DNA from: Haliotis cracherodii
Lineage: Eukaryota
Direction of reading: 5' to 3'
NCBI RefSeq assembly: GCF_022045235.1
Contig: NW_027266302.1
Coordinates: 186,001 to 250,000 of the forward strand
DNA: 64,000 nt
The notes below the pieces were generated by a model, which worked only from the letters and a program-made list of their open reading frames with translations, was not told where the DNA came from and did no database searches. The translations under genes were made by a program, and so were the position numbers. Below are positions 1 to 64,000 of the stretch, piece after piece. Position 1 is the first letter of the stretch, and each line of letters starts with the position of its first letter.

Positions 1-2947
1 AAAAGTGTAAGTGTTGAATAGGTGAATATGCAGACCACGCAGGTTAATGAAGCATTCTCTGCACCACGCATCCAGTCATCAGACCTGGCTCATGCACCAG
101 AGACCTCGCCAATAAAATGGCGCTGTTCAGTGCATGGGGCAAGAATAAGTCAGCTTTATCTACAACTCCCGAGTACAAAGAGCGTGTGTGGCTGCTTGTG
201 TCTTCCCCACAAGCATCTGCAGAATCTATCATTGACAAAAGAGTACTTTATTACACCGTTTTTCACTCCCTATCTCCACGATCTATTTGATATCACAGCC
301 ATAGTTTGCTTATCAGTGTTTTGTTTTTTTATTTCTCACCTGTGAAGAGTGTGACTACCTGTACATTTGTACTTCTTCTAGACACAAGCCTATTCAGGGC
401 TGGTGTTCTCCACAACCAGATTTTTCTCTAACCCTTCCTAAGTGGCCCACCCAGGAAAGATCAGCTTTTAAATGTGCATTATCTTTATTTCTGTTTTGCC
501 TGCACCAATCTGAACTATCCCTACAGCATTGTCAGTAAACAAGAGTTTCTAAAATCAAATTAAATTCCTCCTTTTTGTAGACTTACAAAAAAATGCCTAC
601 ACTATAGCAGTGATGTGCCAATTTTCACAAAGTATGTTAGTGTTAGACTCTCAATTAACTATACTTGGAAACACAAAACACTTAAGTATTACCAGGTCTG
701 TTGAGTGGGCTTTGCATCGTGAAATCAAGTATTTTATGTACAGTGTTAGTAAGGTAATACCACAGTCTGCTGTACTTGACTCATACTAGCACCTGTAGTC
801 TGTACTCTGAGGTAAAACTGTACTGCAATGACACACTAAAAACACGAAACTATGGAGTCTGTAGTCTGTACTCTGAGGTATACGATCATCTTAGCTAGTG
901 CAACGATTGCTATGTGGAACGGGGCCCAGTACAGGTGAGCCAGAAATAAAAATCATGAATAAGGGGTTTTCACACACAACATCTTCAAGAAGTTGCAATC
1001 CAAATGAAATGGAATAGATTTCCAAGCTCTCAACCTTTCTAAAGTTTGAGCAAGTGAAGCCGACCCTTTCGAAAATCCATGTTTAGGTTATCTCCCTGAA
1101 ACCTATCTGTCTCTTATTGGAATTGGCTCCAGCTGAGAGACACATATTATCTTACACTCCAACACAATGTTTTATCAAGAACCTTTCCTGGAGTCATTTA
1201 GATGGTCCCCATTCTACAGCAGCCCTTGGATCTATCTCTGTATTGCTTCAACCCTCTGTCACTGTCTAATGACAAATATGCTATTACTCTGCCAGTTCCA
1301 GACTGATGGAAACCATTGGCGCCATGACATATCTACTGTATTCTCAGATCTTTAAAAAATCCATTACATAATATCAATAGTTTTTCTCCATATTGCCTCC
1401 ACTGCAATTTCTATTTGTTAGAATGGTTTTATGTGTAGTTGGAGACTAATTTGAAGGATTCTGGACAGTGTTTTACAGAGAGGGATGGAATTCTACACAT
1501 TTGATTGATGACTCTGCTCCCAGTACAAGATTTTTGATGCAATATTGCCAGAATGACTCAGATTTATTTAAAGGTTTCAAAAAATCTTTCAAAAGCCTCC
1601 TTAAATTACCATAAAGTTTCTTTGATATTAAAACATTTTATTCAAGCTTATACTGATATACTGTCATTGCAAGATAGGTTGTGTGATCTGCAGATAAATT
1701 GTCTGATCGTGTGTGTGTCATATTGAGTTCATAAAACAATAGGTTTTTGTAGATACACAAAGTTGATTTAAATCAGTGTGATACACACATTACTGTAATA
1801 TTCTTGTTTTGATCCATACTTAGTAAATAACTACAGAGAAGAAGCAGTATCTTCTATAGAGACTATCATGTGATGGTTATAGTGTGACTATCACTTTAAC
1901 AATGATAGATTGTGACATCCTGTACCAGGTTACGTGACATCACTAAGGCACCGACCATTTGATATTCTGGGAGGGCTGTGGTTTTGTATCAAGATCTGTT
2001 GTTTTCAGCTACAGGTATTTTTGTATTTAAAATTATGAGCCTAGTTTATTTTACAAAAAATACCTATGGTATATAATTTTGTGGCAGTCAATTTCATTTT
2101 TTCCAACAGTCATGAGTACAGGTGAGCTATGTAGGGGTTTTAGTGACTCATATCTTGAATCCCCGATGAATAACAAGCTGATATAGTTCATGATATGCTG
2201 ATCTACTGTAGGATATACTGATCATGTGAAACGATAAACATCATCTTGGTAGAAATTCTTTATCCTTTTATGTTGTCCCAAATGAAATATTGACATGCAT
2301 GTTTACCAGATGCAAAAACAAACATTTAAATAAGAAAAGTATTTGCATGGGAAGAAATAGTTATTTGTCTGGCAATATTCCCAAGATAATACTTTCTTGA
2401 AATGATTCCCTGGTTAATCTCTTATGTGCATGATTACAAGGATGACAAGAAAATGGTAAACGTTACAATATATAATAAAAAGGAATATTTCAAATTACAG
2501 TGATCCTAGGAAGAAAATAATTACATCATTAACAAAACATAACATTTACAAATGTAGCATAATTACAACTGGATAACTTTACATAAGCTAATGAAACTCA
2601 AGATTTTTTTATTATTTCCACTAATAACGCACCTGCCTGGAAATCAGGTTATTATTTTTGTGTCAAATTGTATCTATGTGTAAAAAATATCAATACTGAC
2701 ATCTCCAAGATAATTGGATCATAAAAATACTCCCTTATCCATTACCTATTTTTTGAAACATAGATATATCCATTAGGGTAAGCATGAATACTACAGCCAT
2801 TAAAACCATCCTTCATTACGTTCCACTGATGGAGCGAGCTTTATTACTTCAGACAGGTAAGAAAATTGAAAACATGCCTTGAAACACATTAACATAACAT
2901 TTTCTACTTTATTAGTTTTGATGTAAAAATTTAGTGAAAAACTGTTC

Positions 2948-3057
2948 TCAAATTTTAACCATATGGTAACATTTTACGGATTTAAGATTTGTTGGCAGGG
3001 TTGAGGGTATTTCATTAGGACCAATCTGTGTGGTTTCAACACTCAGACGTTCTCCGT
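2948..3057 (-). CDS. Candidate phase-1 alternative terminal exon, (D)GERLSVETTQIGPNEIPSTLPTNLKSVKCYHMVKI*
   Basis: Strong minus-strand acceptor gtatttgccactttttttcag, then 35 sense codons in phase 1 to TGA. AATAAA lies about 35 nt after the stop (tttatt at ~2908-2913). No homology recognised. Confidence 0.35.
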
Positions 3058-4281
3058 CTGAAAAAAAGTGGCAAATACACTCCATGTGTACAAACAGGTT
3101 CAAAGGGGGATGTAGAGATTAACCCTTCATAGTTTCAGCTAATTTTCAAACCAGAAAAACATTTTGAAATGTAAGAAAAATGTTTGGAAAACTCTTTCCA
3201 GAGCAAGCAAGCAAACCTTAAAAATGCTTACAATTTTTAACAGTTTAATAAAACATACTATTGTTTGTTGTCATTGCAAAAGTTTTCCCAGCAGCTTTTT
3301 TGAAAGCAAGAACAATATTGAGTCCTTTGCACAGCATCAGCTATTCTCAATGGAAGAACAACTTGAAGGCCATTACATTAGGATTTGGTGCCAAGTATTC
3401 CAGTACTTCAGTACTTTGGTACCAGAATGACCCTAGCCTTGCTTCAAGACTGTTCTGTATGATAAGTTCATGAGTGTATTAAGTATTTCTATCCTTATAA
3501 TGGGCAAGTCTAGCTAAGCGGAGAGGACAGTGTCTCGGGGAAATCAGGATTTAACAAGTCTCTAAGGACAACATGTTCTTGTTATTTATACAATCTAAAA
3601 ATCATGATTTAAACTAATAATGTTTGCCTTAGAGACTTGTGCAAGTCTAGAGTGACCCCTGAAGATCAGAAGACTTGTGACTGGCTCTTCATAGTCACAG
3701 ACCTGAAACTGGGCACTGAGATGTGTTTGAGATTTGTTTGGTTTCTTTTCACTACCCAAGTCAGCAATACCCCATCTTTATCAAGCTGTAAATATGTTGC
3801 CAGTCTTGATAAAACAAATACTGTCAGAGTACGATGACATGATCTTGTTAGTTGCTTCTTATGACAGGTATAGGTTAGATAACTCAGGACCTATTCTAAC
3901 CTGGAATCCCACAATTACACTTGCACAAGTCTCTAAAGCAATACTTAGCAGTTTACATGATAATTTCTAGATTATATAAATAATAAGAACAAGTTGTCCC
4001 CACAAAAGACTGGCTTCCCTGTAATGTCCGCTCATCTAGATTTGCCTATCATGAGGATAGAATTACGACACATTCATGTACTTTCTGTAGAGCCTCATTC
4101 AGTAGAGCCTTGGAGCAAGGCTATCCCAAAATGTGAAACCCATTCTCTGAGTGCTCCACCCAGATAGGGCTTGAATGATGCAAAAAGTGACATAATACCC
4201 AACACTCTGTCAGACATGCCTGATAGCAGCTACTAGTTCACCTGCTCCAGGTGTGACTTATATAAGGGCAGGCAACAGTCA

Positions 4282-4548
4282 GTTGGTTGGTTTGATGTTT
4301 AACGCCGGACTCAGCAATATTCCAGCTATATGATGGCGGTCTGTAAATAATCGAGTCAGGACCAGACAATTCAGTGATTAATATCATGAGCATCGATCCA
4401 TTAGCAATTAGGATCGATGACATGCATCAACCAAGTCAGCGAGCCTGACCACCCGATCCTGTTAGTCACCTCTTACGACAAGCATAGTCACCTTTTATGG
4501 CAAGCATGGGATGCTGAAGACTTATTCTACCCCGGATCTTCATTGGTC
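4282..4548 (-). mobile_element. SINE-like family B, full-length (non-tRNA head with duplicated TTGTCGTAAGAGGCGACTA-like motif; tail ...GCTGGAATATTGCTGAGT.CGGCGTTAAAC + (AACC)n)
   Basis: Aligns by eye with copies at 17682, 56834 and 63782. TSD ggcaacagt at 4271-4279 and 4549-4557. Confidence 0.85.
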
Positions 4549-5115
4549 GGCAACAGTTAGACATCTGAAACTGTGACTAGGATGTAGCATCTTTCTCCCT
4601 CACTGAACCCATTACCATGAAATGTGTTATCTCCAGTTAATCTCAAATAAAATAATCTTGATAATCTCAAATAAAATAATCTCCAGTTAATTTCATATAA
4701 AAGGAAGCAAAAAGTAACTATCATTAGGCAATATGCAAATCTTATGATTGATTAGTTTTTTTGATGATGTTTTGCAATTTCACTTCAACCAAAATAAAAG
4801 CACCATTGGCTTAAAAACATATTAATAACAAATTTGAATTTTTACTTTATAAAGGCTAATAACCTCTTCCAATAATTGCAGCAATTATGATATGACTACA
4901 AATACACTTTATCCCAACCAACAACCAACCTACAGTACATTATCAGCTTAAATCTCTTCCAAACAGCTGTTTCCCTCCATTTGTCATATACTATTGCCCA
5001 GTCTGCTGTAGTGCTACTGAATTTCAAACCTGTCAACTTTTTTAGTCAACTTATAGATGAATCCTACTTCAAAATGTGAAAAACCAAAGAAAGTGGCTCT
5101 GATACCTGACAATAC

Positions 5116-5139
5116 CTGCACAAGACTGACTGCATGGAT
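5116..5139 (-). CDS. Candidate 24-nt phase 1-1 micro-exon, (D)PCSQSCA
   Basis: ttatagattttcag|ATCCATGCAGTCAGTCTTGTGCAG|gtattg. Length 3n, no stop, moderate donor. Confidence 0.2.
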
Positions 5140-6246
5140 CTGAAAATCTATAATATTCCATAAATGTTTTAATTGTACATTGCCTTCAAAACTGTGCGTG
5201 GTTCTCGTTGGTGTTTCTAGACCCTCCTTGTGTATCAGCTGAACCCACCCCATATCTCTAATCCCCATACCCTTTCTGCCAAGACAAACCTATGGCCTGT
5301 CTAGAGCTTACTGTCAAACCATGCCACTCCACCCACCTACAGGCCCGAACCAGTACTGTTCACAACCTGTATGGCACCTAAACCTTCTTTTCCCCATCCT
5401 ATCCTCTTGACCTGATCACCGATCTCTACCCTACCTACCCACACTATCTCAGAAGTGTCTATGACTTCCACGTCAAATTATTCCCCTCGACCTGATGGCA
5501 AACCTCTACCCCACCTACCACCACTATCTCACAAGTGTCTGTGTCTTCCATGTCAAATCATCCCCTCTGCCCTACAGTCATACCAAGTCTCCCTATACCT
5601 GTTACTGGTGATGCCTGGAGACCTTCCTCGTCATATCATAACCATACAGGAAACCATCTCCCTCATTCCTGGTTTATCAGGAAGATATCTGCCATGTCGG
5701 CTGTCAGATTCCTTCCACCTTCCTCCACATACTGCTCCACCCTCTGTTCCTTCTCCACCCCCTTCCATCTGCAGACAGCGGCCAGGTATGTCACCACATG
5801 CTGGGCTTCCCCTCCCTGCAATCCCTTCTATTCCTCTACCCTCCTACCACCACCCCCAAAGTGTGTTCATCACACGGTTAGCACCACCCCACCCTCTCCA
5901 GTATCTACACACACAGGGCTTCTTAAGGCTTCTGTTCAAAACTCACTTTCACTGATATTTTCATAGCTGAATGTTATTTTTTAGTGACATTAATAATAAT
6001 GATAATTAACGGTGACCTAAAATATTTCCATAATCCGAAGGAATCTCTGCTAATACAGAGTTTATTGTAGGATTCTGACTGAATCTTTCCTTCTTTGACA
6101 TTCTTTATAATGCTCATATAAAACATGACCCTGGGTCTTCCTTCCAGTGCTCATCTCTCCTCATTCTTTCCCATGTCCTATTAACTGATGTCCCATTAAC
6201 TGACCTGTCTACATTTTTAGTTGTCTTCTTCTGTCATCAGTTAAGA

Positions 6247-6555
6247 ATGTGAAACTACCCTTGACCTGAACACGACCTTCAGCTGTTCTCCGCTACCAAC
6301 TGGTGTCAATGTGAAACTACCCTTGACCTGAACACAACCTTCAGCTGTCCTTCCCTAAACAACTGGTGTCAATGTGAAACTACCCTTGATCTGAACACAA
6401 CCTTCAGCCGTCCTTCCCTACCAACAGGAGTCAATGTGAAACTACCCTGGACCTGAACACGACCTTCAGCTCTCTTCTGCTACCAACTGGAGTCAATGTG
6501 AAACGACCCTTGACCTGAATACGACCTTCTGTTGTCCTCTATCTATGACCTGAAC
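6247..6555. repeat. Minisatellite, ~62-bp unit (aatgtgaaactacccttgacctgaacac...), ~5 copies
   Basis: Unit starts at about 6247, 6308, 6371, 6433 and 6495. Confidence 0.9.
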
Positions 6556-6557
6556 TG

Positions 6558-7480
6558 AGCCTCACCCAACCTTCCTTACCCCTAAGCCTCACCCAAAGTC
6601 CCTTACCCTTCAGCCTCACCAAACCTCACCAATCTCCGTTACACTTAAGCTTCACCAAATCTCCCTTACCCTTCAGCCTCACCAAACCTCCCTTACCCCT
6701 AAGCCTCACCCAACCTCCCTTATCCCTAAGCCTTACCCATCTCCCTTACCTTTCAGCCTCACCAAACCTCCCTTACCCTTCAGCCTCACCAAACCTCCCT
6801 TACCCTTCAGCCTCACCAACCTCCCTTACCTCTCAGCCTCACCAAACCTCTCTTACCCCTCAGCCTCACCCAACCTACCTTACCCCTAAGCCTCACCAAA
6901 CCTCCCTTACCCCTACGCTTCACCAAATCTCCCTTACCCTTCAGCCTAACCAAACCTCCCTTACCCCTAAGCTGCTCCAGACACCCCTTACCCCTAAGCC
7001 TCACCTAACCTGCCTTACCCAATCTTCCTTGCCCCTAAGCCTCACCAAACCTCCCTTACCTCTCAGCCTCACCCAATCTCCCTTACCCATCTCCCTTACC
7101 CTTCCGCCTCACCAAACCTCCTTTACCCCTAAGCCTCTCCAAACACCCCTTACCCCTAAGCCTCACCCAATCTCCCTTACCCATCTCCCTTACCCTTCCG
7201 CCTCACCAAACCTCCTTTACCCCTAAGCCTCTCCAAACACCCCTTACCCCTAAGCCTCACCCAACCTGCCTTACCCAATCTTCCTTGCCCCTAAGCCTCA
7301 CCAAACCTCCCTTACCTCTCAGCCTCACCCAACCTGCCCCACCAAACCTCCCTTACCCCTAAGCCTCACCCAATCTCCCTTACCCATCTCCCTTACCCCT
7401 CAGCTTCCATCCAGCCTCCCTAACTCCCGTCAGCCTAATTCACCACCATTACCCCCACAGCTTTCATCCAACCTGCCCCT
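6558..7480. repeat. C-rich minisatellite, 27-bp unit (cagcctcaccaaacctcccttaccctt)
   Basis: Direct periodicity. Explains the spurious 9-aa RLRGKGGLV repeat ORF. Confidence 0.9.
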
Positions 7481-7577
7481 AGCAACATCTACCTACCCAT
7501 CCCCGACATCCAGTCCCTTGTCTGCCTCATCCACCCACCCTCACCTCTCCTTCTCTCCTCCCCCTAGCAACCTGTAC

Positions 7578-7607
7578 CTGTCTGTGTTTGGGTCAGGAAT
7601 GTCTCGT
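7578..7607 (-). CDS. Candidate 30-nt phase 1-1 micro-exon, (D)ETFLTQTQT
   Basis: tttccttcccccctatcacaccttgtag|ACGAGACATTCCTGACCCAAACACAGACAG|gtacag. Good pyrimidine tract, 3n length. Confidence 0.3.
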
Positions 7608-9567
7608 CTACAAGGTGTGATAGGGGGGAAGGAAATACCAGCCATAAACAAGGCTACAATCGTAGCACATCTTCCACTAACGGAAGTACAAGCAGATTAA
7701 ACATTGTACATCAGATCAGAAGGCTAGAATGCAGTCATTTGCAAATAAAAACATTGTTGTCAAAGGAAAGTATGTTTGTTGTGTGTATGTTTATCAAAGC
7801 AACTGCACTAGGGATATATCATGTTAGATGGAATCTCAGCATAAAGGTTAGGGCTCGTATCAATAAACACCCAACAGGTTGGTGGCCAGACAATGCATGG
7901 ACTCTGCTGCATATAGCAGTGGGGTAACATATGACACCGCCAGTGTTAACTATCCACAAAGACAAATTGTTTCCATGTTCCAGACTCCATAAGATGCTTA
8001 GAAACACAACATTGAGTTAGTCAATGAACAAAATATTCAATGCTCTGATGAGTATATGGAGTCCTTAGATGTCAGATGGTAACATCAAGTATAGCCTCAA
8101 TATATCTTTCATCTATGCATGGATATGAACCCAGACTTAGGGACAGGCAAACCCACTGGTCTAAAATGTAAGGGAACCTACAGACTGCTTATCTTACACC
8201 TGAAAACTGTATAAACTGAAAGTGATATCGTCACATATGTGAGTGCATATGCCATGGAGGTGTATGCTACTTAACTAAAGAACGTACAGTTATCGTTCCA
8301 TATTGTATACTTGTATTGAAGCTGATGGCTTCAAATACAGTGAATTCCTGTAAATAAGGAAGGTACCGTTCCCAGTTTTGATTTACAAATAAATACATAA
8401 ATTATATAAACAAACAAGCAATGTTAAATAAATCAGGGTGATGGTCACTTTAATTATACCACTCCAAAAAAGTTAAAAGAAAACCTGATTCTTTTATATC
8501 ACTATAGTTAATGTGTCATGGCAAAAACTATAGTTAATCAGTCCTAGCAGGGCATAACATCAACAATTGTAATACGAAAGAACTGGGTGTTCTTTCATTT
8601 CTTTTGTGTAGAATATGTCAATGAACATTCCAGATGGAAACTGGAGGTTCTACTACACCAAATCAGAACCAGTTGGGACAGTGCCTTCAGTGCAGATCTA
8701 GAGATATCTGCAGGCTGTGATTGGAGGATATTGTGTAATATTTTTATGTCTTTTAAATGTACATCCATCCAGATTAAAACTGACCATGGTTTTCTATATT
8801 TAGTACTATCTTTTTCAACATGATGACTTAAGCTGTATGTGACCACAGCTATTTTCAAGTAGGTGACATTTGTTGCTAAACTGGGGGTGGTGTGTTTAGC
8901 TTCCTGTACTCGGAAAAGGAGCTGGCATATTTTTATTGCTGCTCTAAGGTCAAACTGTGCACACATGTACAGGTAATAGCAGTTGAATGCTTAGTTATTT
9001 TAAAAAAAATATATAACATTACTATAGAAGTCTATGGGAAAACATTTGATTGCGTGTAACCTGGACGGCAGGTTTCTGGATTAACAAGGTTTTACTGTAT
9101 AACAAAAGGAACTGATCAAGGACCAAGATGGAATTTCAGCCATGTTGGTCTGTGAGGGTCGGTGTAGTGTGATAATGAAAGTAGTGCTTAGTGGAGACCA
9201 CCTCACAGGAACTACATTACGGCTAACTCTTCAGCTTACAAGACATGCAGAGATAAAAATGTCAGCACTTTCAAGTTTTCAGACTCCTGCTAGGCTAAAT
9301 TACTAGATAATGTTTGGCTCTATTGTTTATCATCATTTCACAGACATATCATGGCAAGCTGATATGAACAGGTTGCTGAACTCAGTGGTCAGATATTATA
9401 ATGATTATAATCATAATCAAATACCACTTATAACGCTTCCATTTCCACAATCATTTTTAAATCTCATGATCACGTTGCTGACACAGCATCTATTTCATCA
9501 GTCACTGACAAGGAGGGAAAGTGTTACATGTCAATGAGATGGATGCATGAATGCAGTGATTAGTCCT

Positions 9568-9705
9568 GAGTGAGCGAGTGATTGGTTTTAGACTACTGTT
9601 AGTAATATCACAGCAATAACAGGGTAAGGGATGTCTGCAATAAGCTTCATACATTGTAGCCATGTGGGGAATTGAACATGGGTCTTCAGTGTGACAAGCG
9701 AATGT
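9568..9705 (-). mobile_element. SINE family A, diverged and 5'-truncated
   Basis: Matches the 48092-48260 consensus (tail gagtgag, ttcatacattgtagccatg, ggtcttcagtgtgacaagcgaa). Confidence 0.7.
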
Positions 9706-10050
9706 CCCACTCTCACTCCCACTCCCATACCCATACCCACTCCCATTCCCCACCCACATCCACTCCCGTACCCACACCCACACCCACTCCCACACGCACT
9801 CCTACATGCACTCCCACACCCTAACCACCCCCTCCCGTACCCACACCCACACCCACACCCACTCCCACACGCACTCCTACACACACTCCCACACCCTAAC
9901 CACCCCCTCCCGTACCCACACCCACTCACACACCAGCACCCACACCCACTCACACACCCTAACCACCCCCTCCCGTACCCACACCTACTACCACACCCAC
10001 ACCTACTACCACACCCACACCCACTCCCACACCCACACCCACACCCACAC
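9706..10050. repeat. (CCACAC)-type compound microsatellite
   Basis: Low-complexity C/A tract. Source of the PH, HT and GC repeat ORFs. Confidence 0.9.
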
Positions 10051-10424
10051 TGATCTGTCACCCCTCCACACCCAGAAGTCAATATGCGGCCTTTCAGAAA
10101 AACCTCCATCCATTGTTGGTCCTGGCAGTTGGTCAACTAAATCTTGAAATCTGGTATCTCAGACAATGTCATAATTTAATGCTTCATGCATCAGGGTCTC
10201 AGCACACAGAGAAGATCAATCACTGGTTCCGCCACAAAGATATACAGTAGGTCATATATCACGTCTCTTGCATGCTATTGTGATAATAAAACACTTCTCC
10301 CTTGCGTCACTAATTCTTTGATGGCCTGTCTTATAACCTACGTGATGGCAGTGTCAGCTATTTATGAGACCTTCAGAAACAGCTACGACATGCGAGGTCC
10401 TCCCGGCTACCTTCTGTTGTTGTA

Positions 10425-10860
10425 TTTGTTTGTTTGTTTGTTTGTTTGTTGATTAACACTGCACTCAGCAATATTCCAGCTATGCAAAGGTGGTCTGTAA
10501 ACACTCAAATCTGGACCAGACAGTCCAATGATTGACATCATGAGCACTGATCTACACAATTGGGCAGCGATGTAATGCGTCAACCAATTCAGCAAGCCTG
10601 ACCAACCAATCCGGCTAGTCGCCTCTTATGACAAGCATGGGTTGTAGGGACAGTGAGGTCAATGCTGTTTTACACCGCAGTCAGCAATATTTCAGCAATA
10701 TAACAGCAGTCTGTAAATCATTGATTCTGGGCTCGACACATCAGTGGTTGACAACATGAGCAATGATCCAAATCGTTTGTGTATGATGACACACTATCAG
10801 TCAGGGCATTCCTGTGATCCCAGGATCTTCATTATTGCTGGTAATTATGACAAACAAGGA
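10425..10860 (-). mobile_element. Two adjacent family B copies (10425-10645; degenerate 10660-10860)
   Basis: (gttt)n tail, cagcaatattccagc, ctggaccagaca, gcctgacc, gtcgcctcttatgacaagcatggg. Confidence 0.75.
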
Positions 10861-10984
10861 AGACTGGAAACTGGTGTGTACTGTTGTGCACTGGTGGCTG
10901 CTGGTGTAGCTAGTGTGTATATTAAAATCTAAAATCCAACACACATCTCAGCATACTCAAGACAATGATTTGAAGAGATGTTTA

Positions 10985-11157
10985 GAGTGAGTGAGTGAGT
11001 GAGTATTGTTTTACCCCCCTTTTAGCAATATTCCAGCAATATCACGGCAGGGGACACTAGAAAATGGGCTTCACACATTGTTCCCATGTCGGGAATCAAA
11101 CCCAGGTCTTCAGCGTGACGAGCCAATGCTTTAACCACAAGGCTACCCGACCTCCCC
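10985..11157 (-). mobile_element. tRNA-derived SINE family A, full-length
   Basis: A/B-box head, (ACTC)n tail, short TSD atgttta. Confidence 0.9.
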
Positions 11158-11300
11158 ACAAATGTTTATAAATCTTGTTTGTAAAGTATCACATATTTAC
11201 ACAACTCTGCATCATTGGATCATAGATCTGGAAATTCATTAATGTAGATGATTGCATTGGGAATACTGTCTGGATTAACAATGTTTCACTGAATATGTGA

Positions 11301-12118
11301 AAAACTAGTACCACTGCACTGTAGCTCACCTGGATATGTATGTAGTTGAAATTCTAAGAAAGGCAGGCATTTAACAGAAGTTGCTGTAAGTACTGACATT
11401 CAAATATTGTGTGCATATATACTGAGTGAGAGTGGGTGAGTTTGGTTTTACGCCGCTTTTAGCAATATTCCAGCAATATCACGGCGGGAGACACCAGAAA
11501 TGGGCTTCACACATTGTACCCATGTCAGGATTCGAACCTGGGTCTTCGGTGTGACGAGCGAACGCTTTAACCACTAGGCTACCCGACCGCCCCCCATATA
11601 TACTGAGGAAACAACAATAAAAAAATCTTTTGGGAACAATATATTTCATACATGCCATAGTTCAGCTCCCTCAGTCTGGCAATTTCTGTGGAGAAGAAGT
11701 TTACAGAGCCAAAGATGCCTTTTGAGAGAATTTAAGACCAATGTCAAAATATATGGTTAAAACTTAAATTATCACGAAAATGGAACATATATGTTGTGCT
11801 CCACTGCTAATTACTCACGTACCAAATTTCAAAAATGTCTGTGTAGTGATCATAAATAGTTTTTTCAATATGGCGGAAATCAAATTCAAACCTCTTGGAC
11901 AAATTGGGGTTTCATCAGTGGTGGGAACAAGTTTGTGACATGTCTGCTTCACTGGTCAGGTAGTTTGTGACATGTCTGCTTCACTGGTCAGGTAGTTTGT
12001 GACATGTCTGCTTCACTGGTCAGGTAGTTTGTGTGGAGAAGATGTTTACGACTCATGTAAATATACCAAACAGGCCGTGACATAAGCGTGCTTGACTTTC
12101 AGTCAGGTGAGCTAAAAA
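11301..12118 (-). mobile_element. Helentron-associated non-autonomous element (HINE/DINE-1-like), with internal 32-bp tandem array and a nested SINE
   Basis: Subterminal inverted repeat tagctcacctg (11322-11332) and caggtgagcta (12104-12114). Adjacent hairpin tgact-ttc-agtca, T-run at the end, 3x32-bp repeat at 11931-12032. TTTTAGCTCACCTG start is like mollusc HINEs (from recall). Confidence 0.65.
11424..11595 (-). mobile_element. tRNA-derived SINE family A, young, inserted inside the HINE
   Basis: Near-identical to the 48092 copy. TSD catatatactgag at 11414-11426 and 11595-11607. Confidence 0.92.
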
Positions 12119-13419
12119 TATGATCAATGAAAGCTTACAGATGCATACTAGTAAGTGTCGGGTTTGCTTAGAAATTGAACTATTTGTATATCAAAAAGAG
12201 ATTTATGTACACCACCATACGTGTTCACTTCTTACAAATATAAAAAAACTGCTGCATGTAAATAGCTAGACTCCAGTTCTAGTTCAGATTGCTTGGCCAG
12301 ATACTCCATATCATACAGTAACGTCATATGTAATAACAGAAGTTTTATGAAATATGTTACAGATATGAATGATCATTGAGAAAACTATATATACATGCCA
12401 TGGACAAAAGTTATAAGTGTACTTTTAATCAGTTCATTTAATAAGTCTTATCAATTTCTTATCAATTCTCTCAAATTGTTTTAATCTTAAACTTTAAATG
12501 ATACAGCAAGCAATGTCTGTAAGCTCCCAAATTCACTTTTCAGAATAGCACACTGTACAGTAGGTAGTTGCTTCAAAATCTCTGCCTTGTAACAGGTGGG
12601 GAGAAAGTTATTATCACACACTCGTAACATATCTCTAACTTTCCACGCTGTCGCGAACAGTACATGCAGAATCCCTGCAATTATCTACCCAAGTCTCAAG
12701 CAAGCTGACAATTTTATCATTAGGACAAGTGTTTTCCACCATCAATTATGCCGCCATTTTGAATTTGTGCGTCTGCTCGCTGGTGGAGCTAAAGCCAGCG
12801 GTAAAACCTAATAGTGAGGTGAGTAATATGCTCTATCAGTGCAAAGTGTAGACAAATCAATCAAAACAAACATTCTTTTTGCAACCATGGTTTTGTGTGT
12901 CAAAAACCTAAGAGAAATGATACAAAGATCGTTATTCAACTCTGAAAGACCACCAACATTTCCCAACTGGGGTGAAAAGTGCTAATTTGATTTTATTTTA
13001 TCATCTTTAGATATCACTCTAAGTCATATCCTAGATAGGTGAGTGTCTGTCCATGAAAACCTAGCTATGTTTTGTCTTAGTCTAACAGCCGTATCAGCAA
13101 TGTTGAAACTGTTATATAAACAATAGGTGTGCAAAACTCTCTTAAGAATACCCTTGATGAAATACTTTTGATGATAAGGCAATAAATTAGGGGCTAGCTT
13201 GGAAGATGAACATCTGTCACTCAATAAAAAGACATCAGATTATTCAGAGAAATGTGTGCAATGTTATGCTGTGTGTTCATTCCACATAATTTGTTTTTAC
13301 ATCTTGTTTGTTTGATGACTCAGATCTTACTTCAAGCCTTCAAGATGACACTTAATCATTAATGTAATAAGTAATATCTAAGCTATAACAGATATAATGT
13401 AGTTATATCAAAGCAATGT

Positions 13420-13850
13420 CGACCACCTCTGTGGTCTAGTGGATAGGCCATCTGCTTGGAGAGTGGAAGGTGATACCAAATGACATTAAAGATGGTACTT
13501 GTTGTTACGATGCTAGGTTGTCAGCATAAGGGGCGAAAACAAGGACTGGTGTTCTCGGGAGTCAGTATATTGTGTCTGAGTTAGGTATGGGTTACTGTGG
13601 CATGGTATGTGAGAGTGAGAGAGTGAGTATGGGTTTATGCTGCTTTTAGCAATATTCCAGCAATATCACGGCGGAGGACACCAGAAATGGCTTCACACAT
13701 TGTACCCATGTCGAGAATCGAATCCAGGTCTTCGGCTGAAGAGCGAACGCTTTAACCACTAGGCTACCACTAGGCTACCCGACCACCCCTGCATGGTATG
13801 GCAGGCTAGCATTAGAAGACTGGCATAAGGACTGTCTGGGTTTGATGCCA
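13420..13850 (+). mobile_element. SINE family C (Meta/RUDI-like), degenerate, interrupted by a family A SINE
   Basis: ataccaaatgacattaaagatggtacttgttg...cagcataagggg...aaggactgg...gtcagtatattgtgtctgagt matches the reverse complement of 27697-28028. Confidence 0.8.
13610..13789 (-). mobile_element. tRNA-derived SINE family A nested in family C
   Basis: TSD gcatggtatg on both sides. Small internal duplication (accactaggct x2). Confidence 0.9.
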
Positions 13851-16800
13851 TCTAATCCCATTTAAGCTGCCTCTCAAGTATGGTATTTTTTAAGGATCTG
13901 TTCTTGGAATGCCAATTCAGTTTATCAGAAACTCTACCCCTAGTAATTTCAATCTAACAAATTTAAGTTGAATCTGAACAATCACAAGATGGCTGCAACA
14001 TGTCTACTCAAAGTAGTTCCTGGAGAAATATTGGTTCCATTCAAGACTGAAGTGGTTAAACTGATGATAAATAATCACCCTCAAATCATATCATGAAGAA
14101 GATACTTCCTCAAAAAAATGTCAGCCATTTCAAAATTATTTAGATTACGTTGACTGAATATCATTCCTGCCATACAAATCACACCCTGAAAAGTGAGCCT
14201 TCAAAAACCACCAGACAACCTCTCTAAACATCTAGACAGAAACTTTCAGGCTCTTCCAATATATAGAGCAAAATGCATACATTTATTTTCCTTGAAAAAA
14301 TGTCAACGCTTTTTCAATTATAACTAATCAATCGACATTAAAGTGGGGTGGCCTAGTGGACAGAGGATTAGGTCACCTCATCACACAAAGACCTTGGTTT
14401 GAATCACACATTGTTACAATTCTATACTTCTGAGTCTAACACAACTGACATACTTTAAATTTTAAATGTATTCAAAGGTTTCATAAGACCAATAGTCATA
14501 CTTTTTCCTCATGATACTGATTCATCCTTTTTCTTGCATTTCATAACCATTAGTTTGTACATACTGTGTTGTCTACAATGTACAAACAGAGTAAAAGAAA
14601 TATGGCTAGTTGTCAGTCATGTGAATGATTTCATTAAATTAATACAATTTCATATAATATATGAATGTTTTCACCCACTTTAAAATATGTCAAGATCAGT
14701 GACACAACATTAAACCTCATATCCCTTTACCTCAACTCACCGAATTTCAGTGAGCAAAAAAAGGCAAACATGCATGCCTCTTAGTATATCTTACCTAATT
14801 TTTATTCAGGAAGTCATTCAACTCAGATTCTATTAATGCTCCTCCACAGCGTTCAGTCAATCCTAATTATGATGCCTTGTACAGAGTTAGATCAATAAAT
14901 ACTGCCTTCTTTTGTGAAACTTTTCATAATCTTCTGCTAAAATTCTACAGATTCTGCTTAAATGATACATATATTTCCCAAATAATATTTCATTCTAATC
15001 TCTCTCAATATTCTCTCATTTCCGGATGATTCATGTATGAACATGAAAGAGTATCATTTCCTTGAAACAAATACATCAACCAGTTCTAACTGTTTATCTG
15101 ACAAGTCTGGCGAGGACTAAATGTCCAAGTGTGGTCAAGCAAGTGCTTTAGTACAACAAAGAAATTGGCAGTTTAGGAGTCAGTCCTCCAAGTTTGCTTG
15201 TTAGCCAATGACCAAATGCTAATAATCCAAGAAAATAATCACCAGGGAGTTTAAATATTTCGGTTTCTAAGATAAACAAGCAATGGACATCAAAGACTGA
15301 CCAGAATGGCCGTGTTAGCATTTCCTTCATGAGGTGAATGCTGGACCCACCTAGTGGAAGATGTATAAACTAATTGAGCGAAAGCAGACGGCACAGAGCA
15401 GACGGCATTACTAACATTCTCTGGTCAGCAGATGGATCAACTGTCTTTGTACCTAACTAACTGTTTATGTTTTTACATGAGATCAACAGCCATTTTTTAT
15501 ATGTTGAAACGCCTTCTTATTGTGTGATTTACTGAGGGACCCCAGCGTAAATGCTTTAATTTAAAAGAATGTAGCATTAAAATAGCCTAAAATAACATGT
15601 ATCAAATAAATTAATATTGAATGCAATAGTTTATAAGAAGTGACTAAATAGGTAGATAATATCAAAACTTCTAAAATACGATGTTTTCCATGCATACAGA
15701 TGCTGAAAACTGGATTTAAAGTTGACAACTAGATTCACCTACTCATTTGCTAAAGTAAAAAATTTAAATATCACATAAGTTATCTTTATCATATGTCTGA
15801 AGTCTTTTGATGGCACAGAAAATTGGTGTCCCCTGTTCTATGTCTATCTGATGTCTTAAAGGGGCAGTACCTACTGCTGTTCAGGACTTAGAGCATACCT
15901 CCAATGCTCAAGGCATTGTTTTACAAGTCGATATGAGCAAGACAACCACACTTATGATCTGGACAAAAAACAGACAGTCAAGAAATCTCTTTAAATGTCT
16001 TGTTAATCAAGGTGACTGCAATTCATATAGAACAGGCACATGAATATAATATGAATGATTTCTTCAAACTTAAAGATTTCTTCCCAGTGAAAATATTTCA
16101 TATAAACGTAATATACAATGTACAATGAAAATACAAAAATGTAACTGAATAATTTAATCTATAATTGAGAATTATAAATTACATAATATTTTTAAAATGA
16201 ATAAATAAAATTACATCTTCCTCTTTCAATAAGCTCTTTTTAAGAAGCATCAAAATTATTCTTTTCTAATAACAAGTGCTTAAATTGGGTTGATATGGAA
16301 ACCTTATTGCCTAATAATAAAGATAAGATATTTAGGTTTGGACTACAAGGAGCAGAGCTTAACTGATGGGGTTATCTAGATTGAATAATTGTCAGAACCC
16401 TCACACAAGATACAGCAATTATTGTGACCTTACAAGCAGCCTGGGGAAGTTGAGAACCTAATGGGACGTGGTCCATTAACAGAGTCTTTACAACATCCTA
16501 CATGAGAGGATGTTACATGATCCTAATGCACTAAGCTTATGGCTGGGCTTTGATTAGACTGACAACTGTTTGCAATATACAATCAGGACTCGGGCTGAAG
16601 ACACCGTTCTTGAAGGACGCTCTTCAATAGCGAACCAGACACCAATAGTCAAAGTTTACATTCAGATTCTTAATTGGGTATCAGATTTTTTTCAGATTCT
16701 GCAAGTTAAGTAGACTGCATTTGGAATCTGATGAGATGTCTGATGAGCAAATAAAGGGAAATAACTGTTGTAATTACACCTGCAGCCATTTTGTATTTGC

Positions 16801-17681
16801 CAATGTTTGGCTGTGGGGTTGAAAACCTTCCAATGAATGCAGTGTCTTGATCCATCCAGTAGGCAAACACAATTATCAGTCTCAGTGTCAACTATAAACA
16901 GAATCACAGTCCCTTGGAGGCATTGGTGCCTTTATTAATCTGACCAAAGCCATCAAGGGTCAAGATTTCTATTCATTTAGTTGCTATCTTTCATCAAAAG
17001 TAGTTGATAATCAGCTTTGCATTAATTCCCGTTTGTCATACACAAGTACTGAAATGTTCTTCCAAAGCATCCATGGTCGTTATCGAAGAACCTTGAAGAA
17101 CGTCAAGTGATGAATATATATTGCACATTTATGAATGAGTCTGTTTCCAATCATGAATACAATCAGGTAAATGAACTGGCATAACCAGAACTTCCTATAT
17201 TTCATATTTGGGGACGCTCACAGTCGACCCTTGAAGATGATCAGGCTTTGGACTTAAAACAACATCAATTTTGTGAGCTGTGCCTATTATGTGTCAGAAA
17301 GACACATTCTCAAGATTTTCACTTTAATTTTTTCTACATGAGCATGCTTTTTTTGGTCTATAGTTTAATTCAAGCTTAAGATTACAAGATCAAATTTGCC
17401 AGTTACGAAACAGTTAAAGCTTAAATTTAGTAACATTTTCCATCAACCTCATAATTTGTCAGTTGCATTGGGTAAAAATTATCATGTCTTGTCTTTTGCA
17501 TGAAAGGGGACTAGAGGCCTACAACTACGTTTACACTGATTAATCTGCTCCTGCAGTGTGTTGTTTACAATGGGCTCTGTTTTTAGCAGAGATTCTTAAA
17601 AATATAGAAATGTTTTTTGATGCTATTAATTACAAATAAGGTCAAAAACAAGGTCAAATAAAGTGCATGTTTACTAAAATG

Positions 17682-17930
17682 TTATGTTTTGTTGGTTTGT
17701 TTAACAACACACTCAGAAATATTCCAGCTATAAGGCAGTGGTCTGTAAATAATCGAGTCTGGACCAGACAATCCAGTGATTGACATCATGAGTATCGATC
17801 CACACATTTGGGATACCATGACATGCATGAACCAAGTCAGCAAGCCTGACCACCCGATCCCGTTAGCTGCCTCTTCTGACAAGCATAGTCGCCTTTTGCG
17901 GCATGCATGGGTTGCTGAAGACCTATTCAA
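17682..17930 (-). mobile_element. SINE-like family B
   Basis: Co-linear with 4282-4548. Confidence 0.85.
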
Positions 17931-18589
17931 TCTACACTAGTTTCACAATGTAGTTCCACAGATGGTGTAAAATGAAAGATGACAATTCTGTAAATAAAGG
18001 AAACAGAAAAGCATAAATAATCCTTGGTGGGTTGTTTACACAACTTTATAACAAGCCTTATACAAAGAACAAACACAGTGGAACATCACAGACGCTACCT
18101 ATCACAATCACTGATTGTAAACTCTGTAAATAGCTGCAGAAAGTTTCTTTCATATGTGACTTTGATAGCCTGATAGTGTGCACCATGTGTACTGCTTCCA
18201 TCATCTCTAATTATCTCCAGTCCAAACTTTATATAGCAACTGAAACTGGCCAATCAGGCGACACAATATTTACCAGGTGGCCAATGAATGGGTAGGATAT
18301 TTTCTTTCTTAAGAAATGGAATTTGTTTTAAGCTGAGATGGGAATACCTGGAACACTAACTTTGAACTCTTTTTCACACAAAATTATGACAACTAATTTT
18401 CTTCTTCTATAAATATAAAGGAAAAACGCACATATTTACATCAGCAAGACCAATCATCCATCACTTGATAGACAAGAAGGTTAAAAAGTTTGGCTAGACT
18501 AACATGTAGTCTCTGAAATATAATTATGTACGAGGTTAAACAGAAACAAATCTACCCTTGAACATAAAGGAACCTTTAAATGCCTTCCT

Positions 18590-19945
18590 GGAGCTGAGAA
18601 TGGGATAAGTATAGGCTGTTAGAGCAGAGAATGGGATAAGCATAGTTTGTTAGAGCTGAGAATGGGATAAGCATAGTTTGTTAGAGCTGAGAATGGGATA
18701 AGTATAGTCTGTTAGAGCAGAGAATGGGATAAGTATAGGCTGTTAGAGCTGATAATGGGATAAGTATAGGCTGTTAGAGCTGAGAAGGGGATAAGCATAG
18801 GCTGTTTGAGCTGAGAAGGGGATAAGCATAGTTTGTTAGTGCTGAGAAGGGGATAAGCATGGTTTGAGAGAGCTGATAAGGGGATACGTATAGGCTGTTA
18901 GAGCTGAGAAGGGGATAAGCATAGTTTGAGAGAGCTCAGAAGGGGATAAGCATAGTTTGTTAGAGCTGAGAAGGGGATAAGCATAGTTTGTTAGTGATGA
19001 GAAGGGGATAAGCATAGTTTGTTAGAGCTGAGAAGGGGATAAGCATGGTTTGAGAGAGCTGAGAAGGGGATAAGCATGGTTTGAGAGAGGTGAGAAGGGG
19101 ATAAGCATAGTTTGTTAGAGCTGAGAAGGGGATAAGCATAGTTTGTTAGAGCTGAGAAGGGGATAAGCATAGTTTGTTAGTGATGAGAAGGGGATAAGCA
19201 TAGTTTGTTAGAGCTGAGAAGGGGATAAGCATGGTTTGAGAGAGCTGAGAAGGGGATACGTATAGGCTGTTAGAGCTCAGAAGGGGATAAGCATAGTTTG
19301 TTAGAGCTGAGAAGGGGATAAGCATAGTTTGTTAGTGCTGAGAAGGGGATAAGCATAGGCTGTTAGAGCTGAGAAGGGGATAAGCATAGTTTGAGAGAGC
19401 TGAGAAGGGGATAAGCATAGTTTGAGAGAGCTGAGAAGGGGATAAGCATAGTTTGTTAGTGCTGAGAAGGGGATAAGCATAGTTTGTTAGTGCTGAGAAG
19501 GGGATACGTATAGGCTGTTAGAGCTGAGAAGGGGATAAGCATGGTTTGAGAGAGCTGAGAAGGGGATACGTATAGGCTGTTAGAGCTGAGAAGGGGATAA
19601 GCATAGTTTGAGAGAGCTGAGAAGGGGATAAGCATAGTTTGTTAGTGCTGAGAAGGGGATAAGCATAGTTTGTTAGAGCAGAGTAGGGGATAAGTATAGG
19701 CTGTTAGAGCAGAGAATGGGATAAGTATAGGCTGTTAGAGCAGAGAAGGGGATAAGCATAGTTTGTTAGAGCTGAGAAGCGGATAAGTATAGGCTGTTAG
19801 AGCTGAGAAGGGGATAGGCATGGTTTGAGAGAGCTGAGAAGGGGATAAGTATAGGCTGTTAGAGCAGAGAAGGGGATAAGTATAGGCTGTTAGAGCAGAG
19901 AAGGGGATAAGCATGGTTTGAGAGAGCTGAAAAGTGAATAAGTGT
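18590..19945. repeat. Minisatellite, 31-bp unit (gagctgagaaggggataagcatagtttgtta), ~43 copies
   Basis: Direct periodicity with interspersed variant units. Confidence 0.95.
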
Positions 19946-20520
19946 GGAAAAGGGGTGATTGGTTTATGGAATATGAGCTCTAGGGTCTGTAACAGATATA
20001 TACATCATGTATAACATATGGCAGAAGAATTGATGAATGTCTAGCTTTGTCAAAGAGCAATTTTTTCTGCAAAGAACTTCAGTGATTTTAATATAAGTAT
20101 TATAAATTAGCAGAACAGTCCTAAGGTGATTACTATACCCCTCATACAAGTAGGTACACATGTTCTTGGCAAAGTGATCCAGAAACAACACTAATGTAAT
20201 CATTGTTAATAAAACTACCACAAATCCCTGCGGAATTTCCACATCACTATCACCATCTCACTAAGAGCAAGAGCAAAATGAAATTATGTTTTTGTATGAC
20301 CTTGTACAATTCCAACCCACTCTGCCCAGGAGACAATGAATAATAGACATGACAGATCTATTCGATATTCCCTCAATAGTTTGCTTTAAATGTCATGTCA
20401 TGACACAGGTCATGCTACATGGCATGGCTGCTGCGTCCTTCACAATCAATCAACAGAACAACAGACAAAATCTACTGAATTGAATTCTCACAAAGCACTT
20501 TCTAAATTACTAAATGGAAC

Positions 20521-20623
20521 AGTATGGTTACCTAGTGGTTAAAGTGTTAGATCGTCAAGCCCAAGCCCGGGTTTGATTTCCAACATGGGTATAATGTGTT
20601 AAACCATACGAACTCACTCACTC
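20521..20623 (+). mobile_element. Family A SINE with internal deletion (head fused to tail)
   Basis: cctagtggttaaag...gggtttgatttccaacatgggtataatgtgt then taaaccatac...actcactcac. TSD aaattactaaatg. Confidence 0.8.
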
Positions 20624-21306
20624 CAAATTACTAAATGCTATGTACATTTTTACCTTTAGTTTCAAGAGATCAGAAAAAGGAAACAATTCCTGATTGAATC
20701 TTGTTTTTATTAATTGTGACACATCTCTATATAGTATTTAAGAAAGACTTTCGGTCTGCACTTACTTAGCAACTTACTTAAATGGAATTATTTATTCTTG
20801 TGCTTTTCAACTAAAATCTCAAGAATAAGGAGGCAATGTAAACCCCAAAAACTTAAAGATGTCACAAACTAAAACGTGAAAATTGCAAAGAATTTTATAA
20901 AAATACTGACTGTATAAAAATTAGCGACGTGGAGAAAAAATCTAATCATCCAAATATAATCAACCAATAGTTCACCCATGATATCAAACAAACACACAAT
21001 GGTGAAGACAAACAAAAGAATCAAATATAACAACCTGCTCCTTACAATATTGTAGATAGGGAATCTGCTCATGGACGTAAAAATGGGGGCAATTTGTAGC
21101 AAATATTACCAAAATACTCTCCTAGGGTCAACACGTGCATCCAACAATATTAACAACACCTTAGCAGACATCGACAGGATACACATCACATCAAGGACTA
21201 GACCAAAGGAGAAACTAATGCCAGTGACGATGTACCAATCAGACAAGAAATTCCCAAGTCACAAATAAAGTCATTATCTGAACAACACTGCCATCAAGAC
21301 AACACA

Positions 21307-21428
21307 TTATACAAGACAAGAAGGAGAAGAAGTCCCTATGTAGCTGACATCACAAGGAAGAACGCCCCACCAAGGACTGGACTGAGGGGAAGAAGATGGC
21401 CGTCTGCTCCCTGCAGGTGCGGGATGTG
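21307..21428 (-). CDS. Candidate phase-1 alternative terminal exon, (A)HPAPAGSRRPSSSPQSSPWWGVLPCDVSYIGTSSPSCLV*
   Basis: Acceptor gattactgctatcttgtag. GC-richer than flanks, open frame to TAA. No homology recognised. Confidence 0.25.
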
Positions 21429-23689
21429 CTACAAGATAGCAGTAATCACAGACCGATGGCCACTTGTGGACTGTAAGGATAGCTGGGGGAGTATCTACAT
21501 TCATATCACACTATCACAGTGCCGGAGATAGGCAATCATAAAGCCATCTATTGCCTACAGTGGAGTCATAGACTATGTTACTGGCTGGATCAGCTCCAGG
21601 CAGATGGAAGGCTACAGTAGTGGAGAGTCTGTCAGTGGACTGTAGTCTTCGGGCATTGCCATATGTGATAATTAGTTTTATTTGCTGAATGGATCAGAAG
21701 AAGCATGCATAACAGGGCAACTCAACATCAAACACAATTTTTCATATACATTTAAAAACATGTGGTTGAATATGAAAAACATATACACTAGTCAAAGGGA
21801 GTGTTTGATGATACTGTATGGAAACAAAAATCAGTTTCTTTGTTGTAAATTTGTATGAAACTTTCATACAAACTTTCTAAAACATACCTTTCCAGAAAAA
21901 TAAAGAGTGTCTCAATGTAAAGATGTCAGTAACACACAACTCTAATGTGTCTTACACTTCGTCTAATTACCTTCCAGACATTATTAATACAATGCTCCCA
22001 TGTGCACATGTACAGTCACATGATCCAAATATATGTCTACTTCCTATTCATTGATATGATCCATACATGAATACAAAAACAAGGGTTGAAGAGGGTTCAG
22101 GTACACTATACTATAATACATCATTTTTTCTGGACAGAAAAGAAACAATCAAAACAGCTTAACGTACCAAGTGCAGATAAAGGTCCATTAAACCAGAAAT
22201 AATTCAGAAGTTTGAAATGATTGTCTGGTTTGGTTTCACTCAGACTCTGACATTAAAGCAATCAATCACCTTATCAAAGCCAATATACCTACTCAAGTTA
22301 TTTTCCTTTCATCTCACACAAACATTTGTTTAATTTAGCCTTCTTTCAGAAAAGTAACAACTGCATCCAAATCAAGTATCTTGCTGAAAGAGTCATGACA
22401 TGCAAATCTGTGTAGCGGTCAGCATATATCGTCCAGTGGTCAAGATAAAGCATGGAAAACATTCTCGTATCAAACGCTGCTGATAGCCCAGGGTGATTTA
22501 CATGTAGATCAAAGATAGGTGGGATAAATCAGCTGACTATTGAGAGTGGAATCTTTGGCTGGGCCATCAACACACAAGCCAATTGACATGTGAGGTTATT
22601 GGTTGTGAGAAGACAGTTGGAGGTGAAACTGGCCCTGTGAGGACAGTGGTGAAAGATATTTGCTTCATGTCCATGCAAGGGAAGTATTTGCACAGATGCA
22701 CTTGATGTTTTAAGGTTGAAGGAGTGCAAATATAGTGGTAAATATTCTTGTTCATGACAGGTGGAGATACTCCAATTATCTTAAAAGACACAAATAAACA
22801 TTTTATCTCCTAACTTTGAGTTGACGCATATAATAATATTTATTATCATTTGCTCATTCCTAAAAAACAAGACCAACCCTGGTGTATGAGGACAATATAT
22901 GAGTTCTGTTCCATGTGCTGGAAATGATACCATCTTGAAATTGCAATATGAGCAAAAAGTCATAACGCTCATCATAGATCTTACATATTAATGTCTTTGA
23001 CTACAAACAGCATTTCATGGGGATTCTGGTGCAGATTAGTATTTCATTGTATGATATTCCGAAGATCTCTTAATCCATCATATCTATTTGGAACTTAAAT
23101 AAATTGGAAAAACCTTTATTAGTTCAACTATGAAGATTTCAACTGTCCTCAATACAGGTCTATGAGTGCATAAATCTTAATCCATATCCCACACCAACAG
23201 CGCCACGGGACATAATGAACACTTGAATCTCACCCTCACCCTGGTGGTCACTCCACTTGATGCAAGACCCCTGACCACTAGCCACTGAGCGTGAAATAGA
23301 CACTTGATAAGCCAGGTGGGAGTCTATGATTGACCAATAGCCATCCACACTGATGACCAAAGGGAATACGAGGTGTTATCCACCACAGGTGCCCTGGTCA
23401 GAATCCCATTACAGGCAGTGATAGGTAATGAAACTAGTCTGGCAGGGTGTCAAGAGGTTTAGATAAAAGTAAAGTTTATTTGATCTCTGATATTGGTAAG
23501 CAAGCTGTCGGTGTGACCTGGGTCATGGTAACATTGGTCCTGATACCTATATACAGAGCCAGGGTCACGGAAGTAGCAGATAAATATACAGTCAGTGCTT
23601 GTCTGAGTGATGTGTAACTACTGTTACTGATGTAGTTTTGTGTGAGGATTTACTCTTGCCGTGGGGATTTCCCGGGAAGTATATAGGTC

Positions 23690-23810
23690 CCCACAGACTC
23701 CTGATTGTCCCAGTTGTGTGGATCGATGCTCATGATGTCAATCGTTGGATTGTCTATTACTTACAGCAACCATCATATAGTTGTTATAGTGCTGAGTGTG
23801 GTGTTAAAAA
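23690..23810 (+). mobile_element. Family B 3' fragment
   Basis: gatcgatgctcatgatgtcaatcgttggattgtct...gctgagtgtggtgttaaa. Confidence 0.65.
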
Positions 23811-23824
23811 AAAATACCCATTCC

Positions 23825-25265
23825 TGCTTCCGTGACACTTGCTCCATGTCCATTGATGCTTCCGTGACACTTTCTCCATGTCCATTGATGCTTCTGTGGT
23901 ACTTGCTCCATGTCCATTGATGCTTCTGTGGTACTTGCTCCATGTCCATAGATGGTTCTGTGGTACTTGCACCATGTCCATTGATGCTTCTGTGACACTT
24001 GCACCATGTCCATTGATGCTTCTGTGACACTTGCACCATGTGCATTGATGCTTCTGTGACACTTGCTCCATGTCCATTGATGCTTCTGTGGTACTTTCTC
24101 TATGTCCTTGATACTTCTGTGGTACTTGCTCCATGTTCATAGATGCTTCTGTGACACTTGCACCATGTCCATTGATGCTTCCGTGACACTTGCTCCATGT
24201 CCATTGATGCTTCTGTGACACTTGCTCCATGTGCATTGATGCTTCTGTGGTACTTTCTCCATGTCCATAGATGCTTCTGTGGTAGTTGCACCATGTCCAT
24301 TGATGCTTGTTCCATGTCCATTGATGGTTCCGTGACACTTGCTCCATGTTCATTGATGCTTCTGTGACACTTGCTCCATGTCCATTGATGCTTCCGTGAC
24401 ACTTGCTCCATGTCCATTAATTCTTCTGTGACACTTGCTCCATGTCCATAGATGCTTCTGTGGTAGTTGCACCATGTCCATTGATGCTTGTTCCATGTCC
24501 ATTGATGCTTTTGTGACACTTGCTCCATGTCCATTGATGCTTCCGTGACACTTGCTCCATGTCCATTGATGCTTTTGTGACACTTGCTCCATGTCCATTG
24601 ATGCTTCCGTGACACTTGCTCCATGTCCATTAATTCTTCCGTGACACTTTCTCCATGTCCATTGATGCTTCTGTGGTACTTGCTCCATGTCTATTGATGC
24701 TTCCATGACACTTGCTCCATGTCCATTGATGCTTCTGTGGTACTTGCTCTATGTCCATTGATGCTTCTGTGGTACTTGCACCATAACCATTGATGCTTCT
24801 GTGACACTTGCACCATGTCCATTGATGCTTCTGTGACACTTGTTCCATGTCCATTGATGCTTCTGTGACACTTGCACCATGTGCATTGATGCTTCTGTGG
24901 CACTTGCTGCATGTCCATAAATGCTTCTGTGGTACTTGCTCCATGTCCATAGATGGTTCTGTGGTACTTGCACAATGTCCATTGATGCTTCTGTGACACT
25001 TGCACAATGTCCATTGATGCTTCTGTGACACTTGCACAATGTCCATTGATGCTACTGTGACACTTTCTTCATGTACATTTATTCTTCTGTGACACTTGCT
25101 CCATGTGGCACTTACTCCATGCCCATAAATTATTCTTTGGCACTTCCTTCATTCCCATTAACTCTTCCGTGACACTTGCTCCATGCCTGTAATTATTCTG
25201 TGGCACTTCCTCCATGCCGAACAACTACCGTCCATCTCTCTCCTGCTGTGGCATTTGCTCCATGC
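23825..25265. repeat. Minisatellite, 32-bp unit (tccatgtccattgatgcttctgtgacacttgc), ~44 copies, degenerate at the right end
   Basis: Direct periodicity. Overlapping ORFs in all frames reflect the non-3n unit. Confidence 0.95.
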
Positions 25266-26809
25266 CCACCAACAACGTTCTATCTCCCTCTGTAAGTGTC
25301 TAAGAAGATCAAAGCTTCAGGATAAAAATGAGGTGATACACTGCTGAGATGCTGGCAACATGGCAAAAAAACACACAACAAAATCACTCTTTTTCTTATT
25401 CTATACCAGTATTTAACAAAGCCAGAAATAACTTAATTATCTAAAAATCTTCCCTGTTTTCTGCCTGGAAAGAAATATGCAGTTAAAAATGACAAAACAC
25501 ATCCTTACACAATTATTTCACGGGGATGGTGCTAGGTGCTTGTAAAGAAAGTTTATGAGCGAAATGACAAGTTCTACATCATTTTGAAGGAGATCCAAAA
25601 AAATAATTACACCCTTAATGTTCAAACAAGAATTTTGTAACATACACCCTGCAGTCATATAAAGCAATGGTTATGATCTGAGACATTCAGTGTACAAAAC
25701 CAACAGTAAGTTGTTACCCTCAAAGCTAATTGGACAGGTTGTTAAGATTGAAGCCTCACTCCTCTCAAGTAGGTATCTTATCATTGTTCCTATCAGAACA
25801 TAGACTTGACTATTCTCAGTTTGGAGCTGACAAAAAACACATACCCTAGGTTGTTTCTCAAACATGTTGCCAAGGGTAGCCATTTTGGAATTCTCTCCGT
25901 TGTCAGATGCTTGGGAGCAACTTCCTGGCATTTAGGGGTGCTTGAATGACGGCATCATTCTCAAATGCTCTGCTGCTTGGGGAAAGATATTCCTCTTGGA
26001 CATTCCAACACATATTTGGGTGCAGAAAAAATCGCATGCTGTTTCACCCATGAATGTATGTTAAATAGTGTCGATCACTGTGAGCAGGTTTTTTTCAAAA
26101 ATTAGTATATTTTATCTAACATTGCTATATTTTATTTTTTATGAAGACGACTAAGATTGAATGTTGTTCAAGTAAACATTCATACTTTAAGGCATTGCAT
26201 GAAACTTATAATAATATGTTTTGGTATGGATTTATTTGTTTGAGAGTTCCGACACTTTGAAGTCAGGACAGTGTGTTCAGAATGTTCTGCACATTTATGG
26301 GAATCATATGTTAAAATTATTCAGAAAAATGACAATTGTTTGTCAAAGTTAGTTGTATAAGCCATTCCAGATACTTGTGATACAAACTAAGAATACAAAA
26401 AATTCATAAAAAGACAGAAGAGGTTGGTAAATACTTGTACTTTATAAAAACTTCACATTCAGATAGATATATATCACATATATTTAGAGGACAATCCTTT
26501 TATAAAATGAGCACTTAAAGAAATTCAGCTGTCTACTCTGAAAGGACAATAGTGCAGAATCAGCACATGTCTGATGGACTGTTAGTACAGTGTCATGTGC
26601 GACTCTTGCTAAGAGGTTGTTTGATCAAAGTTACAATATTCAAGGCCTATGTAAAGCTTTCAAAATGTTTTATGGTAGACATGTGGAGACATTCCCAAAT
26701 TGGATGCATCAGTGACAAAAATTATGTCTGATGCAATTTCCTATTTTGACTTGTAACACATGTTCCCGTGTTTTTTTCAGGTGACTAATTGACTTGCCCT
26801 TGCACGTGT

Positions 26810-26880
26810 TTGTGATGGGTGCCAGCGGTGGGGCAGGATACACTCACCTTTTCGCGAACTGGTATCATTACTATTTGATA
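26810..26880 (+). repeat. Dispersed structured repeat motif (copy 1; related to 32022-32090 and 59888-59960)
   Basis: gggtgccagcggtggggcaggatacactcaccttttcgcgaactggtatcat resembles the reverse complement of the other two copies. Confidence 0.55.
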
Positions 26881-27589
26881 GTGATTCATATAGGCGGAAT
26901 CGTACAATCGACTCTGCTTTATGAGATTTCTATTTGAAAGGGTTCTGTCACTTTATTTATTGAAACACAACACATCAATTACTTGGTTTCACAAAACTAC
27001 AGAAAAAACAGACAATTGTTAACCGCGTTGTACTCTCATGTTTTCCGAAACATCTGGTATCAGCACTGTAGGACAGTGATTCATAAACACATGCTTTGAA
27101 ATATGATATACAAATATGTAGTTGGAATGGACACTGCTTTGAAAGAGACTTCTAATGATTATGGAAAGGCTTTTGGTTTTTTGGGTTTTTTTTAAGTTAA
27201 TCTGTAATAATCCGTTCATATGTGCCTGACAAAAGGTTTAGAAGCACTGTGGGTCACTAGAATCAGTTACTTTGTACCTCAAGGAAACGAGGCCAATCGT
27301 AAATTCCCCTCACAGCTAGACACAAATAGTGATCAATTCGCCATCAGGTCTACTGGTAGATTGAATCCTCACCAATTACTGCCGTTATTGGAAATAAATA
27401 GTTATGAAATGAACCAAGTGAAGATTAGTTGTGAACAATTTCACAAAGATGTATTCCTCACACGGCCATTCTCATCTGTAACGTGGCCTGATGATGACCA
27501 GTGGTCAGCTAGACTGATGATCGGCTTGTTGCCAGTCCAGTCCTAACTCGCTTACCTGAGCAAGACAAAGAATTCATGTTTATTCAATC

Positions 27590-27696
27590 TTTGTTTATAT
27601 GTTGTTTTAATGGCACAGTCAGCAATATTCCAGCTATGTCATGATCACCAGTAAATAAGCCAGTCTGGACCAGACAATCCAGTGATTAGTATTATG
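27590..27696 (-). mobile_element. Family B fragment split by a family C insertion (resumes ~28043-28110)
   Basis: cagcaatattccagc...gtctggaccagacaatccagtgatt, then TSD. Confidence 0.7.
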
Positions 27697-28028
27697 AGGT
27701 GAGGTGAGGTGAGATTGGGCTTAACGTCGCATCCAAGATTATTGCGCTTATATAGCGATGTGCATGCACGTGTGTGGCTGCTTGTACTAGTCCGGACTGA
27801 TGCTGATTTATAGTGCTAGCTCACTGAGATACCATGCCGCAGTTTAACATGAATACCCCACTCAGACACAGTATACTGACTCCGAGCCGACCAGTCCTTG
27901 TTTTAGCCCCTTAATGCTGAACGCCAGACAGGGTAACAACAAGTACCATCTTTTAACATCTTTTGGTATGACACGGCCGGTGATCGAATCGCTCTCTGGG
28001 CGGACACTCTACCACTAGACAACGGAGG
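27697..28028 (-). mobile_element. tRNA-headed SINE family C with Meta (RUDI/BivaMeta-like) central domain and (CACCT)n tail
   Basis: Sense strand: tRNA-like head, GTCATACCAAAAGATGTTAAAAGATGGTACTTGTTG...CAGCATTAAGG...GACTGGTCGGCTCGGAGTCAG...CAGTGAGCTAGCACTATAAA. TSD attagtattatgag at 27685-27698 and 28029-28042. Confidence 0.88.
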
Positions 28029-30624
28029 ATTAGTATTATGAGCAACATCAGTGTCTGAAAACACACAATCATCCACATCACCAGATATAAGTTACTGGTA
28101 CCTATCTCTTCTAACCTGGATTTTGCCTAGGGGCAATACAACCTTAGAACTAAGGATACAGTATGCTAGTTAGGGGCCCTCTTTATCCTGCTACTCATGT
28201 AAAAGTGTGAAGTCTTTGAAAACATTGAAACATTGTTACAAACATACACCAGAAGATTAAAGGAGCACAAAGGGTAATTTTCTATAACTTAAAGAGAAAA
28301 CTTAAACTTTAATTTAACAGAATAAGTCTGTTACCAAGATGAACTTTCAGCCACGTTTCTGCTGTTTCTACATACATTTCAGCTTAAATCCAAGATAACT
28401 TATGTTCAAAAAGTTGTGTTCCTTTCTTAAAATATGCAGATCTAATGTCCAAACCAATCCCCATCATACTTCATCCCTCACAGCAACATCTACAAGTCTG
28501 TGAGTACGTTAAATCTTTCTTATGTTTGATAACTGATAAATACCATTTTTTTTAGAAAACATGTCTCTTCCAATGTTCCAGTCCCTGCCTGACAAAAAGG
28601 AGCCCCCAAGACCTTGACAAATCATGGTCACTGCACAGCATTCACCAATCAGGATCCATCATCTCATGCTATTGTATTTTTTACACAACATCAGACTGAG
28701 TCACAAATCAACTAATGCAGACATTGCATGTGGCCGATTTGTTTTGGGCTTAACAGTAGCATGTGAAAAGATAGTTTGAGGGAACAATTTTAAGCTGCCG
28801 ATTATTTTCACCACAAAGAAGTTGTTTGTAACTCACATCATTCTAAGCTTCCTTAAGCACAGGTAACATGTCCAACTTCACTTCATTAATAGCTTTCTTG
28901 GCTCATGGATCTGAAAAACCAGGTTATCTAGCTGGAGCCTTAAAACATTGCAACTTGCATGTCAACAAAACTCCCATTTTACATTCATCTTGAAGGTTAT
29001 GCCAGACATGGTGGCTAGTCCCCGTGGCCTGAAAACTCTGGATCTAAATTTCTCTAAATTATTGTTGACAATAGATCAAAATATTTCCTCTTACTCAAAC
29101 TAAATTTAATCTGTTGACTTTAATACCTAACAAGGTTACATTGTAATTCTGAAATGTCCATCAACTCAGAAAATCCTGTCATGTTTCTGTTCTTGAACGT
29201 TTACATTCCATTCACCAGTGTTGTGCCTGACCTTAACTTCAAATTTCCTGTCTTTGACCAATCACCAGAAGAATCTCTATACTATTCCAAAATTTTATAC
29301 TTTCATATGAAATTGCAGTTTTCTGTTTTCCGAGTGATAAGAATGACATGTTTAATTCCAGCAAAGCTAATTCCAAAGCCAACCGTTATAATCTGATCCT
29401 TTGTTGCAGAAGAAATTCAATAAAGCCTATGTCCAGTCTACATCCTGACCAGTACCCTCCCAGCCAATGACCCCCGATACCTTCTCAACCCAGCGTCCAG
29501 TGACCAGACAACAGGCCAATCAATACCCACTCTATAGATCTTTCAGAGGGCCAGTGTCAAAATGTGTCAGCTAACTGATTTATTGTTATTTGATGGGCAT
29601 CATCACTGGACTTTACAAGCATGGAGTAAAACAAATATTTATATGATAATCATAAACCTAGTGGGTTTTCATACAGAAATGCCCATAGGTTTGACATCGC
29701 AGCAGGAGTTATACAAACTGACGTGTCTAAAGGTAGTGCTGAAAGATAGTTTCAAGGCATTTATTGACATGTGTTGATAATTAATATCTTCCCATCAACA
29801 AAAGTGGGAGAAGTGATAAATTAGCACTAAAAGTACCTAGCAACTGAAGGGCGTTACTGGGAGGCATACTGGTAGTATACATAGTAACTTACCACATTTT
29901 TTAAAAAAGCAGAAATTTTCAACCCTCCGTCTTCCTCCAACAAAATTACTGACTAAACATTATAGGCAGTATTGGATTCCTGGTAAAATGAGTTTGGCGG
30001 TATCAACACTTCAGTAGGGTTTCCTATTCCAAGAATCTCCCTGTAACCAAATTAATGTCGGGTCCTTAGACGTATTCCTAGTGGAATCTCTTGTCACAAG
30101 AGCAGGATCAAATTCCATACAAGATGTAAGCAAATATGTCAAGAACCTATGCTCACACATAATAGAAAAATATAGTGATGATAGAGTACTGTCCAGTCTT
30201 ACAAGTACCAAAGTGGTGATTGGGTGGGCACAATGGTATTTAGTGAGTAGCATCTGGATGAGTGACAATCATTTAAGACAGGGAACATGTCTTTCTCATC
30301 ACTCATCATATAGGAAAACATTTGAATGCAGGATTTTTTTCGTCATAAAGAATACATCTGTGACACTAGTTCGATTGCTTTAAGTGACTTGTCGAGTGGC
30401 TCATTTGTTCAGTGACACCATTGAACTCTCAGCCTTGCACTGCCTGATCAATGTGTACTGCAGGTTGATGCTGCAACTGTATTGTGTCGTCCAGAGTCCA
30501 GCAGATGCTGCAGCCCCTGTGTTATGTATGAACACTGCGGACTATTGTCATGAGAACTGATACTTATTTTCGGGGGGCTCAGGTGTCTAAGTGATCTACG
30601 CCACAATTCACATTAGAGTTTGTG

Positions 30625-30790
30625 AGATGAGGTGTATAGCCTAGTGGTTAAAGCTTTCGCTACTCATGCCGAAGACCCAGGTACGATTCCCCACATGAGT
30701 ACAATGTGTGAAGCCCATTTATGGTGTCCCCCGCAATGATATTGCTGGAATATTGCTGAAAGCGAAGTAAAACCATACTCACTCACTCAC
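30625..30790 (+). mobile_element. tRNA-derived SINE family A
   Basis: Full head to tail. Imperfect TSD ca(t/g)tagagtt. Confidence 0.9.
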
Positions 30791-30814
30791 AGTAGAGTTG
30801 CTTCCCTTAATTGT

Positions 30815-31010
30815 GCCAGGATCCATAGGTCTTGATCTTGAATGCCAGATTCAACCTGATAATGATCCCTCATTTGTCTGCACCATAATCTCCTGGATTT
30901 CACCAAAGTGGTATAAAATTTTAGATATTTTCTTCTTTTATCGGACATGAAGCTGACAAGCTCGGCCAGAACTGAAATACTGTTCCAAGTGACGTAAAAC
31001 CCACCCCACT
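30815..31010 (+). mobile_element. Degenerate family D copy
   Basis: gatttcaccaaagtggtataa...aagctgaca...actgaaatactgtt...cgtaaaaccc. Confidence 0.55.
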
Positions 31011-31629
31011 TTCCACTATTCTAGTCAACAGGTTCTGTTACTCAGCCAACCAAGAATTTAAATGTGCTATTTCATCTCACATTATTTCCCAAAAAGAAAT
31101 TCAAAACTTCAAAGATAAAAAATGATAACGAGTCTCTCAAACCATAATTACACATCTTCTTAAACACATGACAACACACATAAACTCAGACAGCTGATGG
31201 AGCTGGCACCTTTTGTTCACTGGATGAGGTAATCCACGTCATAACCAACCCAACACTGTGAGGACTACTCAGATGCAGCAAGCATTACTTGGAATAGGGG
31301 AAAACGAGGAAATATCTCCACTTATTGTCAAACAACTGCATCAAATTGTCTGTACATCAATATTCACCTTGCACCTCAGCCACTTGAATTCAAGCCTCAT
31401 TTGATACAAAGTTTCTGAACAGCTCACCGAAATAACACACATCCCATCTTGCATGTCGTACAAAACCAAAACCATATTTTATCGAAATGAAGTCCAAATT
31501 GTACACGCATGACCAAATCAACAACACAGCTACATTCAAGACAAATCAAATAAATGACTTTAGAAATTGCAAAATATCCAAACAAGTCTTTTCATCTTCA
31601 TATGGTATATATAACACATATAACGTCAG

Positions 31630-31910
31630 AGGGGACACTGGTGGCCCAGTCGTCTAAGGCGACGCGATTCGCTGTGCAGAGTTGCGCCCCTTAGGCATGC
31701 CAGAAACCTTTGATTGTGCGTTCGAATCCCGGTTCACCCCGATTATGTTTCCAGGTTTGTCCGTACCATACCCGTGCTCGTGAGTTTCACCAAAGTGGTA
31801 AACGTCTGAGACCTGCATCACTTTGGGCTTTCATCTCACATTAAGCTGACATGCCGTGATATAACTGGAATACTGTTAAAAGCGGCATTAAACCAAACTC
31901 ACTCACTCAT
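31630..31910 (+). mobile_element. SINE family D (tRNA-Leu/Ser-like head with long A-B spacer, V-domain-like body, (ACTC)n tail)
   Basis: GGTGGCCCAGTCGTCTAAGGCG ... GTTCGAATCCC. Co-linear with 46035 and 50074. Confidence 0.88.
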
Positions 31911-32021
31911 TCACTATAACATCAGAGAATAACCAGATTTGATTATCAAAAAAAAAAGATTCAATTGAGAGTAAAAGGAACAATAGCAGTGAAAAAAATA
32001 TGAATGGATCACTGAAAATCT

Positions 32022-32090
32022 GTGATGATGCCAGGTGTTCACGAAAAGGGTAAGCATGTCCTCCCCTACCCGTAGCTAACAGACACAAGC
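32022..32090 (-). repeat. Dispersed structured repeat motif (copy 2)
   Basis: gatgatgccaggtgttcacgaaaagggtaagcatgtcctcccct is nearly the same as 59893-59937. Confidence 0.6.
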
Positions 32091-32244
32091 AAAATAAAAC
32101 TGGAAATGATGAAGTAAAGAGTTAAATTCAACACTATCCTTCAGGACTTGTTATAATCTTTTTTTATTTTTTACTTATATTGTTTAGCTTTACAATTATG
32201 AATAATTTTTACAAGAAAATATAGAAATTAACCCTGCATATTAA

Positions 32245-32630
32245 TAAGGAAGCGAATATATGGATGTCAACTTCTTTATTATGAAGAACACAACGTTTTG
32301 GAGCATATGCTTACTCCTTCATCAGGGAGGCTAATTAAGGAAGAGAATATATGGATGTCAACTTCTTTATTATGAGGAACACAACGTTTTGGAGCATATG
32401 CTTACTCCTTCATCAGGGAGGCTAATTAAGGAAGAGAATATATGGATGTCAACTTCTTTATTATGAGGAACACAATGTTTCGGAGTATATGCTTACTGCT
32501 TCATCAGGGAGGCTACCACCTGATGAAGGAGTAAGCATATACTCCAAAACGTTGTGTTCCTCATAATAATGAAGTTGACCTCCATATATTCTCTACCTTA
32601 TGTGCATCACTTCTAAATGCCTTTCAAAGA
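32245..32630. mobile_element. Penelope-like (pseudo-LTR) remnant: three 91-bp tandem copies on minus plus one inverted copy on plus, each with a minimal hammerhead motif
   Basis: Units start at 32245, 32336 and 32427; inverted copy 32519-32600 plus a 30-bp tail. CTGATGA-A-GGAGTA-agcata-TRCTCC-(G/A)AAAC(G/A)TT core, AATAAA downstream. TSD cctgcat(a/g)tta at 32233-32243 and 32631-32641. Confidence 0.8.
32517..32556 (+). ncRNA. Minimal type I hammerhead ribozyme motif (G12->A, probably inactive copy)
   Basis: Stem I CAC/GTG, core CTGATGA, 6-bp stem II GGAGTA/TACTCC, AAAA in place of GAAA (GAAA is retained in the minus copy at 32477-32481), palindromic stem III AACGTT, GUU cleavage triplet. Confidence 0.7.
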
Positions 32631-33374
32631 CCTGCATGTTACTGTTATGACCACGTTACCAAAGTGAACTTGGCATGAAACATGGGTAGCCTAAGTATGA
32701 CGTGCATACTACACACCAATACTAGACACACACAATGAACCGAGGGACATAGAAAATATCACAAGAATATGGTCTACATCTTGAATCATATTCAACACCG
32801 GTAGATATGAATCATCATTTGATTGGCTGGATAAAGGTCAGAACTTGCTGACCCAGGGCAGACTTCTTGACCAGTGTGCTTACTAAGTGTTAATATTGGC
32901 AAAATTCCGGTAAATCAAAGCGATGAGTCAGCGACTGGGATCGGTCACTCGAAGCATGAGGAACCGGCCAGAGGGGGAAGCAACCAAGTCATGTGTTTAA
33001 CAGCACACCTAAAAACCAATAAGCAGTTCATGAAAATATCCCCATGGTTCCAGCGGGGTGTCGATACAAAGTAATCACAAACTGTGTTTTATGGAAGGTT
33101 TCTGGCGTGAGAAAAATGACAACAGTGCACTTGGTTGATTGTGTAATATAGAAAATAATATCGATATGTACTCGAAAATGTGGCATATTCGTTTGGGGAA
33201 AAGATTCTTGCCACAGTATCAGGATTTAATCAATATCAAATCTAGAGGGAAACATATGAAACATCTATGAAGGGTGCAATAAAACTGATAAATGTTAGGA
33301 ACTGAATCAATTGCATGTCACAGCAACCACTGTTCAGCTGAGAAATGAAAAATAAGCGTCTGTGGTAGAGGGTT

Positions 33375-33500
33375 GTGTTTGTTTGTTGGTTAATGCCACA
33401 CTCAGCAATATTCCAGCTGTATGATGGCTGTCTGTAAATAATCCAGTCTGAACTAGCCAATCCTGTGATTGATATCATTAGCATCACCCTCGATCTTCAT
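33375..33500 (-). mobile_element. Family B, internally deleted
   Basis: Tail and body match. Flanked by ggtagag direct repeat. Confidence 0.7.
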
Positions 33501-36231
33501 GGATTGGTAGAGTGAGTGAGTGCGGTGGGATGAACGGCACTTTGGACAGAATTTCATCTATATCACACGATGACACTTTCATTGACACCTAAAGTCAAGG
33601 TCAAATCTGTTAACTTTGGAGAAACCCAGAGAACTCTTATGGCATAAAGGTGATATAGTCAGAAATACTACTGAGTGAATGTTTTATAACCTCCTGCTGA
33701 CAAAAGCTGCCTTCATATAAGTTTAATATTGTTTAGAACATTCTTGACCCAACTAAGACACTATCCATCAAACATGATCATCCATATCTCCACTGAATCC
33801 CACAATAGCTACACTTCACAAGAATGTAGAACAAGGGCTCATTCTACACTGACATCATATCATACCATTGGTGCCATGATGGCCTGCAAGAAGACTTTGG
33901 TAAACACACTGTATTTGATAGAAAGTGGCTTAGTGTTTGATAAAACATCTGGAGTTTATACATATAGCATAAAAGTGTCATTTCACTGTAAGCCATTGAT
34001 GATGTCATGCTACAAGTACATACCATTGTCAGTATTGACAAGAACTTCACAAAGAGTCGGAAGATATAGTTTCTTTGTGTTATCTGACCATACAACAAAG
34101 ATATACCACGGCACAAGTTTGCTGACCATAACACACCATAGACACCATGGTGCTACAAGAGTGTAGATACTTCCTACGTCCCTGATGACTCAGATGAAGG
34201 TCAGTCAAGTAACATGACCATAGGTTACTGGACATTGGCGCCATGTTGTGACTAACTCGGTAAACACCTCCTCCTAGTGTTTCCCAAGACTATGTTAGTG
34301 GCTGAAATTTCACCAAATATCCTCTCTGCCATTTGTTGAGACTCTCAAGTCCCATCTATCAGACATATCTGTGTAATTGGTGGAATTGATTAAGTCTACT
34401 GTAAAGTGTACAGAGGGGAATATGTTGGATTACTATGTATGATGGTGTGTGTGGCTTATCACTAAAGTCACGGTACTAGGACTTGAGTTGGTTACAGCCA
34501 CGTTTTGTGTATGTAGACTTTCATATGAGTCACAGGGATCAACTGGCTACATGAATTAAGAGGATACCAATCTCTTAGCGCTGAAATAATGGTCGGTAGA
34601 TATTTGTACATAATCCTGGACCTATTGAATAACTGTTCATTGCAGTCAAATGAGTACGACTTCATGAATATGCATGAACATTAAACAGCAATTTATGTAA
34701 ATGCCACAGAATTATTCAATTTCAAAAAAAGTTTGTTTTTAAAAAATATATAGATATTTTTACAACTGGCATCTTAAGGTAATTCTGCTAAAGGTCATAT
34801 ACATACATGTTTTTATTATCTTTTGAAGGAAACAAATTGTTGATTTTCTTTTCCCTGAGGATTCCCGGGCAGCAAGAAAGATCCCAGAAGAACATATTAC
34901 AAACACGGTATTCAGATATGACATGACAAAGAAAAGGAAGATGTATTGCAGCCATGGCTGAGAGCCATTCCTTAGTCTTTTTGCATGAATAATTTCAAGT
35001 TTGCATCCATCAAAAAGAAACCTTTAAAGAGCAACTAAACCCCAAGTTATCAGAAAAACAAAAAAACTGTGCACCTCACATATGTCTCAAAACAAAACAC
35101 AAATTGCGTTTGACTATGTACAGACAATCCTGGAAAGACCAACACAGCCTTGTACGCCACCTCCGACCACCAGCTACAGACAGTACTTCACACATTAACC
35201 AACACCAGTACACGGAGGCGAGTACTGGAGGCGTCGAGAGCCTGACCTAGTCCGCGTGTCCAGGACCAGATCCGGGATCAGATACAGCAGGCTACATTGT
35301 AATACTGTACAGGTCCGGCACTGTAATGGAGCTAATTACACTGCCCGCCACCTGGGACTGGGATTAGTGACCTAAGCCAGGGAAGTATTGTTTACCATGG
35401 ACGAGCAATGTTATCACAAGTCTTATTTGATCTGAAAACATTTGAAAGATTAGTAGCTTACATCTATAGAAAACAGCAATTTGGTGAAGTAGATACTTAC
35501 CTTTCATTTAGCAAGGCAAATCGTGCTGAATAAGCAAAACTGAGCAATGGCAGAAGGAACGTTTGCTGAGTTTACAAATTTTACGTATCCACTGATATAA
35601 TTGCTGTGGAAGCTACAAGAGTGACATTTTGTTGACAATGACATTTCAACTGTGATACTAAATTCAGATTGACTGTGTTCACAAGAAGAGATAAACTGTC
35701 ACACACCCACACACACACCTTGAATCAATAAATGAGCATAATTTGTTGTTCATGCCTGATAAATCCAACAGAATAAAAAATGTGTTTTAAGTTCACCTGA
35801 AACACAATAATAATCAAAATCCAGTGATACATTTAAAAAATGGTGTCATATGTTTGTCCTTGTCGATCATTTCCTTCACATTAAAAGAAACTGTATAAAA
35901 TCACATACACAGAATAATTTCAAGCTCAAAGCAAATGCATGCAGCGCCCTTGGTAATGCATGCATGTGTAATCAGTTTAAGATTCGGGTGGAGGGTGTTG
36001 GTTGATATATATGTATATTAACATCAGTAGGAATAATCAAACAGTCTTAAAAAGAATGTCTTAAATGCAACACTGAAAACATTTGAAAATAGTATTACTG
36101 AAATTGATGACTCAATGTTAATAGCAGTATCAGCCGCAGTATAGGACACTGCATCACATTTCATACTTCATTGCACGTCAGGACTTGCTCAAAAGTACAA
36201 TGTAGATATATATTGTGACTGTGAATAAATA

Positions 36232-36420
36232 GGTTGTTTGTTTGTAAGTCGCTTAACTGCACTCAGCAATATTCCAGCTATACATAAGGTATCAAGTCAA
36301 GCCCAGACAAACCAGTGATTGATATTATGACCAATGTTGATGAGGTATCATTACAAACAATCAACCAAGTCATCGACCCTGAACACCAGACTGATTTAGT
36401 CACCTTACACCATTCTAACC
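36232..36420 (-). mobile_element. Family B, degenerate
   Basis: actcagcaatattccagcta...cagacaaaccagtgattgatattatg...tcaaccaagtca. Confidence 0.65.
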
Positions 36421-36569
36421 CACATGGCTGGCAAAAACATGATGGGATTGAGTTACTTTGAATGTATGGGTAAATATAATCAAATGCAAAAAAGGCAGTA
36501 TGTTAGTACCCTTGGGACAAGACAAAGAGCATTGTTAATATATTAGGGCAGTGTGGAAGCAGAAACAAT

Positions 36570-36920
36570 AGGATCAGAAACATTGATCTGCACATCAGGG
36601 TCAGAACATTGATTTGCACATCAGGATCAGAAACACTGATCTTCACAACAACATCAGAAACATTGATCCGCACATCAGCGTCAGAAACACTGATCTTCAC
36701 AACAGCATCAGAAGCATTGATCTGCACATCAGGGTCAGACACATTGATCTGCACATCAGGATCAGAAACATTGATCCGCACATCAGCATCAGAAACACTG
36801 ATCTTCACAACAGCATCAGAAGCATTGATCTGCACATCAGGATCAGAAACAATTATCTTCACAACAGGATCAGAAACACTGATCTTCACAACAGGATCAG
36901 AAACACTGATCTGCACATCT
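36570..36920. repeat. Minisatellite, 27-bp unit (acattgatctgcacatcaggatcagaa), ~13 copies
   Basis: The 3n unit gives open 9-aa repeat ORFs on both strands. Confidence 0.9.
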
Positions 36921-36979
36921 GGGTGGGACTCAGACATGCTGGAGACATGGAACATTGGAGGGGTGTGTGTGTACGTGTA

Positions 36980-37019
36980 GGGTGGGGGTGGGGGTGGGGG
37001 TGGGGGTGGGGATGGGGGA
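36980..37019 (+). repeat. (GGGGGT)n G-run tract, G-quadruplex-competent
   Basis: gggtgggggtgggggtgggggtgggggtggggatggggg. Confidence 0.85.
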
Positions 37020-37539
37020 GTGTTAAGCTGTAGCACACAGGAACATTATTAAACACTGTAGGCTAACACAGGGTTAAATTATATTTGGTCAGATGATGGT
37101 CATATTCAACTCATGCATGCGGCTATTGATAAAAATTATGTTAATTGACATATGTGCACTGTCTACGCAGACATATTGCAGATATATATTGAAGACATAT
37201 GATGCATTGCAGACATCAAAATGGAGATAAGTGTTGTAGGAATAGATATGTGAGACACCATGAGCATATATGGGCTACAAGCACAAGGTGGATAGATGGT
37301 TGTGACCACTTCAGTGCAATGTCGCTAGATATGACAGGACAGTTTGGAAATACAGTGGATAGATCAGACAAAAGTCATCTCCAGGAAACAGATGAGATAT
37401 GTGAATAGATGACACACACTTAAGTACAATGTAGCGATTTGATACAGACTTCAGTAGAATATGGATAGAGACTATTCTGTATTCAATATGGTTAGATACA
37501 CGAAACATGTGGATAGATAAAGCAGACCTATGTTAAGGA

Positions 37540-40070
37540 GGGACTAAGTACAACATGGACTGGATAAGAGACTTGAGTGTAATGAGGATAGATACACTGA
37601 CTTAAGTGCAACATGGACTGGATAAGAGACTTGAGTGTGATGAGGATAGATACACTGACTTAAGTGCAACATGAACTGGATAAGAGACTTGAGTGTGATG
37701 AGGATAGATACACTGACTTAAGTGCAACATGAACTGGATAAGAGACTTGAGTGTGATGAGGATAGATACACTGACTTAAGTGCAACATGAACTGGATAAG
37801 AGACTTGAGTGTAATGAGGATAGATACACTGACTTAAGTGCAACATGGACTGGATAAGAGACTTGAGTGTGATGAGGATAGATACACTGACTTAAGTGCA
37901 ACATTGATAGAGAGACTTGAGTACAATGTGAAAAAATAAACTGACTTAAGTGTAGCATGACTAGAAATGAGAGATTTGAGTACAAGATACTGACTTAAGT
38001 GCAACATGAACTGAGATTAGGGACTTGAGTGTGATGAGGATAGATACACTGACTTAAGTGCAACATGGATTAAGATTAGGGGCTTGAGTGTAAGGAGAAT
38101 AGATGCACTGACTTAAGTGCAACATTGATAGAGACTTGAGTACAATGGGGAAAAATAAACTGACGTAAGCATAACATGACTAGAAATGAGAGACTTGAGT
38201 ATAATGTGGACAGATACACTGACTTAAGTGCAGCATGACTAGATATGAGAGACTTGAGTACAAGATACTGACTTAAGTGTAACATGACTAGATATGAGAG
38301 ACTTGAGTATAATGTGGACAGATACACTGACTTAAGTGCAGCATGACTAGAAATGAGAGACTTGAGTACAAGATACTGACTTAAGTGTAACATGACTAGA
38401 TATGAGAGACTTGAGTACAATGTGGACAGATACACTGACTTAAGTGCAGCATGACTAGAAATGAGAGACTTGAGTACAATATGGACAGATACACTGACTT
38501 AAGTGCAGCATGACTAGATATGAGAGACTTGAGTACAATGTGGACAGATACACTGACTTAAGTGCAGCATGACTAGATATGAGAGACTTGAGTACAATGT
38601 GGACAGATACACTGACTTAAGTGCAACATGACTAGATATGAGAGACTTGAGTACAATGTGGACAGATACACTGACTTAAGTGCAGCATGACTAGATATGA
38701 GAGACTTGAGTACAATGTGAACAGATACACTGACTTAAGTGCAGCATGACTAGATATGAGAGACTTGAGTACAATGTGGACAGATACACTGACTTAAGTG
38801 TAACATGACTAGATATGAGAGACTTGAGTACAATGTGGACAGATACACTGACTTAAGTGCAGCATGACTAGATATGAGAGACTTGAGTACAAGATACTGA
38901 CTTAAGTGTAACATGACTAGATATGAGAGACTTGAGTATAATGTGGACAGATACACTGACTTAAGTGCAGCATGACTAGATATGAGAGACTTGAGTACAA
39001 TATGGACAGATACACTGACTTAAGTGCAGCATGACTAGATATGAGAGACTTGAGTACAATGTGGACAGATACACTGACTTAAGTGCAGCATGACTAGATA
39101 TGAGAGACTTGAGTACAAAGTGGACAGATACACTGACTTAAGTGCAGCATGACTAGATATGAGAGACTTGAGTACAATGTGGACAGATACACTGACTTAA
39201 GTGCAGCATGACTAGATATGAGAGACTTGAGTACAATGTGGACAGATACACTGACTTAAGTGCAGCATGACTAGATATGAGAGACTTGAGTACAATATGG
39301 ACAGATACACTGACTTAAGTGCAGCATGACTAGATATGAGAGACTTGAGTACAATGTGGACAGATACACTGACTTAAGTGCAGCATGACTAGATATGAGA
39401 GACTTGAGTACAATGTGGACAGATACACTGACTTAAGTGCAGCATGACTAGATATGAGAGACTTGAGTACAATGTGGACAGATACACTGACTTAAGTGCA
39501 GCATGACTAGATATGAGAGACTTGAGTACAATGTGGACAGATACACTGACTTAAGTGCAGCATGACTAGACATGAGAGACTTGAGTACAATATGGACAGA
39601 TACACTGACTTAAGTGCAGCATGACTAGATATGAGAGACTTGAGTACAATGTGGACAGATACACTGACTTAAGTGCAGCATGACTAGATATGAGAGACTT
39701 GAGTACAATATGGACAGATACACTGACTTAAGTGCAGCATAACTAGATATGAGAGACTTGAGTACAATGTGGACAGATACACTGACTTAAGTGCAGCATG
39801 ACTAGACATGAGAGACTTGAGTACAATATGGACAGATACACTGACTTAAGTGCAGCATGACTAGATATGAGAGACTTGAGTACAATGTGGACAGATACAC
39901 TGACTTAAGTGCAGCATGACTAGATATGAGAGACTTGAGTACAATATTGACAGATACACTGACTTAAGTGCAGCATGGATAGATATGAGAGACTTGAGTA
40001 CAATGCTGACAGATACACTGACTTAAGGATAACACGGATAGAAATGAGAGACTTGAGTACAATGTGACTA
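37540..40070. repeat. Minisatellite, 59-bp unit (gacttgagtacaatgtggacagatacactgacttaagtgcagcatgactagatatgaga), ~43 copies
   Basis: One-base shift per 60-nt line. Left variant block, mixed middle with shortened units, homogeneous right block. Confidence 0.95.
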
Positions 40071-40101
40071 GACAGTCAATGTGTACAAAGTGTGAACTCA
40101 C

Positions 40102-40125
40102 CACCTGTTGACGGGACTACTTCAT
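40102..40125 (-). CDS. 24-nt phase 1-1 micro-exon candidate, (D)EVVPSTG
   Basis: Branch-like ctaat and pyrimidine tract cctgcttgctcattgtttcccag|ATGAAGTAGTCCCGTCAACAGGTG|gtgagt, with consensus donor, 3n length, not in a repeat. Confidence 0.55.
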
Positions 40126-43100
40126 CTGGGAAACAATGAGCAAGCAGGATTAGAAGGGTTAATAAGCATGTATTGGTACTTAATGGGTTAATCAGCGATT
40201 TGGCAGGGGTTTCCACAGTTATAGAACATTTACAATGAAACAAAAGCTAGGCTTCAACTGTTAGTAATGCCATGACAAGGAAACATCTACATTGCCATCG
40301 TATTCAAATGATCAAACTAGTCCAAAGTACATAAAAGGTCTTATATTTCTGAGTTGATAAAGAAAATTGTGATTATTATTAATTATGTTAAAGTCGTACA
40401 TATGTCAGTAGAAAATAAGTGCACACAGGAGAGAACATCACACAGAACATAAGTGAAGACATTGAATGTACACAGTGGTACTGGTTGTCCAAGACAGCAA
40501 AGGGGAATTAAGAAATATCATTTTTGTTTTTGACCTATTATATTATATAAAATGAATTGTTTCGGGTACTTATAGATAAGTTACATGAATTAATTTTAAG
40601 TAACATTTCTCACAAGGAAGGACAGGAGAAAGTTAAAATAGAACACATAAAAACTAAATATTTTTCATTAAAGCAATTTGAATTGATAGGCTTTTATGGA
40701 TGAATGTTTTAGATCGATTTCATTCTGCATTAATCTCTTTACTGTCACATACATTTCTTGTGTTTAATCATAATTGTGACCCATAAATAGTACAAACAAT
40801 ATGTAGTATTCACATCTACAAGTATTCATTTTCTATTCTAATTATATTCAGCACTATTTCTCCCTTTTACACCTAATGGAATCTGTTTTGGCAGTTTCTT
40901 TGAGACAGATTATTCTCTGGCTTTGCCGTTTTGAATTCGCATACGTCTTAATGCCTAATCTGCCACACTGAAGCACTTAATTCAATTTATGACCAAGTTA
41001 TTACACATATTTAGTTTAATCAAAATCAGTATCAACTATTACTCACGCCAGTCTAGTTTAGGAGTTGTTACCATTCAAAGTTCTCAAGAATAAATAACCA
41101 ATTCTAAGAGAGTGAGTCACAAATCTTATTCTCAGACGTCAATTCTCCAAGGCCACAGAACAGCTCAAGTCTTTCATAAAAATATTCCCCAGCCAATAAA
41201 TATTTTGATTGGCATACAAACATGGAATACAGGCTTTAATAACTACTTCCCTTTAAGATCCTAATCAAACCAGTGATTAAGACACACTTGGTGATAAGCT
41301 GACTACACTGACAATATCCGTGTGACGTTAAGGAGGACGTGTGGAGAAAGATAACTAGGGTACTCCCTCCCCCTGCCAATGCATGTTTCCTTTTATCCCT
41401 ACCCCTGACAATCAGCTTATTACCCCCCAGTTTGTTAATGACCCCTGGGTTACATGCATGAGCCAAGGCTTCATTTATAACGTCTCTGATCATTAACTCT
41501 GTAAATGGTTTCCTAACTAGCATGCATATCCGTTAATCTGTCACCGGGATCCAGGCATGTGGCGAGCAAGGAGAAGAGCGGCTCCCACTACACACTGTCA
41601 TGGAATTAGTGGCCATTAGGCTAAACAGGAACAGCCAATCAGGTGTAACCAACACTTTACGTTAAATAGGAGAAAAACTCTGAACTTTCCTGTCAAACAT
41701 GACAGTTCTCATGAAAAGCATATTTATGTTACTCATAAAAATAATAATCATTAATCTTCCACAATGATACTAAAAAAATGACATATCTGAAGATGTACAA
41801 AGCGAACAGAAAAAAAATATTTGAAAATTTGATTTTTTTCGGTTTAAGAGTGACATGAAGATGTAAATTAGCTTGAATTTAAAGCCATATGTATCTTTTT
41901 CAACACTGGCCTGTGATTAAATCAAAAATCTTAAATAAAATCGAAGAAATTTTACATAATTTTCTCAGTTGATAAATTCTTTAGAAAACCATCATTGAAG
42001 ATCAGATCCAACTGAACTAGAATTCATTATTTCAGCATGGAACGGAGTTAGTATTCATTGTTCATTTAGTATTCATTGTTTCACAACAGCTCCATCAACA
42101 AGTTTGCAAAACTATTTCCTGAGCACAAGTTCTTGGAAAGTTGGAAACTAATGCCCACACTGCCAAAGCCATCTAATTCTTTCCAAGCCTCAGGGCTTTG
42201 ACAAAATTCTAATGATCGTCCTTGCGGGTCTTCAAGAACGGAATAATAATTTACATATTCATCTTGTAAGAATTCTTGCAGACAAGAAGTAGCATTGTCC
42301 AAATTTTGTTAGCTTCAATAAAATGCTCAATCATAAAAACATGTTATAGAGCTGACTTACTTGACTGATTTGAAATCTCAGATGACATTCCGTGTAGGCT
42401 AATATGTACACACTAAGGAGGAATTAAGTACTTCTATGTACTTAAAGTATGGAGATTCTCATTTTCTTTGAAATGTCCTGAAAATGGTTAGCAGTGATAA
42501 GGAATTGATTTTCCCTGAGCAAGCAATCACAGATAAAAGATAAATTTCAGTTGTTCCTATATTATCCTTCTAAAGCTGAGAAAAAAATTACCTATTCACA
42601 GAGTTAACAATACAACTAAACCTCCTTTGTCATTTGGACCTTCAGTTTGAATGTAAACTGAAATAAAAAAAGTATGCTATGGTCTCAGTATTAAAGGGGG
42701 GTGTAAATGTCCAAGAAATGACCAGGGTCTGGGGGTTCGACCCCTATTTCCAACGACTGGTTATAACCATTAATCCTACGGACACCATATCCATTGAAAA
42801 CTTTGGGTTGGACTAAAAAACAAGTCCAGTTTCTACACTGTGAAGACAAGTTGCTCAACTGGTAGACTGCATGCATGACCGTCCCTAGCACTGTTCCAGG
42901 ATGGTGAAAGAGTAGAATTGACAAAATGGATGCAATTCATTGAATTGTTGAATTTACTCCAAACACTACAAATTACCATAGTCAATGTTTATGGAAATGT
43001 GGACTCCAACCAAAGGTGGCAGCCAAAGTCTAAACACACAGCCCGGGGCCTGGGTACAGGAAGCACACATTTTATATCAGCAATGTACTGCACGTGTTCA

Positions 43101-44153
43101 ATTTTCAAAAGGTGTTGAGGTTTGGTTGCAACAAGGGACAGAATTTAGCCGATTCTGTGTGGATCTTTGTAATGATAGGAGGGTATCTCCGTCATAATGG
43201 ACACCAGTTGGTGGGGGACCTGATGTGGAGGCAAACACCAGAGGGCATGACCTCAGTTGGTCACTATCCCCAGGACATCCCTGACCATCCCTATGCACTA
43301 CTGACATTCAGGCCCCTTGTCCAGATGTGTGGTCAACGATTGATGTCATTGAGTGTGCATGACTAGATTGTCATGTCTTGATTTATGAAATTATATTAAT
43401 GTTTCTAAATAAAAATGATCTTGTTTTCTCTGTTTTTGACATAAGTTATGTAGTCATAATTATTATATTGAGTAATGGGAAGCATAATCTTCTGGGGTTT
43501 TTAAAATAACATTACACTATGTCCTCGAGGCCAACAGAAACCAGACTGGATATTCATCAAAATAAAATTATTTATCATTACAAAAAAAGAATAGAAGATA
43601 AGAAAACTGTAAATCATTTCACAACAGAGCTCCAACACAAGATACAGTGAATCTGTTCCAGACTTCAATACAATCACTGCTAGACCTTGGCAATTACAGT
43701 TTCATATCCACTTAAAGGGGTGGTCAGCCTACTGTAGAGGTCATCCACTGCTGACCAAGCAGAGTAATTACTATCAAGTCCACTCTCATCCCCTGTGGTT
43801 GTAGAGCACTAACAGGATTATACCCTGGTTGCTTCAGTAGTGGAACAGTTACTGAAGAGCTTGGTAATAGTCTCCTGAATTCCAGCACACTGTTGTACTC
43901 ATAGCATGTGCCTTGACAGGCTCTGTAGCCAGTGCTGGAGGCAGACATAATCACCCAGTTTAACAATTGGTTTAATCATGATATATCAGACCCTTAATAT
44001 CAAATGGTCTGTAACGTAAAGTCTTGAGCAGGTATCTATGTAAGATACCATTTGCTGTTGTAATTTAACAATTATTTTAGCTCAGCTGTTTGTCACATTT
44101 AATGAAGTCTTCACATATATGTTGCCAGGACTGTATTTCTCCTGTTTTAGCTA

Positions 44154-44460
44154 AGGTGAGGTAAGGTGAAATGGGGTTTAACGTCGCGTCCAAGATTATT
44201 GCATTTATATAGCGATGTGCATGCACGTGTATGTGTGTGTGTGTGTGGCTGCTTGTACTAGACCGGACTGATGCCGATTTATAGTGCTAGTACACTGAGA
44301 TACCATGCCGCAGTTTAACATGAATACCCCACTCAGACACAGTATACTGACTCCGAGCCGACCAGTCCTTGTTTTAGCCCCTTAATGATGCAGCTGGGGA
44401 TTGAACCCCCAACCTTCCACTCTCCGGGCGGACGCTCTACCATTAAACCACGGAGGCAGT
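44154..44460 (-). mobile_element. SINE family C (Meta-like), lacking part of the Meta domain
   Basis: Near-identical to the 27697 copy over the 3' body. TSD gttttagctaag. Confidence 0.88.
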
Positions 44461-45719
44461 CGTTTTAGCTAAGACCAGCATAAGGGCCCAAGTTGGATAA
44501 GTCTATATCTGCCAATAAAATGTGTGCATAAAGCATGATCAGATACCGTTACCGCCCAAATATACTCTGATGAATGTTGCCAGTAACTTTAAAAACTTGT
44601 ATAAATCATATATAAGGACAGGGTTCCATAACCTGTATTTCCATTTCCACCATGTTTTCAGGCATTTATGTCATGTATATATATCATGTTGTCATCTCTA
44701 CACCATATAAATACTCTATTTTTGTACCAGGTCACAAGTGGTTGTTTTTTAACAATAAAATGCTTGTTTCTTGATTCACATATATTTGTGGGGAATGCAT
44801 TCTGTTTCAGCCCTTTGTTGTCTGTACAACTTCAGAATTGAATCTGTGTGCTGAATCTCCATCTCAGGATTCAATTTGACTGTTACAGCCTGTAAAGTGG
44901 GGGTGTAGAAGCACCATTACAAAATATGGTTTCTAATTACACTGGCAGTGTATCTAAAATCATTAACAGCCATGAGCTATAGAACTTGTAAGGAGTTTAA
45001 TCTCCTTCAATTCAATTATCTCCATTTTTCTCCATATAACATAAACTTTGAAAAAAAGAAGCATAATATATAGGTAAGATTTCTGATTATATAATCTGTA
45101 GAGGTCTAGCTTTTTCACTTGCATTTTGAATGTTTTAGGATAGAACAGCCCATGAACAAGCTTGTGTGTTTTCATTACAATTGTCGATAACTGGGAGCGT
45201 GTCAAAATCGAATTTTGGAACTAAAAGCAACTTGTGGATCAGTCTTCATCTTCAAATCATCACCGTTCTTGTAATTATAAATCTGAACAATTTAATTTCA
45301 AAGGACAATCATATATGAGATAACAAAAACTAAATCATCCGATGCAATCTCATTAAATCTTTACTCGGTGTTCAAGTTCCTAACGAACCAGCAGATCTGG
45401 CGGCTTTCACAAGCTGCAATCTAACCAAGTGTCTGTCAGCGACCCCTCTCCTGTCTCCAATACAATAATCCTATAACCTCACAGTCGCCCCATCAACCAA
45501 TGAAAGTTGATACCATTTATCTATCACGATTGGTCAAATTGACACAGTACAGGACCAAGATGACCTTGATGTGAGGTCATCTTGTGGCACCTCGCCAACA
45601 GACATCAGAATGACCTCATCCATTATGACTTACACATTATCACAGGTTTTGCTTTTCTCAAGAGGTAAGCCAGTGTCTGGTGTGTGTCACAGCAAACCTC
45701 AATGTATTGATTCCATGTA

Positions 45720-45830
45720 GTTGTTTGTTTGTTTGTTGTTTAACACCACGTTTAGGCTACATGACAGAGGCCTGTAAATTATTGAGTCTGGACCAGGTTA
45801 TCCAGTGATTCATAATGAGATCCATGCCAT
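45720..45830 (-). mobile_element. Family B 3' fragment
   Basis: (gttt)n tail, ctgtaaattattgagtctggaccag...ccagtgatt. Confidence 0.6.
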
Positions 45831-46034
45831 CAAGATACGATTAGTCTGCTTTTAATGTATGTGATACACAAATGTTTTTTTTTCCATCTTGGTTACACTA
45901 ATTCTCTCAGTGTGAACTCAAGCAGTGACAAGATCAACTTGATCAGGGGTTAGAATCCGTAGTAACCACCATATCCATGCTTGTGGTGTTCGCCAGAACC
46001 ATAAATGCCTCAAACCTCAATAATCTTATTCTTA

Positions 46035-46330
46035 GGGGGATAGGTGGCCCAGTCGTCTAAGGTGCTGCAATTCGCTGTACAGAGTTGCGTCCCCTGGTCA
46101 CGCCAGAAACCTATGAATGTGGGTTTAAATCCCAGTTCAGCCCATTTATGATTTTAGGTTTATCAGCACCTCATTCTCATGGGTTTCACCAAAGTGGTAA
46201 ACCTCAAAGACTTGCATCTCTTCAGGCTTTCCTCCCACTCTAACCTGACACGCCGTGATATCACTGGAATACTGCTAAAAGCGATGTTAAACCCATCTCA
46301 GCCACTCACCCACTCACTCACTTACTCACC
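46035..46330 (+). mobile_element. SINE family D
   Basis: Co-linear with 31630 and 50074. A second short tail fragment follows (~46345-46415). Confidence 0.85.
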
Positions 46331-46439
46331 TTAGCAGTAAACCACATTAAGCGGACATGCCAAGATACACGAACTCAACATTAAATCCAACTCACTCACT
46401 CACTCACACACTCATCAATGTCTGACATATATCAAATAG

Positions 46440-46600
46440 GTGAGTAAGTAAATATCGTTTTTTCACTTGGCAATATTCCAGCTATATCTGGACTGTTAAT
46501 AATCAAGTCTGGAACAGGGAAACCAGTGATTGGTATTATCGCAACATCTCATACTATCATTGAACAAAGACACACAATCAACCATGTCCTGATCCTCAAC
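46440..46600 (-). mobile_element. Family B, degenerate
   Basis: gcaatattccagctata...aataatcaagtctggaacag...ccagtgatt. Confidence 0.55.
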
Positions 46601-46601
46601 A

Positions 46602-46959
46602 CCTGGGCCAATCGTAAACCTGTCGCAGATCGCTCAGAGCTACGACACCTATCTGTAGCGGGAGAATAGCTCGAAAATCGTCAAGCATATTGAGGCGACA
46701 AGTTCTGTCTCGGAATATCCTTGGTCTTGTCATCTAATCATTGTCATCTTCATCATGAAAAATGTCCAAAATATGGCGCCATCTTGAATGAAGATGAAAT
46801 AAACTTATGACAGGTATAGGGCTATCTTAAATTTACAACAAACTTAAGATATCTTAGATCTACGATAGTTTCGAAAATAGGCTACGATAGCCTACGATTT
46901 CCTTACGATAACTTTACAATAATTTTAGGGCTAAGATCGTTTCGAAAATCTAGGCCCTG
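46602..46959. mobile_element. CpG-rich MITE-like fragment (possibly PIF/Harbinger-type)
   Basis: Starts ctgggcc and ends ctaagatcgtttcgaaaatctaggccctg. Repeated tacgat motifs; a similar end occurs at ~881-929. Confidence 0.35.
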
Positions 46960-47564
46960 ACAAACCTCACCACCTGTAATTGCTTGACTGAAAGCGGAAG
47001 CAATGAGCCACACCAACTGGCTACCATGACACAGAATCAGCCCCACTGTAACCACCCAATCCTCATTTGAGACAGCTTTTATAATAAGTGGCCTATTCTT
47101 CCCTGACAAATATATATTCTATGTGTTGTATGTACTTTCATCACTCAAAGGACTGAAGGAAAAAAGAAGACGAGGCAAATGATGTCTTTGATCATAGTCT
47201 AAAAACAAACAGGTATATATATTTAAGGGGATGCTTCAACAAGAGGTATATGTCTCTATTACAGAGTTCATCAATTTGAATATATTTACATGAGGCTATG
47301 AATTTATGGTTATCAAATGTTCGGAAATTTGTTTTTCATTCATTTTTCATTCATTTTTGATCACATTATTTTTCAGACAATCTTTTCATCTGTAAGATAA
47401 GAAAACTATTTCGACTTTCCAATTTAAAAAAGAGGACATGATGATAGCACCGACATACACTGGAGAGTATGCAGCAATTTACATGCAATATACATGCGGA
47501 AACTTACAGTATTAAGATGTGTGAGACTAGATGAGATGTCTGCAGGGTGCAGAAAAAACATTTT

Positions 47565-47780
47565 TGTTTTGTTTGTTTCTTGTTTAACAGAGCACTCAGC
47601 AGTAGTCCAGCTATATGACAGCAGCCTAATCACGCCTGACAGTAAAAACAGTGATTGACATTATGAACATCAAGCTGGGTACAATGACAAACAATCAACA
47701 TTGTCGGTAAGCCTGGCCATCTGCATCAATTTAGTCACCTGGGGGGTAGGTGGAAGCCACTGACTCTAACCCAGAATCCA
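47565..47780 (-). mobile_element. Family B, degenerate
   Basis: gcactcagca..tccagctatatgacagc...cagtgattgacattatg...aagcctggcca. Confidence 0.55.
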
Positions 47781-48091
47781 CACAGAGTGGTCAGCAAGAC
47801 CGCAGCTATATCAATGGAGCCTATTAATGCCATCATGGACTGATGAATAACCATCAACAACGCCACAGCCGAGAGTCTAAGTATTATATCATACCATATT
47901 CAATCTTGTTACAAATCAGACCTTTTAAAACATTAAGACAGCCGTATCTCATTTTTTTGTATCTCAAAAATGAATGTCATCGAGAAAATCCGAAAAATAA
48001 TGCCACATGCACACCGTTGTTGTGAATATATAAAAAAACCTGTATATTGAGAGCACCATGGCATCTACACCTAGGAGGGTTCCTATGGAGG

Positions 48092-48260
48092 AGGGGCGGT
48101 CGGGTAGCCTAGTGGTTAAAGCGTTCGCTCGTCACGCCGAAGACGCGGGTTCGATTCCCGACATGGGTACAATGTGTGAAGCCCATTTCTAGTGTCCCCC
48201 ACCGTGATATTGCTGGAATATTGCTAAAAGCGGCGTAAAACCATACTCACTCACTCACTC
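48092..48260 (+). mobile_element. tRNA-derived SINE family A, best-preserved copy (~170 bp)
   Basis: A box TAGCCTAGTGG, B box GGTTCGATTCC, (ACTC)n tail, TSD cctatggagga. Confidence 0.95.
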
Positions 48261-48599
48261 CTATGGAGGATGGAGGGCATGTTTGTGTTCTGGTGATGTC
48301 TTCCATGTCATGGATCAAAATTTCCTGATTGATGCAGTAAAGAAGCTGAAATGTTTCAGAAAGCTGACATCTGATTTTCTTAAGCAACCACACATCCTTC
48401 ATTTTGATTGGGCGGTCAAAGTTTACAAAGGGTTCACCTGAGGTCACTTTCTATGGAGGTGTCAGACATGTACCATATTGGAGTAGATGAGATGGATACC
48501 GTGTCATAAGACTCAATCTGAATCCTCTGCCCTCAAGGTGGTGATGGAAAAGTAAGATTAAAACATTCTGGTTTCCCATGACACTGTTAATCTGGGGAC

Positions 48600-49050
48600 C
48601 CTTCACCTGGAAGCCCTACTAGGTTTCCATGTATGGCACCAGTACTTGTGGCCCTGTTCACAATGAACAACTTTACTCAACAGACATTGTGACCAAAGAA
48701 TTCACATTTTAGTTGCCCATTCTTTACAAGAATCTCTATGATGTTTCCATGTATTGCACCAACACATGTGTCGATAATGAACTTTACCTAAAAGACATTT
48801 TGACCAATTGATCCACATTTCAGTTGCCTCCGATGCTAAACCTGGGGACTTATCCTTTACCAGAATCCCTATGATGTTTCAATTTATTGCACCAGCACAT
48901 GTGTCGATAATGAACTTTACCTAAAAGACATTTTGACCAATTGATCCACATTTCAGTTGCCTCCAATGGTAAACCTGGGGACTTATCCTTTACCAGAATC
49001 CCAACGAGGTTTCCATTTATTGCACCAGCACATGTGTTGATCATGAACAA
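48600..49050. repeat. Tandem repeat, 133-bp unit, ~3.3 copies
   Basis: Unit starts at about 48730, 48863 and 48996, with a diverged copy before. Confidence 0.8.
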
Positions 49051-50073
49051 CTCTCCCCCTTGTTATCCAGCCATAGGCCTGCAATCACCGACATTCATGC
49101 CTGTGTCACTCAGTATCTCTTGAAGCATGTGGGTCATCATCCAGCTCATAAATCATTGGTCAAGGAGCCCTCCAGGTGCTGGTCAAGTCTGGACACTTGG
49201 AAAAGGGCACCTGCTATTTCTGTTCAAGAGAGCATGTGATTGGCCACTTCACTGATGCCAGCTCCTAATTCTCACCAAGGAATCTGGTCAGGAGAGACTT
49301 TAACACTCTAACCCTAAACAATGAGCACCATCCAGTCTAATACAGAGGACCCTGAAGCATGGAGGTGATTAGCTGGACAATATGTCACTCAGTCTGCAAC
49401 ATGCAATCAATGAAAGTGGAAACATTGATTCAAGCTTGTCTAGTTTAACTCGAACTTTGTCACACAAAAGGCACTGGCTTTGGATTCCAGACCATACTAT
49501 TTCTCTATGCCAACAACTGTTTGACTTCTTAGGGAACACACCTAAGATAGAATGTTTACATTAAAATTAGCTTGATTTCATGAACATGAAAAAAATCCTA
49601 TATTTGCCCTCAAAGCAGGATGGGAATAAAATGATCATAATGGCTAAAGAGTCAGAATACTACTTTGGTCAGTGACCACCTGGAAGAACCATGACCAATT
49701 ACCATAGTTCTACTAAATATTTATGAAGTCTGTTCCAAAGACAGACATCTCATTCAGTATTTAAGTCCAAATGGCCTACAGTACAATTGAAGTGAAAATA
49801 TTTTGTTACATGAAAATAGTTGCAAGAAATATTTAAACTAGGTTTAGTATAAAAGGGAACACGTTTTAGAAACAAAGCTAAAGAATGTATATGGTCTACA
49901 CTTTTCGAATATATATCATTGAATATTGTCTGTTGACATTTGTACATCTGAACAAGATAGAGTAAATGTTTTAATCGTAAATGTGAAAAACTACTACAAA
50001 TAAACAGCAAAGTCTGTTTCGACAACAATCAACTGCCAATTCCTCCTTGTGTTCATTTCACTTTTATGCAATG

Positions 50074-50362
50074 AGGGGGGCACGGGTGGCCCAGTCATCT
50101 AAGGCGCCGCGATTCGCTGTGAAGAGTTGCGTCCCTTGGGCACACCAGAAACCTATGATTGTGGGTTCGAATCCCTGTTCGCCCCGATTATGTTTCCAGG
50201 TTTGTCAGCACCATACCCGTGCTCGTGGGTTTCACCGAAGTGGTAAACGTATGAGACCTGCACAAATTCTGGCTTTCCTCACACATTAAGCTGACACACT
50301 GTGATATAACTGGAATACTGTTAAAAGCAGCGTTATTCCCAAATCACTCACTCACTCACTCA
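50074..50362 (+). mobile_element. SINE family D, well preserved
   Basis: A and B boxes. TSD ctt(t)tatgcaatgag on both sides. Confidence 0.9.
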
Positions 50363-51533
50363 CTTTATGCAATGAGGTCTGTTTCTATGAGGGTTTAATT
50401 AAATCACTTCAGCTATTTTGTTTTCTTATACTTCTACATGTTGTAACCTGATTAGAATCTCAACAAAGCAAGATGTAAAACAACTCAACAGAACTCTCGA
50501 CACCATTTATGGAACTTACAAACTCCAGACAATTTGACACTGACAAACTGGCAGTAATCCCCGATCAGACCGTGTGCCATGTTACTGCATAGCAAGTAGC
50601 CTCCTCCAGCAGCAAAACAAGCATGTGAGCTACAAAATGTCTGTCTCAAACACGGCCAAACATGTCACGGCAATATGCAGAATTCAAACAAGACCCTCAG
50701 GGCTAATACAGTCTGCATCACAGTAACAGGTTCCATGACAGGACATGATCATAATTGAGTTGCAGCCTTTTTAAATGTCACCGATGCAACCGCGGAGGAC
50801 AGGTCCATTTAATCAAACGATTGGCGGTTGTGTAATCAGACGCACACTTCATGATAGGAATACTTGACAAAAACAGCTCATGTGGATGGTTCCTGGCCAT
50901 ATTGGCCGAGATGGGCTGTGCTATTAGCATACCCAGATCTGGTTCCTGGACATATTGGCTGGCATCTAGTGTGGCATTAGCATGCCTGGATCCCTTCTGT
51001 ACATATACTTCCCAACTTCAAACTAAGTAACTGTCTTCTCCAAATTCGTTTCATCGCCTGACAAAGGTATCAAGGGGATGATGTAATTCAGTGATGGCGG
51101 CACTGTCGTTCAGTGCTTACACACTTTATTGGTTGTATCAAAGGAAGAAAGTCTTGGCTCAGTGGATGAAAGTCCTCATTCCATGGCATCTTCCCTTAGG
51201 TTCTACATATCTATATGCAGGTTCCTGCATAACTTGAAAGCCTGCCTAAGGGTAACCACCACTTGTAGGATCTATCCAGTCTAACCATCTCGTCTGGAGA
51301 GAAGTGTTTGGCTTCCAGATATTATGACATGTCTTTTCCCGAACACCTTGTTTTATCACTGATTTTCACTGGTCCATTCATGTAATTTCCACATCTATTG
51401 ACCTTTATACCAAGTGGAATTTGTTGCGGCAGTTAATCTCTTGCATTGACAATTTATATTCCTATCACATGTTCTTGTCAAGTCATATTGATGAAGTCTT
51501 CATTACTAATGGGGTATTGATCAATTTATATAT

Positions 51534-51949
51534 TGTAACTAATGTTATATTTGGGATAACACTTTCTTAGTAAAGTACAGATTCTAGTACTTTTTTGGGT
51601 TGAGTCCCGTCCAGGATTCGAACCCACACCTGCCAGGGTGAGGCACCTTATCGCCAGCACACAAAGTCAGCGATCTAACCCACTCAGCCACCGAGGCTTC
51701 CACAAAAATGGAAGTCCGACAACTGGTAGTCTAGATCACGTACTTTGAGTACCCACCCGACAAGTGCAAATTGGCACGGCTCCCATGGCCGAAAGCTATG
51801 AATACACAATGCCATTTAGAAAGTGGTCAAATGTAACTAATGTTATATTTGGGATAACACTTTCCAAGTGTTATAACACTTTCCAAGTGTTATCCCAAAT
51901 ATAACATTAGTTACATTTGACCACTTTCTAAATGGCATTGTGTATTCAT
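51534..51949. mobile_element. tRNA-headed element with permuted 298-bp monomer and 65-bp terminal inverted duplication (Penelope-like insertion architecture)
   Basis: Direct repeat at 51534 and 51832. Minus-strand A box TGGCTGAGTGG and B box GGTTCGAATCC (51603-51697). Perfect inverted arms 51798-51862 and 51885-51949. TSD attta(t/c)atattg at 51524-51535 and 51951-51962. Confidence 0.7.
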
Positions 51950-53671
51950 TATTTACATATTGCTGTTTGTCACCTACCCAAATGGTATTCATGCCCTTTA
52001 CCCTTGTGACCATCCAATCTACATTTTACTTGCTCCTTGTGGACAGAACTCCCAACAACGACGACTACATGGCTTTGTTCAATTTAGATCCATCAATTCC
52101 TATATTCTCTAGAAGAACATTTTTAAAAAAGGAAGAAAAGAAATTTCTTAATAACTTTTTTAGGTTAAGCTATAAAACTGAACTACAAAAACTCTATGAT
52201 TCATAATCATAAATGAAAAGTGGCAACCTCATTTAACCTCTTTTCAGAAAACTCACATTCATTAATATAATTTGCTTATAATAACTTTTAATATGTTCAT
52301 GAATTACTAATTCAGAATTAAAAACATAAAATAATTTCTTCATACAAAGTTTTTCCTACTCAACAGGTGTAATACTTTTCCCCTGACACAGTTAACGGAA
52401 TACTTATATCTACATTTAAATACATGTAGTATGAATTATCAGTGCCCCTTTCAAAACATAATTACCCGATACACAAGAAAGTAAATAAGCACAAATAATT
52501 TACTACCACAATATTCCATATTTACAAAATGGTATTAGTATGAGGTCTGAGTTGTAAGGACAAGAACAAACTAATTACAATGGAACATCTGCTTTCTATA
52601 CACCTCAACATGGGAACTTGCCTTCAAAGAAAACACATGGTAATATGACTGTGAAATATGGACTTTGATTGACAAGGGCTTTTTCTAATAAACAGATACA
52701 CAAACACTGAAATAAGATAGCTAAAGAGGAAATGAAGTTGTGCCTCCATCACACACTCTCCATAAACCAGCAGAGTGGGTCATATAATATAGGTAGTCAT
52801 TACCCTGTTCACCTGGGCTGACTCGCCTCGACAGGGGGGGCAATTACCATGTCCAGAGAGCTCTGCGTATCAGGTAAGGGACATTTACTGGGGGTATTTA
52901 TAGGCGTGATGAAATGGAATAATTCCCCACCGGACATTGGGCAGGGACTTGTAATTTATTCCACTGCTCCCATGATTAAGTCTGTTAAGTGCCATGGGAC
53001 GCCATGAAACATTATACTTACATCTGACCGACAAACTTTTCAGACCCATATGTGAAAGAACATTGGATTTGGTTTATGAAAAGTTATTGAAGCTAAGTCT
53101 TAAATGATAGACCATGACAGTGAAGCGTATCCCATCAGAACCCAGAACCACCCAAACCGATTACCCCCCACGACCAAACACACCCACTAACCCTTGTGGG
53201 TTATCATGTTGTTGTAAGTCTTTCAACACTTGGAGAGTGTTCTACACAATAACACTTAACACATTTCAACTGCATAGTCAGCTGACCTACATATGCGCTA
53301 CCTGTTATTAGAATCAGAACAATACATCTAATAAATCAACTCACAGGAACTACACCTGAACCTCAGTGATGGTTACAGGCTGTCGGAGATCTATTTACTT
53401 GGTTCACCTATACATTTGGGTAAATGATATGGATGACCATCATGAAGAATATATGGTGAAAAACTAGAAAAAGATATAGTTAACATGAGACAGTATTGAT
53501 CAGCATAATTGTAAAATCGATAAACAGGTTTAGGTGAAGTACATCCTCATGCTGATCCAGAAAAAGGGGCATTGACAACAGATGTTGTTCAATGAGGATG
53601 CCAGTGATATGTTGCCATTGACTGCATCATCATGATAGCATAGTGTCATTATTCAAACTGATCATACTCTG

Positions 53672-54052
53672 NNNNNNNNNNNNNNNNNNNNNNNNNNNNN
53701 NNNNNNNNNNNNNNNNNNNNNNNNNNNNNNNNNNNNNNNNNNNNNNNNNNNNNNNNNNNNNNNNNNNNNNNNNNNNNNNNNNNNNNNNNNNNNNNNNNNN
53801 NNNNNNNNNNNNNNNNNNNNNNNNNNNNNNNNNNNNNNNNNNNNNNNNNNNNNNNNNNNNNNNNNNNNNNNNNNNNNNNNNNNNNNNNNNNNNNNNNNNN
53901 NNNNNNNNNNNNNNNNNNNNNNNNNNNNNNNNNNNNNNNNNNNNNNNNNNNNNNNNNNNNNNNNNNNNNNNNNNNNNNNNNNNNNNNNNNNNNNNNNNNN
54001 NNNNNNNNNNNNNNNNNNNNNNNNNNNNNNNNNNNNNNNNNNNNNNNNNNNN
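53672..54052. other. Assembly gap (381 N)
   Basis: Run of n. Confidence 1.
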
Positions 54053-55365
54053 CCTCACCACCATCATCCAGGATTTACCCATGTCTATGTATTTTTTAGT
54101 TTTGTTGACCCACAGTAATAATTTTCGGGAGTTCAAGGCATGAAAACTGGGGTGCCAGAGTTACTGAGGTAATAACAACAATTAAACTAAAAGGTATTTG
54201 TGAAGCATTACTCTAATAATAGTTGGAGATTTCATTGGTTTAAATTGCTTGAAATGAAACTCAGTGATGTAACTGGATGAAGAAAATCAGACAGTCAGTG
54301 TGAAGTATGTCAGTGTTAGTGTTCTCTTATTAGAATAGAATAGTAAATATCTATTAATGATTCAAACAGCCATACCTTGTTTGCATCCATGGGACTTGCA
54401 ATACTAATTATTGGTGTATATTCTCAATATGTATACATAATATGCACCACAGTGAACTGTTCCTGATTTAACATGATATGTATGTTTCAGACATAAATAT
54501 TTCATTTTCAGATGTATTATGTAAAAGCTTTTGGTATTTTGTACAATCCCAGTTACAAATATACATTAATAGGATGTGAAGAGTTCGAAATGGAGGAACT
54601 TCAGGCCTCCTGTACAGAGGTCTTCCACACATGTTTGAGGTGCTTCTACACCCAAAAACACAACTATTAATTTAAGGTATTTAAGCAAAAACAACTATTT
54701 AATAAGCTATTTTTTCAGACTACATGAACATGGCAGGTAGCCAACAATTCTACCATTAAATCTGCAGAGCTTTGATGTCCAATATGAACACTATGTCACA
54801 TTTCATCATCTCAAGAAATACCTCTTCACCAATTTCCTGTTGTTAATGACTTGAAAGAGAGAAACTACTCGGGCAAATCCCACCAGAAATACCTGAAGAG
54901 CTCTTTATTGCCTTCCGATGTGTGGCCATTCATTAAGTGACACTGTATACTTTCCCCCCATCCACTGAATGGCTGCAGCCAATGGGACAGCACATAACAC
55001 CATGCAAGGTGTTCACGCCTCAAATAACTACAATAGTTCATGAATGGAATGGAGATTTACAACTTGTCAGGAATCTGGCCTTTGACTTTCAGTGTGAAAC
55101 TCTATGGGTCAATGAAAGGTATACGATGAGACCTATGGCTAAATATAACCATGATGAAAGGAGCTGCCTTGTAAAACACAGATCATCTACATGACTGGAG
55201 CAATTGGCTGACAAGAGGGGTGGGACGTTGTATATGCTTGTTACCTTGGGACGTTGTGTAGGATTTCTCACCTCACATACTTCCGAGGAAATCAGGATTG
55301 AAATATTGCTGGCAATGTGGAATTCAATTCACTCTTATGGTCATAAAATCAGTCATCAATATTCA

Positions 55366-55487
55366 GGTTGGAAATGGTATTTTGATAACATATTTAAAGG
55401 TTGGAAATGGTATTTTGATAACATATTTAAAGGATGGAAATGGCATTTTGATAACATATTTAAAGGTTGGAAATGGTATTTTGATCA
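55366..55487. repeat. Tandem repeat, 33-bp unit, ~3.7 copies
   Basis: aggttggaaatggtattttgataacatatttaa. Confidence 0.9.
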
Positions 55488-55928
55488 AATGTTTTGAGGT
55501 AATAAATATGAACACATGATAACACATCTACCTATAAGGCTGCATCGATAGCTTTATCAGGGCACATCGCCATGAATGTATTACATGTTTGAATAATGAA
55601 ATACAAATGATAGGATATTCTTGAATGGACAATGTCTTTCAGAAAGTGGTCCAATGTAACATGTTAGTGAATTCTTGAATACAGTTTAAAGCAATGTAAT
55701 GGATTCAAATGACAAAAGAAGAAACAGTTTTTCCACTTTGATCGAGATCAAACATTCTATATGGGGACTTATTTGAGATCAACAACCTTTGCATTCAGCC
55801 ATACATGTTTACTGAGAAACATATGGCTTCATGCAGAGTTAAAATTCTTATCAAGCAAGTGCTTCCTGTGGATCTGACTTCACACCATACGTTTAGTGTT
55901 TCAAGATATATTGTATTCCAAATATATA

Positions 55929-56049
55929 CTACTCAAAAGAAGTTAAAGAACACCTGATTGTTTATATAACTATAGTTAATCTGTCATGACATGAAAGATT
56001 AATTATAGTCACATGTAAAAATCAGGCGTCCTTTACTTCTTTAGAGCAG
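55929..56049. mobile_element. Tc1/mariner-type MITE (~120 bp)
   Basis: Imperfect ~30-bp TIRs ctactcaaaagaagttaaagaacacctgatt and aatcaggcgtcctttacttctttagagcag, flanked by TA. A related left half is at ~8459-8520. Confidence 0.7.
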
Positions 56050-56175
56050 TATATATTAAGGGAATGCAACCAGTATGTTTCATGACTAGTTCACCTGGAA
56101 GAGCAAGGAATGCAACAGAAGCTTTATTAGGCATCCATTATAATGAAAGGAATACTTTTTCAACATGGTGAGAGG

Positions 56176-56724
56176 CAGGGGTGAAACGATACAGCAAGGT
56201 CACGATACGATACATATAATGTCTCATAGGTCACGATACGATACATATAATGTCTAATAGGTCACGATACGATACATATAATGTCTCATAGGTCATGATA
56301 CATATAATGTCTCATAGGTCACGATACGATACATATAATGTCTCATAGGTCACGATGCGATACATATAATGTCTTATAGGTCACGATACGATATGCATCA
56401 CAACACACATTTACGTCAAATCGCATGGAAACTTCTTGACAATAAATATTTCAGAGCAAGTTCAAAAGGAAAAGCTAGCTGTAGACACACGTTCATAGCA
56501 GCTATTTTCAGCAGTGAAACACTAATTACCAAACATTTTGCAATATCTGACTGGCAATTTTTTAAGTGGTCATGTGAGGAGTCATTAAACGAGTAGTAAG
56601 TAGATTACTTAGCATGTGTATCGTCTTGTATCGATACAGATAAAAACGTATATCTTGTATCGTATTGTCACATGACAACATGTCCCATGATGCACCAGGG
56701 CACCGACATATCGTTTCACCCCTA
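56176..56724. mobile_element. hAT-type MITE with internal 31-bp tandem array
   Basis: TIR (C/T)AGGGGTGAAACGATA, 8-bp TSD gtga(g/a)agg at 56168-56175 and 56725-56732. CGATAC/GTATCG subterminal motifs; 31-bp repeats at 56197-56395. Confidence 0.85.
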
Positions 56725-56833
56725 GTGAAAGGCAGTAAAATGATATGAATCCCCAACATAGAACTATAAAAAAGCTTACACCTGACGCTATTGTGATTTT
56801 GAGATACTGAATGTGGATATGTTATTTCATTTC

Positions 56834-57082
56834 TAGAATAGGTCTTCAGCAACCCAGGCTTGCCGTAAAAGGTAACTATCCTTGTCTTAAAAGGCGACTA
56901 ACGGGATCGGGTGGTCAGGCTCACTGACTTGGTTGATGCATTTCATCGATCCCAATTGCGTTGATCGATGCTCATGATATTAATCACTGGATTGTCTGGT
57001 CCAGACTCGATTATTTACAGACTGCCGTCATATAGGTGGAATATTGCTGAGTGCGGCGTAAAACAACAATTCAACCAACCAA
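56834..57082 (+). mobile_element. SINE-like family B
   Basis: Near full-length, sense orientation. Confidence 0.88.
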
Positions 57083-57143
57083 GCATCATTTTCTGCATGA
57101 ACTTCCTGATAACTAATGAATGGTTTAATACTTCTATCATTAT

Positions 57144-57424
57144 GTGAGTGAGTGAGTGAGTGAGTGAGTGAGTGAGTGAGTGAGTGAGTGACTGGTTTAA
57201 CAGCACATTGAATAGTATTTCAGTAACATCATGGCATCATGCAGGTCCTAGAGGTTTTAAACTTCGGTGAAACCCACGAGAACGGGTATGGTGCTGACAA
57301 ACCTAGAAACATACTCAGGCGAATTAGGATTCAAACTCATGATGATTTGATTCTGACATGCTAAAGTAAAGAAACTATGCACAATGAACTGCAGCTCAGT
57401 AGATGAATGGGCCACCAGTGCTCC
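57144..57424 (-). mobile_element. Family D, diverged, with expanded (GAGT)n tail
   Basis: cttcggtgaaacccacgagaacgggtatggtgctgacaaacct...gggccaccagtg. Confidence 0.75.
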
Positions 57425-57634
57425 TGAATCCATGTATGCTTCATTCTACCACTCAACACTGTAGGCACTATCAAATGTCAGGTAGTGTTTGGAATCTCTC
57501 TACCCAACAGCACTGTATGACAGAGGCTATCACACCCTACCATCATTAAGCTGCAGTAAGATGGTTCAGTAGTAAGTGTGTCGGCCTGACCTGTCAAAGT
57601 TCTATGAAATCCATATCATCATACCAAATCCTAT

Positions 57635-57781
57635 CGGTTGGGTAGCCTAGTGGTTAAAGCGTTCGGGTTCGGGTTCGATTCCCGACATGGGTACAATGTG
57701 TGAAGCCCATTTCTGGTGTCTCCCGCCATGATATTGCTGGAATAATGCTAAAAGCGGCGTAAAACCACTCACTCACTCACT
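57635..57781 (+). mobile_element. Family A SINE with small deletion in the head
   Basis: Head and tail intact, anticodon region deleted. Short TSD tccta. Confidence 0.88.
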
Positions 57782-58634
57782 CCTAGTGTCCCTATCTCAG
57801 CCATCGAAACTCACGCTAGTCCACTAACCCAAGCCTACTAAACTGTGGTGAGGACAAACAAAAATCAAATAATGGTAGTCCTCAATGACTTGTAGCATTT
57901 GAGGGCTTTAGTGCTGAACCAGTTCTCAATTCTTCAGTTTTGCTGCAAATTGGAACTGAATAAAACTGACAAAAAGTGGAAACATATTTAAGCATTTTTG
58001 TCTTGTTCAAGCAGGACTAGCTACAAACTCGGTGGACTCGTGGAATAAGTTTTACACTTGTCCTCTAAACTAGTCTTAAAAAGGATGAATGTCTAAGGCT
58101 GTATCTGTGTGGGATCTCCTTATTAGAGTGGATGTGAAACTCCTAATGAACAGAGAACTGTAGCATTAGAAATAAGGTTGCTGGTTGTCTTGGGACTGGC
58201 TCGTCTCTGACTTTCCTCTTGACTGGGCTTCCTGGTGGTCCGGCACCAACATGGCTCCAGAGGCAGGCTAATTTGACAGGCATCAATTGGCCATTTCCTT
58301 CAGAATCACTCACTGTCTCCGTGAAGGTGATACAGGAACATTAACCTCACAGTCCCAGCCCTACACAGAAGCCTGAGCTGCTTGTATCACTATTAGTGCT
58401 GATGTGTCCATATTGCCATAGCTGTGGGACAGGTGTGTAACAGTGGATGGCCTTGTAGCTGGAGGCACAGTGGTATACACACATAAACGTTACTACAATG
58501 TGTGTGAGATCTGGTAGCTACTATGATGAAAGGATGCATATTTTGCCAATGCTGTTTTGTTCCATCAGTTAGTACGATAACCTTTGAGTTCTGAGACTTC
58601 ATGATCCTCCACCTCATGAAGAAGAGACCATATT

Positions 58635-58835
58635 TATCACAGAGTACATAGATCTCCCTGTCACAGAATACAGAGACCATACTCTTACAGAATACAGAGG
58701 TCTCACTCTCACAGAGTACTGAGATCTCCCTGTCACAGAATACAGAGACCATACTCTTACAGAATACAGAGGTCTCACTCTCACAGAGTACTGAGATCTC
58801 ACTGTCACAGACTAAAGAGATCTCACTCTCACAGT
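58635..58835. repeat. 24-bp subunit repeat arranged as a 72-bp higher-order unit
   Basis: tcacagagtac..agatctccctg / tcacagaatacagagaccatactc / ttacagaatacagaggtctcactc, repeated. Confidence 0.85.
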
Positions 58836-59887
58836 CTAAAGAAATATCACCCTCGCTGACAATCTATCACACACCAAACATACAAAACTAGTACAGAAAT
58901 ATGTTGGTAAATTCTTCTACACAATCTTCAAACGTTTTGTTGAAGGAACAACTGTCTGATCACACAAAATGACAGATGACATACATCTCCTGTCTGGTTT
59001 GGTGGAAATGTGTTTCAGAAGCTACTTCCAATCATTTCTTTGTCAAATTCTTGAAACCATACATGGATTTCTGCACTGAAAATCATTCTTCAAATATGAC
59101 AGAACATGAACAGTATTACATTAAATCCTGCAAGCTACAAGATGCGGGAAATAGCAGGATCTCGCTATTAAGGTATCAAAACTGCCTCTGTGATAACGCA
59201 GTGACAATCTGACCTCAACACTTTCATCACACAGCCTTCAAATTTCATCTATCCCTAGTCAATGCATTTTCTGTTCTAAAAATGGCTCTTCCACAAAAAA
59301 ATACAGCTCAAAGAAGTTCATCCTTGGTATCTTGAAACATATTTTTAGCACACAGTTGGCATTCTTTGCCACCAGTATCTTGCTTGCTAACTGTTGTAAT
59401 TTCCTGGTATGAAAAGCCTGAATTTGTAACATGTCAGACTGTTATCACATTGTTGTATTACCACGCTTTTAAGACGAGACCCTGTCCCAGAGAAAGTGTG
59501 TTTATACCACAGTTTACTTTACACTCACGCCTACTGTCTGAAGCAAAAACACAGATAGTTCATCAAGTAAAAGTTTACACATTTTTAAGAAAGTGTTTCT
59601 CAATGAAACACTGATTACGCTGACTCATCTTATTTCAATGACATGATTATAATATGATTCAGACATAGTTTTGAAGAGTTATCAGTTGAATTGGTTATCT
59701 TCTTTAAATCACTGACTCAGAAATATAAAGAATCTCAAAGAGATCCAGTGTTTTATCTCAGGGATTAGTCATTGAGGGAGGTATGTACCAACAGTCACTA
59801 ATGATGGAAAATACAAAATATATAAAACGTAAACCCCAAGAATAATTGTCTTGATTATCCGACGAAACATATTCCATTGGGCATAAG

Positions 59888-59960
59888 TCAGTGATGACAC
59901 CAGGTGTTCGCAAAAAGGGTACGCATGTCCTGCCCTTCCGGAAGCACCGCCACTCACACA
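59888..59960 (-). repeat. Dispersed structured repeat motif (copy 3)
   Basis: Sense: GGTGCTTCCGGAAGGGCAGGACATGCGTACCCTTTTTGCGAACACCTGGTGTCATC. Confidence 0.6.
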
Positions 59961-60864
59961 ATTTGCACAAAAACGAAGTGTTTCTTTTTAAGGAAAAGCA
60001 TGAAGGCATCCAAACCATGTCAGACAACTAACACATTATCACTTTAACTACCCAATTTCCCTTAAAACAATGCAGTTTGTTTCTTCCATTAAAGCCACTC
60101 TCAGCAACATTTTTCTCTTTCTCGGCAGTCTGTTTACTGATTTTTTGATAAAAGAATAAATGTGACACAGAACAGTCTAGAAAGAAAGTCTTCATTAGGA
60201 ATCAGGTAACCCACATGCGTAGACTTGTTTTTCCGAATGGTCAACTTGATTTAGCAGGATTAGTGCCAGCAAAGTTAACCTGCGTTCCAATCAGCCGTCC
60301 TACATCAAACAGCCTGCTGTGATTTCGTTCACAGTGAAAGGAGATAGATACAGGGCACATTGAAGCCTGCCAATATCCTGCCCTCTCTCACATTTACGTC
60401 TCACCAAGATCAGGAGAAACCATTAAACAAATCTGACGCTAAGAGTCCGCCACAAACATGGCTTAATTACGTTTATCTATTTTATCAGCAACTGACCATG
60501 CCACACTGATGAGCACTGCTCCCTTACTTACTCTCAGACCAAAGTGTCAAGCTGAAACCTGAAGGGATACTTTGTCCCTTTATTGGATGCCTGGGATAGA
60601 CAGATATGGAGCTATTGTTTACCACTTGTGTTAATTTGATAGCACAAATACTTCCAGGACACAAGTATTCAACATGGAAGGCCTGTTTGGAGATCTACTA
60701 ATTAAAACCATCAAGGCCTTTGGGGTATATACATCCATATCCTCGTCACAACAAAACATCCAAATTAGTGGACGTGATAAGTAACAGTGATGACATCTGT
60801 TGTTTATGAAATAAAAATGTCCTGTAACACTCCGTCATCAAAGTGTTGGCCATAGAAACTGTCT

Positions 60865-62582
60865 GTTATAACAAATAGGTAAAGTACAGTCATGATGCCC
60901 TAGTTGCCAGTGTTATGACAAAGGGACACAGTAAAGTACAGTCATAATTCCCCAGTTGCTGGTGATATGACAAAGGGACACAGTAAAGTAAAGTCATAAT
61001 TCCCCAGTTGCTGGTGTTATGACAAAGGGACACAGTAAAGTAAAGTCATAATTCCCCAGTTGCTGGTGTTATGACAAAGGGTACAATCATAATGCTCCAG
61101 TTGCTGGTGTTATGACAAGGGACACAGTAAAGTACAGTCATAATTCCCCAGTTGCTGGTGATATGACAAAGGGACACAGTAAAGTAAAGTCATAATTCCC
61201 CAGTTGCTGGTGATATGACAAAGGGACACAGTAAAGTAAAGTCATAATTCCCCAGTTGCTGGTGTTATGACAAAGGGTACAATCATAATGCTCCAGTTGC
61301 TGGTGTTATGACAAGGGACACAGTAAAGTACAGTCATAATGCTCCAATTGCCAGTGTTATGACAAAGGGACACAGTAAAGTACAGTCATAATTCCCCAGT
61401 TGCCAGAGTTATGACAAAGGGACACAGTAAAGTACAGTCATAATGCTCTAGTTGCTGGTGTTATGACGAAGGGACACAGTAAAGTAAAGTCATAATGCTC
61501 CAGTTGCTGGTGTTATGACAAAGAGACACAGTAAAGTCATAATATTCCAGTTGCTGGTGTTATGACAAAGTGACACAGTAAATTACAATCATAATGCTCC
61601 AGTTGCTGGTGTTATGGCATAGGGACACAGTAAATTACAATCATAATGCTCCAATTGCCTGTGTAATGACAAAAGGAAACAGTAAAGTCATAATTCCCCA
61701 GTTGCCAGAGTTATGACAAAGGGACACAGTAAAGTACAGTCATAATGCTCTAGTTGCTGGTGTTATGACGAAGGGACACAGTAAAGTAAAGTCATAATGC
61801 TCCAGTTGCTGGTGTTATGACAAAGAGACACAGTAAAGTCATAATATTCCAGTTGCTGGTGTTATGACAAAGTGACACAGTAAATTACAATCATAATGCT
61901 CCAGTTGCTGGTGTTATGGCATAGGGACACAGTAAATTACAATCATAATGCTCCAATTGCCTGTGTAATGACAAAAGGAAACAGTAAAGTCATAATTCCC
62001 CAGTTGCCAGAGTTATGACAAAGGGACACAGTAAAGTACAGTCATAATGCTCTAGTTGCTGGTGTTATGACGAAGGGACACAGTAAAGTAAAGTCATAAT
62101 GCTCCAGTTGCTGGTGTTATGACAAAGAGACACAGTAAAGTCATAATATTCCAGTTGCTGGTGTTATGACAAAGTGACACAGTAAATTACAATCATAATG
62201 CTCCAGTTGCTGGTGTTATGGCATAGGGACACAGTAAATTACAATCATAATGCTCCAATTGCCAGTGTAATGACAAAAGGAAACAGTAAAGTCATAATTC
62301 CCCAGTTGCCAGAGTTATGACAAAGGGACACAGTAAAGTACAGTCATAATGCTCTAGTTGCTGGTGTTATGACGAAGGGACACAGTAAAGTAAAGTCATA
62401 ATGCTCCAGTTGCTGGTGTTATGACAAAGAGACACAGTAAAGTACAGTCATAATGATCCAGTTGCTGGTGTTATGACAAAGAGACACAGTAAAGTAAAGT
62501 CATAATGCTCCAGTTGCTGGTGTTATGACAAAGAGACACAGTAAAGTACAGTCCTAATGCTCTAGTTGCTGGTGTTATGACA
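60865..62582. repeat. Minisatellite, 52-bp unit, with 302-bp higher-order repeat
   Basis: Diagnostic variant gctctagttg...gacgaag recurs at ~61445, 61747, 62049 and 62351. Confidence 0.95.
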
Positions 62583-62930
62583 GTGTGTCAATAAACTCCC
62601 AGCCTACACAACAACCCCTCACTATTGCTAAACAAATATTTACACAACCAGGTGCAGATGGCAGTGTCTTCTCAAATGCCTTGTGTTTTCTATGAATACT
62701 TTACATTGATTTTATTGGAAGGACTTTTTAATGTACACAATGTATGAATTGTGTGGTGGAATCTTGCAACACTTTATGTGCGACTTCATACTTGAATGAA
62801 CTAAAAACAATAACATCTACACATTTTATTATGAGTAAGGAAGATACACATGTGAACAAAAGAAAGACGTCCCCATCACTTTTGTTGTTTTCATAACAGA
62901 AATACTCAGAAAAGCTTTTAAGAATAGTCG

Positions 62931-63045
62931 GTGAGGTGAGGAGACATGGGGTTGAACATTGTGTTCAAGATTATTTCACTTTCACAGTGATGTGCATGAT
63001 GCATCTGACTAGTGGTACAAGTCCGGTTCTATAGTGCTAGCTAGC
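62931..63045 (-). mobile_element. Family C 3' fragment, degenerate
   Basis: gtgaggtgag...caagattatt...gatgtgcatg...tatagtgctagct. Confidence 0.6.
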
Positions 63046-63686
63046 CCTCCGGTCCTTGTGAAATCACAAGATCCCACTTTCGACTGGTTATTGTTTTTGT
63101 TCCAAGACAGTGGGACTCCAACAGTGAGAAGAGAAAGCACTTTTCAGTGAAGTTCATACAGCTGTATATGACAGTGAATATCACCAATCCCTTCAGCTCA
63201 ACAAGTCATGTTTGTGTCATTACACCCTTTGAAGGGCAAGCGTCCAAACAGTTTTACTGTCATTCATGTCTAGCATGGCCGATGCTCTCCATACCCAGCC
63301 ATAATTACTGCCTCCTGACACAAGGTATTCGCCTTACAAGCCACATACCCCCTGTCCATGAAACAGTGTTACTCTGCCTAGTAACCATTCATCAAAGTAA
63401 GCAACTGATTACTGCCATCATCATGCCTCTCCACACTTCAGTACAACTCATGAATAGCGGCTTCCATTGTTCCTACAACACAGTCTACATTCCAGACAAT
63501 ACCGACCATAGCTTGGAATAATTAGGAAATGCAAGGAACGAGTAGCCTTCGAGTGGGCACATACCCCTGCCCCATGCTCAGCCTTCCATCACTACAGCAA
63601 AATTACCACAGATAATAAATGATGGACCAAAATATTCAGATATAAACTCCCGGTTCTCTTTTCTTGAGACCAGCTTGTTAGCTATG

Positions 63687-64000
63687 TACAGTAAACTACG
63701 GTTATAACGAACTCAAAGGGACCACTGATTTGAGTTTGATATAAACATAGTTCATTATAAGCATATTGCATGTATAAACAGGTTGGTTCGGTGGTCACGC
63801 TCGCTGACTTGGTTTGATGCATGTCATCGATCCCAATTGCGTGGATAGATGCTCATGAAATTAATCAAGGGATTGTCTGGTCCAGACTCGATTATTTTCA
63901 GACCGCCGTCATATAGCTGGAATATTGCTGAGTGCGGCGTTGAACAACAAACCAACCAACCAAGCAAGCGTATGGCCGGGACCAAAAAATATGTTCGTTG
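63687..64000. mobile_element. pogo/Tigger-like MITE left end, interrupted by a family B SINE and running off the window
   Basis: TA-CAGTAAACTACGGTTATAACGAACTC start; gggacc...gttcgtt subterminal motif repeated after the SINE. Confidence 0.5.
63782..63967 (+). mobile_element. SINE-like family B, 5'-truncated
   Basis: Matches 56908-57082; (AACC)n tail. Confidence 0.88.

What the first reader, a model, noticed from the sequence alone, without database searches (positions are those of the whole stretch)
32233..32641. Four-hammerhead Penelope-like relic: 3 tandem plus 1 inverted minimal ribozyme units within an 11-bp TSD
Seen: a 91-bp unit repeated three times on minus, facing a head-to-head inverted copy on plus. 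The consensus CAC-CUGAUGA-A-GGAGUA(agcaua)UACUCC-GAAAC-GUU-GUG can be rebuilt from the copies. It has a loopless palindromic stem III (AACGUU) and a downstream AATAAA. Established: Penelope-like elements carry such minimal type I hammerheads, which cleave as dimers, in their pseudo-LTRs and often insert with an inverted 5' copy. Inference: this is a non-coding PLE-derived or retrozyme-like family. Each copy here has a lesion (three have GAAA->AAAA; the one with GAAA has stem II/III changes), so activity would need the consensus or complementation between copies. The ~80-bp arms would also form a long dsRNA hairpin in any host transcript.
Basis: partly seen in the sequence, partly recalled or inferred. 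Interest (0 to 1): 0.8.

Follow-up and report, generated by a model that had tools for sequence, protein, structure and literature searches.

The report
Decayed Penelope-type hammerhead repeat insertion
This is one worn-out copy of an abundant short mobile repeat that carries a minimal hammerhead ribozyme motif and was inserted the way Penelope-like retrotransposons insert; it is a new example of a known kind of element, not a new kind.

Summary
Window 32245-32517 is three tandem 91-bp units on the minus strand. They face an inverted 82-nt arm (32519-32600) that ends in a 32-nt tail, all inside a 10-11-bp target duplication with one mismatch.

The repeat belongs to a family of at least about 2,000 copies in this 1.18-Gb genome. 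It fits the published minimal hammerhead of Penelope-like elements (PLEs).

The family shows every PLE insertion hallmark:
- 5' truncation.
- An inverted 5'-truncated copy.
- Partial tandems.
- A tail at one end only (0 of 59 inverted arms have one).
- Target duplications of 10-16 bp.

All four motifs in the window are dead. Three have G12 changed to A by CpG-type decay. The fourth has helix II and III mismatches. The three tandem units also lack the 5' strand of helix I.

Not shown: any link to a PLE gene, RNA expression, or cleavage. Rfam models do not detect the motif. The longest copies (about 440 nt) look like a lone pseudo-LTR with CCAAT and TATA boxes. Insertion 5' ends pile up about 8 nt before the ribozyme.

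This scan had already noted the same kind of element elsewhere in this genome.

The parts
32233..32243 (.). Left copy of the target-site duplication (CCTGCATATTA).
   Evidence: 11 nt, one mismatch to 32631-32641.
32245..32335 (-). Tandem unit 1. It holds the 82-nt element 3' unit without tail plus a spacer remnant. Its hammerhead motif lies at 32289-32325 (minus strand), with G12 changed to A and the helix I 5' strand missing.
32336..32426 (-). Tandem unit 2, 98% identical to unit 1. Its hammerhead motif lies at 32380-32416, with G12 changed to A and the helix I 5' strand missing.
32427..32517 (-). Tandem unit 3, the original inverted arm plus spacer, 91% identical to unit 1. Its hammerhead motif lies at 32471-32507. 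GAAAC is kept, but helix II has a C-C mismatch and the helix III palindrome is broken (ACAT).
32509..32518 (.). 10-nt spacer between the head-to-head arms. Part of it is repeated in every tandem unit.
32519..32600 (+). Plus arm, the 82-nt element 3' unit. Its hammerhead motif lies at 32520-32556, preceded by CAC (helix I), with G12 changed to A. The AATAAA is mutated to AATAAT.
   Evidence: 91.5% identity over 118 nt to the L051 copy.
32601..32632 (+). 3' tail, present at this end only.
   Evidence: the tail 25-mer with at most 1 mismatch has 2055 genome hits and 0 in the control; 0 of 59 inverted arms have a tail.
32631..32641 (.). Right copy of the target-site duplication (CCTGCATGTTA). It overlaps the last bases of the tail.

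Best explanation
The locus is an old, inactive insertion of a non-autonomous Penelope-type retroelement. Its functional unit is the 3' end of a pseudo-LTR-like RNA: a minimal type I hammerhead, about 47 nt downstream, and a 32-35-nt tail.

Inferred mechanism, after Frangieh 2024 and Craig 2021:
- A PLE reverse transcriptase/GIY-YIG protein supplied in trans nicked both target strands, about 10 bp apart.
- One cDNA started at the outer initiation site of the RNA and so carries the tail.
- A second cDNA started at the inner site and has no tail.
- Both ran to the 5' end of short templates and were joined head to head through a few filler bases.
- The inverted unit together with its filler was then copied twice more, giving the 91-bp tandem.

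The hammerheads were intact in the source RNA. They decayed afterwards, mostly at the two CpG sites of the core.

Shown: the anatomy, the family, the hallmarks and the decay. Inferred: the enzyme, the order of events, and any ribozyme activity.
For: Family size:
- 2439 first-look candidates.
- 2055 tail 25-mers with at most 1 mismatch, against 0 in the reversed control.
- 243 exact 37-nt hammerheads, against 0 in the control.

The typical copy is an inverted 5'-truncated arm, variable filler, an 82-nt unit and a tail.

Counts on 90 copies picked by the tail alone:
- 56 carry the whole motif. In those, C3 to A9 are kept in 44-50, G12 is G in 48 (A in 5), and A13, A14 and A15.1 are kept in 54-55.
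- The commonest changes are C to T and G to A at the two CpGs.
- 32 of 90 have an inverted arm that reaches the unit end, as do 27 of 28 in the best-match set. None of these 59 arms has its own tail.
- Target duplications of 10-16 nt with at most 1 mismatch occur in 35 of 90, and in 26 of 28 of the best-match set, against 72 of 702 in mismatched-flank controls.
- 5' ends are spread along the unit, as expected for truncated cDNAs.

Independent arrays have different unit lengths and fillers: 91, 91, 78 and 46 nt.

The motif matches the published minimal hammerhead. It has a 6-bp helix II, an unpaired base between A9 and G10.1, a G10.1-C11.1 pair, a palindromic 15.2-16.2 and no helix III loop (PMC4209133, text read).

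The genome holds many RVT_1 + C-terminal GIY-YIG ORFs: 894 candidates, with Pfam domains confirmed on 3. Two of the 4 I examined carry a minimal hammerhead 130-200 nt after the stop codon.
Against: - No copy of this family is joined to an ORF. The four longest copies, extended 8 kb upstream, share nothing beyond about 440 nt.
- The element has no similarity at E<=0.05 to 4 PLE ORF loci.
- On contig C1, 0 of 5 PLE ORF loci lie within 100 kb of an exact tail.
- Rfam reports no hammerhead at E<=10 in the window or in an intact copy, nor at E<=1 in a long copy.
- Helix I has only 3 Watson-Crick pairs.
- No helix II covariation was seen within the family.
- There is no RNA evidence. All 4 runs laid were contigs labelled RNA only by a guess.
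- Insertion 5' ends show no clear excess at the predicted cleavage site: 8 of 134 arms at 195-197, against 7 at 175-177 and 6 at 189-191.
Confidence: 0.85

Rival explanations
1. Retrozyme-type rolling circle. The tandem units arose because hammerhead-cut monomers were circularised, and a reverse transcriptase copied the circle several times round.
For: All three units share the same filler, as expected when one joined unit is re-copied. The genome has arrays of 46, 78 and 91 nt built from this motif. The model is published for canonical type I hammerheads (PMC7229834, passages read).
Against: - The tandem units lack the helix I 5' strand, so they could not have cut themselves.
- Retrozymes are defined with canonical hammerheads and 150-450-nt units.
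- The array ends in an ordinary inverted arm, tail and target duplication, which fits PLE template jumping or in-situ duplication.
- No circular RNA data exist here.
Confidence: 0.08
2. A foldback or MITE-type DNA transposon. The inverted arms would be terminal inverted repeats cut and pasted by a transposase.
For: 82-nt arms, 93-95% complementary. The hairpin folds at -124 kcal/mol, z = -23.
Against: - The ends are asymmetric: the tail is on one side only, and 0 of 59 inverted arms carry one.
- The centre, not the ends, varies between copies in truncation point and filler.
- Many copies have no inverted arm: 58 of 90.
- Target duplications vary from 10 to 16 nt.
Confidence: 0.02
3. A LINE-dependent SINE with L1-style twin priming.
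For: Variable target duplications, 5' truncation and a 5' inversion are also seen with LINEs.
Against: - There is no tRNA gene (0 in 4 long loci) and no Rfam small-RNA head (0 matches at E<=1).
- There is no poly(A) or microsatellite tail.
- Both arms copy the same 3' region from two start sites. Twin priming instead inverts a more 5' segment.
- A tail at one end only is a PLE signature (PMC8557442, PMC11167929).
Confidence: 0.03
4. A host-exapted hairpin RNA locus (a source of siRNA or miRNA-like RNA), not neutral debris.
For: A very stable 82-bp hairpin. There are weak matches to miRNA precursor models.
Against: - Those matches are far below the gathering scores and follow from any long inverted repeat.
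- The arms decay at the family rate (91-95%).
- Thousands of similar loci exist.
- No RNA data are available.
Confidence: 0.02

Closest known systems
Minimal hammerheads (min-HHR) in the pseudo-LTRs of metazoan Penelope-like elements (Cervera and de la Pena 2014, PMC4209133)
   Same: The CUGAUGA and GAAA boxes, an unpaired base after A9, a G10.1-C11.1 pair, a long helix II (6 bp), a short helix I, and no helix III loop with a palindromic 15.2-16.2 pair, which implies action as a dimer. The motifs occur massively as single motifs and as pairs on opposite strands 100-700 bp apart.
   Different: Helix I has 3 pairs, not 4-5. This family has no ORF-bearing relative that I could find. Activity is untested.
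PLE insertion architecture (Craig et al. 2021, PMC8557442; Frangieh et al. 2024, PMC11167929)
   Same: 5' truncation, partial tandems, an adjacent inverted 5'-truncated copy, and a 30-40-bp tail at one end. The published explanation for the tail is two internal start sites of reverse transcription.
   Different: Those papers describe elements with a reverse transcriptase/endonuclease ORF of 3-4 kb. Here the whole element is at most about 440 nt and non-coding.
Animal non-LTR retrozymes (Cervera and de la Pena 2020, PMC7229834; Li et al. 2026 preprint, 10.64898/2026.07.22.740005)
   Same: Non-autonomous, hammerhead-bearing, AT-rich and often tandem. They are proposed to derive from PLE pseudo-LTRs and to depend on PLEs.
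   Different: Retrozymes carry canonical type I hammerheads with loop-loop contacts and efficient cleavage, have 150-450-nt units, and give proven circular RNAs. None of this is shown here, and the hammerhead here is the minimal type.
tRNA-headed SINE with PLE-type ends in the same window
   Same: A short non-coding repeat in this genome that is inserted with PLE hallmarks.
   Different: There is no sequence similarity to this family (the only hits in the window are at 32247-32634). This family has no tRNA head. It has CCAAT and TATA boxes, not a tRNA-type head.

Membership tests
PLE minimal hammerhead (min-HHR) | Catalytic boxes C3-A9 (CUGANGA) and G12-A14 (GAA), plus A15.1-U16.1 and H17. | tested here: met
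   Met by the family: 243 exact 37-nt motifs, and G12 is G in 48 of 56 copies. In the window itself 3 of 4 copies have G12 changed to A, and the fourth has other lesions.
PLE minimal hammerhead (min-HHR) | An unpaired nucleotide between A9 and G10.1, a G10.1-C11.1 pair, and a helix II of 6-8 bp. | tested here: met
   A, then GGAGTA/TACTCC (6 bp) with a 6-nt loop. The helix is predicted in the minimum-energy fold.
PLE minimal hammerhead (min-HHR) | No helix III loop or a tiny one, with palindromic 15.2-16.2, so that two copies pair. | tested here: met
   ACGT directly follows GAA. The two-strand minimum-energy fold forms the intermolecular AACGUU helix.
PLE minimal hammerhead (min-HHR) | Helix I of 4-5 bp. 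| tested here: inconclusive
   Only CAC/GUG (3 bp) in the family. In the three tandem units of the window the 5' strand is replaced by filler.
PLE minimal hammerhead (min-HHR) | Compensatory changes among family members. | tested here: not met
   No paired changes in helix II columns among 56 copies. Three unrelated PLE hammerheads in this genome do keep the fold with different helix II sequences, but n = 3.
PLE minimal hammerhead (min-HHR) | Self-cleavage as a dimer or with protein help. | not testable with these tools
   It needs transcription assays. Published min-HHRs cleave poorly in vitro (PMC4209133), or only with the PLE protein (PMC11167929).
Rfam hammerhead families | A match to a hammerhead covariance model. 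| tested here: not met
   No hammerhead match at E<=10 in window 31500-33400 or in the intact copy L013, none at the gathering score in the whole window, and none at E<=1 in L123.
Penelope-like element insertion | 5' truncation, partial tandems and an adjacent inverted 5'-truncated copy. | tested here: met
Penelope-like element insertion | A 30-40-bp tail at one end only. | tested here: met
   A 32-35-nt tail. 0 of 59 inverted arms carry one.
Penelope-like element insertion | A reverse transcriptase + GIY-YIG ORF in the element, or in a relative that shares its ends. | tested here: not met
   and the C1 cross-check. Only a small part of the 894 PLE candidates was looked at.
Non-LTR retrozyme | A canonical type I hammerhead with loop 1-loop 2 contacts, in 150-450-nt tandem units. 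| tested here: not met
   The hammerhead is the minimal type. Tandem units are 46-91 nt.
Non-LTR retrozyme | Expression as circular RNA. | not testable with these tools
   Only contigs were available, and their RNA label is a guess.
MITE / foldback DNA transposon | Symmetric terminal inverted repeats and a fixed-length target duplication. | tested here: not met
Pol III SINE | A tRNA, 5S or 7SL head and a LINE-type tail. | tested here: not met

The most novel reading that the evidence does not exclude
The family is a self-promoting lone pseudo-LTR of about 440 nt. It has repeated CCAAT boxes, a TATA box and an initiator-like TCATTC that would fire about 8 nt upstream of the hammerhead. On this reading, most of its 2,000 or more insertions are promoterless cDNAs of about 120-nt RNAs that begin with the hammerhead. 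They would be mobilised in trans by a PLE enzyme that shares no sequence with them, so recognition would be by structure. The same layout (repeated upstream motif, TATA, then a minimal hammerhead 26-41 nt later) in two unrelated ORF-bearing PLEs would make 'ribozyme at the very 5' end of the transcript' a general PLE design. This would point to removal of the capped leader as the ribozyme's job.
Probability: 0.3. Interest if true: 0.5.

Novelty: new member of a known kind. Interest (0 to 1): 0.3.

Why it matters
The locus itself is neutral debris.

The family is a clean natural data set for the poorly understood PLE insertion cycle:
- Thousands of short insertions record two reverse-transcription start sites, through the strict one-sided tail.
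- They record head-to-head joining of two cDNAs.
- They record a sharp class of template 5' ends just upstream of the ribozyme.

That last point gives a concrete, testable idea of where PLE pseudo-LTR transcripts start relative to the hammerhead, whose function is still unknown.

For genome annotation, such hairpins and hammerhead-built minisatellites should be labelled as PLE by-products. They are not new ribozyme genes or miRNA precursors.

Tried and rejected
Rfam. No hammerhead was found in four searches. The only hits were weak miRNA-precursor matches, which any long inverted repeat causes. I rejected them as evidence of a miRNA.

Search for the autonomous partner.
- Four long copies extended 8 kb upstream gave no shared sequence beyond about 440 nt and no ORF.
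- A pair of exact hammerheads 2.1 kb apart in the same orientation (L126) is a 100% identical 2112-bp duplication whose only ORF of 80 aa or more is 91 aa.
- I found PLE ORF loci with a Pfam GIY-YIG search and a protein search and fetched four of them. None resembles the element.
- On C1, 0 of 5 PLE loci lie within 100 kb of an exact tail.
- This is a small sample of 894 candidates, so the partner is not found, not excluded.

RNA evidence. The 24 listed runs are all contigs, and none is on record as RNA. Laying 4 of them showed only that many contigs of several coded organisms hold the repeat, with no ends and no strand.

Cleavage footprint. I looked for a pile-up of insertion 5' ends at the predicted cut. 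8 of 134 arms end there, no more than in other 3-nt windows. There is no evidence either way.

Earlier notes by sequence and by six words returned nothing.

Literature.
- Searches were.
- Among the 12 papers listed of 84, none joins abalone with hammerhead ribozymes.
- Repbase and Dfam were not available, so the family may already be catalogued.
- Supplements were closed. The supplementary figures of PMC4209133 (invertebrate min-HHR families) and of PMC11167929 (tail mapping) may bear on novelty.
Full report
OBSERVATION.

The repeat finder gives three direct 91-nt copies at 32245-32335, 32336-32426 and 32427-32517. They are 98% and 91% identical to the first. An inverted arm at 32519-32600 is 93-95% complementary to each, with 10 nt between the innermost arms. 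TRF gives period 91, 3.0 copies, 96% matches and score 500.

After the plus arm come 32 nt that have no inverted counterpart (32601-32632). The whole structure is flanked by CCTGCATATTA and CCTGCATGTTA. This is far beyond chance.

Read on the strand that carries them, the four motifs are as follows.
- The plus arm reads CAC-CTGATGA-A-GGAGTA-AGCATA-TACTCC-AAAAC-GTT-GTG. G12 has become A.
- Units 1 and 2 read the same, with one G-U pair in helix II and G12 changed to A.
- Unit 3 keeps GAAAC but reads GCAGTA in helix II and ACAT where the family has ACGT.
- In all three tandem units the bases before CTGATGA are ..TAGCCTCC, not ..CAC. Helix I therefore has no 5' strand there.

THE FAMILY.

The genome (G000) has 1.18 Gb in 80 contigs. 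Earlier notes of this scan call it an abalone, which I did not check.

Copy numbers:
- A DNA search of the whole genome gave 2439 first-look candidates. All 40 that were scored matched, most over query 195-400, that is, one inverted arm plus the plus arm and tail.
- The tail 25-mer with at most one mismatch occurs 2055 times, against 0 for the reversed control.
- A 16-mer of the tail occurs 1475 times.
- The 37 nt from CTGATGA to GTG, with GAAAC, occur exactly 243 times, against 0 for the control.

To avoid choosing copies by their ribozyme, I took 90 copies anchored only on an exact tail: the first 30 given as loci, plus 60 of the next 62 listed. The two I skipped were already held as L019 and L025.

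Of these 90, 56 carry the whole hammerhead stretch at 70% identity or more to a natural copy (L119). In those 56:
- C3 to A9 are kept in 44-50.
- The extra A is kept in 51.
- G10.1 is kept in 46 and C11.1 in 45 (T in 8).
- G12 is kept in 48 (A in 5).
- A13, A14 and A15.1 are kept in 54-55.
- C15.2 is kept in 44 (T in 8) and G16.2 in 49.
- U16.1 and U17 are kept in 51 and 54.

The most frequent changes sit at the two CpG dinucleotides (C11.1-G12 and C15.2-G16.2). The AAAAC of the window copies is therefore ordinary CpG-type decay. Core positions are not better kept than their neighbours. That is expected if copies decay neutrally after insertion.

INSERTION SIGNATURE.

The typical copy reads: target duplication, inverted arm ending ..TAAGGAAG at the outside, variable filler, plus arm, tail, target duplication.

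- Target duplications of 10-16 nt with at most one mismatch were found in 26 of 28 best-match copies and 35 of 90 tail-anchored copies. The control, pairing each copy with another copy's flank, gave 72 of 702. Requiring exact repeats of 9 nt or more gave 17 of 90 against 19 of 1779.
- An inverted arm that reaches the unit end is present in 27 of 28 and 32 of 90. None of these 59 arms has its own tail.
- The 5' ends of arms are scattered along the unit, which indicates truncated cDNAs.
- Arrays elsewhere have other unit lengths and fillers: 91 nt in L002, 78 nt in L005/L016, 46 nt in L127. So arrays arise repeatedly.

These are the features listed for PLEs: 5' truncation, partial tandems, an adjacent inverted 5'-truncated copy, and a 30-40-bp tail often at one end only (PMC8557442, passages read). 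Frangieh et al. showed in vitro that a PLE protein cuts and extends both target strands. They also showed that it starts reverse transcription at two internal sites, and that the tail is the stretch between them (PMC11167929, main text read).

That explains the strict asymmetry here. One cDNA starts at the outer site and the other at the inner site, and the two meet head to head.

The three window units all contain a remnant of the central spacer. The tandem was therefore made by re-copying an already joined unit plus spacer. This happened either in situ or by repeated template switching. It was not made by three independent jumps (inference).

THE RIBOZYME MOTIF.

It fits the min-HHR of metazoan PLEs point by point (PMC4209133, parts 1-2 of the text read):
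- Long helix II.
- Short helix I.
- An unpaired base between positions 9 and 10.1.
- A G10.1-C11.1 pair.
- No helix III loop, with a palindromic 15.2-16.2.

That paper also notes pairs of motifs on opposite strands 100-700 bp apart, and mostly solitary motifs from truncated PLEs.

Folding of a natural intact copy (L086):
- The hammerhead-compatible monomer fold (helix I plus II) costs -9.2 kcal/mol, against a minimum of -10.1.
- The two-strand minimum forms the intermolecular AACGUU helix.
- A competing 5' hairpin (UUCAUU/GAUGAA) would sequester part of the core.

This is feasibility, not proof. Rfam models give no hammerhead hit in the window, in an intact hairpin copy or in a long copy.

In the window nothing can be active. 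From my knowledge of hammerhead chemistry, not from a call, G12 is the general base of each active site. Any transcript through the locus would instead fold into the 82-bp hairpin (-124 kcal/mol; 0 of 200 shuffles as stable).

LONGER COPIES AND A POSSIBLE PROMOTER.

Ten of 134 arms run to the start of my 281-nt reference. Four such copies, extended, share up to about 440 nt. One of them (L123) is bounded by a 10-nt duplication.

Features of the 5' part, all by eye:
- Degenerate repeats of about 45-48 nt containing ATCAGCGC(C/T)AAT, that is, CCAAT boxes.
- TATATATG 34 nt before CTGATGA.
- TCATTC, which resembles an initiator. The motif names are recalled, not from a call.

There is no tRNA gene (0 in 4 loci) and no Rfam match.

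Of 134 arm 5' ends (90 plus arms and 44 inverted arms):
- 28 fall in reference positions 151-160, with 21 at 152-156. That is 7-11 nt before CTGATGA and 23-27 nt after the TATA start.
- Only 1 falls in 141-150.
- 10 fall in 131-140.

This points to a discrete class of short templates that start just upstream of the ribozyme. A transcription start driven by the element's own promoter would explain it (inference). BLAST end points are good to about 2 nt only.

Two ORF-bearing PLEs of this genome (L129 and L130, both RVT_1 + C-terminal GIY-YIG) show the same layout after their stop codons. Each has repeated TGACGTCA motifs, then TATATG, then a minimal hammerhead 26-41 nt later. L129 also has an inverted 5' copy.

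In Drosophila virilis Penelope the start site is 46 nt upstream of an intron (PMC2377424, passages read). According to PMC4209133, that intron ends at helix I. The promoter there is reported as TATA-less.

WHAT WAS NOT FOUND.

- No ORF-bearing relative of this family was found (and the C1 cross-check).
- There is no RNA evidence. The 24 runs offered are all contigs, with RNA only as a guess. The 4 runs I laid show the repeat in many contigs of several coded organisms, and nothing about ends.
- There is no clear excess of insertion 5' ends at the predicted cut: 8 of 134 at 195-197, against 7 at 175-177 and 6 at 189-191. This agrees with Frangieh et al., who found unprocessed RNA to be the main substrate.
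- There is no helix II covariation inside the family.

COMPARISON AND VERDICT.

It works like, and by its insertion hallmarks belongs with, non-autonomous derivatives of Penelope-like elements that carry a min-HHR.

It is not a canonical non-LTR retrozyme. Retrozymes have canonical type I hammerheads, 150-450-nt units and proven circles (PMC7229834, passages). A 2026 preprint argues that retrozymes themselves derive from PLE pseudo-LTRs (10.64898/2026.07.22.740005, abstract and section 14 read). The foldback/MITE and LINE-SINE readings fail on the one-sided tail, the variable centre, and the lack of a Pol III head or an A-tail.

This scan had already noted the same kind of structure elsewhere in this genome. 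39 notes hold both words 'hammerhead' and 'Penelope'. One followed-up note reads a 207-bp palindrome as head-to-head truncated Penelope ends.

The finding is real, correctly read in the main, and ordinary for this genome. It is a new member of a known kind. The promoter and 5'-end pattern and the 46-nt hammerhead-only array are the parts worth a specialist's look.

Noticed in passing
L127 (G000:C1:67136200-67137800), about positions 141-1540: About 30 head-to-tail units of 46 nt (some 43). Each unit is just the minimal hammerhead, from ATTCAC to GTGTTC, and many are intact. The array ends in the normal unit 3' part and tail. The unit borders share a TTC microhomology. It could be slippage or template switching, or the smallest retrozyme-like array.
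   Followed up: partly
L129 (G000:C14:4175200-4179000, minus) and L130 (G000:C2:2868900-2872700): ORF-bearing PLEs (RVT_1 + C-terminal GIY-YIG) with a minimal hammerhead 130-200 nt after the stop codon. Each hammerhead is preceded by repeated TGACGTCA motifs and TATATG. L129 starts with an inverted copy of its own 3' region.
   Followed up: partly
L129 and this family, 12-17 nt after the predicted cleavage site: Both read ATAAAGAAG.TGA at a similar distance from the hammerhead, although the elements are otherwise unalignable. It may be chance, or a shared signal.
   Followed up: no
window 32598-32632 and family tails: The tail starts with an ATG (..CCTT-ATG-TGT..). This frame stays open for 11 codons to the element end in the family majority. 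It might be a vestige of the start of a partner's ORF. In the anole PLE, the reverse-transcription start sites lie inside the ORF start.
   Followed up: no
window 31800-31922: Another repeat, far more abundant. Summed contig depth is 10^5-10^6 in four runs, against less than 10 for the unique flanks. It borders an ACTC microsatellite at 31897-31915.
   Followed up: no
L126 (G000:C1:69867300-69869950): A 2112-bp direct duplication, 100% identical over the 300 nt compared, that carries a copy of the element. It is either a recent segmental duplication or an assembly artefact.
   Followed up: partly
L058 (G000:C1:31127422-31130446): A copy with two extra partial hammerhead segments of about 47 nt whose borders differ from those in L127. 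It is another independent small array.
   Followed up: no
L122, L123 (5' parts of long copies): The 5' region of the about 440-nt form is itself built of degenerate 45-48-nt repeats, each with an ATCAGCGC(C/T)AAT motif.
   Followed up: partly

Follow-up and report, generated by a model that had tools for sequence, protein, structure and literature searches.

The element described here is probably a non-autonomous retroposon built from a 298-nt unit, in which a tRNA-derived head with a Pol III promoter is combined with a start region for the enzyme of a Penelope-like element (PLE) supplied in trans. It lies in a window of 64,000 nucleotides of the Haliotis cracherodii genome (NCBI RefSeq assembly GCF_022045235.1, contig NW_027266302.1, positions 186,001 to 250,000 of the forward strand). 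Coordinates below are those of this window, and positions from 1 to 298 are those of the monomer. A first-pass annotation, made from the letters of the window only, had proposed that the element is not a standard LINE-primed SINE and that it was copied by a Penelope-type enzyme. The copies that we collected support this proposal. We regard the insertion as PLE-type because the 3' ends at two fixed sites, the variable 5' ends, the tandems, the inverted arms and the flanking duplications (TSDs) around the whole composite match the published signature. We infer that the enzyme is a PLE protein.

On the minus strand, between 51534 and 51949, the unit is present in 1.1 tandem copies. This number had been given before and is borne out by the direct repeat 51534-51571 / 51832-51869, which is spaced 298 nt. 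The 3' end of the main arm is position 164 (51534 in the window), the start site "without tail", and the outward 3' end of the inverted arm is position 198, the start site "with tail". The optional tail in this copy is the 34-nt stretch from the second start cluster to position 164. The inverted end, previously described as perfect and 65 bp long, is indeed 65 nt with 100% complementarity (51798-51862 against 51885-51949). The 12-bp TSD reported earlier is also present, but it is not perfect: its copies match at 11 of 12 nucleotides, and the last 2 nt of the left copy overlap the element end. The copy has neither the microsatellite tail, whose absence had been noticed, nor an A-rich tail. A 19-bp tandem duplication (51854-51893), which the first-pass annotation did not mention, lies in part within the inter-arm junction; it is a small flip-flop at a palindromic site. 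Since both outer junctions are bridged by contigs of an independent run and the same layout is found at dozens of loci, the layout in the window is no assembly artefact. Breaks recur at 51534 and at 51795-51799 in the contigs of four public runs, and the letters beyond the breaks at 51795-51799 are AT-rich and have no consensus. No empty-site allele of the insertion was seen in the contigs of public runs.

Table 1. Features of the element in the window and of its relic.
Feature	Coordinates	Strand	Description
Left TSD copy	51524..51535		ATTTATATATTG
Main (direct) arm	51534..51864	-	monomer positions 132-298 then 1-164, in tRNA sense (BLAST against the monomer; direct repeat)
tRNA-like head	51602..51697	-	ARAGORN: 96-nt tRNA-like gene, 51697..51602
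Predicted long imperfect RNA hairpin	51626..51767	-	positions 229-292 pair with 293-298 plus 1-72
Hairpin CTTCCA-TTTTTG-TGGAAG	51697..51714	-	immediately 5' of the head; candidate Pol III terminator
"Half hammerhead"	51778..51798	+	GGC-n7-GCC-GAAAGCTA; on the antisense strand of the element
Second 3'-end / reverse-transcription start cluster	51794..51801	-	monomer positions 195-202; internal within the main arm
Inter-arm junction	51865..51884		palindromic site near monomer position 134
Inverted 5'-truncated arm	51885..51949	+	monomer positions 134-198
Right TSD copy	51951..51962		ATTTACATATTG
Relic of the family (older subfamily)	55612..55711	-	about 100 nt, 5'-truncated, body plus tail only; nhmmer E = 1e-18

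The tRNA-like head lies in the middle of the element on the minus strand, and the hairpin with TTTTT directly precedes it, both as first described. ARAGORN labels the head tRNA-Thr(TGT)-like, of the class-II type with a long variable region. The A box TGGCTGAGTGG (51680-51690) and the B box GGTTCGAATCC (51614-51624) match their consensus sequences. With the Rfam tRNA model the head stays below threshold, both in the gathering scan of the whole window and in the E-value scan of 51400-52100. Thus, the head is tRNA-derived and is not a tRNA gene. The sense strand of the monomer contains a single run of four or more T, namely the T5 in the hairpin loop (AAAAA at 51704-51708 of the plus strand). 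Judging from the consensus matches of promoter and terminator, the element would be transcribed by Pol III. In contigs of public runs that may derive from RNA, neither starts nor ends of transcripts were visible. In the first 28 insertions we recovered 38 monomer junctions, and the T-run is retained at all of them: 35 have T4-T6 (T5 in 26, T4 in 4, T6 in 5), and in 3 the run is interrupted. If Pol III terminated efficiently at the T5, one would not expect to find it copied inside insertions. Since the run was copied at every junction, the reverse-transcribed template was longer than one monomer and passed the terminator, and so differed from a simple Pol III RNA of one monomer.

The window copy is typical of a large family. 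A 48-nt pattern of the head, with up to 2 mismatches, has 1,131 matches and none when the pattern is reversed; a first look gave 3,470 candidates. The architecture was determined in 47 independent insertions, which comprise the 27 best BLAST hits to the window copy and 20 copies found through an exact head match, and which are to that extent a biased sample. The layout is retained in older subfamilies with 72-77% identity, and two relatives (L101 and L102) have it in full. A relic of an older subfamily is found in the window itself, flanked on both sides by ATTCAAGAAT; its 47-nt tail match at 55.6 kb was considered as the tail of a partner PLE and was rejected, as it belongs to this 5'-truncated relic. 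The share of 31-nt words of the query found in four related species is close to the element's own share. This suggests that these species carry the family but not the window locus.

The 47 insertions have 55 canonical outward 3' ends. It turned out that 27 of them lie at positions 161-168 and 28 at positions 195-202, so that the two clusters are 34-36 nt apart. A LINE-type 3' end (a LINE tail, or an A-rich or microsatellite one) was not found among them. The 5' ends of the arms (n = 72) are variable and scattered over the unit; hot spots are seen at positions 84-89 and at the head start. More than one monomer (>298 nt) is contained in 41 of the 72 arms. An oppositely oriented arm is present in 25 insertions and absent in 22. 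The inversion is thus recurrent, neither specific to the window locus nor produced by assembly, and copies that run from the head to a simple tail do not form the majority. The flanking duplications are 7-14 bp long (at least 9 bp in 28 insertions and at least 11 bp in 21) and always surround the whole composite, and the first 8 flanking nucleotides are about 77% A/T against a background of 60%. There are 13 two-armed insertions whose two ends both fall at the usual sites. Every one of them has one end of each class, for which the chance under independent draws is about 1e-4. Monomers and opposite arms of one insertion are 98.3-100% identical, and different insertions are 92-96% identical. Therefore, each composite arose in one event from one source.

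We propose the following scheme. The body, at positions of about 130-200, would be the 3' region that a PLE reverse transcriptase/GIY-YIG endonuclease, acting in trans, recognises and starts from. Master copies are presumably transcribed by Pol III. The next steps are shown by the genomic copies. Reverse transcription begins at either internal site, at positions of about 162-165 or 198-200, and the cDNA extends towards the 5' end over varying lengths, in most cases past the head and the T5 hairpin and on into the monomer before. A second cDNA is made in roughly half of the events, in inverted orientation on a near-identical template, from the other side of the staggered break. The product is a head-to-head composite with a single TSD of 7-14 bp in moderately AT-rich DNA, and two-armed insertions have one arm from the tail-less site and the other from the tail-bearing site. 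The multimers may originate by plain read-through transcription of genomic tandem copies. Alternatively, the unit-length Pol III RNA, which runs from just after one T5 to the next, might fold as a 54-bp panhandle with its ends side by side, and this might permit circle ligation or end-to-end template switching, resulting in multimeric cDNAs. The copies alone cannot separate circular from tandem RNA templates.

The fold prediction bears on this part of the scheme. The predicted long hairpin contains 54 base pairs, 12 of them G.U, and is capped by the T5 loop. For the 331-nt RNA the predicted fold has z = -6.1, with -73.6 kcal/mol for the sense and -49.6 kcal/mol for the antisense strand. In the model, the hairpin has the look of a fossil in which the 5' half of the head was copied in inverted orientation. 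One compensatory pair between subfamilies was found, the family being too young for a covariation test. In the predicted fold of the unit-length RNA (positions 293..292), 5' GUGGAAG pairs with 3' CUUCCA beside the U-run.

This pairing fits an explanation of the retrozyme kind, to which we assign a low probability. According to it, a unit-length or circular RNA, made by Pol III or processed by RNase P/Z and held as a ligated or bridged panhandle, was copied by rolling-circle reverse transcription, and the multimers were made at that step and were not encoded in the RNA. It refines the main explanation, as the RNA might still be copied by the enzyme of a PLE. The near identity of monomers within an insertion (98-100%) speaks for it, but read-through of a homogeneous genomic tandem predicts identical monomers equally. 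Several junctions of one insertion carry the same T-run variant, across both arms too, with insertion L027 as the sole exception. Six of the 72 arms have their 5' end where the head starts, and copy L099 begins exactly at GTGGAA, just after the T-run. Against rolling-circle copying, the monomer junctions are uniform and have no untemplated nucleotides, which jumps between templates usually leave. For the same reason, and because the junctions of one insertion share their T-run variant except in L027, template switching between the ends of Pol III RNAs is unfavoured as the source of the junctions.

A ribozyme that would release such units was not found either. Neither the motif scan nor the Rfam scan at E<=10 revealed a self-cleaving hammerhead in each tandem unit, as in retrozymes. 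The hammerhead which canonical endonuclease-bearing PLE clades have in their pseudo-LTRs, and which is absent in Naiads, was not found: CUGANGA occurs on neither strand. In Rfam, no hammerhead or other ribozyme matched 51400-52100 even at E<=10, and the gathering scan of the whole window had no match. The E-value scan of 51400-52100 gave only miRNA and sRNA hairpins, which are spurious because of the inverted repeat. The first-pass annotation had pointed to a motif that looks like half a hammerhead but lacks CTGANGA (Table 1). The motif is present on the plus strand and CTGANGA is missing from both strands of the monomer, but its reading as part of a ribozyme is not supported, since the strand is antisense to the element RNA and no Rfam ribozyme matches.

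The most far-reaching form of the idea would be a first class of SINEs that parasitise PLEs and not LINEs: a unit-length Pol III RNA, closed by the 54-bp panhandle or ligated into a circle, would be copied round and round by a PLE from two fixed internal starts. We consider it rather unlikely. If it were true, the tRNA promoter and the terminator hairpin would replace the role of the hammerhead ribozyme in retrozymes, and the pairing of tail-less and tail-bearing ends would report an intrinsic asymmetry of a dimeric PLE integration complex.

Our preferred explanation, a Pol III-headed retroposon inserted by a PLE enzyme, was also compared with an ordinary tRNA SINE mobilised by a LINE and rearranged later by tandem duplication, unequal crossing-over or local inversion, or turned into a small satellite. 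The tRNA-like head with its A and B boxes and the size are those of a SINE, some loci (L003, L029) hold 3-4 monomers, and in L093 a minisatellite contains head fragments. However, later rearrangement of a LINE-primed copy agrees poorly with ends at two fixed internal positions in place of a LINE-type, A-rich or microsatellite tail. Nor does it agree well with TSDs that enclose the entire tandem-plus-inverted composite, with the regular pairing of a tail-less and a tail-bearing end (13 of 13 cases), or with an identity far higher within insertions than between them. We therefore hold this origin to be very improbable. The terminal inverted repeats of the window copy, 31 nt long and perfect (51534-51564 and 51885-51915), and its 12-bp TSD resemble those of a DNA-level element, a MITE or a foldback transposon, but the chance of this is negligible. 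A terminal inverted repeat defined by a transposase should be constant, whereas 22 of the 47 insertions lack the inverted arm, the arms vary at their inner ends, and at the outer ends the two sides are 34 nt different.

The element itself encodes no enzyme. The genome does contain open reading frames with RVT_1 that bear a GIY-YIG domain at the C terminus, that is, with a PLE-type reverse transcriptase and endonuclease. For the partner search, 30 PLE loci in 5 nucleotide clusters were fetched by GIY-YIG (PF01541) and confirmed to have the reverse transcriptase plus the endonuclease. An alignment of the 3' tail to autonomous PLEs had been suggested earlier. In the 30 loci sampled, no similarity and no partner with a matching 3' region was detected by BLAST (word 7, E<=1), by scans for short motifs or by an nhmmer profile of body plus tail, which speaks against our explanation. 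Also against it, the most abundant PLE family of this genome inserts into (TA)n microsatellites and has a canonical hammerhead, and the 298-nt family has neither feature. The same window carries a 91-nt hammerhead-type unit at 32.2 kb, whose layout the present element had been said to mirror. Indeed, it consists of three tandem copies plus one inverted, and it has no sequence kinship to the 298-nt monomer or to the sampled PLE loci.

According to Craig et al. 2021 (PMC8557442), the hallmarks of PLEs are truncation at the 5' end, tandem copies that are partial (pseudo-LTRs), a neighbouring inverted copy that is itself 5'-truncated, and a tail of 30-40 bp, which is often present at a single end. 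In vitro, the PAc element of Anolis has two adjacent internal starts of reverse transcription that define the tail, and both strands of an AT-rich target are cleaved and extended (Frangieh et al. 2024, PMC11167929). The 298-nt family shares with PLEs (Penelope/Poseidon, Neptune, Nematis, Naiad/Chlamys) the 5' truncation, the pseudo-LTR tandems and the inverted truncated copy, as well as the optional tail of 30-40 nt with two starts, the use of both sides of the break, the AT-rich target and the short TSDs. In contrast to PLEs, it has no ORF and no hammerhead motif, and each unit has a tRNA-like Pol III promoter; with the 30 PLE copies sampled here it has no detectable sequence similarity.

Animal non-LTR retrozymes are defined by a hammerhead that excises monomers for circularisation (Cervera and de la Pena 2020, as cited in PMC8557442; Li, Clavereau and Pollet 2026 preprint, doi 10.64898/2026.07.22.740005). 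Retrozymes and the non-autonomous Chlamys elements (MRC1, PMC8557442) resemble our family in their short non-coding tandem units, thought to be mobilised by PLEs in trans. The 298-nt family differs from retrozymes by the lack of a hammerhead ribozyme. Non-autonomous PLEs generally share their 3' ends with the autonomous partner, and MRC1-type elements do so (PMC8557442), while for the 298-nt family no 3' end in common with an autonomous PLE was seen in the 30 loci sampled. A tRNA-like Pol III head is not described for retrozymes or MRC1-type elements in the literature examined. Full-text literature searches found no tRNA- or Pol III-headed element with PLE-type insertion, which is not proof of absence.

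Short non-autonomous derivatives of PLEs are known, and those in the literature examined depend either on a hammerhead ribozyme or on ends that belong to the partner. SINEs, by definition, are Pol III-transcribed parasites of LINEs. A high-copy family which combines a tRNA-type Pol III head with a PLE-type start region would thus broaden what is meant by a SINE, bringing in a third class of retroelement enzymes. The 298-nt unit may also serve as a compact natural template for the poorly understood integration cycle of PLEs, as its start sites are mapped within a few nucleotides and tandem-plus-inverted products are abundant. The rule that one end has the tail and the other lacks it, seen in 13 of 13 cases, puts a quantitative constraint on models of priming on both DNA strands. 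Genome annotation will mistake such copies for MITEs, satellites or rearranged SINEs.

Like classical SINE2/tRNA elements, the 298-nt family has a head derived from a tRNA, with A and B boxes, is about 300 nt long, exists in thousands of copies, and has TSDs and subfamilies. Unlike them, it does not end in a LINE tail, poly(A) or a microsatellite, its head is located mid-copy, and it has more than one unit plus inverted arms and two alternative 3' ends 34 nt apart. The Cassandra TRIMs of plants have a 5S rRNA Pol III module within each LTR. In concept they are similar to our family, being non-autonomous elements with a Pol III module in a terminal repeat and a non-LINE enzyme, but the host is a plant, the promoter is of the 5S and not the tRNA type, and the enzymes are the integrase and reverse transcriptase of LTR retrotransposons.

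In the window, a 298-nt unit is present in 1.1 tandem copies at 51534-51949 on the minus strand, as shown by a direct repeat with a spacing of 298. The first base of the tRNA-like head (window 51697) was taken as unit position 1, and unit positions are counted in the tRNA sense. The A box TGGCTGAGTGG and the B box GGTTCGAATCC of the head match the Pol III type-2 consensus. Rfam made no tRNA call in the head; thus, it is tRNA-derived rather than a tRNA gene. The T5 of the hairpin is the only run of at least four T on the sense strand of the unit. The first-pass annotation had listed the head, the hairpin, the inverted end and the target-site duplication of this copy. All of these features were found, except that the target-site duplication is not perfect but an 11/12 match. 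Both outer junctions of the copy are spanned by contigs of one run, which indicates that its inversion is not an assembly artefact. In contigs of four public runs, break points lie at 51534 and within 51795-51799; the sequence past those in 51795-51799 is AT-rich and has no consensus.

Features of the window copy, of an older relic and of hammerhead-bearing Penelope-like element (PLE) loci fetched from the genome
Feature	Position	Strand	Length	Details
tRNA-like head	51697..51602	minus	96 nt	ARAGORN tRNA-like gene call
Hairpin CTTCCA-TTTTTG-TGGAAG	immediately 5' of tRNA-like head			
Main arm (direct copy)	unit positions 132-298, then 1-164			
Inter-arm junction			20 nt	contains a 19-bp tandem duplication
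Inverted arm (oppositely oriented, 5'-truncated copy)	unit positions 134-198		65 nt	100% complementarity to main arm
Target-site duplication	two flanks of window copy			ATTTATATATTG and ATTTACATATTG, 11/12 match
Older-subfamily relic	window 55612-55711	minus	~100 nt	5'-truncated, body and tail only; tail identity 83%
Hammerhead of commonest PLE family	~120-180 nt downstream of GIY-YIG ORF			L033, L039, L041, L043, L044, L052, L053, L054, L056

A search of the H. cracherodii genome (1.18 Gb) with the window copy gave 3,470 first-look candidates. The 48-nt head pattern with up to 2 mismatches matched the genome 1,131 times, and the reversed control gave 0 matches. We mapped 47 independent insertions to the unit (27 best hits and 20 pattern hits in list order). 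It turned out that their outward 3' ends fall into two clusters, one of 27 ends (positions 161-168, …TTAGTTACA/T) and one of 28 (positions 195-202, …GTATTCAT/A), separated by an optional tail of 34-36 nt. Arms are longer than one unit in 41 of 72 cases and reach 3.6 units; an inverted second arm is present in 25 of the 47 insertions. Flanking direct duplications measure at least 9 bp in 28/47 insertions (at least 11 bp in 21/47), and they always enclose the entire composite, never single arms. The first eight flanking bases are ~77% A/T vs a background of 60%. The ends typical of LINE-mobilised SINEs (LINE tail, poly(A), microsatellite) are absent from the family's insertions. Thus, the anatomy of the whole family backs the initial reading of a Pol III-headed SINE-like element inserted in the Penelope way.

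Units within one insertion are 98.3-100% identical, and units of different insertions 92-96%; the opposite arms of one composite (L020) share 99.7% identity. Insertions with several junctions carry a single T-run variant common to both arms, with the only exception of L027. Each composite is therefore one insertion event. The pairing of ends was an unexpected observation. All 13 two-armed insertions with both outward ends at the usual sites combine one 161-168 end with one 195-202 end, and there is no insertion with both ends in one class. Since the two classes are equally frequent overall, the probability of such pairing by chance is ~1e-4. One-armed copies use either site.

The 5' ends of the 72 arms are variable, and 56 of them lie within positions 1-135. 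A hot spot just 3' of the T-arm, at positions 84-89 (window 51609-51614), contains 9/72 ends (scan permutation p = 0.003), and 6/72 are at the head start, positions 293-1 (window 51697-51703). These nonrandom ends could be caused by a reverse transcriptase that stalls where the tRNA-like domain is folded or modified, or by processed 5' ends of the RNA.

Judging by sequence, the candidate Pol III promoter and terminator of the unit match the consensus perfectly. In the first 28 insertions, the T-run is kept at 38/38 unit junctions (T4-T6 in 35) with no extra bases. This indicates that the reverse-transcribed template read through the presumed terminator. The one-unit Pol III RNA proposed earlier thus cannot explain everything unless that RNA is self-closed. 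The predicted fold of the sense RNA is far better than that of shuffled controls (z = -6.1). It includes a predicted 54-bp hairpin in which positions 229-292 pair with 293-298 and 1-72, capped by the T5 loop. This hairpin is much more stable in the sense (-73.6 kcal/mol) than in the antisense strand (-49.6) because of 12 G.U pairs; only one compensatory pair speaks in its favour. Its upstream arm appears to be an old copy of the 5' half of the head in inverted orientation, a fossil of the head-to-head insertion style. In a unit-length RNA starting right after T5, a panhandle is predicted to bring the two ends together, which would lend itself to ligation or to template switching from one end to the other. 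A more speculative reading, with a circular RNA intermediate, builds on this predicted fold.

Older subfamilies with 72-77% identity (L101, L102) preserve the order of upstream arm, T-run, head, body and tail. The older-subfamily relic in the window has ATTCAAGAAT on either flank. Tails like that of the relic occur at eleven more genome sites, and both of those fetched (L101, L102) belong to complete older copies. In runs labelled as four other organisms, the shared 31-nt query words approximate the element's own share of the query. At L093 (G000:C1:86633500-86634750), head fragments (positions 1-55) at 891-941 and 1147-1201 lie ~256 nt apart within a GAT-rich tandem array, where satellite amplification seems to have carried along a piece of the element. 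L089 and L090 (G000:C1:67638800-67640050 and 67644820-67646070) are one complex composite found twice, ~6 kb apart, with identical flanks; this is a local segmental duplication younger than the insertion. The window also contains minisatellites at 55365-55529 (33-nt unit, ~5 copies) and 56178-56415 (31/26-nt unit, ~8 copies), and an inverted repeat at 55921-56057 with 68-nt arms, 74% complementary. The end of the latter (first ~50 nt of 55911-55960, minus strand) is a high-copy repeat with 571 first-look candidates, many matching 100% over 38-40 nt, and is probably a MITE terminus.

PLEs are characterized by strong 5' truncation, pseudo-LTRs from partial tandems, an inverted 5'-truncated copy adjoining the upstream end, and a 30-40 bp tail, often at one end only (Craig et al. 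2021, PMC8557442). In vitro, an Anolis PLE protein cuts both DNA strands at AT-rich sites and extends them, and it starts reverse transcription from two adjacent RNA-internal sites, the intervening sequence being the tail (Frangieh et al. 2024, PMC11167929). The tRNA-headed family has counterparts of all these features. Window 32245-32600 holds a hammerhead-type Penelope relic of three tandem 91-nt units and one 82-nt inverted arm, the same tandem-plus-inverted layout as in the tRNA-headed family. Rfam called no hammerhead in it at E<=1, and the 91-nt unit shows no sequence kinship with the 298-nt unit or the 30 PLE loci. The genome also has ORFs that join an RT to a GIY-YIG domain at the C-terminus. 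Taken together, the PLE features, the absence of LINE-type ends, these ORFs and the layout of the 91-nt unit support reading the tRNA-headed family as non-autonomous, with its mobilisation provided by the PLE machinery. As for the partner, 30 sampled PLE copies in five nucleotide clusters, all of non-Naiad type, show no detectable similarity to the unit; Naiad-type PLEs are without hammerheads (PMC8557442). In the commonest PLE family of the genome (RT and C-terminal endonuclease), the 3' region contains a canonical hammerhead core, CTGATGAG…helix II…GAAA, and the copies sit in or terminate in (TA)n microsatellites. In contrast, the tRNA-headed family has no canonical hammerhead and no (TA)n target preference. 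The earlier hint of a hammerhead in the window copy was rejected.

Short non-autonomous PLE derivatives described in the literature searched are hammerhead-bearing retrozymes, MRC1-type elements and short non-autonomous Penelope elements of butterflies. In a full-text literature search, none of these was described with a tRNA-like Pol III head.
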